Part shown: positions 1-64,000 of the stretch, in pieces
Layout of the letters: the number at the start of each line of letters is the position of its first letter
Position numbering within the stretch: the first letter of the stretch is position 1
NCBI GenBank assembly: GCA_036563485.1
Contig: DATCMI010000001.1
Coordinates: forward strand, 516,938-580,937
DNA: 64,000 bases
DNA from: Sphingomicrobium sp.
GTDB taxonomy: Bacteria; Pseudomonadota; Alphaproteobacteria; Sphingomonadales; Sphingomonadaceae
Direction of reading: 5' to 3'
The notes under the pieces: model-generated
What the model saw: the letters and a program-made list of their open reading frames with translations, nothing else
Database searches by the model: none
What the model was told of the DNA's origin: nothing
Made by a program: the position numbers and the translations under genes

Positions 1-109
1 CCAACTCGCTCATGCCCAACTCGTCGCTGGCAAGGTCGAAATGCATGTCGACGATCTCGACCATGTGGCGGCGAAAGATCGCCAGATGCTCTTCGGTCAT
101 CGGCTTCAT
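1..109 (-). CDS. 5' end of a CDS that runs off the window (MKPMTEEHLAIFRRHMVEIVDMHFDLASDELGMSELG...); function not assignable from 36 residues
   Basis: Reverse-strand ATG at 109 (alternative ATG at 100) opens a frame that stays open to position 1. Missing from the ORF track because it is cut by the window edge. Confidence 0.35.
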   Translation of the reverse strand, partial: MKPMTEEHLAIFRRHMVEIVDMHFDLASDELGMSEL

Positions 110-154
110 GGGCCTGCGAACGGGCGCGCGGCTCCGCGCGTTCCCGCGGAGGTC

Positions 155-188
155 AAAGAAAAGGGCGCCTTCCGTTCGGAAGGCACCC
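155..188 (-). terminator. Intrinsic-terminator-like hairpin on the minus strand (GGGTGCCTTCC-gaac-GGAAGGCGCCC followed by TTTTCTTT)
   Basis: 11-bp stem with one mismatch, 4-nt loop and a U-tract, read directly. It lies 46 nt upstream of the minus-strand CDS start at 109, so it may be a leader attenuator or the end of an sRNA. Confidence 0.4.
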
Positions 189-306
189 TTCGGCGATCCA
201 CCTGGGTGCGAGCGGTGGTCGAAACTTGAACGATCGTGGCTCGGCCTAGACGCGTGGCGGCTTGGCCCGTAACAGCCGCGAGGCCGCTCACAGCAAGGAT
301 ATCATC

Positions 307-1596
307 GTGGCAAACGTCACCGTCATCGGCGCCCAATGGGGCGACGAAGGCAAGGGCAAGATCGTCGATTGGCTCGCTAGCCGGGCGGACATGGTCGTTC
401 GCTTTCAGGGCGGCCACAATGCCGGGCACACGCTCGTCGTGCAGGGCAAGACCTACAAGCTGTCGCTGCTTCCGAGCGGGATCGTCACCGGCACACCGTC
501 TATCATCGGCAATGGCGTCGTCCTCGACCCATGGGCGCTGAAGGCAGAGATCGAGCGCTTGTCCGAGCAGGGGGTGACCATCACGCCCGACCTGTTGATG
601 ATCGCCGACAATTGCCCGCTGATCCTGCCAATCCACCGCGATCTCGATGCCTTGCGGGAAGACGCTAGCGGCGCCGGCAAGATCGGCACGACCCGCCGCG
701 GCATCGGCCCCGCTTACGAGGATAAGGTCGGCCGCCGCGCGATCCGCCTGTGCGACCTTGCGCACTTGGACCAGCTCGACCCGATGCTCGACCGCCTGTG
801 CGCCCACCACGATGCGCTTCGTGCCGGGTTCAGCGAGCCGCCGGTCGACCGCGAACGCCTTCGCGGCGACCTGGCCGACATCGCCGAGTTCGTGCTGCCG
901 TTTGCGAAGCCGGTCTGGCGTGCGCTCGACGAGGCGCGCGGCGCCGGCAAGCGGATCCTGTTCGAAGGCGCTCAGGGCGTGCTGCTAGACGTCGACCACG
1001 GCACCTATCCGTTCGTCACTTCGTCCAACAGCGTGTCCGGCACCGTGGCGTCGGGTAGCGGCACCGGACCGTCCGCGGCGGGGTTCGTCCTCGGCATCAC
1101 CAAGGCTTACACCACCCGCGTCGGCTCGGGCCCCTTCCCGACCGAGCAGGACAATGACATCGGCCAGACGCTGGGAGAGCGGGGACGCGAGTTCGGAACC
1201 GTGACGGGACGCAAGCGCCGCTGCGGCTGGTTCGATGCCGTGCTGGTCCGCCAGGCCGTTGCAGTCGGCGGCGTTACCGGCATCGCGCTCACCAAGCTCG
1301 ATGTGCTCGACACGGTGGAAACGGTGAAAGTTTGCACCGGATACCGCTTGGACGGGGCGGAGATCGACTATCTGCCGGCGCACGCCGCCGATCAGGCCCG
1401 GGTCGAGCCGATCTACGAAGAGATAAAGGGCTGGTGCGAATCGACCGAGGGCGCGCGCAGCTGGGCCGACCTGCCGGCGCGGGCAATCAAATACGTCCGC
1501 CGCATCGAGGAACTGATCCGCTGTCCGGTCGCGTTGGTCAGCACCTCGCCGGAGCGCGACGACACCATTCTCGTTCGGGATCCATTCGCCGGCTGA
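307..1596 (+). CDS. purA: Adenylosuccinate synthetase
   Basis: N-terminus [21 protein letters not shown] (P-loop GDEGKGK), [21 protein letters not shown] and [11 protein letters not shown] motifs. GTG at 307 matches the usual PurA N-terminus better than the upstream ATG at 262. Confidence 0.97.
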
Positions 1597-1683
1597 TCGG
1601 CCGCAAGTTCGCATTGATCCGGTACCGATGAATGCGACAGGGCCTGTTCCCGGGTTTCGGCTCGGGATCGCCCGCCACGCATG

Positions 1684-2346
1684 CTAGCCAGACGTTGCCC
1701 ACAGGGCGGCGCGGCTCGATTCATGTCCAGATGCCGAGGGCATCAGCGCGCGGAAATCGTCGGTGAAGTGCCCGTCGACGCGGATGCTCCACGCCAGCTC
1801 GCCGGTCGCATCTCCGCCATGATATTGGTTCACGGTATCGAACCACGCCGAGTGCCCGGCGACGTAAAGCTTCTCGCCCGTCACCGGGTCAAGCATGTAG
1901 AATGGCTTGGCCAGATTCGTGCGCAGCCAGATGAATTCGTGGCAGAGGTCGATGCTGTCGTGGTCGCGGTGCGGGGTGACCGCGCGACCTTCGGGATCGT
2001 ACATGATCAGCATGCGCCCGGTCGCCTGGAACGGCAGCGTGGCGATGAAGTCCATCAGTTCCGCGAATCCTCGCGCTTCCTCGCTCGCGCTCCAAAGGTC
2101 CGGCCGGTCTAGCTCGTAATAATTATCCGGCCCGTCCGATCGCGACAAATAAACCATGCGCGAGCCGGGCAGCGTTGGTGCGTCCGCCTCAAGTGTGAAC
2201 GGCCCGGTATAGAAATGCAGGTCCTCCTCGGCCGCGACGCGCCGTTCGAGCCGCTCGCGGATGTAGTGGTCGAGCCCGCGCAGCCGCGCGACATCGAGGA
2301 ACGCGTCGAGGTCCTTGTACGACGGATAAATCGCGCCGCCGCTCAC
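1684..2346 (-). CDS. Hypothetical protein, cupin / Fe(II)-oxygenase-like (Asp/Asn beta-hydroxylase-like HxD...H pattern)
   Basis: 220-aa ORF with TPHRDHD ... GHSAWFDTVNQYHGGD, which resembles the H-x-D ... FD-x4-H layout of AspH/LpxO-type cupins. GTG start without a clear SD. Divergent from the ATP-grasp/decarboxylase gene. Confidence 0.55.
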   Translation of the reverse strand: MSGGAIYPSYKDLDAFLDVARLRGLDHYIRERLERRVAAEEDLHFYTGPFTLEADAPTLPGSRMVYLSRSDGPDNYYELDRPDLWSASEEARGFAELMDFIATLPFQATGRMLIMYDPEGRAVTPHRDHDSIDLCHEFIWLRTNLAKPFYMLDPVTGEKLYVAGHSAWFDTVNQYHGGDATGELAWSIRVDGHFTDDFRALMPSASGHESSRAALWATSG

Positions 2347-2412
2347 AGCTGCAGCAGCTCAGTGGAACCAGCTACGCCGATGGGGGTTCTTTTAATTAAT
2401 AATCCCAATGAT

Positions 2413-2426
2413 TTAACCTAGGTTAA
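2413..2426. promoter_or_regulatory. Perfect 14-bp palindrome TTAACCTAGGTTAA inside an AT-rich divergent promoter region
   Basis: Read directly. It sits in the only strongly AT-rich stretch (about 2388-2427, tttaattaataatcccaatgatttaacctaggttaa) between the divergent genes at 2346 and 2534. Confidence 0.6.
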
Positions 2427-2533
2427 GCACGTCAGTGCCGCCGGGGCGCGACACCTCCGCTTAACCACAGAAGTCCTTTTCCTGACAACAAATGGGTCGA
2501 AGCCTTGGCGCCGATCCCTCGGATCGGAGTGGC

Positions 2534-4798
2534 ATGAAAGTATATGTGAGCGGGCTATATTCCGGCGGGAACCCCCAGCCGGGAGTGGGTATCGTCCGGT
2601 CCGTCCGGCAGGGCTTCCCGTTCGCGACAATCGTCGGCGTCGAATATTCGAACCGGGTCTCGGGCATCCATTGGGAGGATCTCGACGAGCTATGGATTCA
2701 GCGCCCGTGGAGCGAGCTCGATCTCGATGCGTACGGCGCGCAGGTCCGCGGCGTGCTCGACGAGGGTGGGCTTTGGATTTCCGGCAGCGACCTCGAAGCG
2801 ATGTGGCTGGCCAGCATCTTCCCCGACGGACACCGCAACCTGCTTGCCCCGCCGAACGGCGCATTCAAGCGGATTACCAAACCCAGCGTGGAGGCCGCCG
2901 ACAAGCTCCCGGTCGAGGTGCCGACCTTCATTTCGACCGACCTCCCAGATTGGGAGCTCCACGCCTTCTGCCGCGCCCACAATTGGCGCGTGTGGCTCAA
3001 GGGGCCTTATTATGACGCGGCGCGCACGCCGACCTGGGACAGGTTCATCGCGGCGCGCGACGCGCTGACCAAAGTCTGGTCGACCGATCGCCTGTTCCTC
3101 CAGGCGCACGTCAGCGGTTACGAAGAGTCGGTGATGCTCGCCGCTTACCAGGGCGAGCTGCTCGGCTGCGTCAGCATGCGCAAGCGCGACATCACGCCCG
3201 AAGGCAAAACCTGGGCCGGGGACGTCTCGCCTGTGGACCCGAAGTTCGAAGAACCGCTGCGCGAGATGGTGCGGGACCTGAACTGGACCGGCGGCGGCGA
3301 GCTCGAGATGGTCCGCGATGCGGCCGGCCAGCGCTGGCTGCTCGAGATGAACCCGCGCTTCCCCGCCTGGGTGCATGGCGCGACGATCGCGGGGCACAAC
3401 CTGCCGGCGCTGCTGGTCCAGGCCGCCGCCGGCGTGAACGCGCGCAGGGCCAAGCCGCTCGCCAGCGAGTTCACCCGGGTGGTGCTCGAAGTGCCCGTGC
3501 GAGACGAATTCCCGCTGCCGGCGCTGCCAGAGCCCTTCGCGGGCGCCATTGGCCATTCGATGAAGCATCCGTCTGGTCTGACGTCGCTCGCGGAGCGACT
3601 GCACAAGGCAGACGCCGAACTGATCGGGATCGCGGAGGAGGAAGCGGTCGCCGACGGCATCCCTCAGGTGCCCGAGACCTTCCTGGACGACATCGCCGCC
3701 TACGACCTCGAGCGCCTGCAGACGCCGGAATTCCTCTACATGGGTTCGACTGCGGAACAGCTGTTCAGGCGTGCCGGCGAGCGGGCGCACCGGCTCAGCA
3801 CCAATGAAGTGCAGGTGGTCAGCGGCTATTCGATCAAGACGAACCCCGACGAGCGGCTCATCGGCCTGGCGCTGGAAAACGGCTTCCTCGCCGAAGCGAT
3901 CAGCCTGCTTGAGGTGCAAAAGGCGCTGAAGGTCGGCTTCCGCCCCGACCAGGTGATCCTCAACGGCCCCGGGAAATGGTGGCCGGAGGGGATGATGCCC
4001 AAGGAGCGGCTCCACGCCGTCTTCTGCGACAGCGTTGCGGACCTCGACCGCTGTGTCGACGCTCTTGCAACGGGCGAGATGGACTCGCGCCACGTCGGCA
4101 TTCGCATCAGGACCCCTAATGTGGTGTCCCGCTTTGGCATCCCGCTCGACAGCCCGGGCACGTTCCGCGCGCTTGTGGAAGCTGTCGAGCGCCTCCCGGC
4201 GCACGTCGCGTTCGGCGTCCATTTCCACATGGCCAGCTCGAACATCGGCGTCGCGCAATGGTGGCACCTGTTCGAATCGATGCTCAAATGGTGCCGTGCG
4301 ATCGAACAGCTCACGGGCAGGACGATCGAAATCCTCGACATGGGCGGCGGCTGGTTCCCCGACGATTGGCACTCGAGCGACGAAAGCAGGTTCGTTCGCG
4401 CTGTCGAACGCGTGAAAGCGGTGCTGCCGCGCGTCACGCAGATCGTGTCGGAGCCGGGCAAAGCCATGGCGCAGCCCTCGATGGCACTCGCCATGCGGAT
4501 TTTAGAAATTCAGGAACACGAGGATGATTCGATCGAAGCGGTTGTCGACGGATCGATCGCGGAGCTGCCGATGTACGCTTTCCAGCCGCACCGGATCTTG
4601 CGGCAGTGCGGGGAATCCGGTGCGCTGCAGCCGCTCGGGCGCGGCAAGACGCATCTCATGGGCCGGCTCTGCATGGAGCATGACATCGTAGCCACCAACG
4701 TCGCTCTGCCCGAAGGCACGCGCGCCGGCGACGTTCTCATTTTCTGCGATGCCGGCGGCTACGACAGGAGCATGTCTTATGTATTTGGTAGAGGTTGA
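2534..4798 (+). CDS. Fusion protein: N-terminal ATP-grasp ligase domain plus C-terminal fold-type III PLP-dependent decarboxylase (Orn/DAP/Arg decarboxylase family)
   Basis: N-terminal half: GGGELEMVRDAAGQRWLLEMNPRFPAWVHG (ATP-grasp E-x-NPR core). C-terminal half: YSIKTNP (PLP lysine), HFHMASS, ILDMGGGW, SEPGKAM, FCDAGGYDRSMSY. ATG at 2534 follows GGAG; the track start at 2492 is probably too long. Confidence 0.85.
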   Translation: MKVYVSGLYSGGNPQPGVGIVRSVRQGFPFATIVGVEYSNRVSGIHWEDLDELWIQRPWSELDLDAYGAQVRGVLDEGGLWISGSDLEAMWLASIFPDGHRNLLAPPNGAFKRITKPSVEAADKLPVEVPTFISTDLPDWELHAFCRAHNWRVWLKGPYYDAARTPTWDRFIAARDALTKVWSTDRLFLQAHVSGYEESVMLAAYQGELLGCVSMRKRDITPEGKTWAGDVSPVDPKFEEPLREMVRDLNWTGGGELEMVRDAAGQRWLLEMNPRFPAWVHGATIAGHNLPALLVQAAAGVNARRAKPLASEFTRVVLEVPVRDEFPLPALPEPFAGAIGHSMKHPSGLTSLAERLHKADAELIGIAEEEAVADGIPQVPETFLDDIAAYDLERLQTPEFLYMGSTAEQLFRRAGERAHRLSTNEVQVVSGYSIKTNPDERLIGLALENGFLAEAISLLEVQKALKVGFRPDQVILNGPGKWWPEGMMPKERLHAVFCDSVADLDRCVDALATGEMDSRHVGIRIRTPNVVSRFGIPLDSPGTFRALVEAVERLPAHVAFGVHFHMASSNIGVAQWWHLFESMLKWCRAIEQLTGRTIEILDMGGGWFPDDWHSSDESRFVRAVERVKAVLPRVTQIVSEPGKAMAQPSMALAMRILEIQEHEDDSIEAVVDGSIAELPMYAFQPHRILRQCGESGALQPLGRGKTHLMGRLCMEHDIVATNVALPEGTRAGDVLIFCDAGGYDRSMSYVFGRG

Positions 4799-5438
4799 GT
4801 CCGCCGCGAAGGACCAGGCGGCGGAGGTCGTAGCCCCGGGCGCCCCGAGCGACCGTTGGGAGGAGTTCCCGTACAGCCGCTTGTCGCATCACGGTGATCG
4901 CTGCTGCGAAATGGCGCGTCAGTGGGTGGTCGCGATGGACTTCGCGCAGCTGAACGGCGCGTCGGTCGAAAGCGGCCCGCGCTGGTTGCGCGAGAAGTAT
5001 AAGTGGGGCCCGTCGCCCTGGCCGATGCATTGGTGCGACGTCGTCGAGCGCGATACGATCGACTGCGGGGCGCACGCCGCGCTCGCACTCGAAGTGTTCG
5101 CCGCGCGCGGCCTGGCCGCGTTCCCCGCCCAGCTCGTGCAGAAGTACAGCAAGGAGGCGACGGACCAGTGGCGCGGCAGCTGGGAAGCCGAAGAGGTTTC
5201 CTGCCACTGGCTCGATGGCGAGCACATCTACCATGAGGCAACCGCGGTGCTGGTCGGCACCGGCGAGCTGAAGGTCTGGGACGGCAGCGCGGGCAGCTGG
5301 GTCAACCCGCGCCAGCGCGGCGGCTATGGCAGCGTCCTGTCGATTCGGGTGTTCGCCGACAGCCCGGAGGCGATCTCGAATGGGTTCCGCTGGGGTGAGC
5401 AGCGCATCGCCGCCAACCGCTGGCAGCAGATCGGCTAG
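4779..5438 (+). CDS. Hypothetical protein with a transglutaminase-like Cys...His...Asp arrangement
   Basis: The start (MYLVEVES) overlaps the stop of the upstream fusion gene by 20 nt, suggesting translational coupling. TIDCGAHAALALEVFAARGL ... IYHEATAVLVGTGELKVWDGS resembles the C / H / D core spacing of transglutaminase-fold cysteine peptidases. Confidence 0.6.
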   Translation: MYLVEVESAAKDQAAEVVAPGAPSDRWEEFPYSRLSHHGDRCCEMARQWVVAMDFAQLNGASVESGPRWLREKYKWGPSPWPMHWCDVVERDTIDCGAHAALALEVFAARGLAAFPAQLVQKYSKEATDQWRGSWEAEEVSCHWLDGEHIYHEATAVLVGTGELKVWDGSAGSWVNPRQRGGYGSVLSIRVFADSPEAISNGFRWGEQRIAANRWQQIG

Positions 5439-5893
5439 GCGGCCCAGCGCTTCATCAGGAAATAGCGGGCACCGCCGAGCGGGTGGTCGGGAATCTGCCC
5501 GGCAATTGAATACCCGAGCCGCTCGTAAAAGCCTCGCGCCTGGAAGCTGAAGGTGTCTAGCCACGCGCCGATGCAGCCCCGCGCCCGCGACTCTTCCTCC
5601 GCGCGGCTTAGGAGGCGGGCGCCGAGGCCGTGCCGGCGATGTGCATCCGGCACGAACAGGAGCTCGATGGCCAGCCAGTCATAAAGCGTGTTGCCCCACA
5701 GGCCGCCCAGGCAGGCGCCGGCTTGGTCGCGGAGGGCGATGCAAAGCGGCCGAGCGACCGCCGGCGCCGCATTGTCCGAGTTGAATTCTATGAGGCCGCT
5801 GAGGATTGCTTGGCGAAGGTCTTGGCTCGGAGCGTCGACGATCTCGATCGTGCCGCTCCAGTAAGGCGTGGTGGGCGGTGCTCCAGCGGTCAC
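5435..5893 (-). CDS. GNAT family N-acetyltransferase
   Basis: RRHGLGARLLSRAEEESRARGC ... FYERLGY (acetyl-CoA binding motif A). It overlaps the fabI stop by 4 nt, so it belongs to the fabI transcription unit. Confidence 0.85.
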   Translation of the reverse strand: MTAGAPPTTPYWSGTIEIVDAPSQDLRQAILSGLIEFNSDNAAPAVARPLCIALRDQAGACLGGLWGNTLYDWLAIELLFVPDAHRRHGLGARLLSRAEEESRARGCIGAWLDTFSFQARGFYERLGYSIAGQIPDHPLGGARYFLMKRWAA

Positions 5894-6693
5894 ACGGTTG
5901 CGATGTCGGGCGCGTCTTCGGCTTTCATGCCGACGACATTGTAGCCGGCGTCGACGTGGTGGATCTCGCCCGTGACTCCGCTGGCGAGATCGCTCAGCAG
6001 GTAGAGCCCGGCACCGCCGACATCCTCGATCGTGACATTGCGGCGGAGCGGTGAGTTAAACTCGTTCCACTTCATGATGTAGCGGAAGTCGCCGATGCCG
6101 CTCGCCGCCAGAGTTTTGATCGGGCCGGCAGAGATCGCGTTGACGCGGATGTTCTCGGGGCCGAGGTCCATGGCCAGATATTTGACGCTCGCCTCCAGGC
6201 CCGCCTTGGCGACGCCCATCACATTGTAGTGCGGGATCACCTTTTCGGCGCCGTAGTAGGTCAGCGTCAGGATCGAGCCGCCGTCGGCCATCAGCTTGCG
6301 TGCGCGCTGCGCGACCGCGACGAAGCTGTAGACCGAGATGTTCATGCTCATCAGGAAATTGTCCATCGACGTGTCGACGAACTTCCCGCGCAGCTCATTC
6401 TTGTCGGAAAAGCCGATTGCATGGACGACGAAGTCGAGCCTGCCCCAACGGTCGCGGATTTCGTCGAACGCCTTGTCGAGCGCGTCCATGCTGCTGACGT
6501 CGCAATCGATCAGGAAATCGGAGCCAAGCTCCGAAGCGAGCGGCCGCACCCGCTTTTCCAGCGCTTCGCCCTGGTAGGAGAATGCGAGTTCGGCACCCTG
6601 GCCGGCGAGCGCCCGCGCAATACCCCAGGCGAGCGATCGGTCGTTCGCCAGGCCCATGATCAGCCCACGCTTGCCTTCCATCAACTGGCTCAA
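5890..6693 (-). CDS. fabI: Enoyl-[acyl-carrier-protein] reductase (NADH)
   Basis: GKRGLIMGLANDRSLAWGIA, YYGAEKVIPHYNVMGVAKAGLEASVKYLA and RVNAISAGPIKTLAASGI are classic FabI motifs. Confidence 0.96.
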   Translation of the reverse strand: MSQLMEGKRGLIMGLANDRSLAWGIARALAGQGAELAFSYQGEALEKRVRPLASELGSDFLIDCDVSSMDALDKAFDEIRDRWGRLDFVVHAIGFSDKNELRGKFVDTSMDNFLMSMNISVYSFVAVAQRARKLMADGGSILTLTYYGAEKVIPHYNVMGVAKAGLEASVKYLAMDLGPENIRVNAISAGPIKTLAASGIGDFRYIMKWNEFNSPLRRNVTIEDVGGAGLYLLSDLASGVTGEIHHVDAGYNVVGMKAEDAPDIATV

Positions 6694-7724
6694 AGTTGCG
6701 GTCCCTCTCTTTGCGGCTCGGCCTGCACATCTTCACCCGGCTGCGGCTCTTCGACCTCGAGCTGGTCGCTGTACGGGCCGGTGTAGATTTCGCCCTTTAG
6801 CGCCGTGGCGCCGCTTTCGGCTAGCGCCGCGTTCAACTCCGCGCCGATGACGACGCCCAGCCCGACGATGAAGAAGAACAGCAAGGCGATCATCACGCCC
6901 GCGAGGCTGCCATAGGTCAGGCTGTAGCCGCCGACGAGACCGATCGCGGCCGGCAGCAGCTCGACGGTTCCGATCCACCACAAGGTCACGAACAGCGCGC
7001 CTGGCCATTTCCGGCATCCGCGCCTGCGGTAGCGCTTCGGGGTGAGCGCCAGAAACAGCACGTAGAAGGTGAAGAAGAGCGTCAGCGCCGGGACCAGCCG
7101 GTAAAGTCCCAGGCTGTGGCCGACGTCCTGTGCGAGCGGGAATTTGACGATGATCACATGATGGATCGAGCTGAGCGCCAGGCTTGCCGCGAAAGCGATC
7201 ATCAACAGCACGACCGCGGCGAGGATGATCAGCATCGACGCAAGCCGATATTCCCAGAAGGGAGCCGAGAATTTGACGCCGAACGCGCGCCGCAGGATGT
7301 CGCGGATGGTTTCGATGAAGCTCGCCGCCGTCCAGAGTCCGACCAGCGCACCGAACCACAGGAGCGGACCGGTGCGCGCGTCGAGCACTTCGGTGATTGG
7401 TTCGCGGAGTGTCTCGGCGACGCCCCGCGGCAGGCGCATGAGGATGTTGGCGACGGTCAGCTGCGCGTCCTGGCTTTGACCAAACAGGTGGGCGATCGCC
7501 GCCGCGAGGATGAAGAAGGGGAAAAGCGCTAGGATCGACAGATAAGCGAGATTCCCCGCGTGGATGAACCCGTCGTTGTAGACGCCGATCGAGACCCGCT
7601 TCACCACTTCCCACGCCGTGAGCCGCGGCTTGAGCTTCTCCTCGACTTCCGCGCCGAACGCCGCGCGAACGCTGGCGAGCCTTTTGCGCCTGGCTTCAGG
7701 AGATTGGGGAGACGGACCTGTCAT
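6690..7724 (-). CDS. YihY/BrkB (virulence factor BrkB) family inner-membrane protein
   Basis: NDGFIHAGNLAYLSILALFPFFIL, six hydrophobic segments and an acidic C-terminal tail. 4-nt overlap with the fabI start. Confidence 0.8.
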   Translation of the reverse strand: MTGPSPQSPEARRKRLASVRAAFGAEVEEKLKPRLTAWEVVKRVSIGVYNDGFIHAGNLAYLSILALFPFFILAAAIAHLFGQSQDAQLTVANILMRLPRGVAETLREPITEVLDARTGPLLWFGALVGLWTAASFIETIRDILRRAFGVKFSAPFWEYRLASMLIILAAVVLLMIAFAASLALSSIHHVIIVKFPLAQDVGHSLGLYRLVPALTLFFTFYVLFLALTPKRYRRRGCRKWPGALFVTLWWIGTVELLPAAIGLVGGYSLTYGSLAGVMIALLFFFIVGLGVVIGAELNAALAESGATALKGEIYTGPYSDQLEVEEPQPGEDVQAEPQREGPQL

Positions 7725-7735
7725 CAGCGGAAGGG

Positions 7736-8701
7736 CTAAACCCCAAGCGATGCTCGCGGGTTGCCGCCGCCGTTCCAGTTCTCGGCAAAACGCTGAAGCT
7801 CGGCGTCGTCGGCCGGCAGCTCAATTTCGAGGCTAACCAACTGGTCGCCGCGCTTGCCATCCTTGGCCGTGAAGCCGCGGCCTTTAAGGCGGAGGACCTT
7901 GCCGGAACTGGTGCCTTTGGGAACGGTCAGCATCACCGGACCTTCGGGCGTCGGCACCTTCACCTTGGCGCCGAGCACGGCTTCCTTGAGAGTCACGGGC
8001 AAGTTCAGGCGAATGTTGGTTCCGTCGCGGGTGAAGAAGCGGTGAGGCGCAATTTCGATCGTGACGATTGCGTCGCCGCGTCCGCCGGGCCCGTCCTGCC
8101 CTTTGCCCGACAGCCGGATCTTGGTGCCGTCCTCCAGCCCCTGCGGAAGCTTCAGGTCGATCGTCTTGCCGTCGCCGAGCGTGATCCGCTGCGGCTTGAG
8201 GGCCACGGCATCCTCGAACGGCACGCGCAGGCGATAAGCGATGTCGGCGCCCTTTTGCGGCGGCTGCGCGCGCTGCCGGAACCCGCTGAACGGTCCGCCG
8301 CGGCTTCGTCCACCAGCGCCGCCGCCGCCGCCGAACAGGCCCTCGAAGAGGTCACTGAGGTCTGCGGTCTCGGCACCGCCGAAGTTGAAATTCTCGAACC
8401 CTTCAGGCGCCGCCCCGGGCCGCTGTCCGCCACCCGGGGAATAGCCGCCGAAGCCGCCGCCGAACGGCATCTTGGGATTGCCGTCCTCGTCGATTTCGCC
8501 CCGATCGTAGCGCGCGCGTTTATCCTTGTCGGACAGCAGGTCGTAGGCGGCGGTCACTTCGCCAAACCGCTTGGCGGCGTCGGGATTATCTTTGTTGCGG
8601 TCGGGGTGAAGCTGCTTGGCGAGGTTCCGGTAAGCCTTCTTGATCTCCGCCTCGCTGGCGCCGCGCTTCAGCCCCAAACGCTGGTAGAGGTCTAGTGCCA
8701 T
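7736..8701 (-). CDS. DnaJ-family co-chaperone without zinc finger (CbpA-like curved-DNA-binding protein)
   Basis: J domain LYQRLGLKRGASEAEIKKAYRNLAKQLHPDRN, a Gly-rich linker, then DnaJ C-terminal substrate-binding repeats with no CxxCxGxG motifs. Confidence 0.85.
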   Translation of the reverse strand: MALDLYQRLGLKRGASEAEIKKAYRNLAKQLHPDRNKDNPDAAKRFGEVTAAYDLLSDKDKRARYDRGEIDEDGNPKMPFGGGFGGYSPGGGQRPGAAPEGFENFNFGGAETADLSDLFEGLFGGGGGAGGRSRGGPFSGFRQRAQPPQKGADIAYRLRVPFEDAVALKPQRITLGDGKTIDLKLPQGLEDGTKIRLSGKGQDGPGGRGDAIVTIEIAPHRFFTRDGTNIRLNLPVTLKEAVLGAKVKVPTPEGPVMLTVPKGTSSGKVLRLKGRGFTAKDGKRGDQLVSLEIELPADDAELQRFAENWNGGGNPRASLGV

Positions 8702-8781
8702 GCTGCTCCCATGCCGTAAGCTTTCCCTGCTGACCAGATGGGTTGCGGCACCGAGCGCTCCAAGCCTAAGCGGCGGTCGAC

Positions 8782-9360
8782 ATGGCTACCGACCCTTTCC
8801 AGCTGTTCGACGAGTGGTTCGCGGAAGCGCGCACAAGCGAGCCGAACGACCCAGAAGCCATGGCTTTCGCGACCGCCGACGAACGCGGCCGCCCCTCGGT
8901 GCGAATGGTCCTCCTCCGCCACGTCGGCGCCGACGGCTTCGGCTTTTTCACCAACCTCGACAGCCGCAAGGGGCGCGAGCTCGACGCCAACCCCTACGGT
9001 GCGCTCGCGCTCCACTGGAAATCCCTACGCCGGCAGGTGCGCGCGGAAGGCCCGGTGCGCCAGGTCTCAGACGAAGAAGCCGACGCATATTTCGCGTCGC
9101 GCAGCCGGGATTCGCGCATCGGCTCGTGGGCCTCGGACCAGTCCCGCCCGCTCGACAGCCGCGACACGTTCGAGCGGCGCATCTCCGAAGTCCAGCAGCG
9201 TTTCGAAGGCGCCGACGTGCCGCGGCCGCCGCGCTGGTCGGGCTTCCTGCTGATGCCGGAGAAGATCGAGTTCTGGAGCGACCGCGCGCATCGCCTGCAT
9301 GAGCGCCGGCTGTTCACCCGCCATGGCGACGGCTGGTCGGAAGGCTTGCTCTACCCGTGA
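8782..9360 (+). CDS. pdxH: Pyridoxamine 5'-phosphate oxidase
   Basis: PNDPEAMAFATADERGRPSVRMVLL, FFTNLDSRKGREL, EFWSDRAHRLHER and LYP at the C-terminus. Confidence 0.95.
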   Translation: MATDPFQLFDEWFAEARTSEPNDPEAMAFATADERGRPSVRMVLLRHVGADGFGFFTNLDSRKGRELDANPYGALALHWKSLRRQVRAEGPVRQVSDEEADAYFASRSRDSRIGSWASDQSRPLDSRDTFERRISEVQQRFEGADVPRPPRWSGFLLMPEKIEFWSDRAHRLHERRLFTRHGDGWSEGLLYP

Positions 9361-10289
9361 CCGCGCTCACTGCCGAACAACGGTCGCGGCTGACGACGCG
9401 CGCAGCGCTGGCGTCGAGCGCGCTTGCGATCACCCTCATTGCGCTCAAGGCCTATGCCGCGCTCAAGACCTCGTCCATGGCGATGCTGGGTTCGCTCGCC
9501 GACAGCAGCCTCGACCTGGTCGCGAGCCTGATCGTTCTCTTCGCCGTCCGGATCGCCGCGGCGCCGGCGGACCGGGAGCATCGCTTCGGCCACGGCAAGG
9601 CCGAAGCGCTCGCCGCCCTCGTCCAGGTGATCATCATCACCATGTCGGCGGTCTTCATCGGCTATCGAGCGGTCCAGCGGCTGCTGAGCGGCGCCGAGAC
9701 TGCCCAGGCCGAACTCGGCATCGGCGTTTCGCTGATCGCCATCGTGCTCACGGCCGCGCTGATCACCTACCAGCGCCACGTCGTTCGCCAGACCGGATCG
9801 GTCGCGATCGGCACCGACCGGCTGCATTATTCGTCCGATCTGCTGCTCAACGGCTCGGTCATCATTGCCCTAGCGCTCGAGCAATATGCCGGGCTGACCG
9901 GGGCCGATGCGGTGTTCGGCGTTCTGATCGCCGGCTGGCTGCTGTGGGGCGCATGGCGTGCATCGACGGACGCGCTTCACCAGCTGATGGACCGCGAATG
10001 GCCCGACGAGCTCCGCGACCAGTTCCTCGCCGCTACCAAGGAATATCCGGAGCTCGCCGGGCTCCACGATTTCCGCACACGGAGCAGCGGCACTCATAAT
10101 TTCGCGCAATTCCACGTCTGGGTCCCTGGCCATTGGACGGTCCAGGAAGCGCACGATCGCCTGGACGCCGCCGAAGAGGCCCTTCAGGCGCGCTTCCCCG
10201 GCACCGAAATCCTCATTCACGTTGACCCCGAGGGGCAGACCGACCGCGAGACGATGCTGCCGTCGGAGATCACGGAGCGCCCGCTTTGA
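9357..10289 (+). CDS. Cation diffusion facilitator (CDF) family metal efflux transporter (FieF-like)
   Basis: DSSLDLVAS, HRFGHGKAEALAALVQ, six TM segments and a cytoplasmic C-terminal domain. GTG start overlaps the pdxH stop. Confidence 0.88.
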   Translation: MTALTAEQRSRLTTRAALASSALAITLIALKAYAALKTSSMAMLGSLADSSLDLVASLIVLFAVRIAAAPADREHRFGHGKAEALAALVQVIIITMSAVFIGYRAVQRLLSGAETAQAELGIGVSLIAIVLTAALITYQRHVVRQTGSVAIGTDRLHYSSDLLLNGSVIIALALEQYAGLTGADAVFGVLIAGWLLWGAWRASTDALHQLMDREWPDELRDQFLAATKEYPELAGLHDFRTRSSGTHNFAQFHVWVPGHWTVQEAHDRLDAAEEALQARFPGTEILIHVDPEGQTDRETMLPSEITERPL

Positions 10290-11065
10290 CCACCTTGCCC
10301 TTCTTCCAAGTCGACGCCTTCGCCGAGACGCCGCTGACCGGCAATCCAGCGGCGGTCCTGCCGCTCGACCGCTGGCTTGACGACGCGCTGATGCAGGCCA
10401 TCGCCGCCGAGAATAACCTCAGCGAGACCGCGTTCACGGTGCCGAGCGAAGGCGGTGACGCGGACTACGACCTTCGCTGGTTCACCCCGACGACCGAGGT
10501 CGACCTTTGCGGCCACGCGACCATGGCGACGGGCCATGTCCTCATCACCGGCGAGCGCGTCCGCTTCTCGACCCGCTCAGGCGTGCTCGCCGTCAGCCGC
10601 GCGGGCGACCTGCTCCAGCTCGACTTGCCGGCTTACGAAGTGCGGTCTGGCCGCTTGCCGGGCGTCCAGGAGGCGCTCGGCACCAGTGGCGAGCTGTTCC
10701 TCAGCGAAGGCGGCAACAACAGCGCGATCATCTTACTCGAAGACGAAGCTGCGGTTCGCGCGGTCAGCCCCGACTTCACGGCGCTGCGACAGTTCGACCG
10801 GCTGGTCATCGTCACTGCCCCCGGCGACGAGCATGCCGTCGCCAGCCGGGTCTTCGCCGCCTATCACGGCATCGACGAGGACCCGGTCACCGGCTCTGCC
10901 CATGCATCGCTGGTGCCCTTCTGGGCCCAGCGGCTCGGCCGGGACGATTTCACCGCGCTGCAGGCGAGCAAGCGGACCGGGCTTCTCCATTGCCGTGTGC
11001 ACGGCGACCAGGTCCTGCTCGGCGGCCGCTGCCACACGGTGATCGCAGGCCAGTTCCAGCTTTAG
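10286..11065 (+). CDS. PhzF family isomerase-like protein
   Basis: FQVDAFAETPLTGNPAAVL, LSETAF, RWFTP..EVDLCGHAT and DPVTGSAH. TTG start overlaps the upstream stop. Confidence 0.88.
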   Translation: MTTLPFFQVDAFAETPLTGNPAAVLPLDRWLDDALMQAIAAENNLSETAFTVPSEGGDADYDLRWFTPTTEVDLCGHATMATGHVLITGERVRFSTRSGVLAVSRAGDLLQLDLPAYEVRSGRLPGVQEALGTSGELFLSEGGNNSAIILLEDEAAVRAVSPDFTALRQFDRLVIVTAPGDEHAVASRVFAAYHGIDEDPVTGSAHASLVPFWAQRLGRDDFTALQASKRTGLLHCRVHGDQVLLGGRCHTVIAGQFQL

Positions 11066-11526
11066 CGGTTCAGCTTCTGCTCCAGCGCGTCGAGCAGCGG
11101 CAGCTGGCTGGGCAACATCATGGTCCGCGCTTCGTCGATGCTCATCCAGCGGGCTTCCGAGACCTCGGGGAAACGCTGGCGGCGGCCGCTCTTGGGTGGC
11201 CACTCCATCTCATAGTCGTTCGACCGCACGGCGGCAGCGTCCAGCTCGCCCTCGATGGCGAATGCCTCGACCTGCTTGCCGCCAGCCTGGCGGATACGCG
11301 CAAGTGGGATCGGCTCGGCGGTGAGCTTGGTGCCGGTTTCCTCTTCGAATTCCCGCAGGGCGGCTTCGGCGGAGCTTTCCCCCTCCTCCAGCCCGCCTTT
11401 CGGGATCATCCACGCGCCGGCGTCCTTGTTGCGCCAGAAGGGGCCGCCAGGCTTGATCAGCAAGACTTCGGTCCCGCTTCCGCGCGACCGGAACAGAAGC
11501 ACGCCGGCGCTACGCGGCGACGGCAT
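11062..11526 (-). CDS. NUDIX hydrolase
   Basis: Nudix box [22 protein letters not shown]. Confidence 0.88.
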
Positions 11527-12628
11527 TCACCGCGCCCTCGCCGACCGGGTTCGTCTCGGCAATCCACCCGCCGCCGAGCAATCTCGTGCCTTCATAAGCC
11601 ACCGCCGCCTGGCCCGGGGCCACGCCAAATTCCGGCTGGGCGAAGCGGATCCAGTCGCCGTCCCGCTCCGCTTCTACTGCCGGTGCAAGCGAGCGCACTT
11701 TCACGCTGACATCGCGCTGATCCTCGGCGATCCAGTTCCAATCGGCGACCCGCATCGTGCCGACCGCAAGCGCAAGGCGGGGGCCGACGACAATCCGCGC
11801 CTGATCCGGATCGATCCTGACGACGTACAGCGGCTCCTTCTGCCCGCCGATCTCGATCCCGCGGCGCTGGCCGACGGTGAAGTGAATGACCCCGCGGTGC
11901 TGGCCAAGGATTCGCCCCTCGATGTCCACGATCTCGCCGGGCGCCGAGGTCTCCGGGCGGAGGCGCTTCACTAGGCCCGCATAATCGCCGTCGGGCACGA
12001 AGCAGATGTCCTGGCTGTCAGGCTTGGCGGCGACCTCGAGCTCGAGCTCGGCCGCGATCTTGCGCACTTCGTCCTTCGGAAGGTCGCCGAGCGGGAAGCG
12101 GACGAAGTCGAGCTGCTCGCGCGTCGTGCCGTACAGGAAATAGCTTTGATCGCGGCGCGGGTCGGCGCCCTTGTGCAGCTCGACGCGGCCGTCGTTGACC
12201 ACCCGCCGCACATAATGGCCGGTCGCGAGGCAGTCGGCGCCGAGTTCCCGGGCAAAAGCGACGAGGTCGACGAACTTCACGCCCTGGTTGCAGCTTGCGC
12301 AGGGCACCGGGGTGCGGCCCTGCGCATATTCATCGGCGAAGCGGTCGATCACGCCTTCGCGGAAGCGGCTTTCATAATCGAGAACGTAATGAGCGATGCC
12401 GAGCCGGTCGGCGACCTGCTTGGCGTCGTAGATGTCCTGCCCTGCGCAACAGGCCCCGGATCGGCGGACGGCTTCACCATGGTCGTAGAGCTGGAGCGTG
12501 ACGCCGATCACTTCCGCGCCCGTCCGCGCGGCAAGCGCGGCCGTGACGGAGCTGTCGACGCCGCCGGACATGGCAACGACGATACGGGCGCCGTCCGCTG
12601 GACGGGCGAGCTGAAAATCGATCCGCAT
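11510..12628 (-). CDS. mnmA: tRNA 2-thiouridine(34) synthase
   Basis: [16 protein letters not shown]-loop, [22 protein letters not shown]. Internal ATG at 12628 chosen; the 109 codons upstream in the track ORF are Arg/Ser-rich and look non-coding. Confidence 0.93.
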
Positions 12629-13027
12629 TGGAGTGTCTCTTTCGCGGGTCTTTACCCGAATTTCACTCATCACGCCTAGAGCGAAGGCAGGACTGACGAA
12701 CAGGGAAGCAAGGGTTGGCGCGTCACGAACGGGATTTCGAAGCTGGCGCGGAAGCGCCGCTGAGCCTCGAAGAGCTGCTTGCGCTGCTCGGCTCCGGCGG
12801 CACCACCGACCAGCGCTCTCGAGAGGACGCCATCGCTTGCTATTTGTCGGGCAGCGACGGGTGGCGTGATGCTGTGAAAATGATCGGCGGCGCGTTCGCC
12901 GGTGAAGGGACAGGGTTAAAGGAACGTAAGGCTGATTAACCGTCAGGTTAACCACCGCGTTTCAGAAAGTTTTCAATCGGGCCCGGTTAAACCCGGCTCA
13001 CGGCAATGATTAAGCAGGTGTGACGGA

Positions 13028-13327
13028 ATGCTCGAGAACCAGAAGATTCGTCCGGCCCAGGTGATCGGTCCGCTCGGCGAGCCGCTGACGCTCGATTCGC
13101 TGCCGCCTGCGTCGACCACGCGCTGGGTCGTTCGCCGCAAGGCCGAGGTCGTCGCCGCTGTCGCCGGCGGGCTCCTGAGCGTCGACGAAGCGTGCAAGCG
13201 TTATTCGCTAAGTCTCGAGGAATTCACCAGCTGGCAGCGTGCTGTCGACCGTAGCGGAATGCCGGGACTTCGAGTCACGCGAATCAAGCAATATCGCGAC
13301 CAGTACGAGCGGCAGCAGCGCTATTGA
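13028..13327 (+). CDS. DUF1153-type small HTH protein (the family I believe includes the CtrA inhibitor SciP)
   Basis: PLTLDSLPPASTTRWVVRRKAEVVAAVAGGLLSVDEACKRYSLSLEEFTSWQRAVDRSGMPGLRVTRIKQYR. Family assignment is from memory and was not searched. Confidence 0.7.
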   Translation: MLENQKIRPAQVIGPLGEPLTLDSLPPASTTRWVVRRKAEVVAAVAGGLLSVDEACKRYSLSLEEFTSWQRAVDRSGMPGLRVTRIKQYRDQYERQQRY

Positions 13328-13404
13328 GGCTCGTTACGGCGGAGCATCCTTCCTGCTTTCCTGCCGATAATTACGTCTAGTTCTGGACAGACCCTTCCGA
13401 TTCC

Positions 13405-13430
13405 GGAACAATCACCGCGCATCACGCGTC
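13405..13430 (+). promoter_or_regulatory. Candidate EcfG-type (general stress sigma factor) promoter, GGAAC-N17-CGTC
   Basis: GGAAC at 13405-13409, a 17-nt spacer, then CGTC at 13427-13430, about 55 nt upstream of the GlsB/YeaQ gene start. The published alphaproteobacterial consensus is GGAAC-N16/17-CGTT. Confidence 0.45.
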
Positions 13431-13485
13431 TGTGGTGACGGAACGCCGGTGCGGCAGCACGCGGCGAATAACGGAGGGAACGCTC

Positions 13486-13737
13486 ATGGGAATCATCATT
13501 TGGCTGATCGTCGGCGGTATCTGCGGCTGGCTGGCCAGCATGATCATGCGGACCGACGCCCAGCAGGGCATCATTCTCAACATCGTCGTCGGCATCGTCG
13601 GCGCCGTCATTGCGGGGCTTCTGTTCGGCCAGAACATCAACTCCGGAATCACCATCGAGAGCTTTCTTTACTCTCTGATCGGTGCCGTCATCCTGCTTGC
13701 GATCGTCAACCTGATCCGCAGGGGTTCGGTGCGCTAA
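13486..13737 (+). CDS. GlsB/YeaQ/YmgE family stress-response membrane protein
   Basis: MGIIIWLIVGGICGWLASMIM ... GIILNIVVGIVGAVIAGLLFG. ATG at 13486 is preceded by GGAGGGA. Confidence 0.88.
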   Translation: MGIIIWLIVGGICGWLASMIMRTDAQQGIILNIVVGIVGAVIAGLLFGQNINSGITIESFLYSLIGAVILLAIVNLIRRGSVR

Positions 13738-13764
13738 AGCGCTCGATCCACTAAAAGCATCGAA

Positions 13765-13795
13765 GGCCGCGCGGGGAGATCCGCGCGGCCTTTTT
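13765..13795 (+). terminator. Rho-independent terminator (GGCCGCGCGG-ggagat-CCGCGCGGCC-TTTTT)
   Basis: Perfect 10-bp GC stem plus T-run directly after the stop at 13737. It lies between convergent genes and may work in both directions. Confidence 0.8.
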
Positions 13796-13802
13796 CATTC
13801 AT

Positions 13803-14525
13803 TCACTGCAGCTCGAACGTCATTGCCAGATTGACCTCGAGCCGCTGCTCGCCCGCATCAATCTTGCTGTCGGCAGCCTCGCCGCGCGCCTGGGCCATCA
13901 CCGCCATCGGACGCGGCGGCACCGGATAGCTGCCGCCACTTTCGCTGACCGCGACCACACGCACGACCCGCAGTCCCATTGATCGCGCGTAAAGCTCGGC
14001 ACGTGCGCGGCCGGCGGCCACTGCGCGGGAGCGGGCTTCGTCGAGCGCCGCCTCGGGCTTGTCGATCGTCAGTGTCGGCCCGTTGATCTGGTTCGCGCCC
14101 TCGGCGACCAGCGCGTCGATGACTTTCCCAGCATTGGCGATGTTGCGGAACCGCACGTTCACTGTGTTGGACGCGGTATAGCCGGTCAGCCGCGGCGGCT
14201 GGTTGTTATCGTAGCGATATTCCGGGTTGAGGCTGATGTTGCTGGTCTGGATGTCGCGGTCCTCGATCCCGGCCGCCTTCAGCGCCGAGCGGACACGCGC
14301 CATCTTCGTCGATGCCTGCTGCAGCGCCGCACCGGCGGTCGCAGCACGCGTCACCACCCCGGCGCTGACGACCGCAATGTCCGGAACGCGAGTCACTTCT
14401 CCAGTCGCGGTGACATCGAGCCGAGTGCCGGCGATTGCCTGGGTGATCGTCGCCTGCTGAGCGGTTGCCGGCGTGGCGACGCCTGCCGCAAGCGCCAGCG
14501 CCGCGGCAATGACTGCCTTGTTCAT
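13803..14525 (-). CDS. SIMPL-domain (DUF541) periplasmic protein
   Basis: Signal peptide MNKAVIAAALALAAGVATPATAQ, and an LEVNLAMTFELQ C-terminus typical of the SIMPL / 26-kDa periplasmic protein family. Confidence 0.8.
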   Translation of the reverse strand: MNKAVIAAALALAAGVATPATAQQATITQAIAGTRLDVTATGEVTRVPDIAVVSAGVVTRAATAGAALQQASTKMARVRSALKAAGIEDRDIQTSNISLNPEYRYDNNQPPRLTGYTASNTVNVRFRNIANAGKVIDALVAEGANQINGPTLTIDKPEAALDEARSRAVAAGRARAELYARSMGLRVVRVVAVSESGGSYPVPPRPMAVMAQARGEAADSKIDAGEQRLEVNLAMTFELQ

Positions 14526-14596
14526 CCTTGATACCTCGCTGTTCATTACAGGGGCGAGTCTTGGCCTCGCGCCATGGCTCTTCCCTGAACGGCCGC

Positions 14597-14854
14597 TCAG
14601 CGGCGCCGGGCCACCAAGCGATAGATGAAGAGCAGGATGAACGCGCCGATGATCGCCGCGATGAAACCCGCGCCCTCACCCGTGTCGTACCAGCCAATTG
14701 CCTTTCCGAGCCAGCCGGCGACCAGCGCACCGGCGATCCCGAGCAGAACGGTGATGATGCAGCCCCCCGGGTCCTTCCCCGGCATCAACAGCTTGGCGAT
14801 CGCTCCGGCGAGGCCGCCGATCACGATCCACCCGATGATGCCATAACTTTCCAT
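14597..14854 (-). CDS. GlsB/YeaQ/YmgE family stress-response membrane protein (second paralog)
   Basis: MESYGIIGWIVIGGLAGAIAKLLMPGKDPGGCIITVLLGIAGALVAGWLG. ATG at 14854 is preceded by AGGGGAAG. Confidence 0.88.
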   Translation of the reverse strand: MESYGIIGWIVIGGLAGAIAKLLMPGKDPGGCIITVLLGIAGALVAGWLGKAIGWYDTGEGAGFIAAIIGAFILLFIYRLVARRR

Positions 14855-14998
14855 GTTGCTTCCCCTTTTTTGCTCTGAACCAGTGTCCAACCACGCTCGG
14901 TTGCCTTATGGCAACGCGCGCTCGTCCAACTTGTGCCGCCTTTGGTCGAAAAGGCCTAGCGCCAGCATATCGGCGCGCGTCTGTTGCTTCGGGTGAGT

Positions 14999-15011
14999 TA
15001 TTAGTCTAATA
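14999..15011. promoter_or_regulatory. 13-bp AT-rich perfect palindrome TATTAGTCTAATA upstream of the RND operon
   Basis: Read directly, 33-57 nt upstream of the MFP start candidates. A second dyad GTTGCC-ttat-GGCAAC lies about 90 nt further upstream. Confidence 0.4.
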
Positions 15012-15067
15012 CAGCACGTGAAAGCGCGCAGGGAATAGCGTCCGTGAGGGCCAGCAGGCAGGGCAAT

Positions 15068-16252
15068 ATGAATATCGAATCGTCGATCCATTCTTCGGAC
15101 AATCTCGTTGTCATCGATCGTTCGCGGTCACGGCGGCGGATGGTCATCATCGCGGCAATTGCCGCCGTGGTGCTTGCGGTGGTCGCCCTTGCGATCTTCA
15201 TGGGCCGCGGTGCCGACGAAAAAGGCGCTGGCGCTGCCGGAGCTCGCGGTGGGGCAGGCCAGGCGCCAGCGGTCAGCGTGATGGTGCCGGGCCGCAGCCA
15301 GGTCGGCCGTGCCGTTACCGCGAGCGGTCCGCTCGCGGCGCGCCGCGACCAGCCTGTCGGCATTGCCGGCCAGGGCGGCCGCGTCGTGCGCGTGCTTGTC
15401 GACGCCGGCAGCTGGGTTCGCGCGGGACAGGTGCTTGCAGTCGTCGACCGCTCGGTCCAGGCGCAGCAGGCAGCGCAGCTTGCGGCCCAAGTCGACGCGG
15501 CGCGCGCTCAGGCCGGCCTTGCCCAAGCGAACTACGAACGTGCGGTCGCCCTCCAGGGGCGCGGCTTCATCTCGAAGGCGGAAATCGATGCCAAGCGCTC
15601 GGCACGCGATGCCGCCAACGCGCAGGTCCGTGTCGCCCAGGCTCAGCTCGGCGCGACGCGGGCGCAGATCGGCCAGCTCAATGTGACGGCGCCCGCTTCC
15701 GGGCTCGTGCTCGAGCGCAACGTAGAGCTCGGCCAGATCGTCTCCCCGGGTTCGGGCGCGCTGTTCCGTCTTGCCGAAGGCGGCGCGATGGAGATGCGGG
15801 CCCAGATCGCCCAGCAGGACCTCGCCAACGTTCACGTCGGCATGCCCGTGCAGGTGACCCCGATCGGCTCGGACCGTAGCTATTCGGGCTCGGTATGGCA
15901 GGTTGCGCCCGTGATCGACCCGCAGTCGCGCTTGGGTGAGGTGCGGATTTCGGTGCCTTACGATTCGACCATGCGTCCGGGGGGCTTCGCCGAAGCGCGG
16001 ATCACCGCCGGCACCACGACCGCGCCGCTCCTTCCGCAAAGCGCGGTGCTCAGCGACGCCAAGGGCAATTATGTCTATGTCGTCAACGGCAAGAACCAGG
16101 TCGAACGCCGCGATATCAAGGTGGGCACCGTCAACGACGAAGGCGTGACCATCGCGTCGGGTCTTTCCGGCCAGGAAGCGGTGGTCGTCTCGGCCGGACC
16201 GTTCCTCAACCCGGGCCAGAAGGTAAACCCCAAGCGCCAGGCCGCCCGCTGA
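15068..16252 (+). CDS. Efflux RND transporter periplasmic adaptor (membrane fusion protein)
   Basis: N-terminal TM anchor, coiled-coil (QAQQAAQLAAQVDAARAQAGLAQANYERA) and HlyD-like beta-barrel segments. Alternative GTG start at 15044. Confidence 0.9.
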   Translation: MNIESSIHSSDNLVVIDRSRSRRRMVIIAAIAAVVLAVVALAIFMGRGADEKGAGAAGARGGAGQAPAVSVMVPGRSQVGRAVTASGPLAARRDQPVGIAGQGGRVVRVLVDAGSWVRAGQVLAVVDRSVQAQQAAQLAAQVDAARAQAGLAQANYERAVALQGRGFISKAEIDAKRSARDAANAQVRVAQAQLGATRAQIGQLNVTAPASGLVLERNVELGQIVSPGSGALFRLAEGGAMEMRAQIAQQDLANVHVGMPVQVTPIGSDRSYSGSVWQVAPVIDPQSRLGEVRISVPYDSTMRPGGFAEARITAGTTTAPLLPQSAVLSDAKGNYVYVVNGKNQVERRDIKVGTVNDEGVTIASGLSGQEAVVVSAGPFLNPGQKVNPKRQAAR

Positions 16253-16278
16253 TCTCCTTCTCTGGAAGCTGAACCGAT

Positions 16279-19200
16279 ATGAATTTCCGCAACATCTCCG
16301 CCTGGTGCATCCGCAACCCGGTTCCGCCGATCGTGCTGTTCGTGGCGCTGCTGCTCGCCGGCATCGTCTCGTTCATGCGGATGGACGTGACGGGCAATCC
16401 GGACATCGACTTCCCGGCGGCGGTTGTAGTCGTGTCGCAGCCCGGCGCCGCCCCGGCGGAGATGGAAAACCAGATCACCCAGCGGGTCGAATCGGCGATC
16501 CGCGGCGTCGACGGCGTCGATGAGATCAACAGCAGCGTTCGCGAAGGCAATAGTGAGACGTTCGTCCAGTTCCGGATCGGCACGCCGACCGACCGGGCAG
16601 TGACCGACGTGCGGGATGCGGTGGCGCAGATCCGCAGCGACCTTCCCGACGGCATCCTTGAGCCGCAGGTTCAGCGGGCGAACATCGGCGGCTCCGAAAT
16701 CATGTTCGCGGCCGCTGAAACGACCGACATGACGCTGGAGCAGCTCAGCTGGTACATCGACGACACGGTGGCTCGCCGCCTGCTCGCGGTGGCCGGTGTC
16801 GCTGCCGTCACACGCGAAGGCGGCGTCGATCGCCAGATCCGCGTAATCCTCAACCCGGCCGCGCTTCAGGCACAGGGCATCACCGCCGCGCAGGTCAATC
16901 AGCAGCTTCGCCAGACGAACCTCAACGCGCCGGGCGGCCGCGCCGAAATCGCCGGTTCCGAACAATCGGTGCGCGTGCTCGGCAATGCTCAAAGTGCCTA
17001 CGATCTGTCGCAGACCCAGATCTCGGTCGCCGGCGGCCGCGTCGTTCGTCTGGCCGACCTCGGCCAGGTGCAGGACAGCTATGGTGAGACCCGCTCCGCG
17101 GCGATCCTCGGCGACCGCCAGGTCGTCAGCTTCAACGTGCAGCGCGCGAAGGGCGAATCCGACCTCGTCGTCTATGACGCCGTCTGGAAAGAACTGAAGA
17201 AGATCCAGGAAGGCGACGACCGGATCAAGTTCACCGAGATCGACAACAATGTCGATTACATGAAGGCGCAGTACGATTCGTCGATGCATGCGCTGATCGA
17301 AGGCGCGGTGCTGGCCGTCCTCGTCGTGCTCCTGTTCCTCCGCGACATCCGCGCGACGGTGATCTCGGCCGTCGCCATCCCGCTCTCGGCCATTCCCGCA
17401 TTCTGGTTCATGGACCTGATGTCCATCAACCTGAACTTTCTGTCGCTGCTCGCGCTTGCGCTGGTGGCCGGCGTGCTCGTCGACGACGCGATCGTGGAAA
17501 TCGAGAACATCGTCAGGCACATGCGCATGGGCAAGAGCGCCTACCAGGCGTCGATCGACGCCGCGGACGAGATCGGCCTCGCCGTGCTTGCGACGACCAT
17601 GTCGATCGTGGCGGTGTTCCTGCCCGTCGCTTTGATGCCCGGCATCTCGGGCCAGTTCTTCAAGAACTTCGGCTACACGGTTGTGGTCGCGGTGCTGATG
17701 AGCTTGCTGGTCGCGCGAATGATCACGCCATTGATGGCCGCCTACCTGCTCAAGTCGCATGGTGAGCAGGAGCATGCGTCCGGCAAGTGGATGATGCGCT
17801 ATCTGGCGGTGCTGAAATGGACGCTCTCGACCGGCAAGGTCCGGGGCCTTCTGGATGCAATCCCGAACCGCCCGGGCCTGCGCCGCTATTATCTCGTCGA
17901 GGCGGGCTTTGCCGTCGCCCTCGTCGCCCTGTTCGTGGTGGTCATGAGCGCCCTCAAGGCGGGCCTGACGACGGCCGGCCTGCCTGGCCTCGCCGTCCTG
18001 TTGCTCGCGATCATTCTTGCCGCGGTTGTGGTCTTCTTCGCCGGCAAGCTGCTCAACGGCATACTGGCAAACCGCGACGGCGACTTCACGCAATGGCACA
18101 CGACGTTCGTTGCCCGGATGAAGGCGCGGTTGCGCGACCACCGCCTGGTCATGGTCGGCGCCGGCTTCGGCATCCTCGCACTTACCGGCGTGCTCTTCAG
18201 CACCCTGTCGATGACCTTCGAACCGCAGCAGGACGTCGACAGCAGCCGCGTGCGGATCGGCATGGCTCCGGGCACCACTCTCGCGCAGACCCGCGAGGTC
18301 GCGCAGCGCGCGTCGGAGATCATCAAGCAGAACCCGAACGTGAAGGGCGTCTTCCAGCGCGTCTTCACGTCGACCGGCTACCTCCAGGTCATGTACAATG
18401 ATGACCGCGAGAAGCCGAGCTATGAGATCGAGCGGGACATCTCGCCGAAGCTGGCGCAGATCGCCGACGCCCAGGTCAACTTCCTCAGCCAGAACGGCGG
18501 CGGCCCGGGCGGCGTGAGCCGCGACATCATGATCTTCCTGGGCAGCTCGGACCCGGTGAAGCTCAACAAGTTCGCCAATGATCTGGCCGAACAGATGGGC
18601 ACGCTTCCCGAGCTCGTCGCGCCGCGCGTCCAGGGTGACAACGTTCGGCCGGAAATCGTTATCAAGCCGCGCTTCGACCTTGCCGCCGACCTCGGCGTCA
18701 CGACCGCGGCGCTGTCCCAGACGATCCGCATCGCAACCATCGGCGATATCGCCCAGAACAGCGCGAAATTCTCGCTGTCGGACCGCCAGGTCCCGATCGC
18801 CGTCAGCCTGTCGGAGAACAGCCGCCGCGATCTTGCGACGCTCGAGAACCTGCCGGTGCCGACCACTGGCGGCGGATCGGTACCGCTGAAGGCGGTTGCC
18901 GACATCGGCTTCGGATCAGGCCCGGTCACCGTGCAGCGCACCAATCAGGTCCGCCGCATCGCGGTGGGCGCCGACCTCGCCCCAGGCCTCGTTACTGGCG
19001 ACGCCTACAAGAAGATCGATCAGCTGCCGGCGATGAAAAACATGCCCGATGGCGTGTCGCGCCTGAACCTCGGTTCGCAAAAGTGGCAGGGGGAGCTGAT
19101 CCAGAACTTCATCGTCGCGGTGATCGCCGGCGTGCTTCTGGTGTTCGCGGTGCTGGTGCTGCTCTATCGCCGCTTCCTGGCGCCGCTGGTCAACATGGGC

Positions 19201-19671
19201 TCGCTGCTGCTGGCGCCATTCGGTGCGGCAATCGCACTGCATGTGGTCGGCCAGCCGGTCTCGCTGCCGGTGTTCATCGGTCTTCTCATGCTGCTGGGCA
19301 TCGTCGCCAAGAACTCGATCCTTCTGGTCGATTTCGCGGTCGAGATGATGAACCACGGCATGGACAAGGATGAAGCGATCTACGAGGCCGGTCACAAGCG
19401 CGCCCAGCCGATCGTCATGACCACCGTGGCGATGGTCGCCGGCATGCTTCCGACTGCATTGTCGCTGTCGGGTGACGGCAGCTGGCGCGCGCCGATGGGC
19501 GTGACCGTGATCGGCGGCCTGATCTTCTCGACCATCCTGACGCTGCTGCTTGTTCCCGCTTACTTCTCGATCGCCATCGACATCGAAAGCTGGCTCGGGC
19601 GGGGCGCGAGGAAGCTCATCATCACTGAAGACACCCCGCTGGCTGGCGCTCATCCGGTTCCTGCGGAGTAA
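16279..19671 (+). CDS. RND family efflux permease (AcrB/HAE-type), 1130 aa with an extra central hydrophobic insertion
   Basis: [44 protein letters not shown]. It is about 90 aa longer than typical AcrB-type pumps because of an insert between TM6 and TM7. Confidence 0.93.
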
Positions 19672-19776
19672 GCCCGGCGGAGTGAACCCGAACGCCGGCT
19701 CGTCTATTGAGCCGGTATGAGGGTGGCGAACGGCGCATTGTCTCGCTTCAATCCTGCGCAACCCGGCGCACGCGGG

Positions 19777-20979
19777 ATGAAGATCGTGGCGACCGGCCTA
19801 TTGGTCGTGATGGCGGCGGTATTCGTCGCGGCCCGCGGGCTCGAGGCACAGCATCCGTGGCTCGGCTATGTGAAGGCCTTTGCCGAGGCGGCGATGGTCG
19901 GCGGGCTTGCCGACTGGTTCGCGGTGACGGCCTTGTTCCGCCACCCGCTCGGCCTGCCGATCCCCCATACGGCCATCATCCCGCGTAACAAGGACCGGAT
20001 CGGCGAGACTCTCGCCTCCTTCATCCGTGACAATTTCCTGATCCCGCGCGTGGTCGCGCGGCGCATGCAGCGGCTCGATGTCGCCGCCGCCGCAGGGCGC
20101 TTCCTGCAGACACCTGCGGGTGAAGGCACCCGCATCCGCGCCGGCGCATCGCGGCTGATCGGCGACGTGTTCGAAAGCCTCGACGACGAACGCCTCGGCG
20201 GCATCGTCAAAAGCGCGGTCAGCACGCGCCTGCGCAATACCGAAGTGTCGCCGCTACTCGGCCATGCGCTCGCTTCTGCGATCAACGATGACCGCCATGT
20301 GCCGATGCTAGAGGCCGGCATTCGCTGGATGGCGCGGGCGCTCGAGGCCAATGAGCAGCTGATCCGGGAGATGGTGCACAAGAAGGCCAATTGGGTGCTC
20401 AAGCTCGCGGCGCTCGACACCAAGCTCGCCGACGCGATCATCGATGGGCTGCGCAAGCTCACGGCCGAAATGTCGACCGATCCTGCTCATCCTGTGCGGA
20501 TCAAGGTCGAAGAAGCGCTCGCGCAGCTCGCTAACGACCTTCAGACCAAGCCGGAGACCCAGGCCAAGGTCGAGGCGATGAAAGAGCAGCTGCTCGACAA
20601 CCGTTCGGTCGGCCTGTGGATCGACGCGATCTGGCAGCGCGGCCGCGAGGCGATCGTGCGCGCCGCCCGCAATCCCGACGCGGTGCTCGCCGGCAAGTTG
20701 GGCGAAGTGCTGAAGTCGATGGGCACCACGCTCGAGAAAGATCCCGGCATTCGCCGCGCGATCAACCAGTTCGCCCGCCGCGCGATCGTCGGCATGGCGG
20801 CCAGCTATGGCGGGTCGATCGTGAAGCTGGTGTCGGAAACCATCCGCAGCTGGGATGCCCGGACCGTAACCGCGCGGCTCGAAGCCGCAGTCGGCCGCGA
20901 CCTCCAGTACATCCGCATCAACGGTACCCTGGTCGGCGGCCTGGTCGGCTTGATCCTGCACTTGCTCGACAGCCTATGA
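19777..20979 (+). CDS. DUF445 family membrane-associated protein
   Basis: LADWFAVTALFRHPLGLPIPHTAIIPRNKDRIG and DLQYIRINGTLVGGLVG. Alternative ATG at 19717. Confidence 0.8.
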   Translation: MKIVATGLLVVMAAVFVAARGLEAQHPWLGYVKAFAEAAMVGGLADWFAVTALFRHPLGLPIPHTAIIPRNKDRIGETLASFIRDNFLIPRVVARRMQRLDVAAAAGRFLQTPAGEGTRIRAGASRLIGDVFESLDDERLGGIVKSAVSTRLRNTEVSPLLGHALASAINDDRHVPMLEAGIRWMARALEANEQLIREMVHKKANWVLKLAALDTKLADAIIDGLRKLTAEMSTDPAHPVRIKVEEALAQLANDLQTKPETQAKVEAMKEQLLDNRSVGLWIDAIWQRGREAIVRAARNPDAVLAGKLGEVLKSMGTTLEKDPGIRRAINQFARRAIVGMAASYGGSIVKLVSETIRSWDARTVTARLEAAVGRDLQYIRINGTLVGGLVGLILHLLDSL

Positions 20980-21740
20980 GCGACACCGACGACCTTGCCG
21001 ATGCCGCGCGCAACCGTGGCCTGAAGCTCGTCCGCTCCCGTGTCCGCACCCCCACCAAGCGCCGCTTCGGCAAAGTCGGGCTAACCGACAGAACCGACAA
21101 GCCGGTGTTCGGCATGGATGCGAAGGGTCCGACCGCGAAGCCGGAAGAGGTCGAAGCCTACTTACGCAAGCTCAACATGCAGGACTGGGGCGCGTCGCTC
21201 GACGTTGCCGCGCCGCAGCGGAAACGCACGGGCAAGAAGCCGGCGCGTGTTCGCGAAGCGGCGAACGACGAGCCAGTCGTCGAGCCGAAGCCGAAGCCGA
21301 AACCCAAGCCGCCGCCAACACCGGAAGTGCGCGCCGCCAAGCCGGCGGATGCGAAAGCACTTGTCGAGCTCATCGGCCTCCTCGGTCATGACGTCGACGA
21401 GAGCGCTGTTCGCAAGAACGTCGCCGCTCTGTCGAAACTGGGCGAAGCGCCGCTAGTGGCCACTTTAGAACGCAAGGTGGTCGGTCTCTGCGGCGTTCAC
21501 CGCATGGTCGTGCCCCACCGCTCGGCGCCGGTCGGCCGCATCACGATCCTGGTCGTCGCCGAGCATGTTCGCGAAAAGAAGATCGGCCGAATGCTCGTCG
21601 AAGCGGCCGAAGCGTGGATGCGCGATCAGGGCTGCAGCCTTGCCGAAGTCACCAGCAACGACCGCCTGAGCGCGGCCCACAGCTTCTACCGGCACATGGG
21701 TTACGAGCGGACCAGCATCCGCATGAAAAAAGAGCTCTAG
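20976..21740 (+). CDS. GNAT family N-acetyltransferase with an N-terminal basic domain and (KP)n linker
   Basis: C-terminal [32 protein letters not shown] ... FYRHMGY. ATG at 20976 overlaps the upstream stop (ATGA). The track ORF start at 20616 lies inside the DUF445 gene. Confidence 0.85.
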
Positions 21741-23020
21741 CCGGTCGAGCGCCGCTCGATCGTAGCGCCGACCGCGGAAAGCTTCTCTTCGAGCCGTTCG
21801 TAGCCGCGGTCGAGGTGATAGACCCGCAGCACTTCAGTCTCGCCCTCCGCGGCAAGCCCGGCAAGCACCAGGCTCATCGAGGCGCGAAGGTCGGTGGCCA
21901 TGACGGTGGCGCCGGTCAGCTTGTCGACTCCGTGGACGATGGCCGAGCGGCCGTGGATGTCGACGTCGGCGCCCATGCGTCGCAGCTCCGGTACGTGCAT
22001 GTAGCGGTTCTCGAAGATCGTCTCCTCAAGGAAGCTGTCGCCGCGCGCGAGGCACAGCATGGCCATGAACTGCGCCTGCATGTCGGTCGCAAAGCCAGGA
22101 AAGGGCGAGGTCGAAAGCGCCAGCGGCTTGAGGCCGCCGTCGGCGCTGACCTTGATCCCTCGATTATGGAACTCGAAGATCAGCCCGCATTGCGCGAGCG
22201 CGTTCACCGTCGCGCGCATGTCGTCGGGCCGAGCGCCGATAAGGTCGATCGAACCGCCGGTGATCCCGGCCGCGCAGGCATAGCTGCCGGCCTCGATCCG
22301 ATCGGGCATCACCGCATATTCGCAGCCATGAAGACCCTCGACCCCGTCGATGATCAGGTGGGACGAACCGATGCCCTGGATCTTCGCGCCCATCGCCACG
22401 AGCAGGTTGCACAGATCGACGATCTCCGGCTCGCGCGCCGCATTGAACAGCTGCGAACGGCCGGTTGCGAGCACTGCCGCCATCAATGCATTTTCGGTCG
22501 CGCCTACCGACACGACGGGAAAGCTGAAATCGCCGCCCGAGATGCGGCCCTTGGGCGCGCTCGCCTTCACATAGCCGGCGGCAAGCTCGATCTCGGCGCC
22601 CATGCATTCCAGGGCCCTCAGGTGCAGGTCGATGGGGCGATCGCCGATCGCGCAGCCGCCCGGCAGCGATACGGTCGACTCGCCCATCCGCGCCAGCATC
22701 GGGCCGAGCACCAGCACCGAGGCGCGCATCTTGCGGACCATGTCGTACGGGGCGACCGTCGAGACGACCTCGTCGGCGCACAAAGTCATCCGCCGGCCGT
22801 ATTCGCCTTTCTTGACGCCTGCGACGCTGGTCGAAACGCCGAGCTGGTTCAGCAAATGGCTGAAGGTGTCGACGTCGGCGAGCCGCGGCAAATTGGTGAG
22901 TGTCAGCTGCTCCTCGGTTAGGAGCGCGCAGGGCATGAGCGTAAGCGCGGCATTCTTCGCGCCGCTGATCGGGATTTCGCCTTCAAGCCGGGCCCCGCCC
23001 TTGATCCAGATGCTGTCCAC
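21737..23020 (-). CDS. murA: UDP-N-acetylglucosamine 1-carboxyvinyltransferase
   Basis: [36 protein letters not shown] (active-site Cys), and full length of 427 aa. Confidence 0.97.
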
Positions 23021-23064
23021 CGGCGCCGTTTAGCGTGTGCCACCCGGCAGGCAAGCAGCAGCCG

Positions 23065-23415
23065 CTACGCCTTCTCCAGCGTGCACTGCAGCGGGTGCTG
23101 GTTCTCCCGAGCGAAGTCGATGACCTGGCTGACCTTCGTCTCGGCGACTTCATAGGTGTAGACGCCGCATACGGCCACGCCCTGCTGGTGAACCTGAAGC
23201 ATCACCCGCGTCGCATCCTCGATCCCCATCGAGAAGAATCGCTGCAGCACGAGCACGACGAACTCCATCGGCGTGTAGTCGTCGTTGAGCATCAGCACCT
23301 TGTAGTTCGACGGCTTCTTGGTCTTCGGGCGCGTGCGCGTCGCGACTCCGGTCTGGAGATCGTCGTGGCCATCGTCGTTGGGGCCCGTGGCCATGCTGAT
23401 CGGTTCGAAGCTCAT
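23065..23415 (-). CDS. clpS: ATP-dependent Clp protease adaptor
   Basis: [24 protein letters not shown]...[27 protein letters not shown]. Confidence 0.96.
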
Positions 23416-23477
23416 CTGGCTCTAAAATATGGCAAGCCGCCGAACAGCGGCAAGCCCGTGCGCTAACGCCAGAGCGT

Positions 23478-23518
23478 TAAAAAAGAGGCGGCCGCCCCAC
23501 AAAATGGAGCGGCCGCCC
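23478..23518 (-). terminator. Rho-independent terminator after the phasin gene (GGCGGCCGC stem, TCTTTTTT tail on the minus strand)
   Basis: 9-bp GC stem (23486-23494 pairs with 23508-23516) followed on the minus strand by a T-run, 35 nt downstream of the stop at 23552. Confidence 0.8.
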
Positions 23519-23551
23519 GAGTCCGTTACCTAATCCGAGGAGGGGAGAGGG

Positions 23552-24274
23552 TCAGGCAACGAAGCTGTTGAAGCGCTCGGCGTTCGCCGTGGCGCGGTTG
23601 GAAAGCGGCTGGAACGCTTCGCCGGCGAGCTTGACCATCGATTCGGTCAGCTTCGAGGTCTCGGCGACCATGCGGTCGAACGACGAGCGGGCGAAATCGC
23701 TCTGCAGCTGCAGATATTCGGTCGGCGACTTGGCTTCGGCGAGAAGGCGGATCGCATCAGCGGTCTGCTCGACACCGTCGCGGCTCGACGCAACCACGTC
23801 CTGGCCGAGCGAGCGGGCGCCTTCAGCGGCAACGCGGCCGGCTTCGACGATCGCTTCGACGTTCGAACGGGCGAGGTCGGCGAACTCTTCCGCGACCTTC
23901 TGGCTGCGCTTGGCAAGTTCCTGGCTGCGCTCGTTCGCGTCGGCGAACAGCGACTGGAAGGGCGCGAACGCCGGCACGGCCTGGAAGCCGTTGAAGAAGT
24001 TGTTGTTGTTCACGGTTTCGATTCCTTCATTGGCGACGCGAGCCGTCTTGCGGGCCGCAGTCTTGGTCTTGCGCGCGGTGCGACGCGCAGCGGTCTTCTG
24101 CTCGGCGGCCGCACGCTTTACGCGGCGGGTCGTCTTGGCGCGCTCGCGCTTGGCGACCTTCGCGCTTTCGCTGGCGACGGTCTTCGCCGTTGCGGCGACA
24201 GCCTCGGCAACCTTCGCCGGAGCTTCGGCGGCGGCCTTCGCCTCGTTGTTGGTCGTGTTGTTGGTGTCTGCCAC
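23552..24274 (-). CDS. Phasin-family protein with an N-terminal Ala/Lys/Arg-rich histone-H1-like extension
   Basis: The C-terminal two-thirds are phasin-like (FQSLFADANERSQELAKRSQKVAEEF ... LAGEAFQPLSNRATANAERFNSF). The N-terminal ~90 aa are AKAAAEAPAKVAE...KRERAKTTRRVKRAAAEQKTAARRTARKTKTAARKTAR. GTG start at 24274 follows GGAGGA. Confidence 0.8.
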   Translation of the reverse strand: MADTNNTTNNEAKAAAEAPAKVAEAVAATAKTVASESAKVAKRERAKTTRRVKRAAAEQKTAARRTARKTKTAARKTARVANEGIETVNNNNFFNGFQAVPAFAPFQSLFADANERSQELAKRSQKVAEEFADLARSNVEAIVEAGRVAAEGARSLGQDVVASSRDGVEQTADAIRLLAEAKSPTEYLQLQSDFARSSFDRMVAETSKLTESMVKLAGEAFQPLSNRATANAERFNSFVA

Positions 24275-24292
24275 GTCTTCCTCCAAATTTGT

Positions 24293-24349
24293 TGCACTGC
24301 ACAATATACATTGCGCCGCACCATTTCAAGGGCTGATTTGTGCACCGCA
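24293..24349. promoter_or_regulatory. Three TGC-N3-GCA motifs (TGCACTGCA, TGCGCCGCA, TGCACCGCA) in the phasin/gmk intergenic region
   Basis: Read directly at 24293, 24312 and 24341. TGC-rich repeats resemble what has been reported for PhaR operators, so this is a candidate PhaR site. Confidence 0.35.
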
Positions 24350-24396
24350 GCATCTCGTCGCTTGACGGCCACCGCTTGCCCGAAGCAAGAGCGGCC

Positions 24397-25047
24397 ATGG
24401 ACCTTGTCGACCTGCCGACCCGCCAGCGCCGCGGGCTCCTGATCGTCCTCTCCTCGCCGTCTGGCGCGGGCAAGACCACCATCTCGCGGATGCTGCTCGA
24501 GGCCGACCCTGAAGTGTCGATGTCGATTTCAGCAACGACCCGCCCGATGCGCCCGCGCGAGCAGCAGAACGTCGACTATCATTTCGTCGACGACGCCGAG
24601 TTCGACCGCCTGATCAGGGACCAGGAATTGGTGGAATGGGCGACGGTGTTCGGACACCGCTACGGCACGCCCAAGGCGCCCGTGAAAGCGGCGCTGAAGG
24701 CCGGGCGCGACATCATGTTCGACATCGACTGGCAGGGCGCACGGCAGCTCGAGCCCGACTTCGGCGAGCATTTGGTCACCATCTTCCTGTTGCCGCCGTC
24801 GATGGACGAACTCGAGCGCCGGCTGCGAGCCCGCGGCACCGACTCGGCGGAAGTGATCGCCGACCGCATGCGCCGCGCCGCCGACGAGATCAGCCATTGG
24901 GCCGAATATGAATATGTGCTCGTGAATGACGACATGGACCGCTGCCTCGAGCGCGTCCGCGCGATCGTCACCGCAGAGCGGGCGAAACGAACGAGCCAGG
25001 CTGGACTAGTCGGCTTCGTGCGGGACCTGATCGGCCCCCAGCATTAG
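24397..25047 (+). CDS. gmk: Guanylate kinase
   Basis: RRGLLIVLSSPSGAGKTT P-loop, SATTRPMRPREQQNVDYHFV, and EWATVFGHRYGTP. Confidence 0.95.
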   Translation: MDLVDLPTRQRRGLLIVLSSPSGAGKTTISRMLLEADPEVSMSISATTRPMRPREQQNVDYHFVDDAEFDRLIRDQELVEWATVFGHRYGTPKAPVKAALKAGRDIMFDIDWQGARQLEPDFGEHLVTIFLLPPSMDELERRLRARGTDSAEVIADRMRRAADEISHWAEYEYVLVNDDMDRCLERVRAIVTAERAKRTSQAGLVGFVRDLIGPQH

Positions 25048-25084
25048 CCGCATGCCAGGATGCCCCGGGGGGATGCTGGACCGG

Positions 25085-25777
25085 CTAATCAAGGAGTTCA
25101 AGGAACCTCGCTGCGGCCATGAAGTCGCGGCGGCGGTTTTCCAGCGCGGCTTCCGCCTCAGCGTCCGCCCCCCATTGTTCTAGCTGCCAGCGGTCGTCCA
25201 CCGTGACGGCTTCCCACGCCGCTTCGGCGCTCATCGCTTTCTCGACGACGGCAAGCGCTGCGACCAGCGACCCGCCGATCGTCACCAGCGGCGAGAGCGC
25301 AGCCAGCCGAAAGCCGTCGAGCGTGCCGATGGCACGACTCAGCCGCGTTACCGTCGCGCTCGGCTGCGCGACGTGGACAATGCCGCAGGTGGTCGCGAAA
25401 TCGATGTCGTAGCGCCGCCGAGCCCAGCCGAGCAGCGCGTCCCAGCTTTCCTCCTGCCGGCTCACGAGTCCGCGCGGCCCTTCGGCCCGGTAGCAGGCGA
25501 GATCGGCTTCGGCATAGCGCGCGAGCCCGGCAGCGAACGCATCCCTGTCCGGCGCCACGCGGTCGATGGCGGCATTGGCGAGGCCGGTCAGCGGCATGGC
25601 GCGCGGATCGACCGTCTCCTCGACACCGCGCCACTCGTCGGCAATCGCTCCAGCCAAGCCCTCGGTCGGCGCGAGCAACGGCGCGCGTGCGGGCGTCCGT
25701 ACAGGACGGCCATCGAGGTGAACGGCCCAGCCGCCGTCCTCACGCTCAACGCCGACATCTTTCCAGAATCGCTTCAT
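25085..25777 (-). CDS. ATP12 family F1-ATP synthase assembly chaperone
   Basis: MKRFWKDVGVEREDGGWAVHLDGRPVRTPARAPLLAPTEGLAGAIADEW is the typical ATP12 N-terminus. Confidence 0.85.
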   Translation of the reverse strand: MKRFWKDVGVEREDGGWAVHLDGRPVRTPARAPLLAPTEGLAGAIADEWRGVEETVDPRAMPLTGLANAAIDRVAPDRDAFAAGLARYAEADLACYRAEGPRGLVSRQEESWDALLGWARRRYDIDFATTCGIVHVAQPSATVTRLSRAIGTLDGFRLAALSPLVTIGGSLVAALAVVEKAMSAEAAWEAVTVDDRWQLEQWGADAEAEAALENRRRDFMAAARFLELLD

Positions 25778-26013
25778 CGACGGCGTGCGTCTTCCTGATC
25801 CCATGCGCGCTTGAGCAGCCGCGGCGCGAACAAGGCGTCGATCACGCCAAGGATGGCGACGATCGCCCCGACCTGTGGCCAGCCGCCTTCGCGGACCAGG
25901 TCCGTGTAGATGATCGCGATTCCCAGCATGAACACGGCAAGCCCGCCCGCGCGCACCAGCGAGTAGAGCAGCAGCCGTTTGCGCCAGAGCGCGTCGTCTT
26001 CAGCCATCGACAT
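25774..26013 (-). CDS. Small two-TM membrane protein, unknown function
   Basis: MSMAEDDALWRKRLLLYSLVRAGGLAVFMLGIAIIYTDLVREGGWPQVGAIVAILGVIDALF. Overlaps both neighbours, which suggests an operon. Confidence 0.55.
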   Translation of the reverse strand: MSMAEDDALWRKRLLLYSLVRAGGLAVFMLGIAIIYTDLVREGGWPQVGAIVAILGVIDALFAPRLLKRAWDQEDARRR

Positions 26014-26665
26014 GTTCCTTGACCAGCGTGAGCACTTCGATCGGCCGCTGAGCGACGGCAACGGCGCCCGCCGCGAGCAATTCATCCGCCGGATGATAGC
26101 CCCAGCCGGCGCCGATGCCCCTGGCCCCGGCATTCACCGCCATCGCCATGTCGAAGCTGGTGTCGCCGACGACGATGCTTGTCTCCGGCGACGCGCCGGC
26201 ATCCGCGATCGCCTGGTCGACCATCGACCGGTGGGGTTTCGACGGGTGCCGGTCGCTGGTCTGCAGCGACACGAAGCGCGCGTGGATGTCGTGGCTTTCA
26301 AGGCAATGCTTGAGCCCGCGATCCGACTTGCCCGTTGCCACCGCCAGCAGCCAGCCGTCGCTCTCCAGCGCATCGAGGAGGTCGAGGACGCCCTCGTAAA
26401 GCGGCTCCTCCACCTGCCCGGCTGCCCGCAGGTTCCAGAAGGCCCGTTTATAGTCTTCGGCCAAAGCGACGTGCTGCGCCGCGCTCGCATCCGGCAGCAA
26501 GGCTGCCATCGCCTCGTTGAGGCTGAGACCGATGATCCGGCTGGACACCTCGGGCGGCGGAAGCTCCAGCCCATTTTCTTCGAACGCGGTCTTGAGAGCG
26601 CGGTAGATGGTGCGGCCGCTGTCGACGAGCGTGCCGTCGCAGTCGAAGATGGCGACGCGGTTCAT
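26000..26665 (-). CDS. HAD-superfamily hydrolase (phosphoglycolate phosphatase-like)
   Basis: IFDCDGTLVDS (motif I), VATGKS, and GDTSFDMAMAVNAG (motif IV). Internal ATG at 26665. Confidence 0.88.
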   Translation of the reverse strand: MNRVAIFDCDGTLVDSGRTIYRALKTAFEENGLELPPPEVSSRIIGLSLNEAMAALLPDASAAQHVALAEDYKRAFWNLRAAGQVEEPLYEGVLDLLDALESDGWLLAVATGKSDRGLKHCLESHDIHARFVSLQTSDRHPSKPHRSMVDQAIADAGASPETSIVVGDTSFDMAMAVNAGARGIGAGWGYHPADELLAAGAVAVAQRPIEVLTLVKEHVDG

Positions 26666-27777
26666 CGCCGCTTCGGCTTCGACTTCGATTGTGGCTGAGC
26701 CCCACGCGAGCGCCGCTCGCCCCGGCGCTCTCGCCTCTTGTCCTTGGCGATGGCCACCGCCTTGCGCTTCTTTGCCTCGCGCGTCGGCTCCGGCTTCTGG
26801 TCCAGGGGCATGAAGTCGCCGGTCATCTGGCTGAAACCCAGAGTCTCGAGACTTTCTGCAAAATGGGGTGGAAGGTCGGCGGTGACGTCGATCTTGCCGC
26901 CTTCGACGGCATCGATGCGGATGCTCCGCGCATGGAGGTGAAGCTTGCGGCTGACGCCGCCGGTCAGGAACGCGTCCTGGCCGCCATATTTGGCGTCGCC
27001 CACGATCGGGTGGCCCATCGCCGCCATGTGCGCGCGAAGCTGGTGCGTGCGGCCGGTCAGCGGCTGCAGCTCGACCCAAGCCGTGCGGTTGCCCGCGCGA
27101 TCGATCACGCGCCAGCGGGTCTTGGCGGGCAGCCCATGTTCCTCGCTGATGTGCATCTTCTCGCCGCCGGTGCCCGGCTGCTTGGCGAGCGGCGCATCGA
27201 TCAGCCCCTCTTCCCCTGACACGTCGCCGACCACCAGCGCCCAATAGACCTTGCGCGCCGTGCGCCCCGAAAAAGCTCGGGAGAAATGGGCCGCCGCACG
27301 CGCGCTGCGGGCGACCAGCAAGGCGCCGGACGTGTCCTTGTCGAGCCGGTGCACGAGCTTCGGCCGCGCGCCCTCATCGTCGGCAAGCCCGTCGAGCAGT
27401 CGGTCGAGGTGCTGCGTTGTCTTGGTGCCGCCCTGCGTCGCAAGGCCCGGAGGCTTGTTGAGCACGAAAGCATGGCGGTCGCGGTAGATCACCATGTCGC
27501 GGACGAGCTGCTCTTCCTCGGCCGTCAGCACTTCGCGCTGCCGCTGCGGACGCGCCGTTCGCGCGGGCTGCGCCTCGGGCGGCGGCACCCGGATCTCCTG
27601 CCCGGCCTCGAGCCGGTCGCCCGGCAGGGCCCGCTTGCCGGCCACCCGCAACTGCCCCGTCCGTGCCCAGCGCGAGACGATGTTGAAGCTGACGTCCGGC
27701 ATGTGCCGCTTGAACCAGCGGTCGAGGCGAATGCCGTCGTCGTCCTCGCTGACGGTGAAAGTGCGTCCTTCGCTCAC
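26662..27777 (-). CDS. RluA/RluC-family 23S rRNA pseudouridine synthase with a Lys/Arg-rich C-terminal tail
   Basis: S4-like N-terminus (IRLDRWFKRHMPDVSFNIVSRWARTGQLRV) and catalytic HRLDKDTSGALLVA. GTG at 27777 chosen. Confidence 0.88.
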   Translation of the reverse strand: MSEGRTFTVSEDDDGIRLDRWFKRHMPDVSFNIVSRWARTGQLRVAGKRALPGDRLEAGQEIRVPPPEAQPARTARPQRQREVLTAEEEQLVRDMVIYRDRHAFVLNKPPGLATQGGTKTTQHLDRLLDGLADDEGARPKLVHRLDKDTSGALLVARSARAAAHFSRAFSGRTARKVYWALVVGDVSGEEGLIDAPLAKQPGTGGEKMHISEEHGLPAKTRWRVIDRAGNRTAWVELQPLTGRTHQLRAHMAAMGHPIVGDAKYGGQDAFLTGGVSRKLHLHARSIRIDAVEGGKIDVTADLPPHFAESLETLGFSQMTGDFMPLDQKPEPTREAKKRKAVAIAKDKRRERRGERRSRGAQPQSKSKPKRR

Positions 27778-27797
27778 GCGGCGCCGATTAGCCGAAG

Positions 27798-28166
27798 CTA
27801 AGCCTCTCGTCCCGCCCAATATTTGAACGCCCGCCCCTGGATCTTGCGGATCAGCTTGGCGGCCGCGGGACCTTCCCACAGCCCCTTGTAATCATGCTTC
27901 TTCGCGCCGCCGATCCACCAGCCCTGCCCCGGCAGGCCGTCGGACTGGCGCACGACCAGTACCGCTAGCTCCGGCTCGCCGCGCGCTTCCGCTTCATCAT
28001 CAACATAGGTGAGCACCTTGCACAGCGCCCGCATCTTGGGCCGCGTGAATGCGTGGCCGAGTAGCCCGAGCACTTCGGAATAGCTGATCGCCTCGCCGGC
28101 GCGCGCCGAGGCAATGAGGATTGCCCGCACCTCGGCCGGGTCGGCGAGCAGCCCTGCTTCGCTCAC
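27798..28166 (-). CDS. Conserved hypothetical protein
   Basis: 122-aa ORF with normal coding composition. No motif that I can assign. Confidence 0.55.
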   Translation of the reverse strand: MSEAGLLADPAEVRAILIASARAGEAISYSEVLGLLGHAFTRPKMRALCKVLTYVDDEAEARGEPELAVLVVRQSDGLPGQGWWIGGAKKHDYKGLWEGPAAAKLIRKIQGRAFKYWAGREA

Positions 28167-28176
28167 GCTTACTCGC

Positions 28177-28836
28177 TCACTGGGGCTGCTGGGCGAAGTC
28201 CACCGGCGTCAGCTCGAAAACCTGGAGCTTCGATGTGGCTTGCGGCCACGGGATGACGAGGCGCCAGCGGAAGGCGCCGATCCGCTCGACGACGCCGGCC
28301 ATGTCGCGCTTCGGATTGTCGCCATAGGCAAGGGGCTGCTCCTCGTCGCCGAGCGCAAGGCTGCCGAGGAAGATCATCCGCGTTTCGTCGTCATCTTCCC
28401 AAAGACGGCCGACCGGGCGCTGGCTGCCGGTCTGCTTGACGATGGTTAGCTGCCCGCTTTCGACCTCGACATAGCAGAAGAAGGGCTTGAAGCTTTCGAA
28501 TGCCCTGCCCTTTGCGGTCGCCTTGCCGAGCGTGATCAGCCGGCAATTGTAGCTGCCGGGCGTTGGGTCGGGCTTGGCCAGCGCGCCACGCGGAAGGAGC
28601 AATTTTCCTTCCTTGCGAACCTCGCCGGGATTGCTCCGTTTCGCCTCGGCGAGCGCTTCCTGCCAGGCGAGTCCAAGCCGATCGAGCCGGTTCTCGTCCT
28701 GCGTGGTCGCAACGCTTTTCCAGACTTCCGCCTTGAGCGGCGCGCCGACCTCGACGCTGGGACTGACGCCCGGCGGAAGCTTCTTACCCGCGCAGCCTGC
28801 GAGGAGTGCAAGCGCCACCAGGGCGCTCAGCCTCAT
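28177..28836 (-). CDS. Putative lipoprotein
   Basis: MRLSALVALALLAGCAGKK is a lipobox (LAGC). Internal ATG at 28836. Confidence 0.7.
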   Translation of the reverse strand: MRLSALVALALLAGCAGKKLPPGVSPSVEVGAPLKAEVWKSVATTQDENRLDRLGLAWQEALAEAKRSNPGEVRKEGKLLLPRGALAKPDPTPGSYNCRLITLGKATAKGRAFESFKPFFCYVEVESGQLTIVKQTGSQRPVGRLWEDDDETRMIFLGSLALGDEEQPLAYGDNPKRDMAGVVERIGAFRWRLVIPWPQATSKLQVFELTPVDFAQQPQ

Positions 28837-28984
28837 TGCTCCGCTTCCCTGCCTCGCCAATGAGATGATCGACCTCCCCGTTCCGCTTGCGTCACTAACT
28901 GACACCTGGCTCATTCGGTTTCAACCAAGCGGCCGGTCACCACGATCTTTCACCCGGCGCTCACCGCCGCTAGGCGGGCGCGCG

Positions 28985-29911
28985 ATGAACAAGCCCGCCG
29001 AAGCAGCCGAAGCAGCCGCAGCCGACCGTCACGCCCGCGGCGGCTTTGCGCTCGGACTGAGCGCCTACGCTTTGTGGGGCGTGCTTCCGTTCTATTTCAA
29101 AGCGCTCGGCGGCATCCCGGCCGTCGACATCGTCGCTCATCGCATCCTGTGGTCCCTCCCGGTGCTTGCCGCTTTGCTTGCCGTTGGCTCAGGCTGGAGC
29201 AACGTGCGTGCCGCACTCGCTCGCCCGGCTACCCTGGCCCTGCTCTTCGTCACCGCTATCCTGATCGGGGCCAACTGGCTGCTTTACGTTTATGCGGTGA
29301 CCAGCGGCCACATCCTGGCGGCAAGCTTCGGCTATTATCTGAACCCGCTCGCCAACGTGCTCCTCGGCCGCTTCGTGTTGGGTGAGAGACTTTCGCGCAT
29401 GCAGTGGGCGGCCGTTGCGATCGCCGCGGCGGGCATCAGCGTCCTCGCCGCGGGCGCGCTTGCGCAGCTGTGGCTCAGCCTCTCGATGTGCGTCAGCTTC
29501 GCGCTGTACGGCCTGATTCGGAAGATCGTCCCGACCGATGCGGTCACCGGCCTCGCGATTGAAACGACAATGCTGCTTCCGCTCGCCGCCGCCTGGCTCG
29601 GCTGGATGGCCATATTCTCGCATCCGGTGTTCGGCGCCAGCTGGGAAGACACCGCCTTGCTGCTGATCGCCGGCGTGGTTTCCACGACCCCGCTTCTCCT
29701 GTTCACCGCGGCGGCCAAGCGCCTCCCTTATTCGACTTTGGGCATGCTCCAGTTCCTCGCGCCGACGCTCCAGTTCCTGATGGCCGTGCTTCTCTATGGC
29801 GAGCCCTTCACCACCGCTCACGCAATCGCTTTCCCGGCTATCTGGACCGCGCTCGTGCTGTACGTCATCGCGCTGGTCCGTGCGCCGCGCCTCCCGCAAG
29901 CGCCGGAGTGA
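28985..29911 (+). CDS. rarD: EamA/RarD family transporter
   Basis: GGFALGLSAYALWGVLPFYFKAL...VAHRILWS and GYYLNPLANVLLG, with 10 TM segments. ATG at 28985. Confidence 0.88.
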   Translation: MNKPAEAAEAAAADRHARGGFALGLSAYALWGVLPFYFKALGGIPAVDIVAHRILWSLPVLAALLAVGSGWSNVRAALARPATLALLFVTAILIGANWLLYVYAVTSGHILAASFGYYLNPLANVLLGRFVLGERLSRMQWAAVAIAAAGISVLAAGALAQLWLSLSMCVSFALYGLIRKIVPTDAVTGLAIETTMLLPLAAAWLGWMAIFSHPVFGASWEDTALLLIAGVVSTTPLLLFTAAAKRLPYSTLGMLQFLAPTLQFLMAVLLYGEPFTTAHAIAFPAIWTALVLYVIALVRAPRLPQAPE

Positions 29912-29926
29912 TGGTAAGGCGCGCGC

Positions 29927-30148
29927 ATGTTCAACCTCGTCTCGATCATCATCGGCGTCGTCGCGCTCCTCTGTGCGCTCGTCGCCTTCATCCCGCTGCT
30001 CGGCTGGGCCAACTGGCTGATCATCCCGCTGGCAGTGGTCGGTGGCGCCATCGGCATCATCTCGCGCGGGACAACCGGGCGGAACCTCAACTTGTTCGTG
30101 ATCCTGATCGCGGTCGTGCGCCTGTCGCTCGGCGGTGGGATCTTCTGA
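29927..30148 (+). CDS. Small hydrophobic membrane protein
   Basis: 73-aa ORF, MFNLVSIIIGVVALLCALVAFIPLLGWANWLIIPLAVVGGAIGII. Confidence 0.55.
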   Translation: MFNLVSIIIGVVALLCALVAFIPLLGWANWLIIPLAVVGGAIGIISRGTTGRNLNLFVILIAVVRLSLGGGIF

Positions 30149-30191
30149 CTTCGCTTGATTTGATGGCGGCACTTTGCCACCTGCAGCGGCG

Positions 30192-30473
30192 ATGACCGTA
30201 GCCCGCATTTCCGAGCAGGAGCGCAAGAGCACTCAGTCCGGCCGCGCCAATGCCGGCAAGTGGGTGCTCGAGTTCGAACGGCAGGAGCCGCTTCGCCCCG
30301 ATCCGCTGACCGGCTGGAACGGGTCGGGCGATACCAACCCTCAAGTGCGGCTCGCCTTTTCGACGAAGGAAGCGGCGGTCGCCTACTGCGAGAAGCACGG
30401 GCTCCACTATCACCTCGTGCCCGCCGCGCCGGTGCGGCTGAAACTGCAGGCCTACGCCGACAACTTCCGCTGA
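30192..30473 (+). CDS. ETC complex I subunit conserved-region protein (NDUFS4-like)
   Basis: GKWVLEFERQEPLRPDPLTGWNGSGDTNPQVRLAFSTKEAAVAYCEKHGLHY. Confidence 0.85.
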   Translation: MTVARISEQERKSTQSGRANAGKWVLEFERQEPLRPDPLTGWNGSGDTNPQVRLAFSTKEAAVAYCEKHGLHYHLVPAAPVRLKLQAYADNFR

Positions 30474-30545
30474 GGCGCGCAGCCCGGCTTGAACTCACTC
30501 CATAGTGGAGGCAAACTGCCCCTGCCGAGCTAGGGGGACGTCTGC

Positions 30546-31690
30546 GTGTCGCGGATATACGGCTAGTCATCGGCACCAGGCCCGAGGCGATCAAGCTCGA
30601 GCCGCTCGCCAAGGCGTTGGCGGCCGCCGGCCTCCCGCCGTCGATCATCTTCACCGGCCAGCACGCAACGTTGCGGGCGGAAGATCATGGTCTCGAGGCG
30701 TTCGCGAGCATCCATCTCGGCTGCTCGGGCCAGCGGGACCCGCATCGTCATGTGCGCGCGGTCACGGCGGCAATGCTGGCGAAATTCGCGCCGCGCCCAG
30801 ATCTCGTCATCGTCCAAGGCGACACCTCGACTGCTCTTGGCGGGGCCCTTGCGGCGTTCACAGCGGGCGTTCCGGTGGCGCATGTCGAGGCCGGACTTCG
30901 CACACACGACCCGCAGCTGCCTTGGCCTGAGGAAGAATATCGGGTTGCGATCGACGCTAAGGCGCACCTGCTGTTCGCCCCGACCGCCGGATCGGCCGCC
31001 AACCTCCGGGCTGAAGGCGTTCCGGGATCAATCCATGAAACCGGCAATATTGGGATCGACGCCCTGCTAGCCGCGGAAAGACGCCTGCCGCCGCTCGGCC
31101 TTTGCGAGCGCACGAAGCCGCGTCTTCTCGTCACCTGCCACCGCCGGGAAAGCTGGGGCGAGGGCCTGCAGTCGATCGCCGCGGCCGTGGTTGCCCTCAC
31201 CTCGGACGGCGGCTGCGACGCACAGTTCATCCTTCACCCGAACCCCGCGGTTCGGGCGCGCATGGAGGCACTGCTTCGCGACCGCTCCGGAATCGAGCTC
31301 CTTGAGCCATGCGCCCATCTTGAGCTGCTCCGCCTCCTTCGCGATGCCGACCTGGTGCTCAGCGATTCCGGCGGCATCCAGGAGGAAGCGCCGGCGCTCG
31401 GCGTCCCCTTGCTGGTGCTTCGCGACAAGACCGAGCGGCCGGAAGGTGTCGCGTCGGGCAATTGCCGGCTTGTCGGCACCTCGACTGAGCGGATAGTCGG
31501 GGAAGCGCGCACGCTGCTCCGCGATCCGCTCGTCCGCGCCGCCATGAGCCGCCGCGCCCTCCCCTACGGCGACGGCCGAGCCGCGCCCCGCATAGCGGCG
31601 ATCATTCGCGAATGGCTGACCGCCGGCAGTCCCGCCCAGGCCTATGTCGGAGCGTTGATCGAGAAAATGAATGCCGCGAAGCGGTGGTGA
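30546..31690 (+). CDS. wecB: UDP-N-acetylglucosamine 2-epimerase (non-hydrolysing), with a start-proximal frame disruption
   Basis: The conserved N-terminus IRLVIGTRPEAIKLEPLAKAL is in frame from about 30557. That frame has no ATG/GTG/TTG between the TAG at 30503 and the TTG at 30617. A GTG at 30546 with an AGGGGGA SD is 2 nt out of frame. Downstream motifs include HVEAGLRT, DSGGIQEEAPALGVPLLVLR and TERPEGV. Confidence 0.85.
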
Positions 31691-31760
31691 CCCCTACGGG
31701 ACTCGAACCCGTGTTTTCGCCGTGAGAGGGCGACGTCCTAGACCGCTAGACGAAGGGGCC
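31685..31760 (-). tRNA. tRNA-Glu (anticodon CUC)
   Basis: Reverse complement GGCCCCTTCGTCTAGCGGTCTAGGACGTCGCCCTCTCACGGCGAAAACACGGGTTCGAGTCCCGTAGGGGTCACCA folds as a cloverleaf with anticodon loop CTCTCAC and an encoded CCA. It overlaps the wecB stop by 6 nt. Confidence 0.93.
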
Positions 31761-31838
31761 ACTTGCGCGGAAGGGCGGCCATATGTGGGCTGATCGACCG
31801 CTAGTCAATCGCGCCGTCGCCGCCCCTCCGCTGCTTGA

Positions 31839-33224
31839 TCAATGCAGCTTGAGCCTCACGAAGGCCATCGCGCCGGTCGGATTGTGGCCGCCATAGGCAG
31901 GGGCCAATGCGTCGGGCACGAAGTTTACCGAGAACAGCCCGCCGGCACCGATCGACAGATGGTCGGCAATGCGGAAGTCGCGGACCGCGCCCAGCGACAC
32001 CTTGCCGACGCGATAGGCAGGGCCGTGCTCGTCGGCGGCGACCAACTCGCGATTCTCCGTGACCTCGCCGCGGCCGAACATTGTCCATGGTCCGTGCTTG
32101 ACCGACGCTTCCGCGACGAAGGCATCGTCCTTCAGCGCCTCACCATGGTGCTCGATGGTCTTGCGGCCCCAGGCGAGCGTACCCGCCAGCTTCCAGCCGG
32201 GCGCCACCTCGCGCGCATAGAGCAGGCTGGCCGACCACCGCTTTTGGTCGACCCCCGGCTCCAGCTGTTCCGGGTCGACGAACTTGCCCCAGCTTCCTTG
32301 CAGCGACAGCTCGTTGGTCGGGTTCCACGACAGCCGCACCGCGGTCGAGTCGAGCTTGCCGGTCTCGATGTCGTAGCGATGCTCGTCGGGCTCGCGGCCA
32401 TTGAAGCGGCTCACTTCCAGCTTCACCCTATCCACCACGATGCCGGCGGTCAGGACGCCGAAACTGATGTGCGTCGAATCGAGCCAGTGGTGGCTGATCG
32501 GCGCTTCCGGCGAATCCATGATCGCCTCGCGGTGCATGAATGCCGGCGGCCCGAAGGCCGACTCGCCGGGGAGTCCGCCGTAAAGGAAGATGCTGCTCTT
32601 GCGCCCGATGTTCTGCGACACGGATGCGGACAGCTCCATAAATAGGTCGTGCGGGTGCTGGCGGTCGATCAGCCGGTCCTCGCCATTCGCCGTCTCGCCG
32701 CTGGCAAGGAGCAGCGGATAGCCGCTCTTCCCCATCAAGGGATCGGGGCTGAGGCTCGCCCGCAGCTGCAGTGTTCCATTGCCGAGCGGCCGCCGGGCCA
32801 TGCCCATCAGCATGCCGCTGGCGAACAGCTTCTCGTCACCACGCGGACCGGACTGACGGTCGGCGACCAGGTTGAGGACGCCGTGTCCCATCAGCGTCCA
32901 GTCGCCGGACGTGGTCATCGCGCCCATGTGCTCGCTGTTGTCAGGCTGCCAGGCAGTGCCCGAAGCTTCGCGCTCCATTGGGTAGCCGCCAAGCGCGCCG
33001 CTCATCTGGTGAGAGGCATGAGCTCCTTCGGCCGTGCCATGGTTCATCTTGTGATGGTCCATTGGGGTGGCGGGGGTTTGCTGCTGCGGCTGCGGCTGCG
33101 GGGCAGCTTGGGGCGGCATGGTCATGTCAGGCGTTTGCTGGTGCTGGTGCTGGTGCTGCGCCAGCGCGGGCGCGGCGGTCACCAGCGCGACAGCGCTGAC
33201 CGCCGTACGGAATACGGTTTTCAC
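31839..33224 (-). CDS. Secreted, probably outer-membrane beta-barrel protein with a His/Gln/Pro/Met-rich N-terminal region
   Basis: Signal peptide MKTVFRTAVSAVALVTAAPALA, then QHQHQHQQTPDMTMPPQAAPQPQPQQQTPATPMDHHKMNHGTAEGAHASHQM, then about 380 aa with alternating beta-strand-like pattern ending in AFVRLKLH. Confidence 0.75.
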   Translation of the reverse strand: MKTVFRTAVSAVALVTAAPALAQHQHQHQQTPDMTMPPQAAPQPQPQQQTPATPMDHHKMNHGTAEGAHASHQMSGALGGYPMEREASGTAWQPDNSEHMGAMTTSGDWTLMGHGVLNLVADRQSGPRGDEKLFASGMLMGMARRPLGNGTLQLRASLSPDPLMGKSGYPLLLASGETANGEDRLIDRQHPHDLFMELSASVSQNIGRKSSIFLYGGLPGESAFGPPAFMHREAIMDSPEAPISHHWLDSTHISFGVLTAGIVVDRVKLEVSRFNGREPDEHRYDIETGKLDSTAVRLSWNPTNELSLQGSWGKFVDPEQLEPGVDQKRWSASLLYAREVAPGWKLAGTLAWGRKTIEHHGEALKDDAFVAEASVKHGPWTMFGRGEVTENRELVAADEHGPAYRVGKVSLGAVRDFRIADHLSIGAGGLFSVNFVPDALAPAYGGHNPTGAMAFVRLKLH

Positions 33225-33284
33225 GGTTTCTTCTCCGGGGATCGCCGGCGCCGCGGTTAAGGGCGGCGCCGGCGCGAGATTCAG

Positions 33285-33500
33285 CTAGTGGGCGCCGTGT
33301 TCGGCATGCTCGTCATGGCCGGCTTCATGCTTGGCCATGTCCTTGCAGCAGGCGCAGCAATCCATCTTCTTCTGCTCGCCTTTGCCGTCCACCGGCTTGT
33401 GCTGCATGTGCTGCATGTGGCCCTGCGGCTGCGGAGCCGGTGCCGGCGCCGCCTGCGGTGCTGCGGCGGCAAGGGCGACGGATGCGATCATGATGATCAT
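33285..33500 (-). CDS. Small secreted His/Met/Cys-rich protein (putative metal-binding; CCxCC motif)
   Basis: MIIMIASVALAAAAPQAAPAPAPQPQGHMQHMQHKPVDGKGEQKKMDCCACCKDMAKHEAGHDEHAEHGAH. AGGAGA SD 7 nt upstream of the ATG. Confidence 0.75.
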   Translation of the reverse strand: MIIMIASVALAAAAPQAAPAPAPQPQGHMQHMQHKPVDGKGEQKKMDCCACCKDMAKHEAGHDEHAEHGAH

Positions 33501-33539
33501 TTTGAATTCTCCTGAAAGTGCGTGGATCCTGGTCGACGG

Positions 33540-33866
33540 TCAGGAGCGCTTCGGAGGTGGCGTGGCGGTTTCAGGCGCGAGGCTTGGCAGCTGTTCGGCA
33601 GTTTCCGGCCGCTCGGGCGTGCAGACCAGCGCCATGCCGGCGCTCGGCCGGGCATCTGCGGCAGGCAACGCCGCGGCGCAGGCCATGGTGCATTCGGCGA
33701 AGCCGCGATGCTGGTCCTTGGGTGCCTTGCGGTCCGGGCAATGCTCCATCGGCATCGCCGAAGCATTGTCCGCATGGTGCGGCACCGCGGCCGGTGCCGC
33801 TGACATCCCGAGGGGCATCAGCAGCACCGAAACCAGCAGCAGCAGTTGCGCCAGAACGGCTTTCAT
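33540..33866 (-). CDS. Small secreted Cys/His/Met-containing protein
   Basis: MKAVLAQLLLLVSVLLMPLGMSAAPAAVPHHADNASAMPMEHCPDRKAPKDQHRGFAECTMACAAALP...VCTPE. Internal ATG at 33866, 17 nt after the upstream stop. Confidence 0.65.
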   Translation of the reverse strand: MKAVLAQLLLLVSVLLMPLGMSAAPAAVPHHADNASAMPMEHCPDRKAPKDQHRGFAECTMACAAALPAADARPSAGMALVCTPERPETAEQLPSLAPETATPPPKRS

Positions 33867-33883
33867 TTGAACAGCATAGCCGT

Positions 33884-34642
33884 TCACATCGACACCATCC
33901 AGAAGGCCATGGCGATCATCGCCAGATTTTCCGTCAGCGAGATGAAGCCCAAGGGCACGTTGCTCGATCCGCCGACGCACGCGCATTTGAGCTCGCGCTT
34001 GTCGATGTAGACGGCCTTGATCACGGACACTGCGCCGATCGTCCCGATGAATAAGGCGATCGCCGACGACAGCCAGTGAAGCACGTCGGCAATCATCAGG
34101 ATGCCGGCGGCCGCTTCGGCGAACGCGTAGACGTAACCGTACGGGACCCAGCGCTTGGCGAGCAGGTCGTAGTTCAGGAACATGGTCGAGAAAGTCTCGA
34201 TGTTCTGGAGCTTGAGCATCGCCAAGACGGTCATGCCGAAGGCGACGAACCACTGGAGCGTCCGCCGATTGAACAGCTGTCCGTCGACCGCAAAGGTGCC
34301 GGCGATCGCCATCAGCGCGCTGAGCCCGAACAGCACCAGCACCGGCGTGTAGCTGGTCGCCTTGGGATCGGCGACGCGCTTGCCAAGGAAGCGGCGGAGG
34401 TCGTCATAGCCGCCGACCCGCTGGCCGGCGATGAACACCTGGGGCGTCGTCGCGACCCCGTGCTCGGCCTTGAACGCGTCGGTTTCCTCACGCGTGCGGA
34501 GATGATGGTCTTCGACTTCGTAGCCGGATCGGCGCAGCAGGTCGCGCGCCTTCAGTCCGTACGGGCAGACATGGTGATCCATCACCATGCGATAGAGGAC
34601 CGCCTTCTTCACTGCGGTCGGATGATTGGTCATGTCCGACAT
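33884..34642 (-). CDS. Glutaredoxin-like domain (CPYG) fused to a MauE/DoxX-type membrane domain
   Basis: N-terminal AVLYRMVMDHHVCPYGLKARDLL ... TTPQVFIAGQRVGGYDDL (Grx fold, monothiol CPYG). C-terminal four to five TM segments with KCACVGG, the CxC motif typical of the MauE family. ATG at 34642 follows AGGAG. Confidence 0.8.
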   Translation of the reverse strand: MSDMTNHPTAVKKAVLYRMVMDHHVCPYGLKARDLLRRSGYEVEDHHLRTREETDAFKAEHGVATTPQVFIAGQRVGGYDDLRRFLGKRVADPKATSYTPVLVLFGLSALMAIAGTFAVDGQLFNRRTLQWFVAFGMTVLAMLKLQNIETFSTMFLNYDLLAKRWVPYGYVYAFAEAAAGILMIADVLHWLSSAIALFIGTIGAVSVIKAVYIDKRELKCACVGGSSNVPLGFISLTENLAMIAMAFWMVSM

Positions 34643-34721
34643 CTCACAACTCCTGGTGAACTCGTCGGAAGGCCATATAGGTTCCGTACCATGGTACGGT
34701 GTCAAGAGCCCCGTTTTCGGA

Positions 34722-35030
34722 TCAGCCGTCCCGGTCGCGTTCGCTCAAGAAACGCATCAGCTCGGCAAGGGTCGATTCCATCTGGTCCTGCATCTGGCTG
34801 ACCAGTTCGTTCTCGCGCATGCCGACATGGTCGAGCGGCTTTGAATAGCTGTCCGAAAAGGCGTGAAGGTCGTCGCGGTCGAACACGCCGCGGGCGACCA
34901 GCTTGGCGAGGATCACCAACAAGCCATTCGTATTCGCGATGGTGCCGGCGACCAGCGCCTCGTCGACCATGGACAGCCTCTTGTCGCTGTCCTCGACCTC
35001 TTCTTCAGGAGTAATCATCGGTTCGATCAT
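34722..35030 (-). CDS. Hypothetical acidic protein
   Basis: 102-aa ORF with a GAGGGA SD. No recognisable motif. Confidence 0.5.
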   Translation of the reverse strand: MIEPMITPEEEVEDSDKRLSMVDEALVAGTIANTNGLLVILAKLVARGVFDRDDLHAFSDSYSKPLDHVGMRENELVSQMQDQMESTLAELMRFLSERDRDG

Positions 35031-35063
35031 GCATCCCTCTACGCGCCGCGCAAGCTTAAGCTC

Positions 35064-35561
35064 CTATGGCGCGACATATTCGCTGAGCACCGCCCACGCC
35101 GAGGATTTCTCGGCCAGCGGCCGGGTGTTCGCGGCGCTCGAAGACGGGAGGTCGATGAGCCGCAATCCGCTCGGCGGGACGCCGATCAGGCGCCGCCCCG
35201 CAGTGGCCGCCGTCGTCCCGTTGAAGGCGATTGCGCGCAGGTCCGGATAATCGCGGAGCAGATGGTCCACCCGGTTGTGCTCGGCTTCGCGGATCGCCTG
35301 GTCGAGGCTGCCCGGCCGCTTGGCGGCGGCGATCACGTCCCACAGGCCGATCCGGCGCCGGGCGAGCACCGCCAGCCGCTCGTCATAGCGAAGGCCGTGA
35401 AGTTCCTCCCCGATCGCATTGCCGAGGAGCCGCCAGAACTGGTTGGTCAGATGCGCGTAGTAGCGCTGGGCGTTGAGGGAGGCATCGCCCGGCAAGCTGC
35501 CGAGGATGAACAGGCGCGCGTCGCTCCGAGCGATCGGCGGCAACCCCACTTTGACGCTCAA
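35064..35561 (-). CDS. DNA-deoxyinosine glycosylase (uracil-DNA glycosylase superfamily)
   Basis: ARLFILGSLPGDASLNAQRYYAHLTNQFWRLLG and FNGTTAA ... PSSSAAN. TTG start at 35561 or GTG at 35549. Confidence 0.8.
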   Translation of the reverse strand: MSVKVGLPPIARSDARLFILGSLPGDASLNAQRYYAHLTNQFWRLLGNAIGEELHGLRYDERLAVLARRRIGLWDVIAAAKRPGSLDQAIREAEHNRVDHLLRDYPDLRAIAFNGTTAATAGRRLIGVPPSGLRLIDLPSSSAANTRPLAEKSSAWAVLSEYVAP

Positions 35562-35584
35562 CCAGAACCTCCTAATAGGTCGCC

Positions 35585-36754
35585 GTGCAGCCGAGCGACC
35601 TCCGCGTGGCCCTCTTTTCGGGCAATTACAATTATGTGCGCGACGGCGCCAACCAGGCGCTCAACCGCCTTGTCGGCTACCTGCTCCGCCAGGGCGTGCA
35701 CGTCCGGGTTTATTCTCCGACGGTCGACGAGCCCGCATTCCCCGCGACGGGCGATCTCGTCAGCGTGCCGTCGGTCCCGATCCCCGGCCGCGGCGAGTAC
35801 CGTCTTCCGCTCGCGATCCCGTCGCGACTGAAACGCGACCTTGCTGCGTTCAACCCGAACGTGGTTCATGTCGCCAGCCCGGATATCGTGTCGCACCGCG
35901 CAATCAGCTGGGCGCGCAACCACAAGGTTGCCGCGGTCGCCTCCGTCCACACGCGCTTCGAAACCTATCTGTCCTACTACCGACTGCAATGGCTGGAGCC
36001 CGAGGTTCGCGCGATCCTGCGCCGCTTCTACTCACGCTGCGAAGTGGTGCTGGCGCCGGCGGAATCGACCGCTGCCATCCTCCGCGACCAGCGGATGAAC
36101 CGCGACATCGAAATCTGGGCGCGCGGCATCGACCGCGAGCAGTTCAATCCCGGCCGCCGGGACATAGAGTGGCGGCGCTCGCTCGGTCTTGCCGACGGCG
36201 AGCTGGCAGTCGCCTTCCTCGGTCGGCTGGTGATGGAAAAAGGCCTCGACGTGTTCGCGGAGGCGATCCACTCGCTCGCCGCGCGCGGGATCAACCACAA
36301 GGTCGTGGTCATCGGCGAAGGGCCTGCCCGCTCCTGGTTCGAGGAGCAGCTGCCGGCCGCAATATTCACCGGTGAGCTGACCGGAGCGGAGCTTGCGCAT
36401 GCGCTGGCAAGCACCGACGTGCTGCTCAACCCGTCGGTGACGGAGACCTTCGGCAACGTCACGCTCGAAGCCATGGCCTGCGGGCTGCCGGTCGTCGCCG
36501 CCGAGGCGAGCGGAACCACGAACATTGTCCGCGACGGCGTCACCGGCACGCTCGTTGATGAATATGAGCCCGACGCCTTTGCGGATGCCCTGGCTGCTTA
36601 TGCCAAGGATCCCGACCTTCGCCGCCGGCATGGCGAAGCAGGCCTCGCCTTTGCCGAAACCATGGATTGGGACAGGATCAATTCGGCGGTGATCCGCGCC
36701 TACAAGCACGCGATCGTCAAGCGCGAACGCCTTGCGCGGATCACCGGCCGCTAA
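35585..36754 (+). CDS. Glycosyltransferase family 4 (GT-B, group 1)
   Basis: LRVALFSGNYNYVRDGANQALNRLV at the N-terminus and LNPSVTETFGNVTLEAMACGLPVVAAEASG (E-x7-E region). Confidence 0.88.
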   Translation: MQPSDLRVALFSGNYNYVRDGANQALNRLVGYLLRQGVHVRVYSPTVDEPAFPATGDLVSVPSVPIPGRGEYRLPLAIPSRLKRDLAAFNPNVVHVASPDIVSHRAISWARNHKVAAVASVHTRFETYLSYYRLQWLEPEVRAILRRFYSRCEVVLAPAESTAAILRDQRMNRDIEIWARGIDREQFNPGRRDIEWRRSLGLADGELAVAFLGRLVMEKGLDVFAEAIHSLAARGINHKVVVIGEGPARSWFEEQLPAAIFTGELTGAELAHALASTDVLLNPSVTETFGNVTLEAMACGLPVVAAEASGTTNIVRDGVTGTLVDEYEPDAFADALAAYAKDPDLRRRHGEAGLAFAETMDWDRINSAVIRAYKHAIVKRERLARITGR

Positions 36755-36759
36755 GCGAC

Positions 36760-37389
36760 TTACTTGACGCGCTCGATCCGCTGCGCGGCCTCGTCGAGGA
36801 TCGCGGCAATCTCGTGCAGCAGATCGTCGTCGAGCCCGTCGCGACCGACGCGATGGCTGAGCGCGGTCATCAGGTTCTTCACGGCCCGTCCGATTGCCGG
36901 GCCCGCGGTCGGCCGCTCTCCGGGATCGAGCTCTTCGAGGCGGCCAATCAACTCCTCGACGTCAGCCTGATTTTCCTCGAGGTGCGCGCGGCCGGCATCG
37001 GTTACCTGGAAGGGCCTCCGGGCGCCTTCCCCTTCCGCTTCCTCGATCAGCCCCATGTCCTGGAGCAGCGTCAGCGTCGGGTAAACGACGCCGGGGCTGG
37101 GCCCATATTCGCCGCCGGTCAGCTCCTCGACGGCGCGGATCAGGTCGTATCCGTGGCGCGGCTGGTCGGCGATCAGCTTGAGGAGCACGAGCCGCAGCTC
37201 GCCGCTTTCGAACATCCGGCGGCGGCCCCGCCGGCCACGTCCGCCGCCGCCCGGCCCGTCGCCGATGTCGAAGTGGAACGGACCCCAATTTCCCTGCCAC
37301 CCGCGGCCGCCGCGCATGGCCATCAGCCCTTCCGGAAAGCTGAAGTGGATGCGCCCGCGCGGCCCGCAGCTATGATCTCTTTGTCGCAT
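36760..37389 (-). CDS. PadR family transcriptional regulator with a Gly/Arg-rich N-terminal extension
   Basis: LRLVLLKLIADQPRHGYDLIRAVEELTGGEYGPSPGVVYPTLTLLQDMGLI (winged HTH). AAGGAG SD before the ATG at 37389. Confidence 0.88.
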   Translation of the reverse strand: MRQRDHSCGPRGRIHFSFPEGLMAMRGGRGWQGNWGPFHFDIGDGPGGGGRGRRGRRRMFESGELRLVLLKLIADQPRHGYDLIRAVEELTGGEYGPSPGVVYPTLTLLQDMGLIEEAEGEGARRPFQVTDAGRAHLEENQADVEELIGRLEELDPGERPTAGPAIGRAVKNLMTALSHRVGRDGLDDDLLHEIAAILDEAAQRIERVK

Positions 37390-37409
37390 AAAGACTCCTT
37401 CGTGATGCG

Positions 37410-37427
37410 TCTTAGATATATCTTAGA
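37410..37427. promoter_or_regulatory. TCTTAGA-TATA-TCTTAGA repeat containing the perfect palindrome AGATATATCT; candidate PadR operator
   Basis: Read directly in the divergent padR/rarA intergenic region, about 20 nt upstream of the padR start. Confidence 0.4.
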
Positions 37428-37488
37428 GCAGTCGCCAGCAAGCCTCCCCGTGCATTTTCCTGATCCGCGATTAAGGATCGCCCCCGCG

Positions 37489-38829
37489 ATGGCCGACCTG
37501 TTTGCCGATCAGCCGATGTCCGATCCTGCCGATGAGGCACGTGCCGAGGCAGCGCCGCTCGCCGACCGGCTACGGCCGACATCTCTCGCCGAGGTGGTGG
37601 GACAGGAGCACTTGACCGGCCCCGAGGGTGCGATCGGCCGCATGGTGGCCGCCGGGCGCCTCGCGTCCATGATCCTGTGGGGCCCGCCGGGGACCGGCAA
37701 GACCAGCATCGCCCGCCTTCTCGCCGATGCCGTCGGCCTGCGCTTCGTCGCCGTGTCAGCGGTTTTCTCCGGAGTCGCCGACCTCAAGAAGATTTTCGCC
37801 GAGGCGAAGACCGCTGCGCGCGCCGGCCAGAAGACCTTGCTCTTCGTGGACGAGATCCACCGCTTCAACCGCGCCCAGCAGGACGGCTTCCTCCCTTATG
37901 TCGAGGACGGCACCGTCACGCTCGTCGGCGCCACCACCGAGAACCCGAGCTTCGAGATCAACGCCGCGCTGCTGTCACGCTGCCAGGTGCTGATTCTCCG
38001 CCGCCTCGACCACGCGGCGCTCGACGAGTTGGTCCGCCGAGCCGAAGCGCTCATCGAGCGGGACCTTCCCGTCACTCCGGAAGCGCGAGAAGCGCTGATC
38101 GCCAGCGCGGACGGCGACGGCCGCTTTCTGCTCAACCAGGTCGAGACATTGTTCTCGATCGCCATCGAACAGCCGCTCGGGCCTGCCGAGCTCAGCGAGC
38201 TCCTGAACCGCCGCGTCCCGGTCTACGACAAGGACCGGGAGGGTCACTACAACCTCATCTCGGCGCTTCACAAAAGCATCCGCGGCTCGGACCCGCAGGC
38301 AGCGCTCTATTATCTCGCGCGGATGATCGTCGCCGGGGAGGAGCCGCTGTACCTGCTGCGGCGGCTCACGCGTGCCGCCGTCGAGGACATCGGCATGGCC
38401 GACCCAAATGCGCTGCTGCAGTGCCTCGCGGCCAAGGAGATGTACGACTTCCTTGGCTCGCCGGAAGGCGAGATCGGCATCGCGCAGGCCTGCCTGTATC
38501 TCGCGACCGCTCCCAAATCGAATGCCGTCTATGCCGCGCAGAAGGCGGCGTGGCGCTCGGCGCAAGAGACCGGCTCGCTGATGCCGCCGATGCACATCCT
38601 CAACGCGCCGACCAAGCTGATGAAGAATGTCGGCTATGGCAAAGGCTATGCCTACGACCATGCGTCGGAAGAGGGCTTTTCAGGCCAGGACTATTGGCCG
38701 CAGGAGATGGAGGCGCAGACCTTCTACGAACCGACCGACCGCGGCTTCGAAGCGCGCGTGCGCGAGCGGCTCGCTTATTGGGAGCAGCGCCGAAAGGACC
38801 TGCAACAAAGTGCGCAGCAAAACGGTTAA
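37489..38829 (+). CDS. rarA: Replication-associated recombination protein A (AAA+ ATPase)
   Basis: LADRLRPTSLAEVVGQEHL, ILWGPPGTGKTS, LLFVDEIHRFNRAQQD and GATTENPSFE. ATG at 37489; the upstream part of the track ORF is antisense to padR. Confidence 0.95.
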   Translation: MADLFADQPMSDPADEARAEAAPLADRLRPTSLAEVVGQEHLTGPEGAIGRMVAAGRLASMILWGPPGTGKTSIARLLADAVGLRFVAVSAVFSGVADLKKIFAEAKTAARAGQKTLLFVDEIHRFNRAQQDGFLPYVEDGTVTLVGATTENPSFEINAALLSRCQVLILRRLDHAALDELVRRAEALIERDLPVTPEAREALIASADGDGRFLLNQVETLFSIAIEQPLGPAELSELLNRRVPVYDKDREGHYNLISALHKSIRGSDPQAALYYLARMIVAGEEPLYLLRRLTRAAVEDIGMADPNALLQCLAAKEMYDFLGSPEGEIGIAQACLYLATAPKSNAVYAAQKAAWRSAQETGSLMPPMHILNAPTKLMKNVGYGKGYAYDHASEEGFSGQDYWPQEMEAQTFYEPTDRGFEARVRERLAYWEQRRKDLQQSAQQNG

Positions 38830-38862
38830 CCGCCAAGAGCCAAACAGGGAGCAACCGGCAGA

Positions 38863-40170
38863 ATGTACCAGGTGAACCAAGACGCCTATTGGCAGGCGCA
38901 GGCGATGCATTGGGGTCCGAAGATCCTGATCGCCATCCTCATCCTCGTTGCGACATGGCTGGTCGCCCGCGCCGTCAAATGGGCGCTTCAGAAGGCGATC
39001 TCGCGCACCCCGGCGCTCCAGAAGAACACGCCGGGCAACCAGCATGAGACGATCGGGCACCAGCTCGGCACCATCGCCAAGCTGATCATCTGGCTTGTCG
39101 GCATCATGGCCGCGCTCCAGTTCCTCGGCATTGGCCAGATCCTCGCGCCGATCAACGAACTGGTCACCGACATCTTTGCCTTCCTGCCGCGCCTGATCGG
39201 CGCCGGGCTGATCTTCTTCATCGGCCTCATCGTCGCACGCATCGTTCGGCAGCTCGTCGAAACCTTGATCTCCGCGGCCAATGTCGAAGGTTTGCTTGCG
39301 CGCACCGGTGTCGTTTCGAACGCTGCCGCCACGTCGACCGAAGCCGCGGCCACCGGTCGCACGGTGCCGACCTCCTATCGCGCCAGCATTGCCCGCGCGG
39401 CAGGCATCGTCGTCTTCGCCCTGATCATCATCCCGGTCGCCATCGCGGCCCTGCAGGTGCTCGGCATCGAGGCGATTTCGGGTCCCGCCATCGCCATGCT
39501 CAACCAGATCCTGGCGGCCATCCCGCGGATCATTAGCGCGGCGCTTTGGATCGGCATCGCCTTCATCGCGGCGCGCTTCGTCAAGACGATCATCGAGGCG
39601 GTGCTTCCGCCGACCGGCTTCGACGATGCGATCCGCTCAACGGGAGTCGTCCCGGCGACGACCAGCCCGTCGCGAGTGGTCGGCACGGTCGCCATGATTG
39701 CGATCATCCTCGCCGCATCGATCGAAGCTGCCAAGCAGCTCGGCGGCGGCACGATCGCCATCTTCCTCGCCCAGGTGACGGAGCTTGGCGGCAAGGTGAT
39801 CTTCGGCACATTGATCATCGTTGCCGGTATCTTCCTGGCGCGGATGGTCTCGCGCCTGGTCGCCAGCGGTACCGGCGAGGGCAGCTTCGCATCGACGATC
39901 CTGCGCTACGCGATCATCGCCTTGTTCACCGCCATCGGTCTGACCTTCATGGGCCTTGCCGACACCATCGTGCAGATGGCGTTCGGGCTGATCCTCGGTG
40001 CCGCCGCGGTTGCGACCGCCCTCGCCTTCGGGCTTGGCGGACGCGACGCCGCTGCGAAGGTCCTCAACCGGTACGCCGACGCCGTGCCGCCTCCCAGCGC
40101 GGTCACGCCGCAACCCCGGCGGACACGTTCGCCGGCCGAGCCTGACGACGGGCAGCCGCCGCTGGTGTGA
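38863..40170 (+). CDS. Membrane protein with repeated conserved TM-helix modules (mechanosensitive-channel-associated TM helix repeat type)
   Basis: At least four repeats of a hydrophobic helix pair (for example LIIWLVGIMAALQFLGI... and IFFIGLIVARIV), with a Pro-rich C-terminal tail. Confidence 0.6.
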   Translation: MYQVNQDAYWQAQAMHWGPKILIAILILVATWLVARAVKWALQKAISRTPALQKNTPGNQHETIGHQLGTIAKLIIWLVGIMAALQFLGIGQILAPINELVTDIFAFLPRLIGAGLIFFIGLIVARIVRQLVETLISAANVEGLLARTGVVSNAAATSTEAAATGRTVPTSYRASIARAAGIVVFALIIIPVAIAALQVLGIEAISGPAIAMLNQILAAIPRIISAALWIGIAFIAARFVKTIIEAVLPPTGFDDAIRSTGVVPATTSPSRVVGTVAMIAIILAASIEAAKQLGGGTIAIFLAQVTELGGKVIFGTLIIVAGIFLARMVSRLVASGTGEGSFASTILRYAIIALFTAIGLTFMGLADTIVQMAFGLILGAAAVATALAFGLGGRDAAAKVLNRYADAVPPPSAVTPQPRRTRSPAEPDDGQPPLV

Positions 40171-41021
40171 CCGAGCGCTTCGCTGCCTACGTCGCGATCG
40201 ATTGGTCGGGCGCTAAAGGCAGCCGGCACAAGGGTATCGCAATCGCCGAGGCGCGGGGTCAGTCAGCCCCGCGCCTCGTGCGTTCCGGCCACGTCTGGTC
40301 GCGCGAGGAAGTGCTCGACTGGCTGATCGCCCGCGCCGCGAAGGAGCCGACCTTGTTCGGCTTCGACTTCAGCTTCGCGCCGCCCCTGATCGAGAAAGGC
40401 GAATATCTGGTCGGCGAGCCTGGCGTGCCGGGCACCGCGCGCCAATTCTGGGCCTATGTCGACAGCAAGTGCAACGACCCGGACTTCGGCGCCGCCAGCT
40501 TCCTGGAGCAGGTCCACCGCCGCCATTTCTACTTCGGCATCGCCGACGGCGTGAAATCCGACTTCGTTCGCTTCCGCCAGTGCGACGCGCGCCTCAACGC
40601 CCAGGGCGGCCGCAAGACCGCCAGCGCCTATGACGCGATCGGCGCAGCGCAGGTCGCCAAGGCGAGCTTCGCCGGCATGCGCTTCCTTCACGCGCTCGAC
40701 GGCAAAGTCGCGATCTGGCCGATGGACCCGCTGCCGGACCACGGCAGCGCGGTCGTCGAAATCTACACGCGCATCTACCTGCGCCGAGCGGGGCTCAGCG
40801 GCCTGAAGCTACGTTCGCGCGCCGACCTCAACCTCGCGCTCCGGGGGCTCGGCAGTCCGCCTGCACGCCTTCGCTTCGAACCGAACGACCATCAGACGGA
40901 CGCGCTCGTGACGGCGGCGGGCATGCGCCAGCTGGTGACGAGCGAACCGCGCGCCTTCGACCCGCAAGGCCTGACCAGCGAAATCGCGCGCACCGAAGGC
41001 TGGACGTTCGGCGTCCTTTGA
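40167..41021 (+). CDS. Hypothetical protein (possible DUF429/RNase-H-like fold, low confidence)
   Basis: GTG start overlaps the upstream stop (GTGA). N-terminal YVAIDWSGAKGS motif. No other recognisable signature. Confidence 0.5.
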   Translation: MTERFAAYVAIDWSGAKGSRHKGIAIAEARGQSAPRLVRSGHVWSREEVLDWLIARAAKEPTLFGFDFSFAPPLIEKGEYLVGEPGVPGTARQFWAYVDSKCNDPDFGAASFLEQVHRRHFYFGIADGVKSDFVRFRQCDARLNAQGGRKTASAYDAIGAAQVAKASFAGMRFLHALDGKVAIWPMDPLPDHGSAVVEIYTRIYLRRAGLSGLKLRSRADLNLALRGLGSPPARLRFEPNDHQTDALVTAAGMRQLVTSEPRAFDPQGLTSEIARTEGWTFGVL

Positions 41022-41037
41022 CCCATTTGGGCCGCGG

Positions 41038-41112
41038 GCCGGCTTAGCACAGTGGTAGTGCAGCGGTTTTGTAAACCGAAGGTCGGGGGTTCAAATCCCT
41101 CAGCCGGCACCA
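41038..41112 (+). tRNA. tRNA-Thr (anticodon UGU)
   Basis: GCCGGCTTAGCACAGTGGTAGTGCAGCGGTTTTGTAAACCGAAGGTCGGGGGTTCAAATCCCTCAGCCGGCACCA folds as a cloverleaf with anticodon loop TTTGTAA and an encoded CCA. Confidence 0.93.
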
Positions 41113-41123
41113 TCTTCGCGAAG

Positions 41124-42497
41124 TCAGGCCGCGATGGTCCTCAACGGCGCGCTAACGGTGCAGCTTAGCCCCTTGGCGTCGAACTGCATCTCGACATCGC
41201 CGCCCATGTCGGAGGCAACCACCCGCTTGATCATCCGCGTGCCGAAGCCCTGACCGGCGGGAGCGGCGACGGGCGGGCCGTCATTCTCCTTCCACGTCAG
41301 GCGCAGCATCGGCTCTGGACCGCTGTCGATGACCCACGACAGGTCGACGTGCCCGCCGTCGTTCGACAGGGCTCCATATTTGGACGCGTTGGTCGCGAGC
41401 TCGTGGAGCGCCATCGACAGGCTTACCGCCGCCTGCGGACGCATGCGGATCGAATCTCCGCTGATGCTGACCCGCTTGGGCAGGTCCGCGGCAAGCGGGG
41501 TCAGCGCGCCGACAGCGATGTCCTGAAGATCGGCGCCTTCCCAGCTCTCCCTGGTCAGGATCTCGTGCGCCGAAGAAAGCGCCTTGAGCCGGCCTGAGAA
41601 TGCTTCCGACACATGCTCCGGCACCGCTTCCCCGCGCATCGTCTGGAAAGCCAACGCCTGGACCACCGCAAGCATGTTCTTCACGCGGTGGTTGAGCTCG
41701 GCGACCATGATCTGCTGCTGCCGCTCGGCGGTCTTGCGTGCGTTGATGTCCTGGATGGTGCCGACGTAGCGGATCGCCTTTTCGGCACCCGGCGGACCGG
41801 CGAACACGGCTTCGCCATAGGCGAGCACCCAACGCTCCTCGCCGTTCGGCCAGACCACCCGATATTCATAGCTGCTGCGGTCCCGGATCGCCGGGTCCAG
41901 CGCCCGCTCCAGCAACGGCAGCGTGTACTTGATGTCTTCCTGGTGAGTCGCGGCGCGGACCTTGTCCAGGGTCACCGGCTCGCCGGGGGGCAGGCCATAA
42001 ATTTGCTTCGCCCGTTCCGAATAGACCATCTCGTTGGTGACCAGGTCCCAGTCCCAGACTCCCTGGTCGGCCGCGGAAATGGCGATCTCCAAGCGCTGCT
42101 GGATCGACTGCTCGCGCGCCCGGGCGGCGCGCTCGTCGCTGATGTCGCTGACGAAGACGATCAGCTTGCCCGGGTAACCGCTGACGACCGCGCTGCTGAT
42201 GCGCACCGGCACCCGGCTCCCGTCCGGGCGCAGATATTCCTTTTCGAACGGGTCGGAATGCCCGCGCTCGAGCACCTGCTGCATGCCGCGCTGGTCGAGT
42301 TCGTGATACTCGGGCGGCGTCATTTCCAGCCACACGTGCGGGATGTCGACGATCTCGTCACGGCTGCGGCCGAGGATCTCGAGAAGCACTTCGTTGATGT
42401 CGATCAGGCACGCGGTTTCGAGGTCCGCCACCGCAATCCCGCCAAGCTGCGAGTGAAAAAGCGCCCTGAAGAACGCATCGTCGAGCTGGTCGGCCAC
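41124..42497 (-). CDS. PAS-PAS sensor histidine kinase of the HWE/HisKA_2 type
   Basis: Two PAS-like segments, the H-box ELNHRVKNMLAVVQALAFQT, and a C-terminal GQGFGTRMIKRVV ATPase region. No transmembrane segment. Confidence 0.88.
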   Translation of the reverse strand: MADQLDDAFFRALFHSQLGGIAVADLETACLIDINEVLLEILGRSRDEIVDIPHVWLEMTPPEYHELDQRGMQQVLERGHSDPFEKEYLRPDGSRVPVRISSAVVSGYPGKLIVFVSDISDERAARAREQSIQQRLEIAISAADQGVWDWDLVTNEMVYSERAKQIYGLPPGEPVTLDKVRAATHQEDIKYTLPLLERALDPAIRDRSSYEYRVVWPNGEERWVLAYGEAVFAGPPGAEKAIRYVGTIQDINARKTAERQQQIMVAELNHRVKNMLAVVQALAFQTMRGEAVPEHVSEAFSGRLKALSSAHEILTRESWEGADLQDIAVGALTPLAADLPKRVSISGDSIRMRPQAAVSLSMALHELATNASKYGALSNDGGHVDLSWVIDSGPEPMLRLTWKENDGPPVAAPAGQGFGTRMIKRVVASDMGGDVEMQFDAKGLSCTVSAPLRTIAA

Positions 42498-42544
42498 GAC
42501 TTCAGCCTAGCAGGCGCAAGGCGGATGAAAAGCGTCCCTTTCGG

Positions 42545-43336
42545 TCAGATCTCGACCTCGATCCAGGTCGGCGCATGGTCGCTGGTCTTCTCCCAGCCGC
42601 GAGGCGTCCGGTCGACGCCCGCAGCCTTCAAGCTCTTGGCGAGCTTGGGACTGAGCAGCAGGTGATCAATACGAATGCCGGCGTCTCGCTGGAACGCGTT
42701 CCGCCAATAATGCCAGAATGTGTAGATCCGCTCGTCTGGGTGAAGGTGGCGGATGGCGTCGGTCCAGCCCTGCCCGACGAGCGCCTTGTACCGCTGCTTC
42801 GCCTCCGGCGCATACAAGGCGTCCTTCGCCCAGCGCTCCGGCTTGTAGACGTCCTCGTCGGTCGGGATGACGTTATAATCGCCCATCAGCAGCGCCGGCG
42901 CGCCGCTGTCGAGCAGCGCCTGCGCGTGGCCGTACAGCGCGTCCATCCACGCGAGCTTGTAGTCGAACTTCGGCCCGGGATGGGGATTACCGTTCGGCGC
43001 GTACATATTGCCGATCAGGATGCCGCAGACCGCCGCCTCGATGTAGCGGCTCTGCTCCAGGTTCGGGTCGTTCGGCAGCGCGCGGCGGGTCTCGACCGGC
43101 GCGCCGACCCGGCTCAGCAGCGCGACGCCGTTCCAGCTCTTCTGGCCGTGCCAGATCGCCTGGTAGCCGAGTTCCTCGAGCTCCTTGGCTGGGAACTTCT
43201 CGTCGGTGCACTTGAGCTCCTGCAAGCCGGCGACGTCCGGCTGGAACTCTTCCAGCCATCGCCTCAGCACCTCCAGGCGCGAGTTGATGCCGTTGATGTT
43301 GTAGGTCGCGATGCGAAGCCGCCGTTTGCCTGCCAT
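42545..43336 (-). CDS. xthA: Exodeoxyribonuclease III
   Basis: LRIATYNINGINSRL, AGLQELK, GDYNVIPTDEDVY, IRIDHLLLS and SDHAPTWIE. Confidence 0.95.
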   Translation of the reverse strand: MAGKRRLRIATYNINGINSRLEVLRRWLEEFQPDVAGLQELKCTDEKFPAKELEELGYQAIWHGQKSWNGVALLSRVGAPVETRRALPNDPNLEQSRYIEAAVCGILIGNMYAPNGNPHPGPKFDYKLAWMDALYGHAQALLDSGAPALLMGDYNVIPTDEDVYKPERWAKDALYAPEAKQRYKALVGQGWTDAIRHLHPDERIYTFWHYWRNAFQRDAGIRIDHLLLSPKLAKSLKAAGVDRTPRGWEKTSDHAPTWIEVEI

Positions 43337-43375
43337 GCGGCACGAACCCGCGAACTGCCGATCCGTTCTACGGCC

Positions 43376-44269
43376 TCAGCAACAGTCGGCATCCTCGAGG
43401 TGTCTGCTCTCGATCTGCAAGGTGCAATGCTCGATGTGGAAGCGGTCGTGAAGCATCTTGCGCGCGGCCAGCAGCAGCTCGTCGGTCGATGCGACCGAAG
43501 GCGCCACAAGGTGGGCGGTCAGCGCCGTCTCGGTCGTGCTCAACGGCCATACGTGAAGGTCGTGCACCGTCTCGACACCGGGAAGCTCGCCGAGCGCCGC
43601 CTCGACCCGCTCCAGTTCGATCCCGCTCGGCACCCCGGCCAGCGACATGCCTGTCGACTCCCTGAGCAGGCCAAAGCTGCCCCACAGGATGACGACCGCG
43701 ACCGCGATGCTCATCGCAGGGTCGATCCACTGCTGCCCCGTCCAAACGATGACCAGGCCGGACAGGACCACTGCGACCGAGACGAGCGCGTCGGCGGCCA
43801 TGTGCAGGAAGGCGCCGCGGACATTGATGTCGCCCTTGCGGCCGCGCGCGAACAGCAGCGCCGTCGCGCCATTAATCACGATGCCCACCGCCGCGACGAT
43901 GATGACCGTCGTTCCGTCGGTCGGCGCCGGGTTGAACAGCCGCCGCACCGCTTCGGCGAGGATCGCGCCGACCGCGACGAGCAGGAACAGCGAATTGAAC
44001 AAAGCCGCGAGGATCGGCGCCTTCTTGAGCCCGTAGGTGAAGCGCGCCGATGCGCCACGCCGCGCCATTGCCGCGCCCGCCCAGGCAATCACCAGGCCGA
44101 GCACGTCCGACAGATTGTGCCCGGCGTCTGACAGCAGCGCCATGGAATTAGCGGCGATTCCGAACACCGCCTCGACGATGACGAAGCCGAGGTTGAGGAG
44201 GATGCCGATGGCGAAGGCGCGCGTGTAGTCGGGTGAATGGTGGTGATGATGGGAATGGCCGGCGGACAT
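43376..44269 (-). CDS. CDF family heavy-metal efflux transporter (CzcD/ZitB-like) with a His-rich N-terminus
   Basis: MSAGHSHHHHHSPDYTRAFAIGILLNLGFVIVE, SDAGHNLSDVLGL and HMAADALVS. Internal ATG at 44269. Confidence 0.9.
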   Translation of the reverse strand: MSAGHSHHHHHSPDYTRAFAIGILLNLGFVIVEAVFGIAANSMALLSDAGHNLSDVLGLVIAWAGAAMARRGASARFTYGLKKAPILAALFNSLFLLVAVGAILAEAVRRLFNPAPTDGTTVIIVAAVGIVINGATALLFARGRKGDINVRGAFLHMAADALVSVAVVLSGLVIVWTGQQWIDPAMSIAVAVVILWGSFGLLRESTGMSLAGVPSGIELERVEAALGELPGVETVHDLHVWPLSTTETALTAHLVAPSVASTDELLLAARKMLHDRFHIEHCTLQIESRHLEDADCC

Positions 44270-44420
44270 GGCGGCGGCCCCTAGCCGACCGGCGTGCCAA
44301 GGCCAAACTACCGGCGCGGGCGCGTCCCGTCGAACGATACCCCGCGTTCGTAGACTGTTCAGCTTGCGACAATATATCATGCCGCTAAAGCGCCGGTCAC
44401 AGGCGAGGGTAGGAACAAGC

Positions 44421-46538
44421 GTGAAGTTTCAGCTGATCTCAGCGGCCGCCGCCGCTGCCGCACTCCCCGTTTCCACCGCTGCGGCACAGGGGCCCGAGGA
44501 CGTCGCCCCTGCCGCAGCGCCCGAGACAAGCCAGCCGGCGCCGGGGTCGGCTGCAGACGCGCACCCGCACAACGACCAGGCAATTGTCGTCACCGGCGTG
44601 CGTCGCCTGGCGTCCGACGTGCTCGGCGGCATTTCGGTTGTCGACGAAGCCCAGCTCAACCGTTCGCTTCGCCCGAGCCTTGGCGAAACGCTCGCCAAGC
44701 TCCCCGGCGTTTCGGCGACCAGCTTCGGCCCCGCCGCGTCGGCGCCGGTCCTGCGCGGCCTTTCCGGCGATCGCGTCCGCGTTCTCACCGACGGCATCGG
44801 TACGCTCGACCTCGCGTCGGCCGGACCCGACCATGCGCTGTCGATCAATCCGATCACCGCCGAACGTATCGAGGTCCTTCGCGGCCCCGCCGCCTTGTTG
44901 TTCGGGTCCTCCGCGATCGGCGGCGTGGTCAACGTTATCGACACGCGCATCCCGCGCCATTCGCCGAGCGGCCGCGTCGGGCTCGACGCCATCGCTCAAT
45001 ATGGAAGCGCCGCCGACGAACGTTCGGCCAACGCCTCGCTCAACCTACCGCTCGGCGGCCATTTCGTGCTGCACGCGGATGGCAACATCTCGAAGACGAA
45101 CGACCTCGAAATAGGCAGCTATGTGCTCTCGCCGATCTTGCGGAAGCAGGCGCTGGCGAGCCCCGACGCCGATGTGCGTGCGCTCGCCGACCGCAAGGGT
45201 ACCCTCCCCAACTCGGCCTCCAAGGCGAAGGAAGGCGCGCTCGGCTTCGGCTATGTCGATGGCCCGCTCAACGTCGGCGTCTCGGTCACGCGCCACACCT
45301 CCACCTACGAAGTGCCGATCCGCTACTCGCTTGATCCGGGCATCGAGGCCGAAGCGCCGACCATCGACCTCGCGCAGACCCGCTACGACGCTCGCGCCGA
45401 AATCCCGATCGGCGGCTTCTTCAGCCAGGTCCGCGCGCGTGCCGGCTATTCCAACTATCGCCACGCGGAGATCGAGGAGAATGGCGAAATCGGTTCTCGC
45501 TTCTTCAGCAAGGGTGCCGAAGGCCGGGTCGAGCTGGTTCAGCGCGACCGCTCAGGCTGGGGCGGCACCAGCGGCGTTCAATATCTCAACCGCAATGCGC
45601 GCATCCGCGGCGAAGAGAAGTTCCTGCCCGACAGCCGCGAGCGCCAGGCCGGCCTGTTCACGCTGCAGACGCTGGTCAATGGACCGCTGCGCATCGAAGG
45701 TGGCGTCCGCGTCGAGTTTAGCAAGCTGACGGCCGACGCCGACGACCAGATCGCTACCGCGGCTCGCGCCGAGGATTTCACCACCGTGTCCGCTTCGCTC
45801 GGCGGCCAATATGAGTTCGCGCCGGGCTGGCGCGCTGGCCTGTCGGCGACGCACAGCGAGCGCGCTCCGTCGGTCGAGGAGCTGTTCGCCCAAGGTCCGC
45901 ACGGCGGCAGCCAATCCTTCATCATCGGCAATCCGGCCCTCAGCCCGGAAAAGAGCAATTCGGTCGAGCTGACCCTGCATCGCTCGGCGGGGCTGCTGCA
46001 CCTGACCGGCAACCTCTATTACAGCCGCTTTTCCAACTTCATCTTCGAAGCGCCGGTCAATCAGATCACCGACGACCTGCCGGTCTTCCAGTTCGCGCAG
46101 GGCAAAGCGGATTATTATGGCTTCGAGCTGTCGGGCGATGCGAAGCTCGGCCACGCCTTCGGCATCAATTGGGGCACGGAGTTCCAGGCCGATGCGGTGC
46201 GGGCCACGATCAAGGGCTTCGGTCCCGCGCCGCTGATCCCGCCGCTCCGGCTGCTCGGCGCCGTCACCGGCACCCGCGGCCAGCTCGACGGCCGGGTCGA
46301 GGTCGAGCATGCCTTCGCTCACAACCGCACCGCGCCGAACGAGACTCCGACGCCCGCCTATACGCTCGTTAACGCCTCTCTCGACTGGCATCCGTTCCAG
46401 GCCAAGCCGGAGCTGACGCTGTCGCTGATCGCCAACAATATCTTCGACGTCGACGCGCGCCGCAGCACCAGCCTGCTCAAGGATTTCGCCCCCCTCGCCG
46501 GCCGCGACATCCGCATCAGCGCGCGCCTGAAGTTCTAA
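44421..46538 (+). CDS. TonB-dependent outer-membrane receptor
   Basis: Signal peptide VKFQLISAAAAAAALPVSTAAAQ, plug domain (AIVVTGVRR, VLRGPAALLFGSSAIGGVVNV), and a C-terminal ISARLKF. GTG at 44421 follows AGGAAC; alternative ATG at 44379. Confidence 0.9.
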   Translation: MKFQLISAAAAAAALPVSTAAAQGPEDVAPAAAPETSQPAPGSAADAHPHNDQAIVVTGVRRLASDVLGGISVVDEAQLNRSLRPSLGETLAKLPGVSATSFGPAASAPVLRGLSGDRVRVLTDGIGTLDLASAGPDHALSINPITAERIEVLRGPAALLFGSSAIGGVVNVIDTRIPRHSPSGRVGLDAIAQYGSAADERSANASLNLPLGGHFVLHADGNISKTNDLEIGSYVLSPILRKQALASPDADVRALADRKGTLPNSASKAKEGALGFGYVDGPLNVGVSVTRHTSTYEVPIRYSLDPGIEAEAPTIDLAQTRYDARAEIPIGGFFSQVRARAGYSNYRHAEIEENGEIGSRFFSKGAEGRVELVQRDRSGWGGTSGVQYLNRNARIRGEEKFLPDSRERQAGLFTLQTLVNGPLRIEGGVRVEFSKLTADADDQIATAARAEDFTTVSASLGGQYEFAPGWRAGLSATHSERAPSVEELFAQGPHGGSQSFIIGNPALSPEKSNSVELTLHRSAGLLHLTGNLYYSRFSNFIFEAPVNQITDDLPVFQFAQGKADYYGFELSGDAKLGHAFGINWGTEFQADAVRATIKGFGPAPLIPPLRLLGAVTGTRGQLDGRVEVEHAFAHNRTAPNETPTPAYTLVNASLDWHPFQAKPELTLSLIANNIFDVDARRSTSLLKDFAPLAGRDIRISARLKF

Positions 46539-46543
46539 AGAAA

Positions 46544-46575
46544 AGAGGCCCGGCGGAAGGGATCGCCGGGCCTCT
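46544..46575. terminator. Bidirectional terminator hairpin (AGAGGCCCGGCG-gaagggat-CGCCGGGCCTCT)
   Basis: Perfect 12-bp stem between the convergent TBDR and psp genes. The minus-strand reading is followed by TTTTCTTT. Confidence 0.7.
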
Positions 46576-46667
46576 TGGTGGGCCCCATCGAAGTACCACT
46601 TCCATGGGTACCCTTGGCAGCGCGTTACGGGGAGAGAGAGAACGCGCTTTCCTGTCTCTGTGGCCGC

Positions 46668-46901
46668 CTAGAGGTCGATGCCGGCGGCGATCGCCTCGAG
46701 CTTGCGGACGCGCTCGCGAAGGTCGGCGATCTCGATTCGGCCGCTCGCCGGCGGAAGTCCGCGGTCCCCGGCGACCTGCGCCAGCTCCATTTTCTTGAGC
46801 TCGAGCCATCCGCCCCAGGCCTTGAGGCCGGCCACGCTTGCTCCACCGAGCCCGGCAATGATGCTCGCGCTCAACACTCCAATCGTCAGCGGGTCCATCA
46901 C
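46668..46901 (-). CDS. pspB: PspB-like envelope stress response membrane protein
   Basis: 77 aa with an N-terminal TM segment and a C-terminal amphipathic helix (IEIADLRERVRKLEAI). 4-nt overlap with pspC. Confidence 0.6.
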   Translation of the reverse strand: MMDPLTIGVLSASIIAGLGGASVAGLKAWGGWLELKKMELAQVAGDRGLPPASGRIEIADLRERVRKLEAIAAGIDL

Positions 46902-47302
46902 TTCTCCTCCTGCCGGAGCGCTTCGATCTCGCGCGCCAGCTCATCGTTCTGGCTGTTGATGTGGTGGTCGATCGCCATCAGGCGGCGGTCGGTCTCGTCG
47001 AGCTCGGTGCGCATCGCGTGCACCGAGGAGTTGCGCCGTGCGGCGACGTCCATCCGCTCGAAGTCACTCATCCGGCGTTCGCCGCGCATCGACTTCTTCT
47101 TTTGCACCGCAAGGTAGATGCCGATGGCGGCATAAGCGATCAGCGTAAGCTTGAAGCTGATGAAGATCGCGGCCGCGACGAAGCCCAGGCGGACGAAAGT
47201 CGGGTCGACGCCCACCATGCCGCCGATCGTCGAGCAGACACCCGCGACCTTCTTGTCGTGGCGGTCGAGTGAGTACGGATAAATTTTGCGTGCCATCGTC
47301 AT
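46898..47302 (-). CDS. pspC: PspC-domain envelope stress response membrane protein
   Basis: LDRHDKKVAGVCSTIGGMVGVDPTFVRLGFVAAAIF (PspC domain), then a TM segment and a coiled coil. Confidence 0.8.
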   Translation of the reverse strand: MTMARKIYPYSLDRHDKKVAGVCSTIGGMVGVDPTFVRLGFVAAAIFISFKLTLIAYAAIGIYLAVQKKKSMRGERRMSDFERMDVAARRNSSVHAMRTELDETDRRLMAIDHHINSQNDELAREIEALRQEEK

Positions 47303-47320
47303 TGTCCCCTTCCTTTCGGT

Positions 47321-48094
47321 TCAGTTGTTGCGCGCCTTCAGCGCGGCTTTCATTTCTTCGAGCTGGGCGTCGATCGCGTCCGACGCTTTCAGCTGGTCGA
47401 TCTCGTCTTCGAGGCTGGTGATCCCGAGCGCTTCGGCGCGGCCTTCCGCAAAGTCGGCGCGGCGCTCGAGCACTTCAAACTTGGCGAAGGCGTCCGCCGT
47501 GCGGCTGCCATGCATCACCTCGCGGGCCTTTGCCCTGCTGACGGCGCTTTCGAGCCGGGCGGCGATCGCATTCTGGCGCGCCCGCGCTTCGCGGAGCTTC
47601 GCCTGAAGCTTGGCGATGTCGGCTTCGTAGCCGCGCAGCACCTGCTCCATCTGCTGGAGCTCGTCGCGAAGGCCGTCCGCCATGTCGGCAGCCTTCTGCT
47701 TTTCGACGAGCGCCGCCTTGGCAAGGTCGTCCCGGTCCTTCGACAGCGCCAGCTCAGCCTTGGCGTTCCAGTCGGCCTGCAGCCCGTCGAGGCGACCGAT
47801 TGCGCGCCGCATTTCCTTGACGTCGGCAATCGATCGGGCAGCGCTGGCGCGGATTTCGACCAAAGTCTCTTCCATCTCCAGGATGATCATGCGGATCATC
47901 CGGGCCGGATCCTCGGCGCGGTCCAGAAGCTCGGTCATGTTCGCTGCGAAAATGTCGCGAGCGCGGCTGAACACGGGACCGCTGAGCCAGCCGGCGACGG
48001 GAGCGAAGCGCCCGCTCTTCGGCTCGGTTTCCACCTCGACCATGCGAGGCGTGCGGACCGGGACCTTGGCTTCGAGGATCTCCAGTTCAGGCAT
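47321..48094 (-). CDS. pspA: Phage shock protein A (PspA/IM30 family)
   Basis: VFSRARDIFAANMTELLDRAEDPARMIRMIILEMEETLVEIR plus long coiled coils. ATG at 48094 follows GGAGAGG, leaving a ~40-aa N-terminal extension before the conserved core. Confidence 0.9.
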   Translation of the reverse strand: MPELEILEAKVPVRTPRMVEVETEPKSGRFAPVAGWLSGPVFSRARDIFAANMTELLDRAEDPARMIRMIILEMEETLVEIRASAARSIADVKEMRRAIGRLDGLQADWNAKAELALSKDRDDLAKAALVEKQKAADMADGLRDELQQMEQVLRGYEADIAKLQAKLREARARQNAIAARLESAVSRAKAREVMHGSRTADAFAKFEVLERRADFAEGRAEALGITSLEDEIDQLKASDAIDAQLEEMKAALKARNN

Positions 48095-48221
48095 TGATGC
48101 TGACCTCTCCGCTGTTGGCGACTGCCTGCGCCGGTCCCACAGCGGCACCGACGGTAACCGTGCTCATCGCAAGGGCCGCGGCGATCGCGACCAGCGTGCG
48201 GGTGAAAGGCGACTGCGACAT
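48087..48221 (-). CDS. Unannotated 44-codon ORF, hydrophobic / signal-peptide-like, translationally coupled to pspA
   Basis: MSQSPFTRTLVAIAAALAMSTVTVGAAVGPAQAVANSGEVSINA. AAGGAGAG SD 6 nt upstream of the ATG, and its TGA overlaps the pspA ATG. Below the ORF-track size cut-off. Confidence 0.5.
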   Translation of the reverse strand: MSQSPFTRTLVAIAAALAMSTVTVGAAVGPAQAVANSGEVSINA

Positions 48222-48276
48222 TGAAACTCTCCTTTTTGCTCGGCCCCTTTGCCCACGGGCCGATGCAACTAGCTAA

Positions 48277-48291
48277 TCAAGGAGCGTGCCA
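48277..48291 (-). promoter_or_regulatory. Sigma54-type -24/-12 promoter candidate (TGGCACGCTCCTTGA) upstream of the small ORF and pspABC
   Basis: The minus strand reads TTGGCACGCTCCTTGATTAGC. This matches TGGCAC-N5-TTGC except for the last base, and lies about 55 nt upstream of the ORF start at 48221. Confidence 0.5.
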
Positions 48292-48382
48292 ATCCCGGAA
48301 AACCGCCAAATACGACTGGATCGGAGGCAATGTCGTGGGATTTACCAACCAAGAATTGGCGGGATTCGCCACGCTTCGGTTG

Positions 48383-48408
48383 GGAACATTCGCCAGCCGC
48401 GGTGCGTC
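48383..48408 (+). promoter_or_regulatory. Candidate EcfG-type promoter, GGAAC-N17-CGTC
   Basis: GGAAC at 48383-48387, a 17-nt spacer, then CGTC at 48405-48408, about 33 nt upstream of the ATG at 48441. Same architecture as the site at 13405. Confidence 0.45.
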
Positions 48409-48440
48409 GAAGCGGCAACGGACAAGCAGGAGACTTTACG

Positions 48441-48668
48441 ATGCTAGGGAAGCTTGCAGGCGCATGGCTCGGCAGCCGCGTGGCAGGGCGCCACTCGGGC
48501 GCGAAGGGCGCAATCCTCGGCTATGGTGCGGCCGCCCTCGCGCGGCGCAGCGTTCCCGCGCTAGCGGCAGTGGCGCTCGGAAGCTGGGCGTTCAACAAGT
48601 GGCGCGACAAGCAGCGCGCACACCCGAGCTATCCTTCGGACGCGACGCCCGCTTCGCCCTCGGCCTGA
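48441..48668 (+). CDS. Small glycine-zipper-like membrane protein
   Basis: MLGKLAGAWLGSRVAGRHSGAKGAILGYGAAALARRSVPALAAVALGSWAF. AGGAG SD before the internal ATG at 48441. Confidence 0.6.
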   Translation: MLGKLAGAWLGSRVAGRHSGAKGAILGYGAAALARRSVPALAAVALGSWAFNKWRDKQRAHPSYPSDATPASPSA

Positions 48669-48919
48669 GGCGGGTTTTCGAAATAGGGCTCGACCTGGCC
48701 CTTTAGCTTGACCGTCATCGGCTGGCCGAAGCGGTCGCGGCTCTTGCCGGCGGCAACGCGGATCCATCCTTCGCTGATCGAATATTCGATCACGTTGGTC
48801 TTCTCGTTGCCGTTGAACTTGATGCCGACGCCGCGGCTCAGGACGTCCTCGTCATAATATTCGCTGCGCGGGTCCAGCGACAGGCGGTCGGGTAGGTTGT
48901 CGGTCTTGCTATCGGCCAC
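48629..48919 (-). CDS. DUF3297 family protein
   Basis: PDRLSLDPRSEYYDEDVLSRGVGIKFNGNEKTNVIEYSISEGWIRV...MTVKLKGQVEPYF. Confidence 0.8.
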   Translation of the reverse strand: MADSKTDNLPDRLSLDPRSEYYDEDVLSRGVGIKFNGNEKTNVIEYSISEGWIRVAAGKSRDRFGQPMTVKLKGQVEPYFENPPQAEGEAGVASEG

Positions 48920-48925
48920 TTCTCG

Positions 48926-49417
48926 TCACTTCTTCCGGGTGAAATCGACACTGACGACGTTGGAGCCGTCCTCGCGCTGCTGGGCGGCTTCACCGTCCGG
49001 CTCATCATTCTCCGCTTCCTCATGCTCGTCGGCAGGCGCTTCGCCGGCGTCGGCGTGGAAGGTCAGGGCGAATTCGACCGCGGGGTCGTGGAACTGGGTG
49101 ACCGCGGCGAACGGCACGTAGAGCGTCGCGGGGACGCCGCCGAACGACAGGCCGACCGAAAATGCGTCCGCCTCGACCTTGAGGTCCCAGAAGCGGTGCT
49201 GGATGACGATCGTCATCTCGTCCGGGAAGCGCTCCATCAGGTGCTTCGGGATCGCGACGCCCGGCATCCTGGTGTTGAAGGTGATATAGAAATGGTGCTC
49301 GCCCGGCAGTCCGCCCGACTGCTCCACTTCGCGAAGCACCCGTCCGACCACCGCCCGAAGCGCGTCCTGCACGATCTCGTCGTACGGGATCAGGCTTTCC
49401 GGGGTCTCGTCGCTCAT
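48926..49417 (-). CDS. sspB: ClpXP adaptor SspB (alphaproteobacterial type)
   Basis: LIPYDEIVQDALRAVVGRVL, GEHHFYITFNTRMPGVAIP, and an acidic C-terminal tail ending in a basic ClpX-binding-like tip. Internal ATG at 49417. Confidence 0.85.
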   Translation of the reverse strand: MSDETPESLIPYDEIVQDALRAVVGRVLREVEQSGGLPGEHHFYITFNTRMPGVAIPKHLMERFPDEMTIVIQHRFWDLKVEADAFSVGLSFGGVPATLYVPFAAVTQFHDPAVEFALTFHADAGEAPADEHEEAENDEPDGEAAQQREDGSNVVSVDFTRKK

Positions 49418-49460
49418 GGCTTTCGTGGTAGCGGGCGAGCAATTCGGGTCAAGCGGAGTC

Positions 49461-49844
49461 ATGCCCATGCCGATCGATGCCACCCAGCCCTATGACGACA
49501 GCAACATCTTCGCGCGCATCCTTCGCGGCGAGTTGCCGTGCCGGAAAGTCTTCGAAGACGATCATGTGCTGGCCTTCGAGGACATCGCCCCTGCCGCACC
49601 GACCCACATCCTGGTCATTCCCAAGGGCAGATACGTCTCATGGGACGACTTTTCCGCGACCGCCTCGGACGAGGAAATCGCCGCCTTCGTGCGCGCCGCG
49701 GGCCGCATCGCGCGGGAAGCCGGACTGGTCGAAAGCGGCTACCGGCTGCTCGCCAACGCCGGGCTCGACGCCGGCCAGGAAGTGCCGCACCTCCACCTCC
49801 ACATCTTTGCCGGGCGGCCGCTCGGGCCGATGCTGGCGCATTAG
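49461..49844 (+). CDS. HIT family nucleotide hydrolase
   Basis: IFARILRGELPCRKVFEDDHVLAFEDI and the histidine triad HLHLHIF. Confidence 0.92.
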   Translation: MPMPIDATQPYDDSNIFARILRGELPCRKVFEDDHVLAFEDIAPAAPTHILVIPKGRYVSWDDFSATASDEEIAAFVRAAGRIAREAGLVESGYRLLANAGLDAGQEVPHLHLHIFAGRPLGPMLAH

Positions 49845-49933
49845 GGCCGGCTACTAACGCTATTGCCCTCGCTTAAACAGCCGCTAGGCTCCCCCGCCTG
49901 AGGCGCGAGGGAGCGCCAATCAAGGGGACGGAC

Positions 49934-51514
49934 ATGATCTTCGGGCGCGTAAAGCCACTCGACGCTATCCTGGCCACCGCTGAAAAGAAATCGCTGCACC
50001 GCTCGCTGGGCGCGCTGCAGCTGACCTTGTTCGGCATCGGCTGCATTATCGGTACTGGTATTTTCGTCCTGACCGCCGCCGGCGCTCAGAAAGCAGGCCC
50101 GGGCCTTATGGTCGCCTTCGTGATCGCCGGCCTGGTCTGCATCGTTGCCGCGCTCTGCTATGCGGAGATCGCCGCGATGGTTCCGGTCGCAGGGTCGGCC
50201 TACACCTATACCTATGCGACAATGGGCGAGTTCCTCGCCTGGACCGTCGGCTGGGCGCTCGTCCTTGAATATGCGATCGCCGCATCGGCGGTGTCGGTCG
50301 GCTGGTCCGGCTTCTTCACAGGAACGATCCTTCAAGAGACGTTCGGGATAGCGTTGCCGCCGTTCCTGACGGCGGGTCCGCTTGCGCTCGGCGGCGCTCC
50401 GGGCGGGTTCATCAACCTGCCGGCACTCATCATCGCCCTTCTCGTCACATGGCTGCTGATGATCGGCACCAGCGAGAGCGCGAAGGTCAATGCGGTCCTC
50501 GTCGCCATCAAGCTGACGGCGCTCACCGCCTTCCTGGTGCTCACCTTGCCGCGCATCAATCCGGAGCATTTCAACCCGTTCCTGCCGGCCGGCGTCTTCG
50601 GCGGCTTCGGCACGGGTGTCGGCGCCGTCGGCGCTGCCGCGACGATCTTCTTCGCCTATGTCGGCTTCGACGCGGTCTCGACCGCGGCCGAGGAAACCAA
50701 GAACCCTCAGCGCAACGTGCCGATCGGCCTGATCGGGTCGCTCCTGTTCTGCACGGTCTTCTACATCCTCGTTGCAGCCGGCGCGATCGGCGCCATGCCG
50801 ACGGGCGGCCAGCCGATCATGGGCCCGAACGGCGTGCCGTTCCCCGCCGGGTCGGAAGAGCTGGCCCGCCAGTGCGCGATGCCGCAGTACAAGGAGGCGC
50901 TCGTCTGCTCGAATGAAGCGCTGGCCCACGTGCTGCGCACGATCGGCTTCGGCGCCATCGGCAATGCGGTCGGCTATGCCGCCATCCTGGCGCTTCCGTC
51001 GGTCATCCTGATCCTGCTGTTCGGCCAGACCCGCATCTTCTTCGTGATGGCGCGCGACGGCCTGCTTCCGGAAAGCTGGAGCAAGGTCCACCCGAAGTGG
51101 AAGACGCCCTACGTGATCACCGCCATCACCGGCGTGCTGGTTGCGGTCGCCGCGGCCTTCCTCCCGGTCGGCCAGCTCGCCGATATCGCGAATGCCGGAA
51201 CGCTCTACGCCTTCCTGATGGTGGCGATCGCGGTGATGATGCTTCGCCGGACGGACCCGTCGCGCCAGCGCGTGTTCCGCGTGCCGGGGCTGATGATCAT
51301 CGGCCCGCTGACGATTGCCGGCTGCCTGTTCCTGTTCTTCAACCTGCCGACGGCAGCGATGCTGGTGCTCCCCATCTGGGGCGCCATCGGCCTGCTCTTC
51401 TACTTCGGCTACGGACGCCGGAAGAGCCATGTCGGCCGCGGCATCATCGATGTCCCCGAAAGCGAGGTCGACCGCCTCGAACCGAAGGTGGCAGGGGTCG
51501 GCGGCGAAGACTGA
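49934..51514 (+). CDS. Amino acid permease (APC superfamily, cationic amino acid transporter-like)
   Basis: LGALQLTLFGIGCIIGTGIFVLTG-type motif, AYVGFDAVSTAAEETKNPQRNVP, and about 14 TM segments. Confidence 0.92.
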   Translation: MIFGRVKPLDAILATAEKKSLHRSLGALQLTLFGIGCIIGTGIFVLTAAGAQKAGPGLMVAFVIAGLVCIVAALCYAEIAAMVPVAGSAYTYTYATMGEFLAWTVGWALVLEYAIAASAVSVGWSGFFTGTILQETFGIALPPFLTAGPLALGGAPGGFINLPALIIALLVTWLLMIGTSESAKVNAVLVAIKLTALTAFLVLTLPRINPEHFNPFLPAGVFGGFGTGVGAVGAAATIFFAYVGFDAVSTAAEETKNPQRNVPIGLIGSLLFCTVFYILVAAGAIGAMPTGGQPIMGPNGVPFPAGSEELARQCAMPQYKEALVCSNEALAHVLRTIGFGAIGNAVGYAAILALPSVILILLFGQTRIFFVMARDGLLPESWSKVHPKWKTPYVITAITGVLVAVAAAFLPVGQLADIANAGTLYAFLMVAIAVMMLRRTDPSRQRVFRVPGLMIIGPLTIAGCLFLFFNLPTAAMLVLPIWGAIGLLFYFGYGRRKSHVGRGIIDVPESEVDRLEPKVAGVGGED

Positions 51515-51538
51515 TCGCCGCGAACCGATCGAAAGCGA

Positions 51539-51571
51539 GGGCGGTGCCGAAAGGCGCCGCCCTTTCTTTTT
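51539..51571 (+). terminator. Rho-independent terminator (GGGCGGTGCC-gaaa-GGCGCCGCCC-TTTCTTTTT)
   Basis: 10-bp stem with one mismatch followed by a T-run, 25 nt after the permease stop. It abuts the stop of the convergent pfkB-family gene. Confidence 0.75.
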
Positions 51572-52565
51572 AGGCGACGAGTTCGCCGGCCAGCTGGCGC
51601 AGGTCGGCCTCGGGCCGGGCGCCATAATGCTGGATCACTTCCGCGGCGCAGATCGCGCCAAGCCGCAGCGATTGCTCGAGGCTGAGCTCGCGCGCGACGC
51701 CGGCAAGGAAGCCGGCCGCGAACAGGTCGCCCGCGCCGGTCGTGTCGACCAGCTTCTCGATCTTTTCGGCAGGCACTTGCGCCCGCTCACTGCCGCGCGT
51801 TGCAAGGGCCCCCTGCTCGCTGCGGGTGACCACGAGCGTCGGCACCTTGTCGGCGAACTTGGCAACCGCCGCATCGACGTCGCTTTCCTCGGCCAGCTCC
51901 AGGATCTCCGCTTCGTTGGCGAACAGGATGTCGAGCTTACCCTCCGCGATCAGGCGCAGGATATCCGGCCCGTGCCGGCCGATCAGGAATGAATCGGACA
52001 GCGTGAACGCGACCAAAGTGCCCGCTTCCCGCGCCATGTCGATCGCCTGCTCCATCGCCTGGCGCGGCACGTCGGCGTCCCACAAATAGCCTTCGAGGTA
52101 GAGGATCTTCGCCGCCCCGATCAGCTCCGGCGTCACGGCGCTGCTGTCCAGCATCTGCGCCGCGCCCAGAAAGGTATTCATCGTCCGCTGCGCATCGCCG
52201 GTGACCAGGATCAGCGAGCTCGCCGTCGCCCCAACATCGTCGCGCGCAGGCGTATCGAACTCGACGCCGAGGCTGCGGATGTCGTGGCGGAAAATGCGCC
52301 CCAACTGGTCGTCCGCGACCTGCCCGATGAACCCGGCCTTCAGCCCAAGAGCCGCGACGCCCGAGGCCGTATTGCCGGCCGAACCGCCGGACAGCTCGCG
52401 TCCCGGTCCCATCGCCTCATAGAGCCGCGCCGATTCCGCTTCGTCGATCAGCCGCATCGATCCCTTCGCCAGCCCCTGCGCGTCGAGGAAGGCATCGTCC
52501 GCGTCGGCGATCACGTCGACGATGGCATTGCCGATTGCGAGCACGTCGAGGCGGCGGTCGGTCAT
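51570..52565 (-). CDS. PfkB-family carbohydrate/nucleoside kinase (adenosine kinase-like)
   Basis: DVLAIGNAIVDV, GGSAGNTA and DTTGAGDLFAAGFL (PfkB signature 2). Confidence 0.88.
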   Translation of the reverse strand: MTDRRLDVLAIGNAIVDVIADADDAFLDAQGLAKGSMRLIDEAESARLYEAMGPGRELSGGSAGNTASGVAALGLKAGFIGQVADDQLGRIFRHDIRSLGVEFDTPARDDVGATASSLILVTGDAQRTMNTFLGAAQMLDSSAVTPELIGAAKILYLEGYLWDADVPRQAMEQAIDMAREAGTLVAFTLSDSFLIGRHGPDILRLIAEGKLDILFANEAEILELAEESDVDAAVAKFADKVPTLVVTRSEQGALATRGSERAQVPAEKIEKLVDTTGAGDLFAAGFLAGVARELSLEQSLRLGAICAAEVIQHYGARPEADLRQLAGELVA

Positions 52566-52665
52566 GAAGTCACTTTCGAAATCTGTGGAGAAGCGGGCCG
52601 CCTAGCCGCCGGTGGACCCCATCGCAACATTGCCTCGCGGACGAGGCACGGGCATTCGATCATCC

Positions 52666-53016
52666 ATGCGCCTAATCGTCCTCGCCTCGACCCTCATCCT
52701 CGCCGGTTGCGCCACCCGCCCCCAGCAGGCACCGACGCCCATCCCGCAGCAGCCTCAGCCCGTGCCGGTCGAGCGCAGCGGCCTCAACGGGCTCACGCCG
52801 AATGAGCTGGTCACGCGCCTCGGCACCCCGGCACTTCAGATCCGCGAAGGAACGAGCCTCAAGCTCCAGTTCCGCAGCCCCAGCTGCGTGCTCGACGCTT
52901 ACCTATATCCCACCGCCGGCGGCCAGATGCGCGTCACCCACGTCGACACGCGCCTGCCCGCGGGAACCTCGACCAATCAGGCGGCCTGCATCGCCGCGAT
53001 CGAAAACCCGATCTGA
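52666..53016 (+). CDS. Putative lipoprotein
   Basis: MRLIVLASTLILAGCATRP lipobox. Internal ATG at 52666. Confidence 0.65.
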   Translation: MRLIVLASTLILAGCATRPQQAPTPIPQQPQPVPVERSGLNGLTPNELVTRLGTPALQIREGTSLKLQFRSPSCVLDAYLYPTAGGQMRVTHVDTRLPAGTSTNQAACIAAIENPI

Positions 53017-54050
53017 CGAAGCGCCCAGTCGGCGGCTTCGGCCACCACCGGGTCTGGGTCGCCAAGGTGCGGCCGGACATGATCGACAAGCGCTGAGTCC
53101 CCGCTGTTCCCCGCTGCGATCAGGCAGTTGCGGATCATTTTGTTGCGGCCGATCCGCTTGATCGGCGATCCGGCGAACATCTCGCGAAAACCAGCGTCGT
53201 CGAGCGCCAGCAGATCCGCGAGCCGAGGGGCGGCGAGTTCGGCTCGTGCCAGGAACGCCCGGTTCGCCGCCGCCGCATCGGCAAAGCGATTCCACGGACA
53301 TACCGCCAGGCAATCGTCGCAGCCGTAGATCCGGTTGCCCATCGGGGCGCGGAACTCTTCGGGGATCGCCCCGTCATGCTCGATGGTCAGGTAGGAAATG
53401 CACCGCCGGGCATCGATCCGGTGCGGCCCCATGAAGGCCTGCGTCGGGCATGCATCGAGGCAGCGGCTGCAGCTTCCGCAATGCCGCCCCGAGCCAGCCG
53501 ATTCGTCTGGCTCCAGCTCAAGGCTGGTCAGGATCACGCCCAGGAACATCCAGCTCCCATGCTCGCGGCTGACCAGGTTCGTATGCTTGCCCTGCCAGCC
53601 GATCCCTGCGGCCTGCGCCAAGGGTTTTTCCATCACCGGCGCGGTGTCGACGAACACCTTCAGCTCCGAAGGAACGGCATCGACGATGAACCGCGCGAGC
53701 GCCTTGAGCGCCTTCTTGACCGTCTTGTGATAGTCGCCGCCCTGCGCATAGACGGAGATGCGCCCGAGTTCCGGGTGCTCCGCCAGCCGCATCGGGTCGC
53801 CCGCCGGCGCGTAGCTCATCCCGAGCGCGATTGCCGATTTGGCTTCGGGCCAAAGCGCCAGCGGCGACACGCGCTGGTGCCCGCGCTCCTCCATCCAGCC
53901 CATCGTCCCGTGGTGGCCGGCTTCGATCCAGCGCTTGATCTCCAGACCGGCGCCATCCGCAGCGTCGGCGCGCGTAAAGCCGCACGCCGCGAAGCCCAGC
54001 TCCGCCGCTTTCGCCCTTATTGCTTCACCAAGCCTTTGCGCTTTATCCAC
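52977..54050 (-). CDS. queG: tRNA epoxyqueuosine(34) reductase
   Basis: Two 4Fe-4S motifs, CGSCSRCLDACPT and CDDCLAVCPWN, plus a C-terminal HEAT-like region. Confidence 0.93.
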   Translation of the reverse strand: MDKAQRLGEAIRAKAAELGFAACGFTRADAADGAGLEIKRWIEAGHHGTMGWMEERGHQRVSPLALWPEAKSAIALGMSYAPAGDPMRLAEHPELGRISVYAQGGDYHKTVKKALKALARFIVDAVPSELKVFVDTAPVMEKPLAQAAGIGWQGKHTNLVSREHGSWMFLGVILTSLELEPDESAGSGRHCGSCSRCLDACPTQAFMGPHRIDARRCISYLTIEHDGAIPEEFRAPMGNRIYGCDDCLAVCPWNRFADAAAANRAFLARAELAAPRLADLLALDDAGFREMFAGSPIKRIGRNKMIRNCLIAAGNSGDSALVDHVRPHLGDPDPVVAEAADWALRQIGFSIAAMQAA

Positions 54051-54064
54051 CCGACACGACTACA

Positions 54065-54143
54065 CCGTTCGGCCTGAGCTTGTCGAAGGCCTGCTTTAAT
54101 TTGTTTAGGAAAAACAGTGCTTCGACAGGCTCAGCACGAACGG
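54065..54143. repeat. REP/MITE-like imperfect inverted repeat (27-nt arms, 22/27 complementary, AT-rich 26-nt loop)
   Basis: CCGTTCGGCCTGAGCTTGTCGAAGGCC ... GTGCTTCGACAGGCTCAGCACGAACGG. Read as protein, the arms give RPELVEG / FDRLSTNG-type peptides, which I recognise as a repeat family dispersed in alphaproteobacterial genomes. Confidence 0.6.
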
Positions 54144-55073
54144 ACGGAGTTCGAGTTCGCCGTTGAAGCGCACGACCTCGTCAAGCAATTCGGCGACACC
54201 CGGGCGGTCGACGGCGTCAACCTGGCGGTCCCAACGGGCTCGATCTACGGCCTGCTCGGGCCGAACGGCGCCGGCAAGACCACCACCTTGCGCATGCTCA
54301 TTGGGATCATCGATCCGTCTAGCGGCACACGGCGCCTGCTCGGTCGCGCCAAGCCGCTCGAGGCGGCATCGCAAGTCGGCTACCTTCCCGAGGAGCGCGG
54401 CCTCTACCCCGCCATGCACGCACGCGATGCCATCGCCTTCATGGGCGCGCTTCGCGGACTTCCGCTCGGCGAAGGACGCCGCCGCGCCGATGATCTTCTG
54501 GCGGAACACGGCCTCGCCGAGTGGGCAAGGAAGCCGATCCGCACCTTGTCGAAGGGCATGGCGCAGACCGTGCAGCTGCTCGGCACCATCGTTCACCGGC
54601 CGCGCCTGATCGTCCTCGACGAGCCCTTTTCGGGCCTCGACGCGATCAACCAGGGCAAGCTCGAAGCCCTGATCCGCCGCGAGGCGGAAGCCGGTGCCAC
54701 CATCATCTTTTCGACCCACGTCATCGCCCATGCCGAGCGGCTGTGCGAACGCGTCGCGATCATCGCCAAGGGCAAGGTGGCCTTCGACGGCGGTGTCGAC
54801 GAAGCCCGCTCGCGCCTGCGCTCGACGGTCCGGCTGCGGACCCGCGAAATGGACGGGCCGTGGCGCTCCGCCCTCCCTCAATCGGCGCGTCAGGAGGGCG
54901 GCGATTGGGTGTTCGAACTGCCGGAAAGCGGTCCCGAACCCTTGCTCAAGGCGCTGATCGACGGCGGCGCCGGGATCGAAACGCTGGCGATCGAACGCCC
55001 CGGCCTTCACGACGCCTTCGTCGCCATTGCCGGCAATGCGGCAGCCGCGGAGATGCAGGGAGCCGGCAAATGA
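54117..55073 (+). CDS. ABC transporter ATP-binding protein (ABC-2 exporter type)
   Basis: GLLGPNGAGKTT (Walker A), LSKGMAQ (signature) and LIVLDEPFSGLD (Walker B). The only available start is the GTG at 54117, inside the right arm of the inverted repeat. Confidence 0.92.
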   Translation: MLRQAQHERTEFEFAVEAHDLVKQFGDTRAVDGVNLAVPTGSIYGLLGPNGAGKTTTLRMLIGIIDPSSGTRRLLGRAKPLEAASQVGYLPEERGLYPAMHARDAIAFMGALRGLPLGEGRRRADDLLAEHGLAEWARKPIRTLSKGMAQTVQLLGTIVHRPRLIVLDEPFSGLDAINQGKLEALIRREAEAGATIIFSTHVIAHAERLCERVAIIAKGKVAFDGGVDEARSRLRSTVRLRTREMDGPWRSALPQSARQEGGDWVFELPESGPEPLLKALIDGGAGIETLAIERPGLHDAFVAIAGNAAAAEMQGAGK

Positions 55074-56272
55074 TGCGCCTGCTCCACGCGAGCTTCGTGA
55101 TAGCCCGGCGCGACTTCGGTGCGACGGTGCTCTCGAAAGCCTTCATCTTCTTCCTGCTTGGCCCGCTGTTCCCGCTGCTCCTCGGCGGCGTATTCGGCGG
55201 CATCGGCGCCCGCGTCGCCAGCCAGGCTGAACGGCCCGTCGTCGCGGTGATCGCCAGCAAGACCGACTTCGACCGCCTTGCCGCCGCGCGCGACCAGTTC
55301 GCCCGCGCCCTGCCGGATCCGGCCGGGGCCGTCGCCCTCACCCACCACCAGCCCGAACCGGACCTGCTCGCGCAACAGAAGCGCCTGCTTGCAAGCCGCA
55401 GCCCGCCGGTGCGCGCCGTCTTCTTCGGCGGTCTCGACCATCCGCATGTCACCGGCGCCGTGTCCGGCGACGGCGCCATGGCTGCTCAGCTGCGCCTGAT
55501 CATCGCCAATGCGCGCGCCAACCCGGAAGCATCCGCGCCCGCGGTCGCCGTCCGTCCGGTCCAGAGCACCACGGGCGCTCTCGCACAGCAGCAGGCGATT
55601 ACGGCTCAAATCGGCCAGATGCTCCTCTTCTTCCTGACCCTGTTCCTCGCCGGCATGGTGATGAGCCAGCTGATCGAGGAGAAATCGAACAAGATCATCG
55701 AGATCATCGCGGCGGCGGTTCCCATCGACGCGATGTTCATCGGCAAATTGTTCGCGATGCTCGCGGCGTCGGTCATCGGCATTCTCGTGTGGGTCGCAGC
55801 CGGGGCCTTCGCCATCGAGACGATCAGCAAAGGCGGCCTTCAGACGCTGGCGCCGCCTGCGGTCGGCTGGCCCGCCTTCCTGACCTTGAGCGTCGTCTAT
55901 TTCGCGATGAACTATCTGCTGATCGGCGCGGTGATGCTGACCATCGGCGCGCAGGCCTCGAGCGCCCGCGAAGTGCAGATCCTGGCCATGCCCGCGACCT
56001 TCGGCCAGTTCCTCGTCTTCGGCCTCGCCGCCGTCGCTGTCGGCAGCCCCAATTCGACCGAAGCCATCGCCGCGGCGATCTTTCCTTTGTCCTCGCCGCT
56101 GACGATGCTTGCCCGCGCCGCCGAAGATCCGGCGCTCTGGCCCCACCTCGCCGCGATCGCCTGGCAGGGCTTGTGGGTCGTCATCATCCTCAAGCTTGCG
56201 GCGCAGCTGTTCCGCAAGACGGTGCTGAAGTCGGGACCGCGCATGAAATGGTGGAAACGCGCCCAAGCCTGA
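55070..56272 (+). CDS. ABC-2 type transporter permease
   Basis: ATG overlaps the ATPase stop (ATGA). N-terminal TM, large extracytoplasmic loop, then five C-terminal TM segments. Confidence 0.85.
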   Translation: MMRLLHASFVIARRDFGATVLSKAFIFFLLGPLFPLLLGGVFGGIGARVASQAERPVVAVIASKTDFDRLAAARDQFARALPDPAGAVALTHHQPEPDLLAQQKRLLASRSPPVRAVFFGGLDHPHVTGAVSGDGAMAAQLRLIIANARANPEASAPAVAVRPVQSTTGALAQQQAITAQIGQMLLFFLTLFLAGMVMSQLIEEKSNKIIEIIAAAVPIDAMFIGKLFAMLAASVIGILVWVAAGAFAIETISKGGLQTLAPPAVGWPAFLTLSVVYFAMNYLLIGAVMLTIGAQASSAREVQILAMPATFGQFLVFGLAAVAVGSPNSTEAIAAAIFPLSSPLTMLARAAEDPALWPHLAAIAWQGLWVVIILKLAAQLFRKTVLKSGPRMKWWKRAQA

Positions 56273-56369
56273 CACGAGGCCGTTGCCGGGAGCGATGTTG
56301 CCGATATGCTGCCCGGCAAGACAAGCGCACCGTCTGTATTGGTGCGCGGCGGAAGGTCGACTTTCAAAC

Positions 56370-56685
56370 GTGAACCAAGCGCAACACAGCTTCCGCCCCA
56401 ACTTCCGTGACGCCGCGGACGGGGAGCGCCTGCGCGAGATCGAACGGGGTTTGCGGGCGCTAAGCCCGGAAGTGCCGTGGACCCATCTCATCGACTTCGG
56501 CGGGCACTCGACGATCTCGCCGCATGAGGACGGTAAGTGGCTGAGGAAGGCACAAGGGCTGCGGCAGTTCGGAGATCGCGCTTCAGCTCGTGCGATCCGT
56601 CGTCTCCGGGCAGACGATCGACGGGAAGTCCGTTCTCGACCTCGGCTGCGGTGAAGGCGGACACGCCATCGTCGGATTGAGCTGA
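56370..56685 (+). pseudogene. Truncated and frameshifted 5' remnant of a class I SAM-dependent methyltransferase
   Basis: Frame 1 gives ...PEVPWTHLIDFGGHSTISPHEDGKW... and stops at 56654. A +1 shift near 56575 gives EIALQLVRSVVSGQTIDGKSVLDLGCGEGGHAIVGLS* with motif I (DLGCGEG). The rest of the Rossmann fold is absent. Confidence 0.6.
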
Positions 56686-56822
56686 ATGACTGCCATCGGA
56701 AACACCAGTTAACGCGCGGCGCGCCGCTGGAGAAACCGTGGCACAGCCGCTTAAGTAGACAAGCCGAATTGCGACGCCCCAGCCTCGCGCGCCTCGGAGC
56801 CCCCTACCATTTGCCTCATTCG

Positions 56823-57485
56823 TTAGTAGCGCCGGTAAGTGGTCGTATGGCGCTCGACGTGCATGCTGCTGACAAGTCCGGCGCGGTCGAGGTTGCAGCG
56901 AAACGCGAGATCGTTGTTGCTCGGGTTCCGGCTGGCATAGGCCTCCCCGCCGGGGCCCGGTCCTTGATAGGCGGTGCCGCGGTAACCGCCGCGATAAAGG
57001 ACGCCACTGTCGATTAGACCTTTGACGCGCATCCCGTCGGATCGGCGCTGCACATCGGTGATGGCGCTTACCCGCATGGTCGCAGTGACGCCCGGAAAGC
57101 CAGCTACGCCTGCCTCGCCCGGGCGAAATGCACCGACGTAAGCGGCGTAGCCCTCCGTCCCGGCATAGCCATTCACGCCATACATGATCGCACCCTGGGC
57201 GAGCGCCGCCGTGGCGCAGCGGGCTACCGCCTCACGCACGCTGGCTGTGTATTTGTCTCCGAACTGCCGGTCGATCACGTCGCGGATTGGGGCTGGCGCA
57301 ATAAACGGTGCCGCTTTTGTGCTTAGCGCCGCGGGCTTCGCAAGCGTCTGGTTCATCGCCTGAGAGGAGCCGGAAGCAGACAGGCTGATGAGCGCGGTCG
57401 CCGCCGCGACGATCGAACCTGTTCTATGAGGTGTTCGCCTCGAGCTCAGCCGAGGTTGGTTCGCGACCAATAGGTTGCTGCCCAC
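56823..57485 (-). CDS. Secreted hypothetical protein (possible Tat-type signal, Gly/Tyr-rich)
   Basis: N-terminus SSRRTPHRTGSIVAAATALISLSASGSSQA. Mature part has no motif I recognise. Overlaps the upstream gene by 1 nt. Confidence 0.6.
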   Translation of the reverse strand: MGSNLLVANQPRLSSRRTPHRTGSIVAAATALISLSASGSSQAMNQTLAKPAALSTKAAPFIAPAPIRDVIDRQFGDKYTASVREAVARCATAALAQGAIMYGVNGYAGTEGYAAYVGAFRPGEAGVAGFPGVTATMRVSAITDVQRRSDGMRVKGLIDSGVLYRGGYRGTAYQGPGPGGEAYASRNPSNNDLAFRCNLDRAGLVSSMHVERHTTTYRRY

Positions 57486-57766
57486 TAGGTCCGCTGCTTG
57501 TCTGGCAACTCGCCTCTACGGATCACCAGGGAATCTTCCGCGTGATCAGCAGCGCCGGCCTTTTGATTCGCTGCGGCAACCACGAGCGAAATATTGTCTC
57601 GCACGAAGCGGCGCCTCTCATCTGCAGATAGCGCAGCGCCCTCGTTCCCGGGCAGCCCGAGATGCTCAGCGATCGCCTCAGGCGTAACTACGACGAGCCG
57701 GCTCTCGCCGCCGATCCAGGCTTCCATCTCCGTGTCCTGGCCGCGTGTCCATACACCGTCCCTCAT
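57485..57766 (-). CDS. Hypothetical protein (DUF1488-like pattern, low confidence)
   Basis: 93-aa ORF. 4-nt overlap with the upstream gene and 1-nt overlap with the downstream gene. Confidence 0.5.
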   Translation of the reverse strand: MRDGVWTRGQDTEMEAWIGGESRLVVVTPEAIAEHLGLPGNEGAALSADERRRFVRDNISLVVAAANQKAGAADHAEDSLVIRRGELPDKQRT

Positions 57767-58146
57767 GCAGCAGGCCGTCCCTTATCTGCCTTGCCGCTGT
57801 CCGGGTTCTCAGTCGGCGCGCTGAGCTGTTGGCGCTGCACATCCTTTGCCAAGGCAGCTTCGAGCTCGCCGGCGCGGATCTGGACCGCTCGGCTACCTGA
57901 AGCCGTTCGTACGATGAGCATACAAGATGTGCGGACAAAGGCTGAATGCCCGTTGCGCTCATGGACGTCTTCGGCGGTTTCGACCGTGTAAGTGCCGGGT
58001 GGATACAGCTCCTCTGACCCGCCGAGGGTAAACTCGTGAAGGAACACGACCTGCTGATCTGAATATCGGGTTGTATCACCGCTTCCCGCACCGGAGCCAT
58101 TTCGCCGCGCTATGAGTGAAGCTGCCATCGCTGTGCGGTCGGACAT
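57763..58146 (-). CDS. Hypothetical protein
   Basis: 127-aa ORF and first gene of a three-gene overlapping unit. No recognisable motif. Confidence 0.5.
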   Translation of the reverse strand: MSDRTAMAASLIARRNGSGAGSGDTTRYSDQQVVFLHEFTLGGSEELYPPGTYTVETAEDVHERNGHSAFVRTSCMLIVRTASGSRAVQIRAGELEAALAKDVQRQQLSAPTENPDSGKADKGRPAA

Positions 58147-58299
58147 TATGTTCTCCGGGCAAGCGGGAACACTCCGGTCCTCAGTTACGCACGGCTTGCT
58201 GCCAGGGTAGCGTAATGAAGGATGATATGGGGCCGCAGCTCAAATGAACAAGGCCGAACGTGCAGCGACAGCATGCTCGAGCCATGCTAGGCCTGCCGA

Positions 58300-58464
58300 A
58301 TGACGACGGATGACAGCAAGCGTAAGTCTCGGGCCAAGGAGAGCGCGGCGAAGCGCTCGCAGCGTCTCGACAAGGCAGAGCAGGGCCGCGAGGCAGGGAC
58401 TAAGGCGGACGATGCGAACGTCCAAAGAATGATCGAGCGCAGCATCAAAGATCACGGCGCCTAG
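58300..58464 (+). CDS. Possible small basic protein (54 aa)
   Basis: MTTDDSKRKSRAKESAAKRSQRLDKAEQGREAGTKADDANVQRMIERSIKDHGA. Weak SD, and below the ORF-track cut-off. It competes with an antisense 104-aa track ORF that looks less protein-like. Confidence 0.35.
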   Translation: MTTDDSKRKSRAKESAAKRSQRLDKAEQGREAGTKADDANVQRMIERSIKDHGA

Positions 58465-58471
58465 TCGGCGG

Positions 58472-58888
58472 CTAATTAGATTTGGAGAGCTTTTGCTCAA
58501 CAAGGTTGGCCAGGCGCTCGGGCGAGTAGGGTTTGGGCAGGAAAGTGCCGTCATCCGGCAGCTGCTCGTTGTCCACGTGAACTGCGCCTGAGGTCACGAT
58601 CAACTCGACTTCCGGCCTGCGGACGCTCACTTCCTTTGCAAGGCCGAGGCCGTCCGGCTCACCCGGCATGTTGATGTCCGTGAAGACGACGCCGATGTCG
58701 GGATGCTTATCGAGGACGTGCAAGGCCTCGGCCGCATCTCCCGCTTCCCACGCCATGATTCCGCGGTCGACCAACGCATCCGCAGCCGCCATCCGGACGA
58801 GCGGCTCGTCCTCTACGACCAGCACTTCTTTGGGCAATGACTGCGTCATCTGTCTGAAACGGTAAGCAAGAGCCTCCGTTCCTGTCAT
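58472..58888 (-). CDS. Single-domain response regulator (receiver only)
   Basis: VLVVEDEPLVR, VVFTDINMPG (phospho-acceptor Asp), LIVTSG, and LPKPY. Alternative ATG at 58849. Confidence 0.85.
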   Translation of the reverse strand: MTGTEALAYRFRQMTQSLPKEVLVVEDEPLVRMAAADALVDRGIMAWEAGDAAEALHVLDKHPDIGVVFTDINMPGEPDGLGLAKEVSVRRPEVELIVTSGAVHVDNEQLPDDGTFLPKPYSPERLANLVEQKLSKSN

Positions 58889-59032
58889 TTCGGGGGTGAA
58901 CGATCAGCTGCAATATCTCGCGTCGAGCGGACGTCCGCCGCACTGGTGTCGGCCGATGCGCGAGCAAAGTAGGTCTCCTGTACCAACCGACCGTACTTTC
59001 GACCGGCGGCAACTGCCTTTATCGATTCAGCA

Positions 59033-60079
59033 ATGGACGACAGCGATTCCCTTTCGAGATTGACGGAGGGCGAGAAGGTCTGCCTGCGGCAATGGCTGCA
59101 GCATAAGTCTGCCAAGGAGATCGCCGCCGACCTCGGAATTTCGCATCATGCAGTCGAGAAGCGCCTTAAGATGGCGCGCACCAAGCTTCGCGCGACATCG
59201 TCCCTGGAAGCCGCTCGGATGCTTGGGGGGGCGGAAGGGTACGGTCCAACCGTAGCCCAATCGCCGGACCTAGTTCGAAATGCTGTCCCGCTGCACTCAA
59301 GCACCACTCGTCTACTACTTGTCGGAGTGGCTATTATGATCCTGACCGGAGCGATCGTCCTCGGCTTGCTGTTGCAGCCCGCTGCCTCCTCGCAAGCAGC
59401 TAATAATCAACCGGTTGAATCCTCCCGAGCACAGGGGTCCTCCCGCGGCTCTGGCCCGACGGCCGGAACGGAGGCTGCACTGCGAATGCTTGTCGCCGGA
59501 CTGGCGAGCGGCTCGCCAGACTACAAGAACCTCTCGCCGGAGTTCGCCGAAGTCGTGCGCCGGGACCTGCCCACTACCCATCCGATGTTTCGCTCGATGG
59601 GCGAGCTGAAGTCGGTGACGTTCGAAGGCCGCGGAGCCATGGGCGACGACGTCTACAATCTGGCTTTCGCGAAGGGCGGGATGACAATGTCGGTCCTGCT
59701 CGACTTCCAGGGCAGGATGGCCGGCGGCGTTCTCCGACCCGCTGGAGAACGGACCTTCAGTCCAGCTTCTGAGCCGAGTGCCGGAACCGAGGCTGCCTTA
59801 CGGAGGCTCGTCGCCGGGCTGGCGAGCGGCTCGCCCGAGTACGGCAAACTCTCTCCGCAGTTCGCCGAAGTCGTCCGTCGAGACCTGCCCATGACGCACC
59901 CCCTGTTCAGCTCGATGGGGCAACTGCAGTCGGTCAATTTCCGCGGACGCGGTTCGATGGGCGACGACGTTTACGACCTGGTCTTTGCTAAGGGCGGGAT
60001 GACCATGTCCGTGGTGCTCGACTCCGAAGGCAGGATGGCCGGCGGCCTTCTCCGACCAGCGCGCGCGCCGGAGCGTTAA
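59033..60079 (+). CDS. Membrane-anchored LuxR/GerE-type HTH regulator with a tandemly duplicated extracytoplasmic domain
   Basis: N-terminal LTEGEKVCLRQWLQHKSAKEIAADLGISHHAVEKRLKMARTKL, one TM segment (LLLVGVAIMILTGAIVLGLLL), then two ~100-aa repeats (GTEAALR.LVAGLASGSP.Y..LSP.FAEVVRRDLP.THP.F.SMG.L.SV.F.GRG.MGDDVY.L.FAKGGMTMSV.LD..GRMAGG.LRPA). Confidence 0.8.
   Translation: MDDSDSLSRLTEGEKVCLRQWLQHKSAKEIAADLGISHHAVEKRLKMARTKLRATSSLEAARMLGGAEGYGPTVAQSPDLVRNAVPLHSSTTRLLLVGVAIMILTGAIVLGLLLQPAASSQAANNQPVESSRAQGSSRGSGPTAGTEAALRMLVAGLASGSPDYKNLSPEFAEVVRRDLPTTHPMFRSMGELKSVTFEGRGAMGDDVYNLAFAKGGMTMSVLLDFQGRMAGGVLRPAGERTFSPASEPSAGTEAALRRLVAGLASGSPEYGKLSPQFAEVVRRDLPMTHPLFSSMGQLQSVNFRGRGSMGDDVYDLVFAKGGMTMSVVLDSEGRMAGGLLRPARAPER
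59462..60060 (+). repeat. Tandem direct duplication, period 318 nt (two copies, roughly 80% identical by eye) inside the LuxR-type gene
   Basis: Copy 1 is 59462-59742 and copy 2 is 59780-60060. They encode the two periplasmic domain copies. Confidence 0.8.
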
Positions 60080-60108
60080 CGACCCGGCCTGGAGTCTCTA
60101 GCGAGGAA

Positions 60109-60132
60109 GTCCGCTTCCCGCCCGAAGCGGAC
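60109..60132. terminator. Hairpin GTCCGCTTC-ccgccc-GAAGCGGAC between convergent genes
   Basis: Perfect 9-bp stem with no clear U-tract on either strand. Confidence 0.4.
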
Positions 60133-60153
60133 AGCACCAAGCGACTGCTTTAG

Positions 60154-60897
60154 CTAGCCGATCGCCTGGCGGGCGTTCTCTGTAAGCTGCTTCATCAGTG
60201 CCATGTGCGGGAACGGGCCGTGGCTGATCCGCGCCACACCGGCTTCCGCCCAGACCTTTTTGTCCGGCGCGCCGGGGAAGGCTATGACGTTGAGCGGCAG
60301 CGGCACTTCGGCAACGATGCGCTCGATCTGCTTCGGATCCGACAGGCGCGGGACGAAGAAGCCGCTGGCGCCCGCATCGGCAAAAGCCTTGCCGCGCTCA
60401 ATCGCCTGGTCGACCAGCGCATCGTCATAGTCGCGCGTCTTCAGGAACAGGTCGGTACGCGCGTTGATGAAGAAGTCGGCGCCGACAGCGCTGCGGATGG
60501 CGCCAATGCGCCGGACCTGGAGCTCGACCGGGTGCAGCCCCTCGCCGCCAATCACCTGGTCTTCGAAATTGCAGCCGACCGCGCCCGTTTCCTTCAGCCG
60601 CGCGGCATTGGCACCGCCTTGCTCCGGCTCATCCGAATAAGCGCCTTCGAAGTCGACCGTGACCGGCACCTCGACGGCTTCGATAATCCGCCGCGCATTG
60701 GCGAGTGCGAAGTCGATCGGGACCTGCTGCCCGTCGGGCCAGCCGTGCGCATCGGCGACGGGATGGCTGCCGGTCGCCAGCGCCTTGGCGCCCGCATCGA
60801 CCACGGCGCGAGCGCTACCAACGTCCCAGATGTTGTAGAGGACCACCGGGTCGCCCGGCACGTGAAGCGCAGCGAAGGTTTCGAACTTGCTTGCCAT
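60154..60897 (-). CDS. Isocitrate lyase / PEP mutase superfamily enzyme
   Basis: VVLYNIWDVGSARAVVDAGAKALATGS, VTVDFEGAY and GCNFEDQV. Internal ATG at 60897, 2 nt after the upstream receiver gene stop. Confidence 0.85.
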   Translation of the reverse strand: MASKFETFAALHVPGDPVVLYNIWDVGSARAVVDAGAKALATGSHPVADAHGWPDGQQVPIDFALANARRIIEAVEVPVTVDFEGAYSDEPEQGGANAARLKETGAVGCNFEDQVIGGEGLHPVELQVRRIGAIRSAVGADFFINARTDLFLKTRDYDDALVDQAIERGKAFADAGASGFFVPRLSDPKQIERIVAEVPLPLNVIAFPGAPDKKVWAEAGVARISHGPFPHMALMKQLTENARQAIG

Positions 60898-60899
60898 GG

Positions 60900-61277
60900 T
60901 CACCCCAGCAGTCGGGCCAGCGCCTCTTCGACCTGGCCCATCGTATATGGTTTCTGCAGCCGTGGGACGGCCTCCCACTTTTCCGGCAGCTGCCAGTCCG
61001 CATAACCGCTCGTGAAAACGAACGGCACGTTTTTGGCGTCGAGGATGTCGCAAATGGCATAGCTGCGGTCGCCGCGGATCCGTACGTCCATCAGCGCCGC
61101 ATCGAACTCTTCGCCTTCGGCAAGCTCCCGCGCCGCGGCCATGTTCGGGGCCGGCCCGATCACTTCGCAGCCGAGCTCTTCGAGGATGTCGACCGTGAAC
61201 GGCGCGACCACGGGCGAATCCTCGACCACGAGGATGCGCTTGCCCTTCAGTGATGCCCCGCCTTCGTCGTGAGCCAT
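60900..61277 (-). CDS. Single-domain response regulator with a PFxFATGY-like motif (PFVFTSGY)
   Basis: ILVVEDSPVV, ALMDVRIRGD and VPFVFTSGYAD. The motif resembles the one described for SdrG-type single-domain regulators of the alphaproteobacterial general stress response. Confidence 0.85.
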   Translation of the reverse strand: MAHDEGGASLKGKRILVVEDSPVVAPFTVDILEELGCEVIGPAPNMAAARELAEGEEFDAALMDVRIRGDRSYAICDILDAKNVPFVFTSGYADWQLPEKWEAVPRLQKPYTMGQVEEALARLLG

Positions 61278-61278
61278 C

Positions 61279-62085
61279 CTAATGGACGAACCTCGCGACC
61301 ACATCGCGATAGGAACGCGACACCTTCACCTGCGCCCCTGAATCGAGGACCAGGAAGCATTCGCCATTGGTATGCGGCTTCACTTGGCGGACCAGGTCGA
61401 GATTGACGATGGTCGAGCGATGGACGCGCTGGAAGCGGCGCGGGTCCAGCCGCTTTTCAAGGTCCTTCATTGTTTCGCGGAGGATCAAGGTATTCTCGCC
61501 CGTCTGGATGCACATGTAATCGCCGGCGGCGTCGATCCGCTCGATCGTGTCGACGTCTACGCGGAAGATCTGCCCCTGGTCCTTGATGTTGATCATCTTC
61601 TCGTAGCGGTTGGCGGCGGGGGCGTTGTCGGGCGTGGCGTCAGCCAGTTCCTCCGCGGCTTCCGGCGCATGTTCTGCCAGCGCTTCCTTCAGGCGCTCCG
61701 CTTCTTCGGCGCTGCGCTTTTCCAGAAGCCGCTGGCGCACCCGGTCCATGGTCCCGGCGAGCCGGTCCTCGTCGACCGGCTTCATCAGATAATCGACTGC
61801 CTGCGCGTCGAAGGCGCGGAGCGCATGGTCGCCGTACGCGGTGACGAAGACGAACAAGGGCAGCTCGACGTCCATCAGCCCCTGGATGACCGAAAAGCCG
61901 TCGAAGCCCGGCATCTGGATGTCGAGGAATACCAGGTCGGGCTTGTGGGTCTTGATCTGGCGGATCGCCTCGCGCCCGTTCGCCGCGGTCGCAACGACTT
62001 CGATGTCGTCAAAGGCCTGCAGCCGCAGCTGCAAACCCTGGGTCGCCAGGGGCTCGTCATCGACCAGAATGGTCCGGATTGTCAT
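61279..62085 (-). CDS. LytR/AlgR family response regulator (receiver plus LytTR DNA-binding domain)
   Basis: ILVDDEPLA, LVFLDIQMPGFDG, and a C-terminal LytTR region (FQRVHRSTIVNLDLV). Internal ATG at 62085. Confidence 0.92.
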   Translation of the reverse strand: MTIRTILVDDEPLATQGLQLRLQAFDDIEVVATAANGREAIRQIKTHKPDLVFLDIQMPGFDGFSVIQGLMDVELPLFVFVTAYGDHALRAFDAQAVDYLMKPVDEDRLAGTMDRVRQRLLEKRSAEEAERLKEALAEHAPEAAEELADATPDNAPAANRYEKMINIKDQGQIFRVDVDTIERIDAAGDYMCIQTGENTLILRETMKDLEKRLDPRRFQRVHRSTIVNLDLVRQVKPHTNGECFLVLDSGAQVKVSRSYRDVVARFVH

Positions 62086-63254
62086 TGAACATTGTCTCCG
62101 GTGTCGAAGGGAATCTCCAGCACAACGCTGAAACCCCCTCGGTCGTTCTTTTTCGTCTCGAAACGATGCGCGGGGCCATAGGCTTGCGCCAGCCGGTCGC
62201 GGATATTCGCCAGGCCGACGCCCGTCGAAGGACTCGCGGCGATCTCGGTCGCGCTGCCGTCGCCATTGTCGGCAACCTCGATCCTGACCGCCTGCCCTTC
62301 CCGCTTGGCGGTTAGCCAGATGTCGGCGCCGTTCTCGGCCGGCGTCACCGCATATTTGATCGCATTTTCGATCAGCGGCTGGAGCAGCAGCGACGGCAGC
62401 CGAGCGCCGATCGTCTCCGATTCGATCTTGAAATGCGGCCGCAGGCGGTCCTCGAAGCGCATCTTCTCGATCTCGAGATACAGCTTCAGCGTCTCCACCT
62501 CCTGCGCGAGGGTCACCTGCGCCGTCGGCTCGTTCGCCAGCGTGTAGCGGAGAAAGGACGACAGCCGCGCCAGCATCGCGTTCGCCCGCTCGGTCTGCTT
62601 GAGCAGCACCAAGGTCGAGATCGAATTGAGCGTGTTGAACAGGAAATGCGGGTTCAGCTGGTAGCGGAGCATCGCCAGCTGTGCGCTCGACGCCTGGCTC
62701 TCCAGCCGCTCGCGCTGGTCGATCTGCTCTTCCAGCAGAAGGAAGTAGTTGATGCCGTAGTAAAGCGCCGACCAGGCCGCGAGCAGCGCGAAGTCGAGCA
62801 GGATCGCGCCCAGATATTGAGCGCCTTCCGGCTTCACGTCGGGCTTCAGGAAGGTCGCATAGCTCCACGTCTCGATCACCGAAAAGGCGCTCGCCGCGAG
62901 CGCGACGGCGGCCAGCGACACCACAAGCGTCCACACCGGCCGCATCTTGATCAGCCGCCGGAACAGCGACGCCATCAGCAGCGTCAGGGAATAGCCGGTC
63001 ATCGTCAGCAGCAAGGTGTGGACCAGCCACATCCAGCCCATGCTGTTGGCGAAGCCGTTGAGGATACGCAGCGAGAAATATCCGCTCCAGCCGATCGACT
63101 GGAGCACCCAGAAGGCGCGGTTCTTGTCGTCGAAGAAGGGCCGGTCGAGACCCATGCCGCGCGCGATCGGGTCGGCCGGCGACTGGATCTTGGGTGCCGG
63201 GGCCGTCCGCCGCGGCGCATTCACACGGTCGATCGTCGCGCTGTCGGTCGCCAT
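62082..63254 (-). CDS. Sensor histidine kinase, LytS/YehU-type (His_kinase internal region)
   Basis: Four to five N-terminal TM segments, LRYQLNPHFLFNTLNSISTL, and an HATPase_c region (GVGLANIRDRL). ATGA overlap with the LytTR gene. Confidence 0.9.
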   Translation of the reverse strand: MATDSATIDRVNAPRRTAPAPKIQSPADPIARGMGLDRPFFDDKNRAFWVLQSIGWSGYFSLRILNGFANSMGWMWLVHTLLLTMTGYSLTLLMASLFRRLIKMRPVWTLVVSLAAVALAASAFSVIETWSYATFLKPDVKPEGAQYLGAILLDFALLAAWSALYYGINYFLLLEEQIDQRERLESQASSAQLAMLRYQLNPHFLFNTLNSISTLVLLKQTERANAMLARLSSFLRYTLANEPTAQVTLAQEVETLKLYLEIEKMRFEDRLRPHFKIESETIGARLPSLLLQPLIENAIKYAVTPAENGADIWLTAKREGQAVRIEVADNGDGSATEIAASPSTGVGLANIRDRLAQAYGPAHRFETKKNDRGGFSVVLEIPFDTGDNVQ

Positions 63255-63383
63255 CAGCGCTAGCCTATAGAGCCGCTTTCGCGCCTTTGCGAGGCGCCCC
63301 GGCGCGCCAGCAATGCGAAACGGCCTTAACTCCGCTTCAACTCTCTTTGGCTAAGCCGATCCCGCAAGTTGAACGGCGGGCGG

Positions 63384-64000
63384 ATGTACGAAGCTCCTGA
63401 CAGGTATAAGCGCTTGGTTTCGGCCCGCCTTCCCGGCGGCGAATCGGCTGGGCTGACCGCCGCCGCGGAGGGCGAAAGCTCGCCGCTCCGCGACGTGCAG
63501 CTGATTTCCCGGGCCCATCTTGCGACCTTCTTCGCCGCGGCCAACATCGTCGCCGCCCTGATCATGACCGGCAGCCTGTGGGGCTCCGTGCCGACGCCTT
63601 GGCTGATGGGCTGGGCCGGCGCGGTCGCGATCGTCAACATCGGCGCCATGCAGCTGGCTCGAACCCAGGCCATCACCTGCGTCGGCCGCTCGGGCAAGAG
63701 GGTGCCGCTGTGGACGATGGTCGGCGACGTCGCCGCCCGCGCCGCCGTCTGGCTGAGCCTGCCGCTCTACGTCTTCGCGACCCTCCAGCCTGAAACGCAG
63801 ATCATCGCCGCGTCGGTGATGGCCGGTCTCGGCGTCGGCGCTTTGGGCCTGGTCGTCATCCCCGCCTGCGCCACTGCCTGGATGACCGCCTTTACCGCGG
63901 GCGTTGCCGGAGCGCTGTTGCTCGGCCGCCACTCGCTTCCCTTCCCGCACATGGTCTCAATCGTCTTCACGCTCGGCGTGTCGATCTTCGGCGTCCTCAC
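63384..64000 (+). CDS. Partial CDS: N-terminal polytopic membrane domain of an unknown protein that runs off the window
   Basis: The ATG at 63384 opens a frame with no stop to 64000 (MYEAPDRYKRLV... then about five hydrophobic helices). It is absent from the ORF track because it is open-ended. Confidence 0.55.
   Translation, partial: MYEAPDRYKRLVSARLPGGESAGLTAAAEGESSPLRDVQLISRAHLATFFAAANIVAALIMTGSLWGSVPTPWLMGWAGAVAIVNIGAMQLARTQAITCVGRSGKRVPLWTMVGDVAARAAVWLSLPLYVFATLQPETQIIAASVMAGLGVGALGLVVIPACATAWMTAFTAGVAGALLLGRHSLPFPHMVSIVFTLGVSIFGVL

Follow-up and report, generated by a model that had tools for sequence, protein, structure and literature searches.

A gene cassette built on an ATP-grasp–PLP decarboxylase fusion and a putative Cys-His-Asp partner, with a proposed role in making an amide-linked amine

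Results

Organization of the locus

The cassette comprises three genes, here called A, B and C, in a 64-kb window of Sphingomicrobium sp. DNA (the whole stretch analysed). The open reading frames and the 20-nt overlap of B with C (4779-4798, taken from the C start at 4779) are present where the original prediction had placed them, and every motif it quoted was found in the ORF translations. Gene B lies within an ORF spanning 2492-4798 (+), in which the MK(I/V)Y(I/V)SG start of its homologues points to the ATG at 2534, preceded by GGAG at 2526-2529. Gene C lies within an ORF spanning 4749-5438, and the MYL start, invariant in all close homologues, points to the ATG at 4779. Both flanks, purA and fabI, are present as described, but a GNAT acetyltransferase gene between C and fabI had been overlooked; it is convergent with C, lies downstream of fabI on the minus strand and overlaps each of these neighbours by 4 nt. 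Hundreds of homologues at 60-85% identity exist for each of A, B and C, which excludes chance as the origin of the cassette.

Table 1. Coordinates of the cassette, its modules and its flanks within the window.
Feature	Position	Strand	Basis
purA, flank of cassette	262-1596	+	
Gene A, predicted 2-oxoglutarate/Fe(II) dioxygenase, orphan family, accessory member, 220 aa	1684-2346	-	ORF listing, AF2 model, Foldseek
Divergent A-B intergenic region, AT-rich core	2347-2533	.	GC content
Perfect palindrome TTAACCTAGGTTAA, candidate operator	2413-2426	.	Read from sequence
Gene B, ATP-grasp ligase + alanine-racemase-fold PLP decarboxylase fusion, 754 aa	2534-4798	+	
B ATP-grasp module, ~aa 1-330, borders approximate	2534-3523	+	Pfam ATPgrasp_Ter core nt 3089-3451
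B PLP decarboxylase module, ~aa 395-754	3716-4798	+	Orn_Arg_deC_N nt 3797-4471, Orn_DAP_Arg_deC nt 4475-4756
Gene C, orphan, predicted transglutaminase/papain-like Cys-His-Asp enzyme, 219 aa	4779-5438	+	
GNAT acetyltransferase, 152 aa, possible accessory member	5435-5893	-	Pfam Acetyltransf_1
fabI, flank of cassette	5890-6693	-	

Between A and B, GC content drops to 0.38 at positions 2375-2424, compared with ~0.65 in the surroundings. This is the AT-rich core previously read as a shared promoter; the core is evident, but no sigma-70-type consensus promoter was detected in the intergenic region, so the shared promoter stays presumptive. An Rfam search of the same region returned no match. The palindrome within it is the sole match to its sequence in the window, and in 15 related loci of the Sphingomonadales type the same TTAACC-N2-GGTTAA repeat precedes B by 125-139 nt; we regard it as a candidate operator.

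Gene B fuses an ATP-grasp ligase to a PLP decarboxylase

The proposed fusion is real: Pfam recognizes both halves of B, with ATPgrasp_Ter at 29.1 bits (exactly at the cutoff), Orn_Arg_deC_N at 61 bits and Orn_DAP_Arg_deC at 28 bits, and the catalytic residues of both are kept across a family of ~100 full-length fused representatives that diverges to ~31% identity. ATPgrasp_Ter also matches all 30 of 30 diverse N-terminal domains of B homologues (best E 1.8e-10). In the ligase module, K156, E256, E258, N273 and R275 are invariant within WTGGxExE...NPRFPAW, and profile searches against the PDB gave weak matches to the biotin-carboxylase and PurK cores and to the CPS-like entry 2pn1. In the decarboxylase, K435 (YSIKTNP), H565, G604, G606, E640, C713, E715, D717 and Y743 are invariant and G605 nearly so. 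Judged by these profiles and residues, B is shown to carry an intact ATP-grasp ligase domain and an intact PLP decarboxylase of the DAP-decarboxylase/FigC lineage.

The closest solved relative of the decarboxylase half in profile searches is the N-citrylornithine decarboxylase FigC/FslC (7kh2, 5e-50), ahead of DAP decarboxylase (9e-39), BtrK (1.7e-35) and ODC (~1e-22), and enzymes of the ODC, ADC and LDC types score far below FigC. In the loop after the catalytic cysteine, B has C-M-E-H-D (CMExD in the family consensus) where FigC has C-M-Q-H-D; the Met occupies the position at which decarboxylases of simple substrates have an acidic residue to bind the side-chain amine (PMC7857480). FigC has been grouped with SbnH, AcsE, MccE and BtrK as enzymes acting on already conjugated amino acids (PMC7857480). 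Positions equivalent to the FigC specificity helix vary within the B family, suggesting that different clades may use different substrates.

Genes A and C are orphans with predicted catalytic folds

Gene A has no sequence match in Pfam, NCBIfam, PADLOC or PDB. Its AF2 model (pLDDT 87) has as best Foldseek matches PHD2, a P. putida prolyl-4-hydroxylase, L-proline cis-4-hydroxylase and AlkB-type enzymes (E ~2e-6, TM 0.44-0.49), and across 40 homologues the HxD...H triad of H126, D128 and H176 is invariant, as is R189. The cupin-like assignment made earlier therefore survives as a predicted double-stranded beta-helix fold of the 2OG/Fe(II) dioxygenase type, but the Asp_Arg_Hydrox family proposed for it does not match.

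Gene C likewise has no sequence match in Pfam, NCBIfam, PADLOC or PDB, profile search included, and no detectable sequence relation to BtrH_N. Foldseek matches to its AF2 model (pLDDT 82) include PeiP, 3isr, LapG, TglA, vasohibin, TG2 and arylamine N-acetyltransferases, with weak scores (E 5e-3 at best, up to 1; TM 0.35-0.41), and the CtaG crystal structure is a marginal match (probability <0.1). Homologues at 29-55% identity all keep C96 and H152, and nearly all keep D168; C43 and C86 do not vary either, which makes three invariant cysteines with C96. The suggested Cys-His-Asp core is thus conserved and falls on the structural elements where it would be expected, but Transglut_core does not match, and the model only weakly predicts a transglutaminase/papain-like Cys-His-Asp enzyme.

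B and C form the invariant core of a putatively mobile cassette

We surveyed gene context at 161 related loci. At 140/140 loci with enough downstream sequence, B is immediately followed by C; A is present in 65 of the 78 loci that extend 2.5 kb or more to each side. Natural fusion proteins exist in both C::B and B::C order (P0505, P0486 and P0420), each being seen as two cluster members, for which contigs of different length are listed. This adjacency, the overlapping genes and the fusions in both orders indicate that B and C are tightly coupled, in translation too. The expected co-occurrence of the trio across genomes, like the other testable parts of the original interpretation, is borne out, with the refinement that the invariant, obligatory unit is B followed by C, and A is a frequent accessory.

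The flanks do not travel with the cassette, linkage to purA or fabI never being seen at other loci. The cassette occurs in soil bacteria of several phyla, across which B remains 63-68% identical; together with the non-conserved flanks, this fits a self-contained transferable module. Other accessory genes include GNAT homologues (45-70% identity), which adjoin the cassette in 13/80 genome loci and 18/161 loci overall in three different arrangements, a TauD-family oxygenase gene in a subset of loci, an MFS gene, and a urea-transporter-family (UT) gene placed directly after C in 14 loci, only in a clade without A. Among the 161 loci, neither a carrier-protein gene nor any further ORF of 80 aa or more is conserved. 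Nor is there, at cassette loci, a conserved target or precursor gene or the hydrolase/dehydrogenase suite typical of catabolic operons. No published description, pathway or annotation of the cassette was found, in keeping with the earlier failure to map it to a described pathway.

Discussion

Proposed function

We propose, with a probability of about one half, that the cassette encodes a compact small-molecule pathway, spread by horizontal transfer, in which an amino acid is conjugated and then decarboxylated, probably yielding an amide-linked amine. The ATP-grasp domain of B would activate a carboxylate as an acyl-phosphate and form an amide (or thioester) in which the amino acid keeps its alpha-amino and alpha-carboxyl end free. 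The PLP domain would then strip the alpha-carboxylate from the conjugate to give the amide-linked amine, a step modelled on FigC, SbnH, BtrK and CtaF, which act on side-chain-conjugated amino acids. The cysteine of C might form an acyl-enzyme and transfer or hydrolyse the acyl/amide group of the intermediate, as in BtrH, CtaG and transglutaminases. Where the respective genes are present, A or a TauD-type enzyme may hydroxylate the product, a GNAT may acetylate its free amine, and a UT-family or MFS protein may move it.

We infer the order of ligation before decarboxylation only from the similarity of B to FigC and BtrK; a conjugated substrate is favoured because the decarboxylase profile is far nearer FigC/FslC than any free-amino-acid decarboxylase. 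The accessories A, TauD, GNAT, UT and MFS are usual tailoring and transport types and so favour a small molecule, and the same enzyme types cooperate in closthioamide and butirosin biosynthesis (PMC7183216). Against the proposal, known trios of ATP-grasp, decarboxylase and papain-like enzymes use a carrier protein, which is not conserved here.

The steps could also run in reverse: the PLP domain would decarboxylate a free amino acid to a polyamine-like or other biogenic amine, the ATP-grasp domain would join this amine to a carboxylate, and C would be an amidase that reverses or controls the conjugate. The model would be glutathionylspermidine synthetase/amidase, an ATP-grasp enzyme with a papain-like CHAP amidase, and the pairing of ATP-grasp with a papain-like domain, B and C being fused in some proteins, speaks for it. 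So do the GNAT genes in some loci, as with polyamine acetyltransferases, and polyamines are made by decarboxylases of B's fold (PDB match list; PMC7857480). However, the decarboxylase is closest to FigC and has Met at the position where an Asp/Glu would bind a basic side chain; this and the much lower scores of ODC-, ADC- and LDC-type enzymes make this order unlikely.

Rather improbable, in our view, is thiotemplated assembly of the butirosin/closthioamide type, in which the ATP-grasp domain would load Asp/Glu via its side-chain carboxylate onto a thiol, that of a carrier protein encoded elsewhere or of a cysteine of C, the PLP domain would decarboxylate the tethered residue, possibly iteratively, and C would transfer the chain to an acceptor. 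The same three folds cooperate in CtaD/CtaF/CtaG and BtrJ/BtrK/BtrH (PMC7183216), BtrK strongly matches the decarboxylase, C has its three invariant cysteines, and B and C are physically coupled. Yet a carrier protein is encoded in 95% of CtaD-type loci (PMC7183216), whereas the cassette loci hold no conserved extra ORF; the match of CtaG to C is very weak, and the decarboxylase is matched better by FigC, whose substrate is a free metabolite.

Prokaryotic operons combining ATP-grasp and transglutaminase-like peptidases have been predicted to be peptide-tagging systems (PMC3495828). On that model the ligase would attach an amino acid, in TTL/RimK-like fashion, to the C-terminus or a side chain of a protein, the tag would be decarboxylated, C would be a transglutaminase-like peptidase/isopeptidase removing it, and A a prolyl-hydroxylase-type enzyme acting on protein. 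The fold matches of C (vasohibin, the PeiP isopeptidase, TG2) and of A (protein prolyl hydroxylases as the best) agree with this. Nevertheless, we know of PLP decarboxylases of this fold acting on proteins only in carrier-tethered cases, accessories of the TauD, GNAT and UT types speak for small molecules, and the lack of a conserved target or precursor gene leaves tagging quite improbable. Instead of biosynthesis, the cassette might serve catabolism or salvage, for instance of an amide, ureido compound or peptide from the cell wall that is imported. This would suit the UT gene after C, the cell-wall isopeptidases among the fold neighbours of C and the DAP-decarboxylase lineage of B, but catabolic pathways seldom include a ligase that consumes ATP, the UT gene is confined to the clade without A and no typical catabolic suite is conserved, making such a role very unlikely.

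Comparison with known systems

In butirosin biosynthesis, the ATP-grasp enzyme BtrJ links Glu via its side chain, BtrK removes the alpha-carboxylate and the papain-like Cys-His-Asp enzyme BtrH transfers the unit (PMC7183216). The enzyme set and logic of this AHBA side-chain module resemble those proposed for the cassette, and BtrK is a clear homologue of the C-terminal half of B, although the cassette decarboxylase is nearer FigC. Butirosin keeps ligase and decarboxylase separate and uses the carrier BtrI, whereas the cassette joins both on one polypeptide and has neither a carrier-protein gene nor an aminoglycoside context. The pathway also has a BtrO/V hydroxylase step, which follows the decarboxylation, and BtrG; its hydroxylase is a flavin enzyme, in contrast to the predicted 2OG/Fe enzyme A. 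The BtrJ/BtrK analogy drawn originally can be extended, as butirosin and closthioamide both also use a papain-like Cys transacylase, always with a carrier protein. The non-canonical thiotemplated assembly of closthioamide unites in one pathway an iterative ATP-grasp enzyme, a decarboxylase of the Orn/DAP/Arg family, a transglutaminase and a papain-like transacylase, and the ATP-grasp/decarboxylase/papain-like transacylase trio co-occurs in >20% of CtaD-type loci (PMC7183216). Its enzymes (CtaD, CtaF, CtaG, CtaJ, CtaE/H) are unfused and carrier-dependent, unlike the fused cassette of 2-4 genes, which has no thioamide or PHBA genes.

The FigA/FigC (FslA/FslC) route to rhizoferrin follows the proposed order, ligation and then decarboxylation, on a free metabolite (PMC7857480), and FigC shares the C-M-x-H-D loop with B. 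In the rhizoferrin pathway and its relatives SbnH and AcsE, however, the ligase is a separate NIS synthetase (IucA/IucC type) rather than a fused ATP-grasp domain, and citrate/siderophore genes or receptors are not conserved at cassette loci. We know of no transglutaminase-like partner in these pathways.

CoaBC (Dfp), a fusion of phosphopantothenoylcysteine synthetase with its decarboxylase, resembles B in performing amide ligation and then loss of that amino acid's carboxylate on one polypeptide, but its CTP-dependent ligase and flavin decarboxylase are unrelated in fold and cofactor to ATP-grasp and PLP enzymes. Glutathionylspermidine synthetase/amidase physically couples an ATP-grasp amide synthetase to a papain-like Cys-His amidase acting on the same amide; it has a CHAP amidase and no decarboxylase domain, and its domain order and sequences are unrelated to the cassette. 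The alanine-racemase-fold decarboxylase MccE, from microcin C maturation, falls in the same conjugated-substrate clade (PMC7857480). Unlike the cassette, it belongs to a peptide-nucleotide antibiotic context and has no ATP-grasp or transglutaminase-like partner. MccE is coupled by fusion to a GNAT acetyltransferase, paralleling the GNAT gene beside 18 cassettes.

Distribution of the fusion and the conserved gene pair

The cassette comprises gene A, resembling 2OG/Fe(II) dioxygenases, gene B, an ATP-grasp::PLP-decarboxylase fusion, and gene C, which encodes a Cys-His-Asp protein. The three open reading frames of the original prediction lie where it had placed them and contain every motif that it quoted; its observation is confirmed and its interpretation supported, with the refinements described here. 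Fused B-type proteins form at least 339 clusters at 50% identity (E ≤ 1e-30), and ~100 full-length fusions were identified, reaching ~31% identity. In a pattern scan, 261 species-representative genomes encoded a B-type fusion, and the best 80 of these belong to Sphingomonadales, Caulobacteraceae, Chthoniobacterales/Verrucomicrobiota and Pyrinomonadaceae (Acidobacteriota). The unit is widespread, ranging over Alphaproteobacteria, Acidobacteriota, Verrucomicrobiota, Actinomycetota and many unassigned contigs from soil and rhizosphere.

We added 80 further diverse loci from a metagenome scan seeded with a distant B member, and ran HMMs of A, B and C over all loci (161 overall). In all 140 loci with at least 700 nt of sequence beyond B, C directly follows B on its strand, and the two genes overlap in most loci, by 20 nt in Sphingomonadales and by 4 nt in Streptomyces. 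Of the 78 loci that extend at least 2.5 kb to either side of the cassette, 65 have an A-family gene (52/56 in the close genome set, 13/22 in the diverse set). It lies upstream as a divergent gene in 55 loci and as a co-directional one in seven, and downstream in three. Co-occurrence of the trio therefore holds strictly for B followed by C and only frequently for A. Several Pyrinomonadaceae loci (L066–L081) carry two tandem A paralogues, and an ORF cluster considered as an extra gene (U243) proved to be a tandem paralogue of A. Similarly, ORF clusters shared across phyla, which were candidates for a fourth core gene, were all shadow ORFs within A, B or C.

The C domain is also fused to B in three metagenomic protein clusters, being N-terminal to B in P0505 (HMM E 3.6e-13) and P0486 (7.6e-9), and C-terminal in P0420 (2e-55). 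Each cluster has two members, whose contigs are listed with different lengths. Because of these fusions and the pattern of cassette conservation, we conclude that B and C together are the functional unit, and that A is a frequent tailoring accessory. The fusion proteins (P0505, P0486 and P0481 with C ahead of B, P0420/P0513 with C behind it) are 944–1282 aa long, metagenomic, and contain long low-complexity linkers. The C::B arrangement of P0481 was judged by eye from a partial N-terminal fragment, and the C-domain HMM gave no match to it. P0486 carries an extra insert of ~165 aa inside its decarboxylase domain; a GNAT-like identity for this insert was supported by neither Pfam nor phmmer.

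B is 63–68% identical between the window and the members from Acidobacteriota and Verrucomicrobiota (L057–L081), and the flanking genes differ everywhere. This level of identity in copies from outside Alphaproteobacteria points to horizontal transfer, and the cassette looks horizontally mobile. One B-C pair resides on the 271-kb linear plasmid of Streptomyces zaomyceticus (NZ_CP108525.1, 134492–136768 and 133908–134495), with both genes annotated as "hypothetical protein", WhiB and methyltransferase genes upstream, and a 505-aa fatty-acid-desaturase-family gene after C.

Gene layout and flanking genes

As originally described, the cassette sits in the window between purA and fabI (see table); the acetyltransferase gene (GNAT) between C and fabI had gone unmentioned. 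The linkage to purA and fabI recurs in none of the 80 genome loci. GNAT shares 4 nt with the end of C, to which it is convergent, and another 4 nt with the end of fabI, which lies on the same strand. With C starting at its ATG, where the MYL start is invariant in all close homologues, B and C overlap by the 20 nt that had been reported (4779–4798).

Features of the cassette and its surroundings in the window
Feature	Position	Strand	Remarks
purA	262–1596		flank of cassette
A	1684–2346	-	ORF, 220 aa
A-B spacer	2347–2533		
Palindrome TTAACCTAGGTTAA	2413–2426		perfect, 14 nt; half-site 2461–2466
GGAG ahead of B start	2526–2529		
B	ORF 2492–4798; start ATG 2534	+	754 aa; homologues open with MK(I/V)Y(I/V)SG
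C	ORF 4749–5438; start ATG 4779	+	219 aa
GNAT acetyltransferase	5435–5893	-	between C and fabI
fabI	5890–6693	-	flank of cassette
BrkB-family membrane protein gene	6690–7724	-	
DnaJ-domain gene	7736–8701	-	
pdxH (pyridoxamine 5'-phosphate oxidase)	8782–9360	+	Pfam PNPOx_N

The A-B spacer had been read as a shared AT-rich promoter. Its GC content does fall to 38%, but no sigma-70 consensus promoter was found in it, the lone match falling inside B, and a search of positions 1500–6000 returned no Rfam element, riboswitch or leader RNA upstream of B at E ≤ 1. The palindrome in this spacer is the sole match to its sequence within the 64-kb window, and its repeat pattern, TTAACC-N2-GGTTAA, recurs 125–139 nt ahead of B in 15 related loci; the palindrome is probably an operator for a regulator encoded outside the cassette. 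The pdxH gene lies 3.3 kb from the PLP-dependent fusion, with the BrkB-family and DnaJ-domain genes in between, and this proximity is probably a coincidence.

Homologues of GNAT (45–70% identity) adjoin the cassette in 18 of the 161 loci, in three arrangements, which suggests a functional link that is real but optional. In 17 loci (L029, L140 and 15 others) the cassette is joined by a 2OG dioxygenase of the TauD/TfdA family. A urea-transporter-family gene (UT, Pfam UT) directly follows C in 14 loci, all of which lack A (among them L093, L138, L142, L145, L148, L150–L154, L158, L159 and L161); since these genes score under the NCBIfam urea-transporter cutoff, their substrate may not be urea. 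An MFS transporter adjoins the cassette in one locus. Membrane proteins of 420–440 aa upstream of some A-less loci fall into two weakly related groups without a Pfam match and are not general. We likewise rejected as cassette members the neighbours found in one locus each, namely a lysyl-oxidase-like gene, BPL_N genes with an M14 peptidase (L142), and the desaturase-family gene of the Streptomyces plasmid.

Two catalytic domains of the fusion protein B

The predicted fusion of an ATP-grasp ligase to a PLP decarboxylase holds in Pfam searches, which found ATPgrasp_Ter and both Orn/DAP/Arg decarboxylase halves in B. The N-terminal half matches ATPgrasp_Ter at its gathering cutoff (29.1–30.1 bits), a borderline call that we consider solid because 30 of 30 diverse N-terminal halves from other loci match the same family (best E 1.8e-10). 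K156, E256, E258, N273 and R275 are invariant, and E271 nearly so, among B homologues of 41–75% identity. The nucleotide and Mg residues sit in a WTGGxExE...NPRFPAW motif, whose E...E-x-N-x-R portion aligns with the E-x-N-x-R of the biotin-carboxylase core. NCBIfam models of the PRK12767 type matched B far under their cutoffs, and comparison with the PDB retrieved a CPS-like structural-genomics entry (2pn1, 2.2e-4) along with biotin-carboxylase and PurK cores at E ~0.02–0.4, placing this domain remote in sequence from every solved ATP-grasp.

The C-terminal half scores 61 bits against Orn_Arg_deC_N (cutoff 23.4) and 28.2 bits against Orn_DAP_Arg_deC (cutoff 23). Eight residues show no variation across 35 B sequences, down to 30% identity: the Schiff-base lysine of YSIKTNP (K435), H565, G604 and G606 of the Gly-rich phosphate loop, E640 and G642, the catalytic cysteine (C713) and Y743. 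G605 and P641 are almost as strictly conserved. When the family profile of the decarboxylase was compared with the PDB, the N-citrylornithine decarboxylase FigC/FslC (7kh2) scored best at E 5e-50, followed by BtrK (1.7e-35), with DAP decarboxylase falling between the two (9e-39), and then by the "probable DAP decarboxylase" 6knh, which we take to be SbnH (1.5e-27), and ODC (~1e-22). The loop after the catalytic cysteine reads CMEHD in B (family consensus CMExD) and CMQHD in FigC. By these profile and motif comparisons the B decarboxylase is nearer to FigC/BtrK-type enzymes than to ODC, and has Met in the Cys loop. Li et al. (PMC7857480) show that this Met in FigC stands in place of an acidic residue by which the side-chain amine is held when substrates are simple; they also place FigC, SbnH, AcsE, MccE and BtrK in one clade with DAP decarboxylase and D-ODC, and report that all five enzymes use amino acids whose side chain already carries the conjugate.

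Structural models of A and C

An AlphaFold2 model of A, built from a 40-sequence alignment (pLDDT 87, pTM 0.87), gave 124 Foldseek matches in the PDB with E ≤ 1e-3; the 50 that were listed are without exception 2OG/Fe(II) oxygenases (TM 0.37–0.49). The matches listed include PHD2, Pseudomonas prolyl-4-hydroxylase, L-proline cis-4-hydroxylase, a nucleoside-antibiotic hydroxylase and AlkB-type enzymes. H126, D128, H176 and R189 are invariant in homologues, the first three corresponding to the HRDHD...QYHG pattern that had been called cupin-like. The model positions this iron triad and R189, which lies 13 residues past the distal His on the next strand, on the strands expected of a 2OG oxygenase, and R189 would bind the C5 carboxylate of 2OG. 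A is thus modelled with the double-stranded beta-helix fold of 2OG/Fe(II) dioxygenases, which refines the earlier cupin-like assignment; the Asp_Arg_Hydrox and cupin families of Pfam did not match, nor did its 2OG oxygenase families or NCBIfam at E ≤ 0.1. Searches of PDB sequences with the single sequence and with a profile also returned nothing, making A an orphan family in sequence terms.

For C, the AlphaFold2 model (pLDDT 82) gave only weak Foldseek matches in the PDB (E 5e-3 to 1, TM 0.3–0.41). The best-ranked of these are nearly all members of the papain/transglutaminase superfamily: PeiP, a pseudomurein endoisopeptidase; 3isr, a Cytophaga transglutaminase-like "cysteine protease"; LapG, TglA, VASH1, PNGase, TG2 and arylamine N-acetyltransferases. 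CtaG stands at the very bottom of the list. In the model, C96 opens helix 96–109, H152 lies in strand 149–159 and D168 closes strand 163–168, a predicted placement that corresponds to the papain/transglutaminase arrangement. C96 and H152 never vary among 35 C homologues of 29–55% identity, and at least 90% of these keep D168. The transglutaminase-like character originally proposed for C is consistent with a conserved putative triad on the expected elements of the model. None of the 35 members matches Transglut_core, BtrH_N or other clan CA families of Pfam at E ≤ 1. C had no match in NCBIfam or among PDB sequences, profile search included. H38, C43 and C86 (window ~4890–5036) are also invariant across the C family, with C42 nearly invariant; they may serve to bind a metal, to form a disulfide or to supply a second thiol site. 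PADLOC models of anti-phage defence matched none of A, B, C and GNAT.

Proposed mechanism and alternatives

These analyses establish B as a protein with two intact catalytic domains, C as its obligatory, physically coupled Cys-His-Asp partner, and A, through its modelled fold, as a 2OG oxygenase. Under the model that we favour, the ATP-grasp domain would form an acyl-phosphate and couple it so that the amino acid keeps a free alpha-amino acid end, and the PLP domain would then strip the alpha-carboxylate. We favour this order because B is nearest to FigC and shares the non-acidic Cys loop of that enzyme, and because characterised members of the FigC clade all act after conjugation. By analogy with butirosin and closthioamide biosynthesis, C would carry an acyl group as a thioester and either pass on or hydrolyse an acyl or amide group. 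Hydroxylation would fall to A or TauD, capping of the new amine to GNAT, and transport of the product to UT or MFS. The opposite order, in which decarboxylation comes first and C serves as an amidase in a logic of the glutathionylspermidine type, has to be set against the same kinship with FigC, and we regard it as unlikely.

The original prediction saw no carrier-protein gene nearby, and this stands. Clustering of ORFs (≥80 aa in 81 loci, ≥100 aa in all 161) yielded no extra conserved gene and no carrier protein (PCP/ACP), and the window leaves no room for a carrier gene among A, B, C and GNAT. A truly thiotemplated route would need its carrier to be encoded elsewhere or to be C itself, and we consider it likewise unlikely. 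A long shot of a different kind is that B and C together form a minimal amide assembly machine free of carrier protein, in which B would cycle side-chain ligation and decarboxylation of Asp or Glu. The resulting beta-alanyl or gamma-aminobutyryl group, single or as an oligomer, would be built up either on a small amine or directly on C's catalytic cysteine, and C would transfer it to an acceptor. If true, soil bacteria would have a new and widespread way of making omega-aminoacyl amides, neither ribosomal nor NRPS-based, that draws on two families (A and C) still missing from Pfam.

Two further alternatives to ligation followed by decarboxylation concern the role of the cassette. Protein tagging of the TTL/vasohibin type (PMC3495828) seems improbable to us, even with VASH1 among the weak fold matches of C. 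Catabolism or salvage is the least probable reading of all.

Novelty and significance

In public annotation B appears as "diaminopimelate decarboxylase" or "ATP-grasp domain-containing protein", and A and C as "hypothetical protein". In agreement with the earlier statement that the set maps to no described pathway, our full-text literature searches, which were limited in scope and leave absence from the literature unproven, came upon neither the fusion nor the trio. Each single chemistry is already known; the novelty lies in the B fusion, in an orphan Cys enzyme as its obligatory partner, in the missing carrier and in two families that Pfam does not yet include. Solving the cassette would give functions to two orphan families, correct a common misannotation, and probably uncover a new metabolite of soil bacteria, a small amine or amide. 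Given that there are cultured carriers (Sphingomonas endolithica, S. qilianensis, S. xinjiangensis and Streptomyces zaomyceticus NBC_01228), the question is directly testable.

Comparison with known systems

Siderophore, aminoglycoside and thioamide biosynthesis repeatedly pair a ligase with a decarboxylase whose substrate is the conjugated amino acid, and the cassette fixes the two in one polypeptide tied to an unannotated cysteine enzyme. Among recurrent neighbours we found no IucA/IucC-type synthetase and no siderophore transport genes that would indicate an NIS siderophore context of the FigA/FigC type. The butirosin pathway includes a hydroxylation step. Its BtrJ/BtrK/BtrH set consists of an ATP-grasp enzyme, a decarboxylase and a papain-like Cys enzyme, and in closthioamide biosynthesis the ATP-grasp CtaD, the decarboxylase CtaF and the papain-like CtaG work together, alongside the transglutaminase CtaJ (PMC7183216). 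At the level of folds only, the cassette resembles these thiotemplated pathways in combining an ATP-grasp, an alanine-racemase-fold decarboxylase and a predicted papain-like Cys enzyme. The Btr and Cta pathways are, however, carrier-dependent, with a carrier protein encoded in 95% of CtaD-type loci (PMC7183216), whereas cassette loci have no conserved carrier gene, which puts the cassette outside the Btr/Cta family as defined, although it may work alike. CtaD and CtaF cycle ligation and decarboxylation on a carrier, whereas the machine proposed for B and C would be carrier-free, and solving the cassette would test whether chemistry of the butirosin/closthioamide type runs without a carrier protein.

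Follow-up and report, generated by a model that had tools for sequence, protein, structure and literature searches.

The described systems closest to the locus studied here include a glutaredoxin, a group of small leader proteins and an outer-membrane barrel. SmGrx3 of Sinorhizobium meliloti is an atypical glutaredoxin that combines a CPYG site with a MauE domain; the recombinant protein showed low deglutathionylation activity, and a mutant had no phenotype under free-living and symbiotic conditions, metal stress not being mentioned in the review (PMC6315971). CutF-like leaders are recognized by rules that include a length below 150 aa, a signal peptide and a Cys/His metal motif (Ozturk et al. 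2023, PMC9973294). Most of them lie less than 100 nt from the next gene, the CutF proline motif alone caused no stalling in a reporter, and the members are not all isofunctional (PMC9973294). The barrel protein PcoB is now argued to import copper (PMC9210255).

We studied a four-gene locus, A-B-C-D, in a Sphingomicrobium genome, contained in a 64,000-nucleotide stretch of DNA that we call the window. A preliminary description of this DNA had reported four same-strand genes with gaps of 17, 39 and 60 nt. All four ORFs were found on the minus strand (Table 1), their coordinates bear out the gaps, and the motifs listed for three of the products are present in the translations: HH, MEHC, ECTMAC and VCTPE in B, GHMQHMQH...DCCACCKDM... 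in C and QHQHQHQQ...MDHHKMNH... in D. Homologue searches gave at least 8,000 matches for A, at least 8,000 word-index matches for D (at least 3,041 clusters at 50% identity) and 457 homologues for B, none of them with a Pfam domain; C-like ORFs were present in 26 of the loci fetched. Since homologues of A, B and D, as well as C-like ORFs, occur elsewhere, the genes are real and not chance ORFs of a GC-rich genome. A-B-C-D is a real four-gene operon made of two separable modules, and it most likely handles copper-type metals. The description had also listed no MerR gene and no P-type ATPase; phmmer found neither in the 64-kb window, and no copper ATPase, efflux pump or MerR gene adjoins the operon within it.

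Table 1 Features of the A-B-C-D locus (positions in the window)
Feature	Position	Strand	Remarks
MerR-type promoter and operator	34675-34705	minus	upstream of A; read directly from the sequence
Gene A	33884-34642	minus	252 aa ORF
Hairpin UGAACGGC-UAU-GCUGUUCA	33868-33886	minus	A/B junction
Gene B	33540-33866	minus	108 aa ORF
Stem-loop over gene C ribosome-binding site	33509-33546	minus	folds and covariation
Gene C	33285-33500	minus	71 aa ORF
GC-rich 12-bp hairpin	33243-33274	minus	between C and D
Gene D	31839-33224	minus	461 aa ORF, GTG start
D signal peptide	33159-33224	minus	residues 1-22, ...APALA/QH, cleavage site by eye
D disordered tail	33003-33158	minus	residues 23-74, His/Met/Gln/Pro-rich
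D N-terminal segment and barrel	31839-33002	minus	MxRExSGTxWxPD, then ~18 strands

Both domains of the glutaredoxin-MauE fusion proposed for gene A scored above their own Pfam cut-offs: Glutaredoxin with 29.9 bits (cut-off 22.9, E 6.3e-7) and MauE with 45.1 bits (cut-off 27, E 1.5e-11). The N-terminal glutaredoxin domain, probably cytoplasmic, has a monothiol CPYG site (reading VCPYG) and is followed by MauE, a membrane domain of some five helices; the AF2 model of the protein had a pLDDT of 71. An invariant K-C-A-C-V-G-G motif occupies the loop preceding the last helix, and both the CPYG cysteine and the CxC motif are invariant in the family. Counting helices places the CxC loop on the side of the cytoplasm, in a part of the model that has low confidence. 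In some relatives a DUF305 domain forms the C-terminal part, from which we take the C-terminus to be periplasmic. An AGGAG ribosome-binding site is located 6 nt upstream of the ATG of A. The alignment with SMa0280 of S. meliloti 1021 pSymA (72.5% identity over residues 1-251, full length) marks gene A as an orthologue of SmGrx3 (SMa0280).

The putative promoter of the operon consists of a -35 box TTGACA (34705-34700), a -10-like CTATAT (34680-34675) and, between them, an operator in the form of a perfect 16-bp palindrome, CCGTACCATGGTACGG (34699-34684), with a spacer of 19-20 bp. A search of 31600-35100 detected no promoter whose spacer measured 16-18 bp. Matching architecture was present upstream of the operon in loci L001, L002, L007, L010, L013, L015 and L026 and upstream of S. 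meliloti SMa0280; of 72 Grx-MauE genes from metagenomes, 48 were preceded by it as well. The window keeps this MerR-type operator intact though no cognate MerR gene was found in the 64 kb searched; among related Grx-MauE genes, 48 of 61 loci have an adjoining regulator of the MerR family, divergently oriented. This relatives' regulator keeps just two metal-ligand cysteines, with C-x7-C spacing, and aligns gap-free to CueR across that loop, suggesting that it would respond to a monovalent metal.

The same regulator bears on a different reading, in which the metal sensed is Hg(II), or a different thiophilic divalent metal, and A, or the DUF4396 protein that replaces it at other loci (see below), would be a MerT-like carrier. 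The best NCBIfam model for the regulator is MerR (106-112 bits), its DNA-binding domain aligns closely to that of Tn501 MerR, the operator half-sites CCGTAC/GTACGG match the mer operator, and cysteines are located in or near the membrane helices of A and DUF4396. However, those scores are below the MerR cut-off of 150.85, the residue aligned to the third ligand, Cys82 of Tn501 MerR, is Arg, the loop spacing is of the CueR type, no merA-, merP- or merT-type gene was found in the Pfam-annotated or record-annotated neighbourhoods, and locus L003 has a true CueR together with CopA (see below). We regard a response to mercury or a similar divalent metal as very unlikely.

Gene B starts with a hydrophobic N-terminus, LLLLVSVLLMPLGM, in which a Lys precedes the hydrophobic stretch LLLLVSVLLMPLGMSAAPA, and continues with HH, MPMEHCPD and a CxxxC motif (ECTMAC) up to the C-terminus PETATPPPKRS. 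The N-terminal segment is unusually conserved and could be an uncleaved anchor. Among 42 diverse members the first Cys, P104 and P105 were invariant and at least 90% kept the second Cys and P103; the rest, prolines aside, was not conserved. With respect to the rules for CutF-like leaders, B has 108 aa, its metal motif is the CxxxC, a PPP lies within the last 15 residues (...ATPPPKRS-stop), and gene C follows on the same strand 39 nt downstream. Beyond these rules, an mRNA stem-loop shields the downstream ribosome-binding site, as in CutF. Gene B itself had no match to DUF2946 (PF11162) in Pfam at E up to 1, and 7 of its 42 relatives had weak ones (best E = 0.0011), so that kinship with DUF2946 is distant at best. 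With its CxxxC motif and its C-terminal PPP, B fits the family of CutF-like (DUF2946-like) exported copper sensors or leaders.

In the stem-loop between B and C, the 5' arm CUCCUGA (33546-33540) takes in the stop codon of B and the 3' arm UCAGGAG (33515-33509) takes in the Shine-Dalgarno sequence of C, 8 nt before its ATG. This hairpin was part of the minimum-energy fold in all 23 loci folded, with differing inner stems, and RNAalifold reported a 6-bp outer stem with two covarying pairs. In the stem alignment 89.6% of the cells pair, as compared with 24-49% when the partner is slid, and compensatory changes occur in 11 cells, a number reached by none of 500 shuffles; likewise, none of 500 shuffles reached the 7-bp helix of the window. 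The helix joining stop codon and ribosome-binding site is weak (3-5 bp) in the B-D junctions of Caulobacterales. Because this covarying stem-loop ties the stop codon of B to the ribosome-binding site of C, B is probably a translational sensor and not a chaperone: with the CxxxC, the PPP and the stem-loop at C, it looks more like a CutF-type sensor than a stable metal carrier.

The other two junctions also fold. The A/B hairpin contains the stop codon of A and ends 2 nt ahead of the ATG of B; the fold of this junction in the window (33855-33900) had -16.4 kcal/mol (z = -3.3, with 2 of 200 shuffles as good). The C/D hairpin has no U-tract and is followed by the GGAG ribosome-binding site of D; its fold (33215-33300) had -37.1 kcal/mol (z = -3.5, with 0 of 200 shuffles as good). 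By eye, B-D junctions of Brevundimonas also show GC-rich inverted repeats after the stop codon of B.

Gene C codes for a low-complexity protein with a signal peptide, an HMQHMQH segment, a Cys cluster (DCCACCKDM) and a His-rich tail, the features of a small secreted Cys/His/Met-rich protein. It had no match in Pfam or NCBIfam. A C-like ORF was located upstream of D on the same strand in 25 of 26 loci, usually between B and D; what these very variable ORFs have in common is a signal peptide, a CC-x(1-2)-CC motif and a His-rich C-terminus.

Gene D had been described as a barrel-like protein with a His/Met-rich N-terminus, and we found a signal peptide, a disordered tail and, in the AF2 model, a barrel. 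The protein models confidently as a porin-like outer-membrane barrel of about 18 strands (pLDDT 88, pTM 0.82, all-beta with 18-19 strands). The model has a helix at residues 2-16, and mean pLDDT was 35-55 in the 10-residue blocks spanning residues 11-70; the His/Met-rich tail would be periplasmic. Foldseek matched the fold to porins of 16-18 strands (E ~1e-10, TM 0.45-0.6) at 8-14% identity. No match was obtained in Pfam (E up to 1), NCBIfam or PDB sequences, and D founds a widespread, unnamed family, present in at least 549 species, that has no Pfam or NCBIfam model. Two relatives had weak matches to the BBP2 porin family. Separately, we noted a Cytochrome_CBB3 domain in relative P0261 and, by eye, a CxxCH motif in relative P0322.

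Close relatives of D share 70-85% identity; numerous His, Asp and Arg residues of the loops are near-invariant, as are the motifs DRQHPHD, AFMHR, APIxHHWxDSTHI and FNGREPDE. Across 187 family members the median His+Met content was 19% in the tail vs 7.5% in the barrel, and some relatives have, in place of the tail, a cupredoxin, cytochrome c, Trx-like or Cys-repeat domain. Cyc2-like proteins are fused cytochrome-porins with an N-terminal CxxCH haem motif and a porin barrel; we rejected this assignment for D of the window, whose tail has no cysteine.

Conservation of the four genes as a unit, which the preliminary description had put forward as a check, did not hold: a B-like gene followed A in 13 of 55 loci and D followed A in 6 of 42. 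A-B-C-D is a composite and not a single co-conserved unit. Most B-C-D loci have no A, or have DUF4396 or CopA in its place, and DUF4396, a protein with no redox domain, stands in for A behind the same promoter type. B-C-D or B-D adjacency recurs across orders, and the order A-B-C-D or A-B-C in several genera. The latter recurrence would suit the mechanism first suggested for the locus, in which the Grx-MauE protein relays glutathione reducing power, as DsbD/CcdA/ScsB-like proteins do, and keeps periplasmic B and C reduced; so would the presence of both domains in A, its invariant CPYG cysteine and CxC motif and the activity of recombinant SmGrx3 (PMC6315971). Nevertheless, A is mostly accompanied by MerR alone, B-C-D mostly occurs without it, its replacement has no redox domain, and its CxC loop would face the cytoplasm. 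As A is not co-conserved with B-C-D, keeping small Cys-rich proteins reduced is not its general role, and we consider such a relay unlikely in this operon.

The link between the window operon and copper comes from the gene contexts of its relatives and from the domain fusions of the D family. In L003 the genes for CopA, a 98-aa protein, a cation-efflux protein, CueR (176 bits vs a cut-off of 147), B, C and D follow each other on the same strand, with a CueR-type inverted repeat upstream of copA. On a Sphingobium plasmid a divergent MerR gene is followed by A-B-C-D and DUF305, and the region also encodes a P-type ATPase at some distance; in a Pontibacter plasmid a copper ATPase adjoins D. Soft-metal handling of the Cu/Ag type, already proposed from the ligand residues, thus gains comparative support from the promoter, the CopA/CueR run, the ATPase neighbours and the cupredoxin fusions.

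Of about 56 loci from distant taxa, 4 had a P-type ATPase carrying a heavy-metal-binding domain upstream of D, 9 an S9 peptidase and 5 MgtE, and the upstream neighbours were mostly unrelated to metals. This heterogeneity, together with the generic porins among the Foldseek matches, could mean that the genes have no joint function: D might be a porin of a general or structural kind whose low-complexity tail is incidental, and the small ORFs might be neighbours unrelated to it. Such a reading is hardly credible given the conservation of D, unusual for a porin in its identity and its loop residues, the recurrent adjacency of B, C and D, the covarying stem-loop that ties B to the next gene, and the repeated exchange of the D N-terminus for metal or redox domains.

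The direction of transport is a separate matter. If the system served copper acquisition, D would be an uptake channel supplying cuproenzymes or periplasmic chaperones, and B, being CruR-like, would tune the importer. The genes that follow CutF-like leaders also include TonB-dependent importers and PCuAC chaperones, and CruR acts in the opposite sense to CutF (PMC9973294); PcoB is reported to permit copper import (PMC9210255). Many genomes have D, or B and D together, on its own and not in a metal island, and in L005, L006 and L089 D is followed within about 0.7 kb by a cytochrome c gene. Against this, MerR/CueR-type activator promoters normally serve responses to metal excess, and B-C-D occurs in a same-strand run with CueR and the exporters CopA and cation-efflux protein, and in plasmid regions encoding P-type ATPases. 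We judge acquisition unlikely.

The reading we prefer, and hold to be moderately probable, is that A-B-C-D is a composite envelope response to copper-type stress (Cu/Ag, possibly Au) with control at two levels. At the first, an activator of the MerR family whose gene lies beyond the window would turn the operon on upon binding metal in the cytoplasm, acting at the promoter with its over-long spacer and palindromic operator. At the second, drawn by analogy with CutF, B would be exported during its synthesis; metal bound to CxxxC outside the cytoplasm would slow export, and the ribosome would linger on the PPP codons (33560-33552), 6 nt (two codons) before the B stop. The paused ribosome would melt the stem-loop between B and C, allowing translation of C and probably of D too. 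C, secreted and rich in Cys, His and Met, may buffer or shuttle metal. D would be an outer-membrane channel whose periplasmic His/Met tail captures metal and feeds it to a conserved histidine-lined passage, so that metal leaves the periplasm; efflux through D is an assumption, because its closest functional analogue, PcoB, is itself argued to import copper. A would be an inner-membrane cassette for handling thiols or metal, acquired separately, and the promoter would have come with it.

The first impression that this combination is not a described system stands for D, C and the four-gene arrangement, which were not found in the literature searched, and falls for the Grx-MauE protein, which corresponds to SmGrx3, and for CutF-like leaders, described in 2023. 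Gene A shares with SmGrx3 the two-domain architecture, the CPYG site and a MerR-type promoter, which in S. meliloti goes with a divergent MerR gene. There, however, the unit consists of this gene and MerR, and B-C-D does not follow, whereas the window has no MerR gene and three additional genes after A. CueR/MerR-activated promoters such as PcopA and Pmer likewise have a 19-20 bp spacer between -35 and -10 with a palindromic operator inside, and the divergent regulator of the relatives has a CueR-like C-x7-C loop. It differs from both types in being a hybrid, with a mer-like DNA-binding domain and operator and a two-Cys sensing loop, and its gene is absent from the window; it also differs from the mer operon, in which three Hg-ligand cysteines are expected, by its Arg at the Cys82 equivalent.

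Like CutF, CopL and CruR (PMC9973294), B is small and has CxxxC and a C-terminal PPP; its hydrophobic N-terminus is a candidate export signal. Unlike CutF-like systems in general, B itself has no Pfam DUF2946 match and its hydrophobic segment is unusually conserved; in contrast to CutF, the 5' stem arm here is the leader's own stop codon. CutF-like systems regulate a multicopper oxidase, an RND pump or a TonB-dependent receptor, whereas the genes after B encode the Cys-rich C and the barrel D. The fold of D is that of porins (Omp32, BpsOmp38, OmpF, OprP and the Occ family), but D has in addition a long periplasmic tail, a conserved segment before the barrel and an enzyme-like conservation of loops. 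PcoB/CopB (PF05275) differ from D in that the two have no sequence relationship (no PF05275 match at E up to 1), in strand number (12 in PcoB, PMC9210255, vs about 18 in the D model), in that D has no multicopper oxidase as its partner, and in the acidic funnel of PcoB, where D has a conserved histidine cluster. Both are nevertheless outer-membrane barrels, in the case of D according to its model, with a flexible N-terminal tail capable of binding metal and with copper-responsive contexts, and the exit of metal from the periplasm proposed for D is the role traditionally given to PcoB/CopB.

The four ORFs A to D lie on the same strand, separated by gaps of 17, 39 and 60 nt, with the coordinates claimed in the preliminary description, and every Cys/His/Met motif quoted there was present in the translations. 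Since homologues of all four were found elsewhere, they are genes and not chance ORFs. The A product passed the Pfam cut-offs for both Glutaredoxin and MauE, the two domains assigned to it at the outset. Profile searches with B, C and D matched no Pfam or NCBIfam model; CopB, CusF, CopC, PCuAC and the general porin families were rejected as homes for these three products because none gave a Pfam/NCBIfam match. An Rfam scan of the operon revealed nothing, the adjacent tRNA aside.

Features of the operon and genes found ahead of B in the window and in comparison loci
Feature	Position or locus	Strand	Description
Gene A	33884-34642	-	252 aa
Hairpin at A/B junction	33868-33886	-	spans A stop, ends 2 nt before B start, z = -3.3
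Gene B	33540-33866	-	108 aa
Gene C	33285-33500	-	71 aa
Hairpin C/D	33243-33274	-	12-bp GC stem without U-tract, -37 kcal/mol, z = -3.5
Gene D	31839-33224	-	461 aa
tRNA-Glu(CTC)	31685-31760	-	78 nt downstream of D stop; abuts 3' end of convergent epimerase ORF
Gene ahead of B	window		Grx-MauE
Genes ahead of B	L001, L002		DUF4396, with or without MerR
Genes ahead of B	L003		CopA, 98-aa protein, cation-efflux protein, CueR
Genes ahead of B	L005, L006		nothing

The A product was 72.5% identical over its full length to SMa0280 (SmGrx3), a glutaredoxin encoded on pSymA of Sinorhizobium meliloti 1021. Given this full-length orthology the Grx-MauE fusion had already been described, and the proposal that the whole combination is new stands for the remainder only: the D family, the C family and the combination itself had no description in the literature searched (on DUF4396, MauE with copper, MauE/DoxX with MerR, and Sphingomonas copper outer-membrane proteins). 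SmGrx3 has low deglutathionylation activity, its mutant shows no phenotype either free-living or in symbiosis, and its function, according to a review, "still remains to be elucidated" (PMC6315971). The A family is very large, with members on 303 plasmid records; the CPYG cysteine and a K-C-A-C-V-G-G motif are among its invariant residues. The AF2 model of A (pLDDT 71) presented five membrane helices and a low-confidence CxC loop, and a Foldseek search with it matched the Grx domain and nothing else, i.e., no solved relative of the membrane part. Some relatives carry a C-terminal DUF305 domain; these fusions would place the C-terminus of A in the periplasm, and the helix count of the model would then put the CxC loop in the cytoplasm, on the same side as the Grx domain.

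The 80 nt upstream of A contain cTTGACA-CCGTACCATGGTACGG-AAC-CTATAT (34705-34675, read directly): a -35 box, a perfect 16-bp palindrome and a -10-like box, with a spacer of 19-20 bp. Judged by its sequence, this architecture is that of MerR-family activated promoters, and a consensus scan of the operon region for a promoter with the normal 16-18 bp spacer found none. In a regular-expression search of 1.2 Mb of related loci the palindrome appeared nine times, eight of them directly upstream of this operon type and each with the same -35 and -10; it also precedes 48 of the 72 metagenomic Grx-MauE genes and SMa0280 of S. meliloti. No MerR-family gene occurs in the 64-kb window, as had been noted; among related loci a divergent MerR gene adjoins Grx-MauE in 48 of 61. 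For the regulator of these relatives the mercury MerR was the best NCBIfam model, yet the score fell under its cut-off. In the alignment with Tn501 MerR the Cys82 ligand position is occupied by Arg, and the other two cysteines align gap-free with C112 and C120 of CueR, in a C-x7-C loop. As a rival reading, mercury sensing is weakened by this missing third cysteine and by the absence of mer genes from the annotated neighbourhoods; the regulator may be a monovalent-metal sensor with a mer-like DNA-binding domain. Upstream of the Brevundimonas and Caulobacter B-D units no MerR-type promoter was evident by eye.

On pSymA (locus L174, 6542-7789; ~157.6-158.8 kb of the S. meliloti 1021 plasmid) SMa0280 stands beside a divergent 134-aa MerR-family gene, and its operator, TTGACTCTGTACCATGCTACGG, is the same as that of A. 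In the literature searched, SmGrx3 was not connected with metal regulation by any paper. For S. meliloti CCNWSX0020, mutation of a merR gene has been reported to cause copper sensitivity; this merR may or may not be the one beside SMa0280. The window also encodes, at 34722-35030 (minus strand), a 102-aa acidic hypothetical protein without family match, kept in nine loci as a neighbour of the uracil-DNA glycosylase gene; since the MerR-type promoter is downstream of it, it does not belong to the operon.

The chromosomal position of B-C-D is the same across Sphingomicrobium-like genomes, behind the uracil-DNA glycosylase and ~100-aa hypothetical genes, and D is followed by an epimerase gene in the window and in the comparison loci L002 and L003. 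What precedes B differs between loci (see table); the CueR of L003 scored above its model cut-off. In another locus (L023, ~5840-5995) the MerR-type promoter, TTGACC-TCGTACCATGGTACGG, is retained just upstream of B, with an N-terminally truncated Grx-MauE remnant (...FKAVHIGKRELNCACVGGSRNVPLG) between the two, evidence of gain and loss of A at this position. Elsewhere a DUF4396 membrane protein (L001 6831-7319; L002 4772-5308; also L010 and L013) stands in for Grx-MauE downstream of the same MerR-type promoter; its N-terminus is His-rich, it contains an LHCLTGCVIGE motif, and LKACH lies at its C-terminus. The only paper found to mention DUF4396 lists it as flanking a cluster of heavy-metal resistance genes. 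From the position of tRNA-Glu(CTC), the variable module adjoins a tRNA gene. Such genes are common integration sites, and the Sphingomicrobium synteny counts against a recent insertion here.

A plasmid of Sphingobium baderi presented the exact A-B-C-D order with a divergent MerR, followed downstream by DUF305, ICMT, DUF2933 and a P-type ATPase. In a set of 80 metagenomic loci, Grx-MauE was followed by D in 6/42 and by a B-like gene in 13/55, and MerR plus Grx-MauE was also found as a stand-alone pair; the operon thus consists of two fused modules. These are separable, A being often without D or B, so the four-gene order is not conserved as a unit. The same co-occurrence numbers weaken the initial idea that A keeps the small proteins in their redox state. 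A rival to any common role is that the four genes have no joint function. The metal-island setting is borne out in part, by CopA/CueR in L003 and by the Sphingobium plasmid; a census of upstream neighbours at ~56 distant D loci showed heterogeneous, mostly non-metal genes and no metal-island signal, which makes the copper inference less generalisable. A phmmer search with the L003 cation-efflux protein detected two ORFs of its family in the window, at ~44.4 kb and 10.3 kb, both more than 10 kb from the operon.

CutF of Rhodobacter capsulatus, which is small and exported, carries a CxxxC motif and ends in a proline-rich region; its copper-dependent export delay unfolds an mRNA stem-loop hiding the ribosome-binding site of the next gene (Ozturk et al. 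2023, PMC9973294). B fits the CutF-like rules (<150 aa, N-terminal export signal, PP in the last 15 residues, short gap to a same-strand gene; PMC9973294), its export signal being putative, and has a CxxxC motif in addition. All of 42 diverse members of the B family share the first Cys and two of the prolines, and at least 90% also retain the second Cys and the third proline; weak matches to DUF2946, the family of CutF itself (PMC9973294), were obtained in 7 of them, and no other family recurs. Folded singly, all 23 of 23 Sphingomonadales-type B junctions form a hairpin, in which the last codon and stop of B (CUCCUGA in the window) pair with the Shine-Dalgarno region of the next gene (UCAGGAG), the inner stems varying in sequence between loci. 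RNAalifold recovered the outer stem with two covarying pairs, which include CGUGA/UCACG in loci L024 and L025 versus CCUGA/UCAGG elsewhere. In the aligned junctions 89.6% of cells pair, versus 24-49% with the partner slid, and compensatory changes occur in 11 cells, a level attained by 0 of 500 shuffles. The conserved hairpin emerged from comparative analysis only; as a single sequence with coding flanks, the B-C junction showed no significant folding (z = -0.5). The PPP codons of B lie 6 nt (two codons) before the stop. In Caulobacterales B stands directly before D and the stop/ribosome-binding-site helix is weaker. By analogy with CutF, B is most likely a sensor or leader of that type for C and D, not a stable chaperone.

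The C product combines a signal peptide with a stretch rich in His and Met, a CC-x-CC cluster and a tail rich in His; its relatives are highly variable. The hairpins at the A/B and C/D junctions may set coupling or relative expression of the genes. In two comparison loci (L122, 5295-5881, and L130, ~1100-1860) a B-like leader and a Cys-rich protein resembling C come after Grx-MauE, and D is absent; the leader and the small protein can thus occur as a pair where there is no barrel. A Pontibacter plasmid (L008, 8340-8795) encodes a 151-aa, extremely Met-rich lipoprotein with MMxxMM repeats, located between a copper ATPase and a D homologue, the position of B and C in Alphaproteobacteria.

The barrel-like, beta-rich character attributed to D was upheld by its AF2 model (55-sequence alignment; pLDDT 88, pTM 0.82). 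In this model a signal-peptide helix is followed by disorder up to approximately residue 70, then by an ordered, conserved segment and lastly by 18-19 strands. The strands are joined by short turns and longer loops in alternation, a pattern that would fit a periplasmic placement of both termini. Foldseek retrieved generic 16-18-strand porins only (E ~1e-10, TM 0.45-0.6), with no PcoB-like match among the top matches, and a PDB sequence search gave no match at E up to 10. D was rejected as a CopB/PcoB protein for want of an HMM match and because the PcoB barrel has 12 strands (PMC9210255) versus 18-19 in the D model. The family comprises no fewer than 3,041 clusters (50% identity) and has members in at least 549 species; it spans Alphaproteobacteria, with Sphingomonadales, Caulobacterales, Hyphomonadaceae, Nitrobacter and Rhizomicrobium represented, and includes some loci labelled Gamma- or Betaproteobacteria and one member in Bacteroidota; its members are annotated "hypothetical" only and have no Pfam/NCBIfam model. 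The near-invariant motifs DRQHPHD, AFMHR, APIxHHWxDSTHI and FNGREPDE, most of them in predicted long loops, constitute a conservation unusual for porins. The tails have a median His+Met content of 19%, versus 7.5% in the barrel, and in other members a cupredoxin, cytochrome c, thioredoxin-like or Cys-repeat domain replaces the tail. Relatives with metal/redox N-terminal extensions are P0261, P0322, P0242, P0249, P0304, P0311, P0346, P0280, P0325, P0334 and P0297, with extensions that comprise cytochrome c and cupredoxin or sulfocyanin-like domains, Cys-rich repeat units, a CPCS domain of thioredoxin-like type and a module of the form CxxC...CxxC. As a possible D relative we weighed the copper-induced 'omp' of S. 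meliloti CCNWSX0020 and set it aside; none of the Sinorhizobium plasmids searched carries a D homologue.

By a narrow preference, we read the locus as a two-level metal response. A cytoplasmic MerR/CueR-type sensor would switch transcription on, and the CutF-type leader B, sensing the periplasm, would gate translation of C and D, a ribosome pausing at the PPP codons of B covering the 5' arm of the stem. C would be a putative metal buffer or shuttle, A a co-opted inner-membrane thiol or metal protein, and D a conduit for metal over the outer membrane, its tail gathering the metal and its histidine-rich loops forming a specific path for it. The opposite direction, copper import via D, is a rival that can draw on the import proposal for PcoB and on the precedent of CruR. 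A bolder and rather improbable claim is that the D proteins are no passive porins and form a widespread class, so far unrecognised, of outer-membrane machines specific for metal. In such a machine a histidine cluster inside the modelled 18-strand barrel may bind copper, D may swap metal or electrons with a periplasmic module (the His/Met tail here, other domains in relatives), its synthesis may be set by a CutF-type sensor of periplasmic metal, and it may work either as a copper channel with a gate or as a copper oxidoreductase of the outer membrane, comparable in principle with the Cyc2 cytochrome-porins.

Among the steps of copper homeostasis in bacteria, passage of the metal over the outer membrane is one of the most poorly settled; the main known routes are PcoB/CopB and OprC. 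The direction of transport by PcoB is itself disputed. The D family, with its swappable periplasmic metal/redox module, is a candidate for a missing outer-membrane component. By analogy, the locus would extend the CutF mechanism to a new target class and offers a covarying stem-loop for it; neither a D/C-type target of a CutF-like leader nor a link between SmGrx3 and MerR-type metal control was found in the literature searched. For SmGrx3 the hypothesis is induction by Cu, Ag or Au via the divergent MerR, testable in S. meliloti, which is genetically tractable; as a second consequence of the bolder claim, this orphan glutaredoxin would be a MerR-controlled metal-stress protein. The MerR-type promoter, SmGrx3, the CutF-like leader and the outer-membrane barrel are components of known kinds, and D could prove to be a new class.
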